Shown here: in pieces, positions 1 through 8,494 of the stretch | Layout: every line of letters begins with the position of its first letter | Numbering within the stretch: the stretch's first letter is position 1 | From: an uncultured archaeon | GTDB lineage: Archaea > Asgardarchaeota > Jordiarchaeia > Jordiarchaeales > Jordiarchaeaceae | Length of the DNA stretch: 8,494 nt | Assembly (NCBI GenBank): GCA_964510585.1 | Contig: CAZECW010000108.1 | Coordinates: 1-8,494 of the forward strand | Direction: 5' to 3' | Position numbers and translations under genes: made by a program | The notes under the pieces: model-generated | Database searches by the model: none | What the model saw: only the letters and a program-made list of their open reading frames with translations | Told to the model about the DNA's origin: nothing

Positions 1-1
1 A

Positions 2-2662
2 ACAGTCATAGAACGTTTAAAGATATTAAATGACGAAATGGTAAAACTCTTGGACTCAGATGAGTGTGAATGGTCAAAAATCCCCTCAGACACAAGATTT
101 CCCGGCTTCTTTTCAAGCATGTCCGACCACGCCCTTGCCACTTCCGCCGTAGGTGTAGCCATAGCAGTAGAACTTTATAATAAGGGAGCCGATTTGGCAG
201 GTGAATACAATGGGGAAATGGCGGAGCTTTTGAAAACTAGAAGGGGAGTAATTGAGGTTGTTAGAACACTATGTCTGCTCCACGACTCGGGGAAACCTTC
301 ACCGAAACACACTGAAAATACTAAAAAGGCTGTCGAAGAGATACTCTCAAAGATAGGCTTCGGCGAATTGGCTACTGATTTAGCAGAGTCAGCTTCAAGA
401 CATCATTATGATAAAGATTCTGAGCGTCCTCCAAGGACAAAGGTCGAGTGGGTAGTTGCCTATGCTGATAAGGTCGCTGTTCAGGATAGAACGTTTGCTG
501 GCAAAATTCTTGGTGTAGCTGTACAACCGCTTAGGTGGTTAGGTGATCATGTTGATTCTTCAAATAAGCAGAGAATATACCAGTTGGCAGACTTTATTGA
601 GCTGTTTGGTAATGACACGAAGATAGATGTTGGAAAAGTATCAGAGGAGATTAAGAAAATTCTTCCATTAGATTACAAATTTTTCAAAGAAACTCTTGAC
701 GCTGAATTATTGAATGCTAGGGAAAGGTTAGGTGAGGATATAAGGTTAGCCTTGATTCTTTTTGAGGGTGCAGGGATACAGGGATATGTTAGGAAGTCGA
801 GTTCCGCTCGCCATCTAGTTGGGCGTAGTTCTCTGGTGGAGGTGGCGACTAGATTAGCTGCAAAAAGTTTGGAGGATATGCTAGCGCCAGAGTCTATAAT
901 TTACGTCACCAGTGGAAGTGTGTTTGCCATTGTTCCTCCCTCAGAACTGCCTCAAATTGTGGATACTTTAAACAAAGAGTTTGAAGATGTTGTTAAAGGT
1001 GGAATCAGTTTAAAGTGCTGTAAAACAGCTGAGGATGTGAGCTTTAGCCTATTTGAGTTGAAAACTGGGCCAAAATTTACATGGGCTAACTGGAAAGAAG
1101 AATCGAAATTTTCAAGAATTGAAAGAAGGAATTTTGGTGAGTTTTACACAATTTTGAATAACACCATTTCTGTTCTTGACCATAAAGTTAGTGGGAGTGG
1201 TTTAACGATTCCCGCGGGGGAAATTTGTTCAATTTGTTTTGAAGAAAAAGCCCTTCCAGAGAATGATCCAGGTATTTTAGATGTAATAAAAAGTTTACCG
1301 GAGGATGAGCGGGAAGGTTATAAGGCTGGAGCCATATGTTTAAACGTTGACCAGCATAGAATGAAATTGAAAGAAACACTTGCAGGATCTTTCAAAATAG
1401 AATTCAAAGGGGAGGAAGCTTATGTTACTTTGCGTGGAGAGGTGCCTCCGGAGGATGTCAAGAATTCGCCCATTTTTATGATTACCGAGGCGATGAGCAA
1501 TATTTTGAGGGATAAGTTAAACGCTGAACATAAAGATCTCATAAGGGAATTTTCAGGAAGAACTGTTGTATTTGAAAATGCTAAATCTTGGAATTTTCTT
1601 GGTCTTGAATCGGGATACGCGCTGGAGGGGAAAGGCGTACCAGAAAAGGAGGAAATGGTGGTAGGGGTTTCGGATGTTGCCTTCATAGGTGGTGATGGGG
1701 ACAATTTTGGTTTAATTAAATCTGCAATGAACAATTTAACTTTATACCGTAAAGTCTCGAAGATATTCAAAGAGGTTATGCAGGACTCTGTAGCCAAAGC
1801 TTTAAGTGAGGTTATAATATACCAGTTAAAGCTTTACTCACAAAGCTATCGTCCCGACAAAAAATTGGAGCCCCCAGCGAAACTTTATCTACCATTTGAT
1901 ATGGTATATTTTGGTGGGGACGATTTTCTCCTGGTTTTAGATGCGGGGTTTGTGTTTATTTTCCTCAAGGCGTTCAGAGACGCAATTTTAGATAGGCTTG
2001 GTTCACGCAAGGAGAATTATCAAAAGCGGGATGGCGAGAATCTTTCCGTTTTTTCCTTAGGCGTATCTTTGGGTGTGGTTGTCGCGCCCAATAGGGCCCC
2101 CATTCATGGAACCTTGAGCGCCCTTAATACACTGGAATCCAAAGCAAAGAAGCTCAGTAAACGTAGGCAGAAGGTTGAGAATAATAAACCAGTTTTCGGT
2201 GGAGAAATATCAGTTGCACTTGAACGTTTCACCACGATTCCCACCAAAGAATTTGTGGAAGAAAATTACAAGGCTAAAGGTTTTGGGGGAACAACGAAAA
2301 TTTGTAGTACTTCATGGCCCCTTCTTGGTGCAGATATTTTCTCCGACTCGCCAGGTGATGGGCGGCCTCTTCCATTAATCACCCTTACGAAAAAGCTTCT
2401 GGAGAAACATGAAATTAGGTCTAATAATGTGGCTGAATTTGCTAGAATTGAAACTCCAAATGAGGAGGAGATAAAACTTCAAATAAGATTCAAAGCTGCG
2501 CGTTTGGACGAGAAGCGTCCTGAGAGAGAGGGCTACAGACTCTTGGCGAATAACCTTACAGTTAGGGAGGATGATTGTATAAAATTCCGTCACGGAGATG
2601 TTGCTAATGCTATGAGGATAGTTAAAGAGAGTCCCCTCTTGTTGCCCTCGGGAGGCGGATAG
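2..2662 (+). CDS. cas10: Type III CRISPR large subunit Cas10 (HD nuclease, two Palm domains, Zn-ribbon). Probably 5'-partial; first in-window ATG at 38.
   Basis: HD residues: DH (H31, nt 128), LHDSGK (nt 281-286 for HD), HH (401-406), YAD (D at 467). Palm1-like LILFEGAGIQGYV...GRSSL. CxxC at 1226-1237. Palm2 GGDGDNFG (D at 1694) and YFGGDDF (GGDD 1913-1924). C-terminal Cas11-like helix IKLQIRFKAAR. The frame has no stop from nt 2 to 37 (TVIERLKILNDE) and there is no evident RBS before ATG 38. Residue numbers count from ATG 38. Confidence 0.97.
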   Translation, partial: TVIERLKILNDEMVKLLDSDECEWSKIPSDTRFPGFFSSMSDHALATSAVGVAIAVELYNKGADLAGEYNGEMAELLKTRRGVIEVVRTLCLLHDSGKPSPKHTENTKKAVEEILSKIGFGELATDLAESASRHHYDKDSERPPRTKVEWVVAYADKVAVQDRTFAGKILGVAVQPLRWLGDHVDSSNKQRIYQLADFIELFGNDTKIDVGKVSEEIKKILPLDYKFFKETLDAELLNARERLGEDIRLALILFEGAGIQGYVRKSSSARHLVGRSSLVEVATRLAAKSLEDMLAPESIIYVTSGSVFAIVPPSELPQIVDTLNKEFEDVVKGGISLKCCKTAEDVSFSLFELKTGPKFTWANWKEESKFSRIERRNFGEFYTILNNTISVLDHKVSGSGLTIPAGEICSICFEEKALPENDPGILDVIKSLPEDEREGYKAGAICLNVDQHRMKLKETLAGSFKIEFKGEEAYVTLRGEVPPEDVKNSPIFMITEAMSNILRDKLNAEHKDLIREFSGRTVVFENAKSWNFLGLESGYALEGKGVPEKEEMVVGVSDVAFIGGDGDNFGLIKSAMNNLTLYRKVSKIFKEVMQDSVAKALSEVIIYQLKLYSQSYRPDKKLEPPAKLYLPFDMVYFGGDDFLLVLDAGFVFIFLKAFRDAILDRLGSRKENYQKRDGENLSVFSLGVSLGVVVAPNRAPIHGTLSALNTLESKAKKLSKRRQKVENNKPVFGGEISVALERFTTIPTKEFVEENYKAKGFGGTTKICSTSWPLLGADIFSDSPGDGRPLPLITLTKKLLEKHEIRSNNVAEFARIETPNEEEIKLQIRFKAARLDEKRPEREGYRLLANNLTVREDDCIKFRHGDVANAMRIVKESPLLLPSGGG

Positions 2663-2680
2663 CTGATAGGGTGTGGTTGA

Positions 2681-3313
2681 ATGGCTTGGAAGGATGATAT
2701 AAACTTCTCCCTTACTATGAGTGTAGGCTTCAGGATTGGTTCTGGGAGAGCCGGACTGGGAGTTGATCTACCAGTTGTAAAAGAGCCACTTCATAATGGC
2801 AAGTACAACTACTATACTTCCAATTTATCAAGTAGCCTTCGTGGCGTTCTCAGAAAATCAGTACATAGACTGATTCAGTCGACTGAGTTGAGCTCTCTTG
2901 CTGGCCTTGAGGAGGCCTTGTTTGGAAGTTGGGTTACTGAGGTGGGAACCAAGCAGAAGGAGGGTAAAATTAGAGTTGAAGTGATATCTCCCTCCTCGCA
3001 AAACATCAAAGGGTACACCCGGACGGGTATAAGAATAGATGAGGTGTTCGGTTCAGTAGCTCCCCAAGCACTGTTTACTTACGAAGTATTGGAGGGAGAC
3101 CGAGAAAAATTGACCTTGAGTTTTAGGCTCACTAGTACTTTTCCACTGAGTGGTGATGAGGCGGCCTTGATACTTGCTGGTCTAAACGGATTAGTATATG
3201 ATTCTATAGGAGGATTCGCATCTAGAGGATTAGGCTTAATTGAAAAGGTCGAAATTGACCAAAAATTTAAGGATTTTGCAAAACAGCATCTAGAAAAATA
3301 TCTGGGAAAGTGA
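2681..3313 (+). CDS. csm3: Cas7-group RAMP (Csm3-like), 210 aa
   Basis: FRIGSG...VDLPVVK, SSSLRGVLR, LFGS, RTGIRID...ALFTYE and the C-terminal Gly-rich loop IGGFASRGLG. Lies directly after cas10, as in III-D loci. Confidence 0.9.
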   Translation: MAWKDDINFSLTMSVGFRIGSGRAGLGVDLPVVKEPLHNGKYNYYTSNLSSSLRGVLRKSVHRLIQSTELSSLAGLEEALFGSWVTEVGTKQKEGKIRVEVISPSSQNIKGYTRTGIRIDEVFGSVAPQALFTYEVLEGDREKLTLSFRLTSTFPLSGDEAALILAGLNGLVYDSIGGFASRGLGLIEKVEIDQKFKDFAKQHLEKYLGK

Positions 3314-3314
3314 T

Positions 3315-3320
3315 GGTGAT
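3315..3320 (+). promoter_or_regulatory. Ribosome-binding site GGTGAT
   Basis: Lies between the stop at 3313 and ATG 3324; archaeal-style GGTGA core. Confidence 0.6.
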
Positions 3321-3323
3321 TAA

Positions 3324-4547
3324 ATGATAGTTGGACTAATTGAGGTTGAGGCTAAAACACCCATAGTGATTGTTTCAAAGAAGGCTAAGGGAGGATTCCT
3401 TGAAACAACAGATTATATTCCGAGCTCAACCATTCTTGGTGGGGTAGCAAGGCAAATTATTATAGATAACTATTCAAGTGGTTTTGGGAACTGTTCAAAA
3501 CTGAAGGGCCCTAATGATTCCCCCCAGTGTGAGAATTGCAGTGCTAAGGAAAAATGTGCCTACAACTATATATGGGTTGAGAAAAGGTTAAAGCTCAACT
3601 ATTGTCTCCCCTCAAGCCAAAAAAATTTCGAGGATCCTCCTCCCATACCTAGTTTGCAGTCCCTCTTTAAATCGAGAGAAGATGAACTGTTCATAGACGG
3701 ACTGTTACTCATGGCTCTCTATAGGATGTCCCTAAGAAAAGAAGCAAAAGAGGATATTCTTCTAAAGAAATTGGAAACCAAAGAGGGACCATGCAAGAAA
3801 AGTGACGCATCAGTTCGCATAGAAGAAAATGGTGCGATAGAAAGTTTGAAAATTACACTAAATGACGCACCTCACGTTGCCATAAATCCCCAACTTAAAA
3901 CCTCGGAAACGGGATATTTGTACAGTTACACTATGCTCAGTAGGGGAACAAAACTTACAGGATTAGCTATGGGCGACGAAAAAATAATCGATGAGAACCT
4001 TAATAATTCAACAATATCAGTAGGAACGGGAAAATCTCGAGGAAATGGGATTGTTAAACTAACTGTCACTAAGAAACAATCTTTAGAGGAATATATTAAG
4101 ATGAGAGGAAAGTTGATTAAAGAGGGCTTTGAGGAGATAGGAAAAAACATTAATGAATTTTTAGTGAAGCCAAAAGAAAATTTGCTTTTTGGAACCATAA
4201 CCGGATTATCTCCCCTGCCCATCAAAAGTGGAAGTCAGCCACCTGAAAATGTCGCACAAAGAATAGACATACCAAGCAACCAGATAATTCACCTGTCATA
4301 CAAGGTGGGAACTCACATCAGGTACGAGTTTAATGGTGGAGAAAATTTTGAACCAACATTCATTCTATCTCCCGTCATTAACCCAGGCTACGCGGGAGTC
4401 TTCTCCATAGAAGGAGATTTGGAAAAAGTTTCACTTAATCTGGCTAAACGCGAAGTCGATTTGACAAATTATCAACCATGGTTTGGTTGGATTACCATAA
4501 ACCATCCAATCCACTATTTGAATGTTAGAAATCAAATCAAAGGGTGA
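3324..4547 (+). CDS. csx10: Cas5-group RAMP, Csx10-like (III-D), 407 aa
   Basis: N-terminal TPIVI...LETTDYIPSSTILGGVA, HVAINP..KTSETGYLYSY, internal Gly-rich loop VGTGKSRGNG followed by a second, degenerate RAMP-like half. Size and position match Csx10. Confidence 0.82.
   Translation: MIVGLIEVEAKTPIVIVSKKAKGGFLETTDYIPSSTILGGVARQIIIDNYSSGFGNCSKLKGPNDSPQCENCSAKEKCAYNYIWVEKRLKLNYCLPSSQKNFEDPPPIPSLQSLFKSREDELFIDGLLLMALYRMSLRKEAKEDILLKKLETKEGPCKKSDASVRIEENGAIESLKITLNDAPHVAINPQLKTSETGYLYSYTMLSRGTKLTGLAMGDEKIIDENLNNSTISVGTGKSRGNGIVKLTVTKKQSLEEYIKMRGKLIKEGFEEIGKNINEFLVKPKENLLFGTITGLSPLPIKSGSQPPENVAQRIDIPSNQIIHLSYKVGTHIRYEFNGGENFEPTFILSPVINPGYAGVFSIEGDLEKVSLNLAKREVDLTNYQPWFGWITINHPIHYLNVRNQIKG
4543..4547 (+). 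promoter_or_regulatory. Ribosome-binding site GGTGA overlapping the csx10 stop codon
   Basis: 7 nt before ATG 4555; its TGA is the stop codon of the upstream gene. Confidence 0.6.
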
Positions 4548-4554
4548 ATAAAAT

Positions 4555-4908
4555 ATGAAAGAGAAAGATACAACCGAATATGTGAAGGCCGCTGAGAATA
4601 TTCTAAAAAACATCGAGGACCACATAATAGAAACTGAAGGGAGTAAGGAAGGAAAAGGAAACGTTACAATGGGCACTGTAAGGAAAGCGTTAGAGCTGGC
4701 TAAAACCACCAAAAGCTATCTAGAGTTTAAACTAAGGCTCGGCTACATGGTCGCAAGAAACATACCGTCAAAGGGAAGAAATACACCTCTTGAAAAATTT
4801 TATGAAAATCTCAAGAGAGAGTCCAAAGGAGACCTTGAGTATCTTAAGAATCTTATGGAGTATGTAGTTATGAGATTCACAGTTCTAGCTAAACTTGGAA
4901 GGGAGTAG
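4555..4908 (+). CDS. cas11: Small subunit Cas11 (Csm2-like), 117 aa
   Basis: Helical and basic. VTMGTVRK...FKLRLGYMVAR resembles the Csm2/Cas11 T-x-x-Q-x-R...Y-x-x-x-R pattern. Located between cas5 and cas7. Confidence 0.85.
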   Translation: MKEKDTTEYVKAAENILKNIEDHIIETEGSKEGKGNVTMGTVRKALELAKTTKSYLEFKLRLGYMVARNIPSKGRNTPLEKFYENLKRESKGDLEYLKNLMEYVVMRFTVLAKLGRE

Positions 4909-4909
4909 T

Positions 4910-4917
4910 GGAGGTGA
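4910..4917 (+). promoter_or_regulatory. Ribosome-binding site GGAGGTGA
   Basis: Complementary to the 16S 3' end, 9 nt before TTG 4927. Confidence 0.8.
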
Positions 4918-4926
4918 AATTTAGAG

Positions 4927-5721
4927 TTGAGCAGTGGCGAAATGAGTCTCCATAGTAGGCTTAAGAGAAGGATAGTCATCGACTGTATGATTGAAACTAT
5001 GGAGCCTCTCCATGTAGGAAAAGGAAAAGAGACCCCGACTGTTTCAGAGGTCGACCTGCCGGTAATAGTTGACAGTAACAAAAATCCTATTATTCCGGGA
5101 TCAAGTATAAGGGGAGTCCTAAGGGCTCATGTGACACGCCTATTGTCCTCCTTAGACGAAACAATCCTCCAACAAGAATTCAACGTTGTAAAAGTTAAAG
5201 CAACAGAAAAGGAAATAGACGAATTCCAAGCAGCGAGGTCTCAAGAAGAAAAAATGAAGCTATTCAGTGAAAAATTAGGCGTCATTGACAAATTGTTTGG
5301 GGCGTCTGGCTATGCTTCACCACTAAGAATGACTGATGCGAAGCCAACAAAAGGAATTGAACTAATCGAGCGAACCCACGTAAGAATTGATAACGATTTA
5401 GATAGAGCAGTAGAAGGTGGACTATTTGATGTTCAGTCTGTTCCCGAGGAGCAACAGTTTGAATTCAAAATTGTTTTCGACGAGTTGAATGACCATGTTA
5501 CACTTGATGTAAGCAAAGTCTTCTACAAACTATTCCTGAATCAATTGGTGGATGGGCTTGAAATGTTTTTAGGCGGAATGAAGTCAAGAGGATACGGATT
5601 AAGCAAAATTAAAGCCAAACAGGTTTTGCTATATACCCCAAAACAATTAGCGTTGGGCGAAAAACCCCAACCCATTACCGACATAAGCGGATTTGTAAAT
5701 GAAGCCCTAAAAGAGATGTAA
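4927..5721 (+). CDS. csm3: Cas7 backbone subunit Csm3, 264 aa (TTG start; alternative ATG at 4942)
   Basis: EPLHVG...DLPV...PIIPGSSIRGVLR, LFGA, RTHVRID...GGLFD, LGGMKSRGYG. RBS GGAGGTGA at 4910-4917. Confidence 0.95.
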   Translation: MSSGEMSLHSRLKRRIVIDCMIETMEPLHVGKGKETPTVSEVDLPVIVDSNKNPIIPGSSIRGVLRAHVTRLLSSLDETILQQEFNVVKVKATEKEIDEFQAARSQEEKMKLFSEKLGVIDKLFGASGYASPLRMTDAKPTKGIELIERTHVRIDNDLDRAVEGGLFDVQSVPEEQQFEFKIVFDELNDHVTLDVSKVFYKLFLNQLVDGLEMFLGGMKSRGYGLSKIKAKQVLLYTPKQLALGEKPQPITDISGFVNEALKEM

Positions 5722-5752
5722 TAAACAAAGGATGGAGAGTGGCGGGATATAA

Positions 5753-6604
5753 ATGAGCGAACCTAAATATTTTGGAAAATATGTACTCCTCAGTCAAATA
5801 GATGCTAAAATAATTGCAAAAACACCATTAAGAGTTGGAAAAGGTAAAGAAATGGCAGTTGTAGAGTCAGACCTACCAATAATAAAAAATTCTGACGAAG
5901 TGCCTATTATACCGGGTTCTTCTCTTAAAGGATTCTTTAGAGCAAACTCAGAAAGAATAATAGCCAACATCAAACCGATTACGGAGGCTGAACAATTAAC
6001 TAAAAAGATATTTGGTTCCTCAGATAAGAAGGAGGAACCCGGCTCAGCGATATTCTTTTACGACCTCAAAGCCACCAACTATAAGCTCGAAAATAGAAAA
6101 CACATCAAAATCAATCCACAGACTGGTGGTGTGGATAACCTATTTGAAGCTGAGTGCGTAATGGACGGCGCATCTTTTGAGGGACGTCTTGCAACAACGA
6201 GGAATCTTTCACCAGTATTTATTGGAATTTTGCAACCAGTAATTGAATTAGCTTCACTGGGCATCTGCCGCCTAGGAGGCTTCAAGAGCAGAGGCTATGG
6301 TTCAGTGGATATTAACATAAATAAGCTGACTCTGATTATACCTGGAAAATCCAAAGAAAAGCTAAAAGAGGGAGTGGAAATCCAACCAACAATAGGAACA
6401 GACAAACCCACACACATCAAAACAAAAAATGGTAACGAGGTAACACTCAAGGAAATAGATGAGGTGAGCTTTAAAGCAAAAATAGAGGAGGAAGCAGGCT
6501 ATCTCGGGGCAAAGATAACAGTGGAAGATACCAAAGAGACTAGCAAACTATTCTCATCGCTGGCTAATCAGTTTCAGAAATACCTCATGGGAGAAAGCAA
6601 GTAG
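5753..6604 (+). CDS. csm3: Cas7 backbone subunit Csm3 with C-terminal extension, 283 aa
   Basis: TPLRVG...SDLPI...PIIPGSSLKGFFR, IFGS, RKHIKINP.TG, LGGFKSRGYG. Confidence 0.95.
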   Translation: MSEPKYFGKYVLLSQIDAKIIAKTPLRVGKGKEMAVVESDLPIIKNSDEVPIIPGSSLKGFFRANSERIIANIKPITEAEQLTKKIFGSSDKKEEPGSAIFFYDLKATNYKLENRKHIKINPQTGGVDNLFEAECVMDGASFEGRLATTRNLSPVFIGILQPVIELASLGICRLGGFKSRGYGSVDININKLTLIIPGKSKEKLKEGVEIQPTIGTDKPTHIKTKNGNEVTLKEIDEVSFKAKIEEEAGYLGAKITVEDTKETSKLFSSLANQFQKYLMGESK

Positions 6605-6622
6605 GAATGGGGGAAGATTGGT

Positions 6623-7510
6623 TTGAGCAGGCAAACACGTGGTTCAGGAGGCGCAGTCTCCTCTTACTATGACTTCATTAAGGTTGATTCAACTAGGAGA
6701 GATAAAATACCAGAACGATTGTTCACAGATAGGAGAAAACTTGGAAACATTTACCTATTGGAACTTCAATTCACTACCATTCGACCCATACATGTTAGTA
6801 CGGGAATGAAGGAGCTCAAAGAAAATGGCGTACCTGAAATAATCATGGTACAATATCTAAATAATAAGGATGGTAAACCAACAATTCCCGGCTCCACGTT
6901 TAAAGGCTTGACATCAACAAACTATCTTGCCCTCACTGGCTCCATCGAACTTACATGCGAACTATTTGGTTCAGACAGGCATCCGGCAATCTCGAAGGTA
7001 TTCTTTGAAGATGTTGTACCGCTTGAGAATGTAGAAACAAAATTGGTGAAGGTTAAAAGAGCATGGATGCCAAAAATAAGTGTTCAAAGAAGTGTTAAGG
7101 TATACACATCTAGGGCTCCTCCAACCGCAGACTATGGGCTAATGCAGTGCATCCCGGAGGGAACAGTGCTCTCGACAACAATACGTGGCGTTGCACTAAG
7201 AGATTTTGAATTGGGAGGATTACTGATGTCTCTAGGACTAAATATCAAAAATGATGAGGTTACCACAGGAGTAATTAAATTAGGCTACGGTAAACCCCAA
7301 GGATTCGGTCAGATTAAACTTAGCCCGGAAAAATCAAAACTTCTATTGGTGGAGTTAAAAGGACTCACAGGAGCCCCAAAGTTACAAGGAAGTCTAGAAA
7401 AAGCAGAAACTGTGGCCAATTATATTAAAAAATTCTTGGAAGAGATAAAAAAGAGGGAGCCTCAAAGGAATGCAGACCAAATATACCAAAAAATCTTCAA
7501 GGGGATCTAG
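6623..7510 (+). CDS. csm5: Cas7-group RAMP, Csm5-like / III-D terminal Cas7, 295 aa (TTG start)
   Basis: YYDFIKV near the N-terminus (cf. the PYNF motif), RPIHVSTG, PTIPGSTFKG, LFG...SKVFFED, ELGGLL, and KLGYGKPQGFG, which resembles the terminal Cas7 of III-D loci. GGGGGA at 6609-6614 lies upstream of the TTG. Confidence 0.82.
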   Translation: MSRQTRGSGGAVSSYYDFIKVDSTRRDKIPERLFTDRRKLGNIYLLELQFTTIRPIHVSTGMKELKENGVPEIIMVQYLNNKDGKPTIPGSTFKGLTSTNYLALTGSIELTCELFGSDRHPAISKVFFEDVVPLENVETKLVKVKRAWMPKISVQRSVKVYTSRAPPTADYGLMQCIPEGTVLSTTIRGVALRDFELGGLLMSLGLNIKNDEVTTGVIKLGYGKPQGFGQIKLSPEKSKLLLVELKGLTGAPKLQGSLEKAETVANYIKKFLEEIKKREPQRNADQIYQKIFKGI

Positions 7511-7513
7511 AAA

Positions 7514-7936
7514 ATGAAGGGAGAAGAGTTAAACGCCAAAAACGTAGATGAGACAATTAATAAGGCAAAAACTTTCCTAAATAAAGTCCCCAAATACTCA
7601 TCCAACCCCGAAATACAAAAAAGAATAGTTCCCGTCACAGCAAACATGGCAAGAACCATCTGCTATAAAATTGCACACGACCAAGCATTTAGGAATCTGA
7701 AGAATTCTCCGATTAAACAGGAAATGAAAAAGCAAATAATCTCAGAGATGATAAATCAAAGAGTCTTCGAAAGGGTTAGGGATAAGAAGGAGCCTTTAAA
7801 AGTTGTGGAAAACCTATTACAGGGATTAATAAGTGAGCTCGACTCTCTAAATTGGTCCACTGAAAAATCCAAACTGTTTATAGAAGCACTGTGTATGATC
7901 TACGAAACTGAAGACAAAGGGATCAAGGTATTTTGA
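7514..7936 (+). CDS. Small helical protein, putative second Cas11/Csm2-like subunit, 140 aa
   Basis: In operon, 3 nt after the previous stop, and appears all-helical. VTANMAR and the C-terminal KLFIEALCMIYE resemble Csm2 motifs (TxxQxR; FxxFFEAxVAY). The resemblance is judged by eye only. Confidence 0.55.
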   Translation: MKGEELNAKNVDETINKAKTFLNKVPKYSSNPEIQKRIVPVTANMARTICYKIAHDQAFRNLKNSPIKQEMKKQIISEMINQRVFERVRDKKEPLKVVENLLQGLISELDSLNWSTEKSKLFIEALCMIYETEDKGIKVF

Positions 7937-8494
7937 AGATAGTAAGCATTATAACAGTTGCCCAACAGTATACTTCCGATAAACTTAAGCAAGTTATGTC
8001 CCAAATTTTAGGGGGGTCCTCACAGAATTTTTCGTACTTGTTTCAATTAATCTCTGGAAAATTCATTAATCTAATGTCTAATCAGGATGCGTCTTCTATA
8101 ACCTTCGATGAAGTTGTCAGATTAGTTAGTAAACTTGGAGCTGTTGAACTATTTATTTTAACCGATGAAGATGGATTATGGGCTAAAATTCCTAAAGAAT
8201 CAAAAGGCGAAAGAAGAGAGGAATCAGATAAAAGTGTAGAGTTCTTAACCTTAGCTATTACAGAGATAAAACCTGAGAATCTTGTAATTATGGATACCAA
8301 AAAGATTATCCTTAGATGTAAATTGGATAATAAAGAAATGTTAGATTATTACACTCATATTGTTAAGGAGTTGAAAGAGGCAAACATTCATTATTACTGT
8401 AATAAATGGTGTAATTATCTAGAATATAAAAACAAGGTAAGTGGAATTAATAAAGAAATCAAAATTGAAGCGCCGACCTTAAAGAAGTTAGTTC
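7933..8494 (+). CDS. Unknown protein, 3'-partial (at least 187 aa), not in the supplied ORF track
   Basis: TTG at 7933 overlaps the upstream TGA (TTGA). Manual translation has no stop to the window end: MKIVSIITVAQQYTSDKLKQVMSQILGG...VELFILTDEDG...LAITEIKPENLVIMDT...YYCNKWCNY...APTLKKLV. Alternative ATG at 7996. Confidence 0.8.
   Translation, partial: MKIVSIITVAQQYTSDKLKQVMSQILGGSSQNFSYLFQLISGKFINLMSNQDASSITFDEVVRLVSKLGAVELFILTDEDGLWAKIPKESKGERREESDKSVEFLTLAITEIKPENLVIMDTKKIILRCKLDNKEMLDYYTHIVKELKEANIHYYCNKWCNYLEYKNKVSGINKEIKIEAPTLKKLV

Follow-up and report, generated by a model that had tools for sequence, protein, structure and literature searches.

What kind of CRISPR effector does this Asgard operon encode, and is the small helical gene at its end a subunit of that effector? 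The window, meaning the whole stretch of DNA analysed (8,494 nucleotides), is an entire 8.5-kb contig from the genome of a hot-spring Asgard archaeon (Jordarchaeia/Freyarchaeia). Among the multi-subunit branches of type III, III-D is the least understood, and the single-protein III-E and III-I effectors arose from it. A sequence-only reading of the window had proposed a non-standard III-D-like effector operon with gaps of 31 nt or less. An ORF check returned the same coordinates, with eight tightly packed effector genes, all on the + strand, in the order cas10, cas7, csx10/cas5, cas11, cas7 (Csx7), cas7, terminal cas7 and a 140-aa helical gene:

2/38..2662, + strand: cas10 large subunit (Cas10-Cmr2_palm2 and HD profiles, GGDD; 5' end truncated by the contig edge)
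2681..3313, + strand: cas7 number 1, 210 aa (RAMPs, Cas7_IIId and Csm3 profiles; the Cas7 adjoining Cas5 by gene order)
3324..4547, + strand: csx10, the Cas5 of subtype III-D, 407 aa (seven Cas5_IIId/Csx10 profiles)
4555..4908, + strand: cas11/csm2-type small subunit, 117 aa (Csm2 profile; Cas11 fold matches)
4927..5721, + strand: cas7 number 2, Csx7 type, 264 aa (TIGR02581; TTG start downstream of a GGAGGTGA site)
5753..6604, + strand: cas7 number 3, 283 aa (Csx7 and Csm3 profiles)
6623..7510, + strand: terminal cas7, 295 aa (flanks of TIGR03986; III-D/III-E terminal-Cas7 lineage)
7514..7936, + strand: 140-aa all-helical protein without a known family (conserved as the final effector-operon gene)
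7933..8493, + strand: ORF9, 5' part of an accessory gene, 187 codons (truncated by the contig end)

The gaps along the operon measure 18, 10, 7, 18, 31, 18 and 3 nt, leaving no room for a further gene between any two. Pfam, NCBIfam and PADLOC profiles gave family matches for seven of the eight operon genes. Within the window we found no CRISPR array or Rfam family, and among the genome's contigs none that extends its 3' end. At the 5' end, another contig of the genome, C210, shares a 141-nt identical overlap with the window. The cas10 gene had been read as running from position 2; the gene is indeed there, but its start lies on C210 (C210:6572), which holds the first ~46 codons of a full protein of ~932 aa.

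Cas10 combines an HD nuclease domain, two Palm domains and a GGDD motif. It matched Pfam Cas10-Cmr2_palm2 (6.5e-11) and HD (3.8e-7) and PADLOC Cas10 (1.1e-20), and its PF22335 score of 42.9 bits, against a cut-off of 27, places the operon in type III. The HD residues noticed earlier were borne out by the HD profile match and by their invariance in 17 homologues (D42, H94-D95 and H134, together with GDGD 564-567 and GGDD 638-641). Against PDB, the closest solved relative of the Cas10 profile was III-A Csm1 (1.1e-7), followed by Cmr2 (about 5e-3), with no match to the III-D Cas10s of 8BMW (E <= 1) or 8S9T; a search with the single Cas10 sequence matched nothing in PDB. These matches therefore do not place the protein in the III-D Cas10 clade.

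The other subunits were compared with III-D families one by one. The seven best PADLOC matches of Csx10 were all Cas5_IIId (4.4e-10 to 2e-3), and it also matched the Cmr3 profile (5.5e-6) and TIGR02674 (2.7e-6), the latter with 26.8 bits, far under the cut-off of 177.3. The 117-aa Cas11 matched PADLOC Csm2 (5.7e-6), as did seven of eight members of its family (best 1.2e-11). Its AF2 model (pLDDT 88.5) found only Cas11 proteins as best fold matches: 8bmw_A (Z 9.6), 6ifk_D (Z 8.1) and Cmr5 (Z 7.4-7.8). Four different RAMP genes are present, one of them of Csx7 type, in keeping with the several distinct cas7 genes of III-D. Cas7 number 1 matched Pfam RAMPs (2e-9) and PADLOC Cas7_IIId (6.5e-12) and Csm3 (8.6e-12); cas7 number 2 exceeded the curated cut-off of TIGR02581 Csx7 (114.3 bits against 108.05); and cas7 number 3 matched Csx7 (2.2e-24) and PADLOC Csm3 (1e-31). 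The catalytic-loop Asp is kept in all three, in 7/7 relatives of number 1 (in a 'DLP' loop), 7/7 of number 2 and 6/7 of number 3. In the terminal Cas7 this Asp is absent and the loop reads 'GVPEII'.

The terminal Cas7 had been called csm5-like. It proved nearer to the terminal Cas7 of III-D and III-E than to Csm5: its family profile matched 9wxh_D (4.4e-10), Cas7.4 of gRAMP/Cas7-11 (~1e-8 to 3e-9) and SsoCsm Cas7 paralogues (1.4e-6), and the protein matched TIGR03986 (4.9e-18; 65.9 bits, cut-off 161.35). Only an N-terminal stretch and profile positions 453-555 are covered, and the two halves lie ~70 residues apart here compared with ~416 when mapped on 8s9t_E. This agrees with the earlier remark that the protein has just 295 aa and lacks the large insertion of canonical bacterial III-D, although the premise that bacterial III-D terminal Cas7s are large was overstated, the Allocoleopsis III-D1 one having 368 aa. 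The TIGR03986 and Csx10 scores, both far under curated cut-offs, count against the subtype assignment.

Gene order is the other line of evidence on subtype. Compared with PMC11026444 and annotated loci, the III-D1 order cas10-cas7-cas5-cas11-cas7-cas7-(csx19)-cas7 is reproduced exactly save for csx19. That no csx19 could be recognised, as first noted, holds at the csx19 position itself, where the third cas7 is separated from the terminal one by 18 nt without an ORF. Nor does the gene lie just outside the window, as none was found in the longer related loci L002, L004, L013 and L032 or in the adjoining contigs C210 and C115. The Csx19 model TIGR03984 had no match in this genome and three relatives, but it also misses the genes at this position in two canonical loci, so that gene order carries the argument for the absence of csx19. 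The accompanying premise that csx19 is canonical in III-D went too far; it is often, not always, present (PMC11026444).

We then asked how far this arrangement extends. The host is archaeal, the Cas10 relatives at 59-94% identity being named Jordarchaeia/Freyarchaeota. The same eight-gene order is found in at least 10 independent loci, with Cas10 identity as low as 32%, and the trailing helical gene is included in every locus long enough to show it. Their hosts are Jordarchaeia/Freyarchaeia, Archaeoglobi, a further archaeon and metagenome contigs. The archaeal host and the shared gene set uphold the original view of a distinct, likely archaeal type III variant. Recurrence of one order across Asgard archaea, Archaeoglobi and metagenomes indicates a conserved, horizontally spread module. 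The operon occurred in only 3-4 of 400 Asgard genomes compared with 9 of 96 Archaeoglobi genomes, a patchy distribution consistent with an exchange of genes among these thermophiles, with no direction implied.

The surroundings of the operon contain signalling genes and arrays. C210 carries Csx14 (above cut-off with 114.8 bits), a CARF-HEPN protein matching TIGR02710 (8e-52), a second CARF protein of TM1812/DxTHG type and a CRISPR array; Cas6 is encoded elsewhere in the genome, on contig C79. CRISPR repeats ending ATTGAAAG occur inside C167 and at the ends of contigs C130, C136 and C210, where the arrays hold two or three repeats. In the relative L002, arrays with repeats of the same ending directly flank the operon. 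ORF9 overlaps the preceding stop by 4 nt and belongs to a lineage-specific accessory gene of ~540 aa in full, with 88% identity to the first 186 aa of L001:7923-9548 and a weak PF09670 match (0.038); a homologue search found only four. Homologues have a HEPN Rx6H motif, RNKSVYSHG, kept in 5/5, which aligns with the HEPN motif of neighbouring Csm6-like proteins and lies in the C-terminal part missing here.

The gene that sets this operon apart is the last one. Its family comprises 16 clusters among 1.84 billion representatives, with R37, R47 and R83 nearly invariant, and the gene always directly follows the terminal cas7. Here it starts 3 nt downstream, with an AGGGG site inside the end of the terminal cas7. 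The 140-aa protein and its 23 relatives belong to no Pfam (2025), NCBIfam (June 2026) or PADLOC (2023) family, and none of these 24 members matched a Cas11, Csm2 or Cmr5 profile. This bears on the reading in which the operon is an ordinary member of a catalogued III-D clade and its trailing gene a second cas11, left unannotated but present in unpublished or newer Cas profiles. III-D was auto-typed earlier in Odinarchaeum and Freyarchaeia genomes (PMC9246712, PMC11529989), and new profile sets came with the 2025 classification (PMC12669027). All three collections nevertheless miss the protein, and our literature search found the gene set nowhere described beyond these automatic labels, nor any account of two small helical subunits in one type III operon. 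We consider this reading unlikely. III-D typing in Asgard archaea is already known; what is new here is an archaeal III-D variant without Csx19 and with a trailing helical gene.

The AF2 model of the 140-aa protein (pLDDT 90.1, confident in only one of five models) is an all-alpha bundle of six helices. In a fold search against 48,161 chains, 12 of the 50 top rows were Cas11 proteins or Cas11-like domains of Cas10 or Cas7-11, and 24 of the 50 also appeared in the list of the operon's 117-aa Cas11. The match to 8bmw_A, the SsoCsm Cas11, had Z 7.6 and rmsd 3.8 over 99 aligned residues, which is within the chance range for helical bundles; Cmr5 and Cas11-like domains gave Z 5.3-7.0, and ATP-synthase delta/OSCP domains scored as high as Cas11. 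Other searches gave no kinship: hhalign found no similarity between the 140-aa and Cas11 families of the operon (probability 2.7%), or between the 140-aa family and either the B. cereus csx19-position protein or the 206-aa gene trailing the Allocoleopsis operon. The 140-aa profile had no match among PDB sequences, the best Foldseek hits in PDB were Mcl-1-like bundles (E 0.29), an ESM Atlas shape search stayed at TM < 0.5, and an ESM Atlas feature search with the 140-aa protein and ORF9 returned nothing usable. When the terminal Cas7, Cas11 and the 140-aa protein were predicted as a complex, a control with a replaced Cas7 chain scored equally high, so that this prediction weighs on neither side. 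Of the second small subunit proposed earlier, the extra helical gene thus stands as real and conserved, while its Cas11 kinship comes down to a weak fold resemblance with no sequence similarity. Judging from the model, the 140-aa protein is probably a second, very divergent Cas11-like small subunit.

A member of the complex need not be a Cas11 equivalent. The protein might be an assembly or capping factor that replaces Csx19 or the Cas7 insertion, for example by gripping the crRNA 3' end. In favour of this, the gene sits 3 nt behind the terminal cas7 and is coupled to it rather than to cas11, sequence comparisons do not link the protein to Cas11, neither Csx19 nor the insertion domain is present in the variant, and Csx19 is required for III-Dv assembly (PMC11026444). 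Csx19, however, is beta-rich and located at the base between Cas5 and Cas10 (PMC11026444), whereas the 140-aa protein is modelled all-alpha; Csx19 identity was ruled out on this ground. The fold search, too, reached the Cas11 domain of Cas7-11 (residues ~260-400) but neither its insertion domain nor 8s9t_E, giving no support to an origin from a Cas7 insertion domain. We regard the assembly or capping role as distinctly unlikely. Another possibility is a co-transcribed accessory or regulator that is not a stable subunit, for example a Cas10 modulator or an adaptor serving the HEPN protein downstream. It would suit a family-less protein at the operon edge, behind which the genes vary (a HEPN-motif gene, array, transposase or Csm6). 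This gene, however, is kept in every full-length locus, Archaeoglobi included, whichever accessory follows, whereas type III accessory genes usually change position from locus to locus. We regard this possibility as highly improbable.

We therefore believe that the window probably holds the complete effector module of an archaeal III-D variant, III-D1-like and unfused, with the 140-aa protein as proposed second Cas11-like subunit. More tentatively, as a possibility somewhat short of an even chance, the protein may found a new Cas family: a second small subunit not interchangeable with the first, in a heteromeric minor filament of fixed length (Cas10 C-terminal domain, Cas11, new subunit), representing an unfused, insertion-less, Csx19-less state near the root from III-D to III-E.

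Starting from the observed gene content, conserved motifs, synteny and neighbouring signalling genes, we infer the following activities, stoichiometry and place of the 140-aa protein. Cas6 would cut array transcripts in the 37-nt repeat ending ATTGAAAG, so that an 8-nt tag remains at the 5' end. The tag would be gripped by Csx10 and the product of cas7 number 1, three further non-identical Cas7s would line the guide, and the terminal 295-aa Cas7, without a catalytic Asp, would cap the filament. The three of four Cas7s with a catalytic-loop Asp are predicted to cleave bound target RNA at 6-nt steps. Target binding would activate Cas10, its HD domain cutting ssDNA and its GGDD Palm pair making cyclic oligoadenylate, to be sensed by the two CARF proteins on C210; the ring-nuclease-like Csx14 would probably dampen the signal. 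The minor helical filament would consist of two proteins, the 117-aa Cas11 and, near the top beside the terminal Cas7, the 140-aa protein, which would agree with the tendency of III-D to give each position its own gene.

This conserved variant has retained the HD and cyclase motifs, devotes one gene to each backbone position and adds an unrecognised helical candidate subunit. If the proposal is true, it represents another way of building a small-subunit filament and a new Cas protein family for annotation pipelines. The operon also adds to the recorded defence repertoire of Asgard archaea.

Compared with Cas11 (Csm2, Cmr5 and Cas11-like domains), the 140-aa protein has similar size, a modelled all-alpha bundle, conserved arginines, a place within an effector operon and common fold-search neighbours; unlike Cas11, it shows no detectable sequence or profile similarity to that family and exists beside a regular Cas11. 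SsoCsm of Saccharolobus solfataricus (PDB 8BMW, PMC9945777) is likewise archaeal, with an HD-bearing Cas10, no Csx19 and eight different subunit genes including several Cas7 paralogues. In the fold searches, the SsoCsm Cas11 (chain A) ranked first for the operon's Cas11 (Z 9.6) and first among CRISPR-related matches for the 140-aa protein (Z 7.6). SsoCsm, however, combines a single cas11 with five cas7 genes in the order cas11-cas7x3-cas10-cas7-cas5-cas7, compared with four cas7 and two small helical genes here, and its Cas10 is not reached by our Cas10 profile at E <= 1. Bacterial III-D1, as in Allocoleopsis franciscana pMIC7113.03 and Bacillus cereus pMRY14-0060_2, and the fused III-Dv that derives from it in Synechocystis (PDB 8S9T, PMC11026444) share with the window the order cas10, cas7, csx10, cas11, cas7 (Csx7), cas7 and terminal TIGR03986-type cas7. 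They likewise have a number of different Cas7 genes, with Cas6 and Csm6/CARF genes close by. In contrast to these bacterial systems, the present operon has no gene at the csx19 position, after the third cas7 and before the terminal one, a terminal Cas7 of 295 aa instead of 368-795 aa, a Cas10 that keeps its HD domain, an extra all-helical gene after the terminal cas7, and archaeal hosts.

The window is contig C108 in its entirety (8,494 nt), and its plus strand is filled by nine co-directional ORFs with gaps of 3–31 nt and one 4-nt overlap. The draft genome (3.78 Mb, 217 contigs, 41.7% GC, 96% complete by marker genes) encodes no Cas10 other than the one in this operon. The ORF map and profile searches of the window bore out, item by item, the gene content reported by the sequence-only reading; two of the nine ORFs matched no family in the profile searches, and no CRISPR array or Rfam family was found inside the window. 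The genes, in order, are:

Plus strand, Cas10: PF22335 above cut-off, HD at 3.8e-7 (profile search)
Plus strand, Cas7 number 1, 210 aa (profile search)
Plus strand, Cas5, 407 aa: best matches all III-D Csx10 profiles
Plus strand, Cas11, Csm2-type, 117 aa (profile search)
Plus strand, Cas7 numbers 2 and 3, Csx7/Csm3-type: one above the Csx7 curated cut-off
Plus strand, terminal Cas7 (RAMP), 295 aa: TIGR03986 matched at its two flanks only
7514–7936, plus strand: 140-aa helical protein
7933–8493, plus strand: ORF9, cut by the contig end

Since cas10 homologues are 915–959 aa long, the window cas10 lacks its start. Contig C210 ends in a 141-nt stretch (6709–6849) identical to window positions 1–141; an overlap of this length matches an assembler k-mer, so the two contigs are adjacent. 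C210 supplies the missing ~46 cas10 codons, with a GTG start at C210:6572, and also carries:

5766–6566, immediately 5′ of cas10: Csx14 (ring-nuclease-like, CARF domain), 114.8 bits, above cut-off
TM1812/DxTHG CARF protein
TIGR02710 CARF-6H-HEPN (Csm6-like) protein
228-aa gene of no family
2–113, contig end far from cas10: 37-nt CRISPR repeats ending in ATTGAAAG

More copies of this repeat lie at the contig ends C130 8800–8912 and C136 32–219 and internally at C167 12944–13055; contig ends interrupt the genome's arrays of this 37-nt repeat. Arrays with a repeat ~86% identical to this one flank the related operon in locus L002, and Cas6 is encoded on contig C79. A Csx14/Cas_NE0113 (Crn1-like CARF) gene was also observed immediately 5′ of cas10 at L004:6072–6854, L013:9230–9997 and L032:16888–17643, as at L020:5766–6566 (C210), an arrangement common to the Asgard, metagenomic and Archaeoglobi copies. 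The module seems to include this gene, presumably a ring nuclease, as its ninth conserved component. The first gene on contig C115 is another Csx14-like gene, the second of the genome; in the 94%-identical twin contig L001 its 92%-identical counterpart follows ORF9, so C115 probably lies downstream of the window, separated from it by roughly 1 kb. Genes for an N6/N4 DNA methylase and an HNH endonuclease (L021, i.e. C115, 3997–5480) adjoin this second Csx14-like gene, and the CRISPR locus is therefore part of a wider defence island.

Jordarchaeia/Freyarchaeota MAGs supplied the Cas10 relatives at 59–94% identity; a further relative, at 53%, is from Njordarchaeota. In the synteny check on homologs, the eight-gene set, helical gene included, kept its order as Cas10 identity fell from 94% (L001) through 69% (L004–L006, Jordarchaeia), 65% (L002/L003), 41% (L013/L014, metagenome, surrounded by genes for Csx14-like, Csm6-like and Cas6 proteins) and 36% (L009 and L032, Archaeoglobi) to 32% (L010, archaeon). 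In every shorter fragment the helical gene immediately followed a ~293-aa Cas7. A CRISPR array begins 90 nt past the helical gene in L002, so the operon ends at this gene there. When genomes were searched with a profile of the helical protein, 3–4 of 400 from Asgard archaea had it (within the genus, 2 of 6), as did 9 of 96 from the Archaeoglobi, the class of L009. Such a rare and patchy occurrence, shared by unrelated thermophilic archaea, is what would be expected of a mobile defence island.

The 140-aa protein and 23 relatives gave no match to Pfam, NCBIfam or PADLOC models. A profile of the family, run exhaustively against 1.84 billion representatives, found 16 clusters, one of which, a repetitive 3,836-aa protein, is probably spurious. 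JGI named a 135-aa homologue (P0025) a "predicted secreted Zn-dependent protease", a name that none of the searches here supported and that looks like a mis-annotation. The best AF2 model was confident (six helices, pLDDT 90.1) and the remaining four were poor. Foldseek found nothing with this model; an exhaustive VIA-align search of 48,161 chains placed 12 type III entries in the top 50, all aligned to a Cas11 protein or Cas11-like domain. These were the Cas11 of SsoCsm, the Saccharolobus solfataricus III-D effector (8bmw_A; Z 7.6, rmsd 3.8, 99 residues aligned, Z-scores of this model being in the range the tool flags as possible by chance for helical bundles), Cmr5 (2oeb, 4gkf, 6s6b), the C-terminal domain of Cas10/Cmr2/Csm1, and Cas7-11 residues ~260–400. 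As a control, the operon's genuine Cas11 was modelled (pLDDT 88.5) and put through the same search; its list was headed by 8bmw_A (Z 9.6), Csm2 and Cmr5, and 24 of 50 entries were common to both proteins, unrelated ATP-synthase delta/OSCP bundles included. The model thus supports a Cas11-like fold, and three near-invariant arginines would suit an RNA-facing small subunit. Profile-profile comparison showed no similarity between this family and the operon's Cas11 family. That the protein is a displaced Csx19 was rejected because Csx19 is described as beta-rich and basal (PMC11026444). We found no literature report of a type III operon with two different small helical subunits; SsoCsm, which with eight subunit types holds the record, has five cas7 genes and a single cas11 (PMC9945777), whereas the operon here has both cas11 and the 140-aa gene.

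ORF9 is full length in L001 (7923–9548, about 540 aa). A search of 5.8 billion clusters yielded just four homologues; all are from Jordarchaeia/Freyarchaeia and adjoin the helical gene wherever visible. All contain RNKSxYSHG (HEPN Rx6H motif), which lines up with the HEPN motif of Csm6-like proteins encoded nearby in L004 and L002; the portion that the window covers, the N-terminal ~190 residues, matched no family. ORF9 probably encodes a lineage-specific HEPN effector with a sensor domain of no recognised family, and could represent a novel accessory effector of type III systems.

The HD residues claimed for Cas10 were confirmed, being invariant across 17 homologues together with palm-1 GDGD, GGDD and the zinc-finger cysteines. 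The Asp of the Cas7 "D-L/x-P" loop, which corresponds to the catalytic Asp of Csm3, was present in 7/7, 7/7 and 6/7 relatives for Cas7 numbers 1, 2 and 3, and absent from the terminal Cas7. Judging from these conserved motifs, with the loop Asp in three of four Cas7s, the complex is predicted to cleave RNA at three sites, with signalling via cOA.

In gene order the operon matches unfused bacterial III-D1 (annotated plasmid loci) and Synechocystis III-Dv, in which cas7-cas5-cas11 and cas7-cas7 are fused (PMC11026444). Three differences set the operon apart. First, the csx19 position is empty (18-nt gap). The csx19 model TIGR03984 had no match in this genome and three relatives, but it likewise misses the genes at this position in two canonical loci, so the gene map carries this argument. 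Second, the RAMP halves of the terminal Cas7 are ~70 residues apart compared to ~416 in the Synechocystis Cas7-insertion chain; the insertion is indeed absent, but the contrast is one of degree, since the terminal Cas7 of Allocoleopsis (III-D1) is just 368 aa. For the terminal Cas7, the family profile was closest to the TIGR03986-family chain 9wxh_D (4.4e-10), Cas7.4 of gRAMP/Cas7-11 and the SsoCsm Cas7 paralogues, with Csm5 more distant. Third, a helical gene follows the terminal cas7. The canonical cyanobacterial III-D1 locus on Allocoleopsis pMIC7113.03 (L034) has three hypothetical genes, each coding for 206 aa (6712–7332, 7360–7980, 10504–11124), one trailing the terminal cas7; where tested they had no NCBIfam family, and the trailing protein showed no similarity to the archaeal helical protein.

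"III-D" has been auto-assigned in Odinarchaeum and Freyarchaeia genomes, with the gene set undescribed there (PMC9246712, PMC11529989), and the 2025 classification names III-D1 and III-D2 variants with no mention of Asgard (PMC12669027). The archaeal host and the order kept across related loci support the distinct, likely archaeal type III variant proposed by the sequence-only reading. Genuine, complete and conserved, the operon represents an archaeal variant of III-D; among solved structures the Cas10 profile reached only a III-A Csm1 (1.1e-7), which leaves membership of the III-D Cas10 clade putative. It is assembled from known parts and its predicted mechanism is ordinary; its novelty as a variant is chiefly the unrecognised helical subunit family.

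Follow-up and report, generated by a model that had tools for sequence, protein, structure and literature searches.

The window, a stretch of 8,494 nucleotides from an Asgard archaeon, opens within a cas10 gene that is followed by six genes on the same strand (Table 1), whose products match RAMP, Csx7, Csm3, Cas5_IIId and Csm2 profiles and which thus supply the Cas5, Cas7 and Cas11 partners of a Cas10. A Csx10-type Cas5, several distinct Cas7 genes and the order cas10-cas7-cas5-cas11-cas7... are traits of subtype III-D. The 407-aa Cas5 scores 26.8 bits with the Csx10 model TIGR02674, under its cut-off of 177, and the first of the three consecutive RAMP proteins (264 aa) scores 114 bits with the Csx7 model TIGR02581 (cut-off 108). 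A look-up of the downstream 140-aa ORF in the Atlas returned nothing. The homologues of this Cas10 bear the names Freyarchaeota, Jordarchaeum and Njordarchaeota.

Table 1. Features of the window; residue numbers of the motifs follow the translation of positions 38-2662.
Feature	Position	Strand	Remarks
cas10	2..2662	+	5'-truncated by contig end; full protein ~932-935 aa
N-terminal extension, last helix	2..82	+	no HD motif; homologous to the helix before PxDTRxP in classical Csm1
PSDTRFP, residues 16-22	83..103	+	relatives: P 99/117, D 108/117, R 106/117
HD motif I helix with D30-H31 (nt 125-130)	119..181	+	model residues 40-60; H in 112/117 relatives; DHALATSA = residues 30-37 (nt 125-148)
HD motif II LHDSGK (H82 D83 K86) and H91	278..310	+	relatives: H 141/143, D 139/143, K 138/143, H91 108/141; LHDSGK = residues 81-86 (278-295), dyad H at 281, K-H91 at 305-310
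RHHY, residues 121-124 (H122 H123)	398..409	+	H in 130/137 and 122/136 relatives
YADK..QDR (D144, R151)	461..490	+	D in 123/129, R in 98/110 relatives; YADK = residues 142-145 (461-472), D144 at 467-469
Helical spacer between HD core and Palm1, ~90 residues	491..742	+	includes LPLDYKF, residues 209-215 (662-682)
Palm1, first cyclase-like domain	743..1225	+	aligned to 9g9a Palm1; first strand = model residues 248-256; EGAGIQGY at 764-787
Cys cluster C397, C400, C434, between the palms	1226..1348	+	presumed zinc finger
Palm2 catalytic motifs GDGDNFG (552-558) and GGDD (626-629)	1691..1924	+	invariant in alignment of relatives
Cas7, Csm3-like RAMP, 210 aa	2681..3313	+	Cas7_IIId, E 6.5e-12
Cas5, probably of Csx10 (III-D) type, 407 aa	3324..4547	+	five best PADLOC matches = Cas5_IIId, best E 4.4e-10
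Cas11 small subunit, Csm2-like, 117 aa	4555..4908	+	PADLOC Csm2, E 5.7e-6
Three Cas7-family RAMP genes (264, 283, 295 aa)	4927..7510	+	RAMP and Cas7_IIId matches for all three

The cas10 reading frame runs off the 5' end of the window, and M38 is not its true start. A GTG start lies on contig C210 of the same assembly (L003:6563 or 6572), which shares an identical overlap of 141 bases with the window, the join being made at the contig ends and at a fork of the assembly graph, and which adds 58-61 upstream residues. The extension derived in this way is also carried by the full-length homologues (16 aligned), and in a profile search its helix (query 47-100) was matched to residues 183-237 of 9g9a. 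Further upstream, the adjoining contig encodes a CARF5 protein and a Csm6; no CRISPR array turned up when C210 was scanned for tandem repeats.

Downstream of its N-terminal region the protein has the make-up of a Cas10, with two cyclase-like Palm domains of which the second carries GGDD and matches Pfam Cas10-Cmr2_palm2 (PF22335) at 547-709 with 42.9 bits (cut-off 27), and with a cysteine cluster that is invariant among the aligned relatives (C409, C412 and C446 in alignment numbering). Both subtype models match below their cut-offs, the Csm1 model TIGR02578 (at 228-743) with 46.3 bits against 170 and the Cmr2 model TIGR02577 with 33.1 against 79.4, while two relatives in which the HD dyad comes first, P0061 and P0098, lie above the Csm1 cut-off with 201 and 187 bits. 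A phmmer search of PDB sequences with the Cas10 protein gave nothing meaningful and profile searches were needed. The full-length model (pLDDT 89.8) found only Cas10 proteins among its top 50 Foldseek matches in the PDB, the best being 8bmw_K.

The HD motifs precede Palm1 in the order PSDTRFP, H31, H82-D83, H91, H122-H123 and D144. Translation and motif location recovered all of them where the first-pass annotation had placed them, and since the order is the canonical one of the HD superfamily (H, HD, H, HH, D, in a helical fold), its proposal of a non-permuted HD domain is supported. The hallmarks of a permuted Cas10 HD domain were looked for and are missing: H31 lies before H82 and D83, no His helix stands before Palm1, and some 58 further residues lie upstream. 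Among the 117-143 relatives aligned, roughly 90% or more retain each of the residues D18, R20, H31, H82, D83, K86, H122, H123 and D144, and the Pfam HD model (PF01966) matches residues 51-147 with 30.9 bits (cut-off 22); judged from these alignments, the motifs are far beyond chance. H31 probably belongs to the metal site, as suggested by collinear fold alignments, by its conservation and by its homology to H206 of LlCsm1, an HD-site residue (PMC8964682).

The predicted fold agrees with this order. The model of the HD domain (pLDDT 95.1, pTM 0.91) has canonical HD proteins as its top structural neighbours, among them T. fusca Cas3 (Z 10.6, rmsd 2.8 over 139 residues), the T. thermophilus Cas3 HD domain (Z 9.9, 25% identity) and 8bmw_K (Z 9.7), and no classical Csm1 or Cmr2 within the top 50; the tool warns that Z scores of 10-11.5 can also arise between unrelated helical proteins, so the fold call leans on the sequence matches too. 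With the same model, Foldseek found nothing at E 0.001 or better in the PDB, where canonical HD proteins alone appeared as weak matches, and generic HD/HDIG entries only among the AFDB clusters. In three relatives that share the order of the window protein, an HDIG model aligns collinearly from its position 4-5 through the His helix and on to the dyad, and a dGTPase model aligns weakly to the window protein itself from H43 to the dyad. Cas3/Cas3'' and Cas10d HD domains have the same canonical order, and the seven-residue pattern of the window protein resembles that of the two-metal site in T. fusca Cas3, in which His115, His149 and His150 bind the second metal, the folds being collinear at Z 8-10.6.

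How does this domain relate to that of classical Csm1 and Cmr2? The solved examples, Csm1 of E. italicus (9G9A), T. onnurineus (4UW2/6MUR) and L. lactis (6XN3) and Cmr2 of P. furiosus (4W8Y), share with the window protein a homologous HD core, the PxDTRxP-His segment, Palm1, the zinc finger, Palm2 and the C-terminal domain, and the same expected chemistry, that of a target-RNA-activated ssDNase and cyclic oligoadenylate synthase. They differ in where the segments lie: the HD dyad lies in roughly the first 30 residues, and the block of extension helix, PxDTRxP and His helix follows the HD core and directly precedes Palm1 (in LlCsm1, H13, D14, D80 and H206), as the first-pass annotation had correctly presumed. 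In these proteins nothing directly before Palm1 corresponds to the spacer of about 90 residues that holds LPLDYKF in the window protein. Three comparisons reveal the exchange: (i), positions 146-213 of TIGR02578 align ahead of positions 4-91 in proteins whose His helix comes first (H-first); (ii), solved classical Csm1 chains are matched in the PDB profile search as two stretches in swapped order; (iii), a His-helix profile built from H-first sequences only matches proteins whose dyad comes first (HD-first) downstream of the HD core, with E values from 1e-5 to 1e-15, the matches ending some 5-15 residues before Palm1. On these profile alignments each segment of the HD domain of the window protein has its homologue in the permuted HD domain of Csm1, and the two layouts represent a single homologous domain in circularly permuted forms.

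The order is also widespread. The N-terminal profile search gave 132 representative clusters, and among 145 collected Cas10-like proteins 107 are H-first and 23 HD-first. The first-pass annotation had called the arrangement unusual, which does not hold, close and distant Cas10 homologues being routinely H-first. Those members of the branch whose loci were checked sit in III-D or III-D-like loci, and two H-first cas10 genes besides that of the window show a III-D-like gene order, one of them mirroring the S. solfataricus operon. The known protein nearest in design is the S. solfataricus III-D Cas10 (Sso1428, the Csm1 of SsoCsm, 8BMW chain K), which has the same layout of extension, PADTRP, His helix, LLHDIGK (about residues 181-188), HH and DADR, as well as the GGDD cyclase, and whose operon likewise holds a Cas5 gene and several Cas7 genes that differ from one another; the protein is the best PDB sequence match for the HD domain (E 3e-25) as well as the best Foldseek match for the whole model. 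Sso1428 differs in that it is crenarchaeal and has another gene order, shows only about 13-18% identity to the window protein in structural alignments and has a longer extension (the matched region begins at about 107 versus about 60-70), and the Asgard protein is known here from sequence and models. In 8BMW the N-terminal half of Cas10 is poorly resolved. By sequence comparison, a large Cas10 branch that includes Sso1428 is normally H-first, and the gene in the window is therefore an ordinary member of it. We conclude that the window very probably encodes the large subunit of an effector, likely of type III-D, of an Asgard archaeon, with a bona fide, non-permuted Cas10 HD domain in the order normal for its branch.

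Presumably, binding of target RNA by the Cas7/Cas5/Cas11-crRNA complex would lead the HD site, which probably holds two metals among its seven residues, to cut ssDNA, while the intact GGDD Palm would make cyclic oligoadenylate that could activate the CARF-HEPN RNase Csm6 encoded on the adjoining contig. Alternatively, the HD domain might be a catalytically dead structural or regulatory module in a system that acts only by cyclic oligoadenylate signalling. A survey that recognised an HD domain in only 3% of III-D Cas10 proteins and considered III-D mainly a signalling subtype (PMC11229360) speaks for this, as do the adjoining genes for Csm6 and a CARF protein, and two close homologues lack key residues (P0008, with DN, HY and AKRV; P0010, with HE and ASML). 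However, all seven putative ligands (H31, H82, D83, H91, H122, H123 and D144) and K86 are intact in the window protein, and the ligands other than H91 persist in about 90% or more of relatives. In addition, the S. solfataricus III-D complex, which makes cA4 (PMC6053304), is impaired in DNA cutting by its HD mutation, H187A/D188A, both active sites being needed for efficient plasmid linearisation (PMC4770243). The HD profile of the survey was built only from Cas10 proteins with "HD" in their first 50 residues (PMC11229360) and may therefore miss the H-first architecture, so that the 3% figure, and the conclusion that III-D works by signalling alone, may be an underestimate. We thus regard a dead HD domain as unlikely.

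A domain with the order of Cas3 could also have been acquired independently, a generic or Cas3/Cas10d-type HD domain having replaced, or been fused to, a Cas10 that lacked one, as has been proposed for Cas10d of type I-D. The order is indeed that of Cas3 and Cas10d (PMC3150331, PMC7689449), the best structural neighbours include Cas3 HD domains, and in the profile search the generic HD hydrolase 2pq7 scores about like Csm1. Such an origin is nevertheless very unlikely, because the PxDTRxP-His segment and the helix before it are common to HD-first Cas10 proteins too: those tested that pass the Csm1 cut-off match the segment at E 1e-10 to 1e-12, and solved Csm1 chains match one H-first profile (A3) and, more weakly, a second (A1), as does TIGR02578. 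In the PDB profile search Cas3 HD chains reached only E 0.6 and no Cas10d chain appeared at E up to 1, in keeping with a sequence likeness of Cas3 and Cas10d HD domains to the window domain that is far weaker than that of Cas10 HD domains. The proteins differ in context as well: Cas3 acts together with a helicase or forms one fusion protein with it, and the Palm of Cas10d is dead, whereas the window protein has type III partners and an intact GGDD, and its own genome has no match to the Cas10d model TIGR03174, which sets it apart from Cas10d. Elsewhere in the phylum, 18 of 301 genomes have such a match, giving large Cas10d-like proteins; the ten examined lack GGDD and carry an H-first HD domain without PxDTRxP and with weak likeness in the HD core (E 1e-3 to 1e-7). 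As far as these sequences go, the comparison with Cas10d lends no support to a direct link of descent with the H-first III-D HD domain.

It remains to consider LPLDYKF, which begins about 25 residues before Palm1 and which the first-pass annotation had taken for a similarly spaced, degenerate copy of PxDTRxP, raising a tandem HD duplication with the first copy upstream of the window. Duplication followed by deletion is a textbook route to circular permutation, LPLDYKF and IPSDTRFP have [IL]-P-x-D-x-[RK]-F in common, and the P and D of LPLD are kept in 29 and 30 of 38 closer relatives. Yet the PxDTRxP-His profile, at E up to 1000, gave no match around LPLDYKF in a near-identical homologue or in the close family and only noise scraps near this stretch (E 30-100) in two more distant H-first proteins; hhalign gave the pair a probability of 0.3%; and in none of the 107 H-first proteins did the His-helix profile find a significant second match at E up to 1000. 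Nor is the position homologous: in HD-first Cas10 proteins the PxDTRxP-helix segment starts some 40-45 residues before Palm1, and with Palm1 as the anchor LPLD falls opposite the end of the 9g9a His helix, some 15-20 residues past that start. After LPLD there is no His, and the model shows two short helices there, not one 21-residue helix. Going by these profiles, LPLDYKF is no copy of PxDTRxP but a motif found in the closer relatives. The 58-61 residues gained from C210 hold no second HD motif, and neither do the N-termini of the 16 aligned homologues, so the duplication is rejected: that the protein preserves a relic of it, either as an upstream HD copy or as a decayed second PxDTRxP-His copy in LPLDYKF, is the least probable of the alternatives and a very remote one.

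The non-permuted Cas10 HD domain thus preferred bears on a point of general description. [quoted passage not shown] Our literature search for non-permuted or unpermuted Cas10, in which subscription journals were thinly covered, found no paper noting the exception. The gene in the window matters little by itself, as a well-conserved, probably III-D Cas10 with the architecture of a protein that has been purified, mutated and solved. At the level of the clade the point is of some, if modest, value: more than 100 GGDD-bearing Cas10 proteins are unpermuted, with segments homologous to those of Csm1. In an unrooted FastTree phylogeny of the region from Palm1 to the C-terminus (88 sequences), the HD-first proteins, which as sampled form the one clade that an H-first profile could reach, are set apart by one branch (support 100), so that a single change of order suffices for the sequences sampled. 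We suggest, tentatively and at somewhat less than even confidence, that the Cas10 HD domain may originally have been H-first, a state kept by III-D, and that the permutation may have occurred once, toward Csm1/Cmr2. If so, a major subtype would contradict the view of permutation as the hallmark of type III Cas10, no "loss of permutation" step would have to be assumed for the unpermuted HD domain of Cas10d, and surveys that seek "HD" within the first 50 residues would count too few nuclease-competent III-D systems. The two orders also offer a natural experiment, with the motif I helix near to Palm1 in one and far from it in the other, on how activation of the HD domain is coupled to the binding of target RNA.

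The large ORF of the window is a Cas10: it scores above cut-off for the Pfam Cas10/Cmr2 second-palm domain (42.9 bits, cut-off 27) and for Pfam HD (30.9 bits, cut-off 22), it carries both GDGDNFG and GGDD as well as three invariant cysteines, and the best 50 PDB matches of its full-length AlphaFold model (pLDDT 89.8, pTM 0.92) are all Cas10 proteins, with 8bmw_K, the S. solfataricus type III-D Cas10 (Sso1428 of the SsoCsm complex), first. Named homologues come from Freyarchaeota, Jordarchaeum, Njordarchaeota, a deltaproteobacterium and Archaeoglobaceae. The first-pass annotation had reported a PxDTRxP-His helix lying before the HD motif, and its motif positions all hold when counted from M38: PSDTRFP 16-22, D30-H31, LHDSGK 81-86, H91, H122-H123, D144 and LPLDYKF 209-215. 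M38 itself is rejected as the true start, since the reading frame continues onto another contig of the same assembly (C210; locus L003), whose terminal 141 bases (L003 6709-6849) are identical to window positions 1-141; the assembly break thus falls within the 5' end of cas10. There the frame reaches a GTG 58-61 codons upstream. A GAGGTGA site precedes this GTG and overlaps the previous gene's stop. The N-terminal extension, with a conserved VDPITF start, is common to all 15 full-length homologues aligned. In another genome, P0012 is 98% identical to the first 95 residues encoded on C210 and 45-48% identical over the remainder, and P0004 (94% identical) is cut short at the position of the break: the Cas10 N-terminus looks like a site of recombination or a strain fork.

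The HD domain is non-permuted, one of the two readings initially offered. Among 83 diverse relatives, the columns conserved at 90% or more (numbered from M38 plus 12) are D30, H43, R88, H94, D95, K98, H103, H134, D156 and R163. In motif terms these are the Asp of PxD, the His of motif I, the HD dyad plus Lys, another His, the leading His of HH, and both Asp and Arg of AD..DR. The resulting order, H, HD, H, HH, D (H-first hereafter, the classical permuted order being HD-first), is the Cas3 order. It is collinear with canonical HD models: in three H-first relatives the curated HDIG model aligns from its position 4-5 over the His helix and the dyad, and, for the window protein and two homologues, a dGTPase model gives a weak alignment running from H43 (same numbering) as far as the dyad. 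In an exhaustive structural comparison the HD-domain model (pLDDT 95.1, pTM 0.91) matched canonical HD proteins. Among these, T. fusca Cas3 scored Z 10.6 (model range 20-244, 139 residues aligned at rmsd 2.8 Å), T. thermophilus Cas3-HD 9.9 with 25% identity, and 8bmw_K 9.7. The tool itself warns that Z values of about 10-11 are not decisive for helical proteins; the fold is assigned here from sequence and structure jointly. No classical Csm1 or Cmr2 was among the best 50 entries listed. From the near-invariance of H31 (112/117 relatives), the collinear alignments and a homologous His at the HD site of L. lactis Csm1 (H13, D14, D80, H206; PMC8964682), we infer that H31 sits in the metal site.

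How does this domain relate to its permuted counterpart? A profile of the family's N-terminal domain retrieved 132 representative clusters among 1.84 billion proteins. Two profiles, one of the 'PxDTRxP + His helix' segment (its source sequences all H-first) and one of the HD core, were then run on every collected protein and gave 107 H-first and 23 HD-first proteins. The latter are about 625-675 aa long, with the HD core at residues 5-90 and the His-helix segment after it, at about 150-200 (E 1e-5 to 1e-15), ending 5-15 residues before Palm1; of these, P0061 and P0098 were tested, and both score above the Csm1 cut-off. Solved Csm1 structures (9G9A, 6KC0, 6MUA, 4UW2, 6XN3) match the window-family profile in two stretches of swapped order, including the helix preceding PxDTRxP, and the curated Csm1 model displays the same swap. 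The premise that the classical Cas10 HD is permuted is thus sound: the H-first and HD-first layouts are one homologous Cas10 domain in two circularly permuted forms. We reject a separate acquisition of a generic HD: with the same profile, the E-value of Cas3-HD chains is no better than ~0.6, and Cas10d chains are absent from the matches up to E 1. Separately, L009-L018, loci in further genomes of this phylum, encode large Cas10d-like proteins, seen in 18/301 genomes and mostly in one family. Their open frames span about 865-990 aa, apart from one cut off at 450. Only the HD portion of TIGR03174, the Cas10d model, is matched, with scores near the cut-off or under it; a W..KYAKF...QSLL.H helix lies ahead of the HD dyad, and both GGDD and PxDTRxP are absent.

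The other initial reading was a tandem HD duplication, with a first copy upstream of the window; LPLDYKF had been taken as a degenerate PxDTRxP copy at the usual position before Palm1. The upstream copy can be set aside because the 58-61-residue extension contains no HD dyad. LPLDYKF is conserved among closer relatives (P 29/38, D 30/38) but is no detectable copy of PxDTRxP: the helix profile turned up nothing significant at a second site in any of the H-first proteins, and hhalign gives a probability of 0.3% between the LPLDYKF region and the PxDTRxP-His segment. No His follows it, and the model has two short helices there instead of one long. Anchored on Palm1, LPLD is level with the end of the 9G9A (E. 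italicus Csm1) His helix and starts about 25 residues before Palm1, as against about 40-45 for the PxDTRxP-helix segment of HD-first proteins, an offset of about 15-20 residues. LPLDYKF instead belongs to a helical spacer of about 90 residues without counterpart directly before Palm1 in HD-first proteins. A duplication or relic origin is thus unsupported, and we retain the non-permuted domain.

Nor is the architecture unusual within its lineage, as had been supposed. H-first order is found in 16/16 aligned homologues and, beyond these, in over 80 clusters at 50% identity, of which almost all carry GGDD or GGDE. It extends to distant Cas10 proteins such as Sso1428, which reads PADTRP...SLASH..., then LLHDIGK at about 181; the HD variant made by the White laboratory is H187A/D188A, and efficient plasmid linearisation by SsoCsm requires both HD and cyclase sites (PMC4770243). 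Two other H-first cas10 loci looked up are both III-D-like in gene order, and one of them parallels the Sso operon. The window architecture is thus the normal state of a large Cas10 branch, already sampled and partly characterised. In a FastTree tree of 88 proteins (Palm1 to C-terminus), a branch with support 100 sets all 12 HD-first sequences apart from the rest, so that a single change of order suffices. Because this tree is unrooted and the HD-first sample is a single clade within reach of an H-first-derived profile, we offer only as hypotheses that the order changed in one event and that H-first is ancestral.

The window, a complete contig of 8494 bp in an assembly of 96% completeness, holds a single plus-strand operon.

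Features of the cas10 operon and of the C210 genes upstream
Feature	Position	Strand	Remark
Large ORF (cas10)	2-2662	+	open at 5' end
EGAGIQGY (Palm1)	residues 243-250 (from M38)	+	after LPLDYKF
Six effector genes	downstream of cas10	+	RAMP genes and one small-subunit gene
ORF, 140 aa	7514-7936	+	operon end
ORF, 187 aa	7933-8493	+	operon end; open at 3' end
Csm6-type CARF-HEPN gene, 563 aa	L003 311-2002		upstream of cas10
Stand-alone CARF5/Cas_NE0113 gene, 266 aa	L003 5766-6566		stop overlaps cas10 start

PADLOC labels the neighbours Cas7_IIId/Csm3, Cas5_IIId (Csx10) and Csm2, and one Cas7 exceeds the Csx7 cut-off. Subtype III-D is the best label, short of proof because the window genes all score below the Csx10, Csm1 and Cmr2 equivalog cut-offs. 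The two terminal ORFs have no match in Pfam, NCBIfam or PADLOC, nor the 140-aa one in the Atlas; they may represent all1473/Csx19-like accessory subunits of III-D. A 295-aa RAMP (6623-7510) matches only the C-terminal part of TIGR03986 (positions 453-555 of 568) and of the PADLOC Csm3 and Cas7_IIId models (519-650 positions), and looks like a stand-alone form of a domain fused in other III-D systems. On C210, Csm6 and CARF5/Cas_NE0113 fit a type III neighbourhood; the minus strand there has two more ORFs, of 413 and 228 aa, to which Pfam assigns no family.

By homology with SsoCsm and type III systems generally, the crRNA-loaded Cas7/Cas5/Cas11 backbone would bind a complementary transcript and activate Cas10. 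All seven candidate HD ligands are intact, in the pattern of a two-metal Cas3 site, and this site would be expected to cleave ssDNA. Cyclic oligoadenylate, the expected product of the GGDD Palm pair, would switch on the Csm6 RNase, and its sensing or breakdown may fall to the stand-alone CARF5 protein. Among the aligned homologues, two Freyarchaeota proteins keep GGDD and have degenerate HD ligands: P0008 (DN for DH, HY for HH, AKRV for ADKV) and P0010 (HE and ASML). Their sequences suggest lineage-specific nuclease loss; with several ligands gone, the HD nuclease therefore appears dispensable in some lineages.

Permutation has been described as characteristic of the HD fused to type III Cas10, by contrast with unpermuted Cas10d (Makarova et al., 2011; PMC3150331), and is again given as a distinguishing feature or hallmark by Manav et al., 2020 (PMC7689449) and by a 2023 type I-D review whose evolutionary scheme includes permutation loss (PMC10212523). 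We found no open-access paper describing a Cas10 as 'non-permuted' or in similar terms; the SsoCsm structure paper leaves HD topology undiscussed and remarks on poor density in the N-terminal half of Cas10. Hoikkala et al., 2024 (PMC11229360) give the share of III-D with an HD as 3%, possibly an undercount; the Cas10 proteins from which they derived their HD profile had 'HD' within 50 residues of the N-terminus. The window cas10 is itself a further member of an already known Cas10 branch, and the interest of the finding is modest: a clade-level correction to the textbook generalisation on Cas10 permutation.

Follow-up and report, generated by a model that had tools for sequence, protein, structure and literature searches.

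The type III operon of this Asgard archaeon ends in a frame that is still open at the contig border, and the question raised is what kind of protein this last gene encodes. The window analysed here is a whole contig (G000:C108, 8494 bp) of a genome of 3.78 Mb in 217 contigs, and the frame is therefore cut by the assembly and not by biology or a stop codon. All the genes of the operon are co-directional and code for Cas10, a RAMP protein, a Csx10-like protein, a small protein of 117 aa, two Csx7-like RAMPs, a RAMP of 295 aa, a helical protein of 140 aa and, in the last position, the effector candidate, in an arrangement that is III-D-like. Cas10 presumably produces the signal that activates the effector. 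As originally proposed, the effector frame is AT-rich (31% GC; 0.313 vs 0.406 in the rest of the window), and its 187 codons run uninterrupted from a TTG at 7933, placed on the stop codon of the upstream gene, to the contig end. This TTG is the first ATG, GTG or TTG past the in-frame stop, the stop-to-stop frame being 194 aa long, and an identical 4-nt overlap between the effector gene and the preceding gene was found in the most distant relative (P0004). Relatives at 31-50% identity keep the frame, the gene order and, within the first 200 residues, 32 invariant positions; judged by sequence, the frame is a real gene. In agreement with the original prediction, no transmembrane segment was found in the window part of the effector (maximum Kyte-Doolittle 19-residue mean of 1.25). 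The contig end (8494) falls inside the one gene that varies between close relatives and deviates in GC content; strain-level variation in this accessory slot may be the cause of the assembly break at 8494.

Table 1 Positions of the operon genes and effector elements discussed in the text, in window coordinates (residue numbers are those of the effector protein).
Feature	Position	Strand	Basis
Cas10, with HD motif (278-295) and intact cyclase GGDD (1913-1924)	2..2662	+	
140-aa helical gene, coupled upstream of the effector gene	7514..7936	+	
Effector gene, first 187 of 524 codons: N-terminal alpha/beta domain (~1-150) and start of the helical linker	7933..8493	+	ORF call; open 3' end
TTG start (7933-7935) overlapping the TGA (7934-7936) of the 140-aa gene by 4 nt; translational coupling	7933..7936	+	
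Predicted first strand KIVSIITV; terminal Thr kept in 4/4 relatives spanning the N-terminus	7936..7959	+	alignment, AlphaFold
Most conserved element of the N-terminal domain, strand and loop L-F-I-L-T-D-E-D-G-L-W; L73, L76, D78, G81, L82 and W83 invariant, then P87	8149..8181	+	alignment
Helix-Pro-strand element LAITEIKPENLVIMDT; L107, P114 and I119 invariant	8251..8298	+	alignment
Conserved polar cluster K130-L-x3-E135-x-L-x-Y139-Y140-x-H142	8320..8358	+	alignment
C-x3-C (C156, C160), not family-conserved; adjoining W159, Y162 and E164 invariant	8398..8412	+	alignment

The complete gene was found outside the window. An exhaustive phmmer search with the 187 residues against 1.84 billion representatives matched five proteins, the best of which, P0001 (524 aa), covers the window fragment end to end. 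The metagenome contig that carries P0001 (L004) shares 1095 bases with the window at 100% DNA identity; P0001 is therefore the product of the effector gene, and the full ORF of 524 aa was retrieved at 7891-9465 of this contig. The other matches were P0002 (543 aa, from Candidatus Jordarchaeum), a fragment of 277 aa (P0003), P0004 (514 aa), which with 31% identity is the most distant member, and P0005, a Ser/Glu-rich repeat protein of 3822 aa that was rejected as spurious. Word-indexed searches, run with the protein as well as the profile, yielded just two more, P0006 (552 aa, from Candidatus Freyarchaeota) and P0007 (541 aa), and the known family has about six members. Pattern scans of genome contigs and of metagenome contigs (two collections) detected no further member, and the family profile run against 400 genomes of the phylum matched the genome of the window, G000, alone. 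In this assembly the 3' two-thirds of the gene are missing: the profile finds residues 1-183 only, and no G000 contig showed k-mer overlap with the tail of the window contig.

The architecture of P0001 comprises an N-terminal alpha/beta domain of about residues 1-150, a helical linker of about 150-285 and a C-terminal HEPN domain of about 286-524. At residues 406-420, the sequence S-x-R-N-[KR]-S-x-x-S-H-G-L-x-P-V is kept in 5/5 full-length members and contains the catalytic motif, R408-N-K-S-V-Y-S-H415-G in P0001, whose R, N, S, H and G do not vary among the same five proteins. As HEPN references we used 22 proteins from Asgard genomes that match Pfam PF09670 (Csm6 HEPN domain, Cas_Cas02710), 20 of which exhibited R-N-x-S/x-x3-H at the equivalent place, typically RNxSILAH. 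The R-x6-H spacing and the Asn are common to the effector family and the references, and the Ser is mostly common too. Comparison of the family alignment with the references by hhalign produced a single collinear alignment of 348 columns in which the motifs are in register (E 4e-5). Residues 280-524 aligned with the HEPN halves of the references with an E-value of 3.1e-5 over 133 columns, and the HEPN domain aligned with two disjoint reference subsets with E-values of 1.5e-4 and 3e-4, the reversed-sequence controls lying between 0.07 and 0.7. By BLASTP, residues 404-461 of P0001 matched residues 502-562 of the canonical Csm6 of a sister species, G004 (E 9e-5, 63 residues).

The AlphaFold2 model, built from a six-sequence alignment, showed mean pLDDT values per 10-residue block that were mostly between 65 and 93 from about residue 210 on, with dips in the HEPN domain at 409-418 and in the final ~25 residues. 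The structure search was headed by HEPN and Csm6 chains, and a language-model feature search with residues 280-524 placed Cas_Csm6_HEPN clusters on top (0.89, 0.88 and 0.87, scores at the level of a lead). Foldseek with the full model against PDB and AFDB clusters, as well as an Atlas shape search, returned nothing usable. With the whole protein and with the N-terminal domain, searches of Pfam, NCBIfam, PADLOC and PDB sequences gave no significant match. The weak PADLOC Csx1 and CARF_HEPN matches, far below significance, and the weak PF09670 match all fall at the HEPN motif; the gathering threshold of PF09670 was not reached, the best score being 14.4 bits, with P0002 only, against a cut-off of 27, and P0001 giving no match. 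On this evidence from sequence, the C-terminal half belongs to the Csm6-type HEPN domains, as a distant branch outside the curated models. The idea of a new effector with no assignable family was consequently not supported, given the C-terminal half of Csm6/Cas02710 type, a Csm6/Csx1 match being what the original prediction had itself named as its refutation; the effector is a Csm6/Csx1-like HEPN protein with an odd N-terminal domain. All the full-length members also have, outside the window, invariant cysteine residues: one in W-x-C299, where the HEPN region begins, and two in C513-x2-C516 in the last helix (L004 8785-8787 and 9427-9438). These residues may bind a structural metal or be linked by a disulfide.

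We then considered the operon in which the gene is found. Every relative with upstream DNA on its contig is linked to the same cas10 operon, and this co-occurrence, together with the intact GGDD of the window Cas10, supports the proposal of an effector-type gene tied to a type III module. The effector is the last operon gene, directly after a gene of 135-140 aa, on five contigs (L004, L005, L006, L007 and L008) that represent four members, L005 and L006 both carrying P0002; contig L009 begins at the effector gene and shares the downstream Cas_NE0113 and 322-aa genes. On the upstream side, positions 1-141 of the window are identical to the end (6708-6849) of another contig of the same genome, C210, which is the upstream continuation. 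It contains the Cas10 N-terminus, a Cas_NE0113 protein (5763-6563) and a canonical Csm6 of 564 aa (308-1999; 304-1995 on L018) with CARF_Card1, Csm6_6H and Cas02710 HEPN domains. As several CARF proteins are present, this appears to be a signalling locus, in which a standard Csm6 already exists. The HEPN motif of this Csm6 reads R-D-H-S-I-L-A-H, with Asp replacing the usual Asn after the Arg. Contig C210 also bears two minus-strand ORFs of 422 and 241 aa.

The sister species G004 keeps the operon, with 74% nucleotide identity over 4.6 kb and amino-acid identities of 79% for the RAMP and 65% for the 140-aa gene, the latter located at 4429-4845 of L049 (G004:C31). The nucleotide similarity between G004 and L004 stops at L004 7890, one base 5' of the effector gene. 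In the equivalent slot of G004, tblastn at E <= 10 detected no remnant of the effector gene, the only match being to the canonical Csm6 of G004, located 1.3 kb further on. The full effector gene has a GC content of 32.6%, compared to 37-43% in the operon genes that precede it and 42-46% in the genes that follow. The synteny break at the gene start and the deviant GC content therefore make the effector an exchangeable accessory module. The 140-aa gene, kept in G004 where no effector gene was detected, therefore belongs to the effector operon, and its product is perhaps a second small subunit; as a dedicated partner or antitoxin of the effector it was rejected on the same ground.

These data bear on two other explanations of the protein. 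In the first one, the N-terminal domain would dock the HEPN RNase on the type III complex or on the 140-aa subunit, and the nuclease would be activated by contact, with no diffusible messenger. The location of the gene inside the effector operon, with a 4-nt overlap kept in a relative at just 31% identity, and the lack of a recognisable nucleotide-sensor signature in the N-terminal domain are in favour of such tethering. However, the complex does not need the effector, since G004 has the operon including the 140-aa gene with no effector gene detected, and the composition of the gene is that of a swapped-in module. The csm6 gene is also the last one in csm operons, yet it codes for no complex subunit. 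We regard a tethered nuclease as improbable. In the second one, the protein would not be an active effector but a HEPN-like protein that has decayed or is regulatory, or else the HEPN toxin in a toxin-antitoxin pair lying beside cas genes by chance. Scores below the curated thresholds of all the family models would fit this explanation, but the catalytic R, N, S and H are invariant down to 31% identity, the motif is of the Csm6 type and not of the MNT-HEPN type, the linkage to the type III operon is strict, and the candidate antitoxin, the 140-aa gene, occurs without the effector gene. This makes an inactive protein or a stray toxin very hard to credit.

Other genes were observed downstream of the effector. 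Two genes downstream lies a conserved gene of 321-324 aa (L004 11014-11979, L005 12982-13956, L009 2949-3917), whose product exhibits an N-terminal GLGNSPGALT, like the strand-1 loop of the NE0113 CARF, and a weak match to an AbiEi-type HTH; it may be a CARF-HTH regulator. In the most distant relative (L007 11704-17503), the downstream NE0113 gene is replaced by a gene for a 421-aa Cas_APE2256 protein (Csx1-like CARF), after which a convergent type III-B module (Cmr3, Cmr2) is found. About 4 kb past the effector on L004 (13632-15094) are genes for an N6/N4 DNA methyltransferase and an HNH nuclease, then a MazE-like gene and the contig end, and the cas locus appears to be situated in a defence island.

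The N-terminal domain is the part of the protein that lies in the window. Its identity to the most distant member is 31-36%, close to the 33-36% of the HEPN domain and above the 23-27% of the linker; it is therefore under selection. The invariant residues include T-D78-x-x-G81-L-W83, P87, E103-F104, P114, K130, E135, Y139-Y140, H142, W159, Y162 and E164, and the strand and loop around D78 are a candidate ligand-binding loop. The alternation of strands and helices originally read from the window was reproduced by two AlphaFold runs, although at low confidence, the elements being b1 3-7, a 16-26, b 34-40, b 43-46, a 58-66, b 73-77, a 103-112, b 117-121, b 126-128 and a 134-146, followed by long helices. 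This order, b-a-b-b-a-b-a-b-b-a, is compatible with a Rossmann-like domain as far as a low-confidence model goes. The domain reached a pLDDT of 30-45 when modelled within the full-length protein and of 41.5 when modelled by itself, and the coordinates are therefore not usable; a fold search with the N-domain model matched just the trailing helical hairpin. Prediction of an N-domain homodimer (2 x 200 residues) gave a score of 0.00 in a run that had no controls, which speaks neither for nor against binding. The C-x3-C pointed out earlier is present but not conserved in the relatives, C156 being replaced by Ala or Leu in all of them and C160 by Ser in the most distant one, and it was rejected as a metal site. 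No sensor match was found for the N-terminal domain in Pfam or PADLOC. A SAVED domain is longer than the ~150 residues of this domain.

We investigated the relation of the N-terminal domain to CARF. By hhalign, the domain gave an E-value of 0.15 against the CARF halves of Cas02710 proteins and of 0.32 against the Cas_NE0113 proteins of the locus, in both cases no better than the reversed controls, whereas the positive control, Cas02710 CARF against NE0113 at equal alignment depth, reached 5e-7. The canonical CARF proteins of the locus have LGxSP and TGGTK loops, which the N-terminal domain lacks. CARF signatures are an S/T ending strand 1 and, after strand 4, [DN]x[ST]xxx[RK] or a conserved K/R (PMC4012209). 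In the N-terminal domain the first strand ends with Thr (IIT), and the candidate strand 4 (LTDEDGLW) is followed by neither a signature nor a conserved basic residue. Both hhalign and BLASTP put LAITEIKPENLVIMDT on the helix-Pro-strand-Thr of canonical Csm6 CARF domains, for instance on LIKTINNFKPEHVCFLTT in G004, with chance-level scores; the resemblance to a CARF helix-P-strand-T element suspected in the original prediction thus recurred at the same place, but the domain-only comparisons were no better than reversed controls. CARF folds diverge strongly via inserts, and the basic residue is missing in some families (PMC4012209), so that the N-terminal domain may be either a CARF that has diverged very far or another kind of sensor.

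If it is a different sensor, the N-terminal 150 residues would be an undescribed, small-molecule-binding alpha/beta fold, neither CARF nor SAVED, through which a type III messenger would control a Csm6-type HEPN RNase. This messenger may differ from that of the canonical CARF proteins of the locus, and the Asgard III-D system would then have two separately addressed RNases. In favour of a new fold are the absence of a CARF signal in a comparison whose CARF-vs-CARF control works, the lack of a Pfam or PADLOC sensor match and an invariant polar set of its own (D78, E103, K130, E135, Y139, Y140, H142, E164). Moreover, the locus already has a canonical CARF-6H-HEPN Csm6, beside which a paralogous effector with another sensor would not be redundant. 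Against it, a profile of six sequences (Neff ~2) would overlook a CARF that has diverged very far, a Rossmann-like domain would fit the predicted succession of strands and helices, strong divergence of CARF by inserts is known, and the domain order mirrors that of Csm6. We consider a new sensor fold unlikely, while giving it some weight.

Among the known systems, we compared the effector with Csm6 proteins that have the Cas02710 HEPN domain (PF09670), such as the 564-aa protein of C210 and Thermus thermophilus Csm6 (PDB 8jbc). Common to both are the signature R-N-x-S-x3-H-G-x-x-P/V and its place just before the last long helix (408-416 in the effector, with the helix at 424-460 in the model), the collinear profile alignment, the three-part layout of alpha/beta domain, helical linker and HEPN, and the association with a type III cas10 operon. 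The effector differs from them in lying below the Pfam cut-off, in having neither LGxSP/TGGTK nor detectable CARF profile similarity, and in the invariant C299 and C513-x2-C516, which are specific to its family. The Csm6 proteins of Enterococcus italicus and Staphylococcus epidermidis (CARF-6H-HEPN, cA6-activated; PDB 6tug and 5yjc) are unlike it, with an rmsd of 7.3 A and no sequence-level match. With Csx1 (CARF-HEPN, cA4-activated, including Csx1-Crn2, PDB 8y7g) the effector shares the role of a type III ancillary RNase (PMC11229360), which for the effector is predicted, but it has no DxTHG-type or other Csx1 CARF signature. Csm6-2, a fused CARF-HEPN-CARF-HEPN protein of ~795 aa with recognisable CARF domains, is found in type III-D loci (PMC11229360). 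It offers a precedent for a highly divergent, III-D-specific RNase of the Csm6 family that was recognised mainly via R(X4-6)H and structure models; in contrast to this tandem fusion with recognisable CARF, the effector has a single HEPN domain and an unplaced N-terminal domain.

Taken together, the window frame probably codes for the regulatory, N-terminal domain of an ancillary ribonuclease of 524 residues that belongs to a type III-D-like system, with a Csm6-type HEPN domain at its C-terminus. The full-length gene exists elsewhere, its HEPN domain has an intact catalytic motif, its linkage to the operon is strict and its character is accessory, while we infer the RNase activity, the dimerisation and the function of the N-terminal domain as a messenger sensor. 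A second HEPN effector beside a canonical Csm6 does need a rationale of its own, for example a different messenger or a different mode of regulation. Both CARF-HEPN ancillary RNases and the R(X4-6)H motif have been described (PMC11229360, PMC12669027). By analogy with Csm6 and Csx1, binding of target RNA by the effector complex would turn on the Cas10 cyclase, and the nucleotide messenger would bind the N-terminal domain of the presumably dimeric effector and open the HEPN site, which would then cut RNA non-specifically and bring about growth arrest. The protein is most likely a signal-activated helper nuclease of type III CRISPR.

In type III CRISPR systems, a large part of the defence is delegated to helper enzymes that a messenger activates, and new sensor domains are still being added to those known (CARF, SAVED, the CorA sensor). 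The small size of the family limits its practical weight; it is among the few type III accessory genes so far found only in Asgard archaea (Frey/Jordarchaeia) and related metagenomes from hot environments. It combines a Csm6-like HEPN nuclease with a well-conserved N-terminal domain for which sensitive profile comparison and structure prediction gave no match. If this domain is a very divergent CARF, the family would broaden the known range of Csm6/Csx1 sequences; a new sensor would add a signalling module to type III systems, perhaps with a new ligand specificity for Csm6-based diagnostics.
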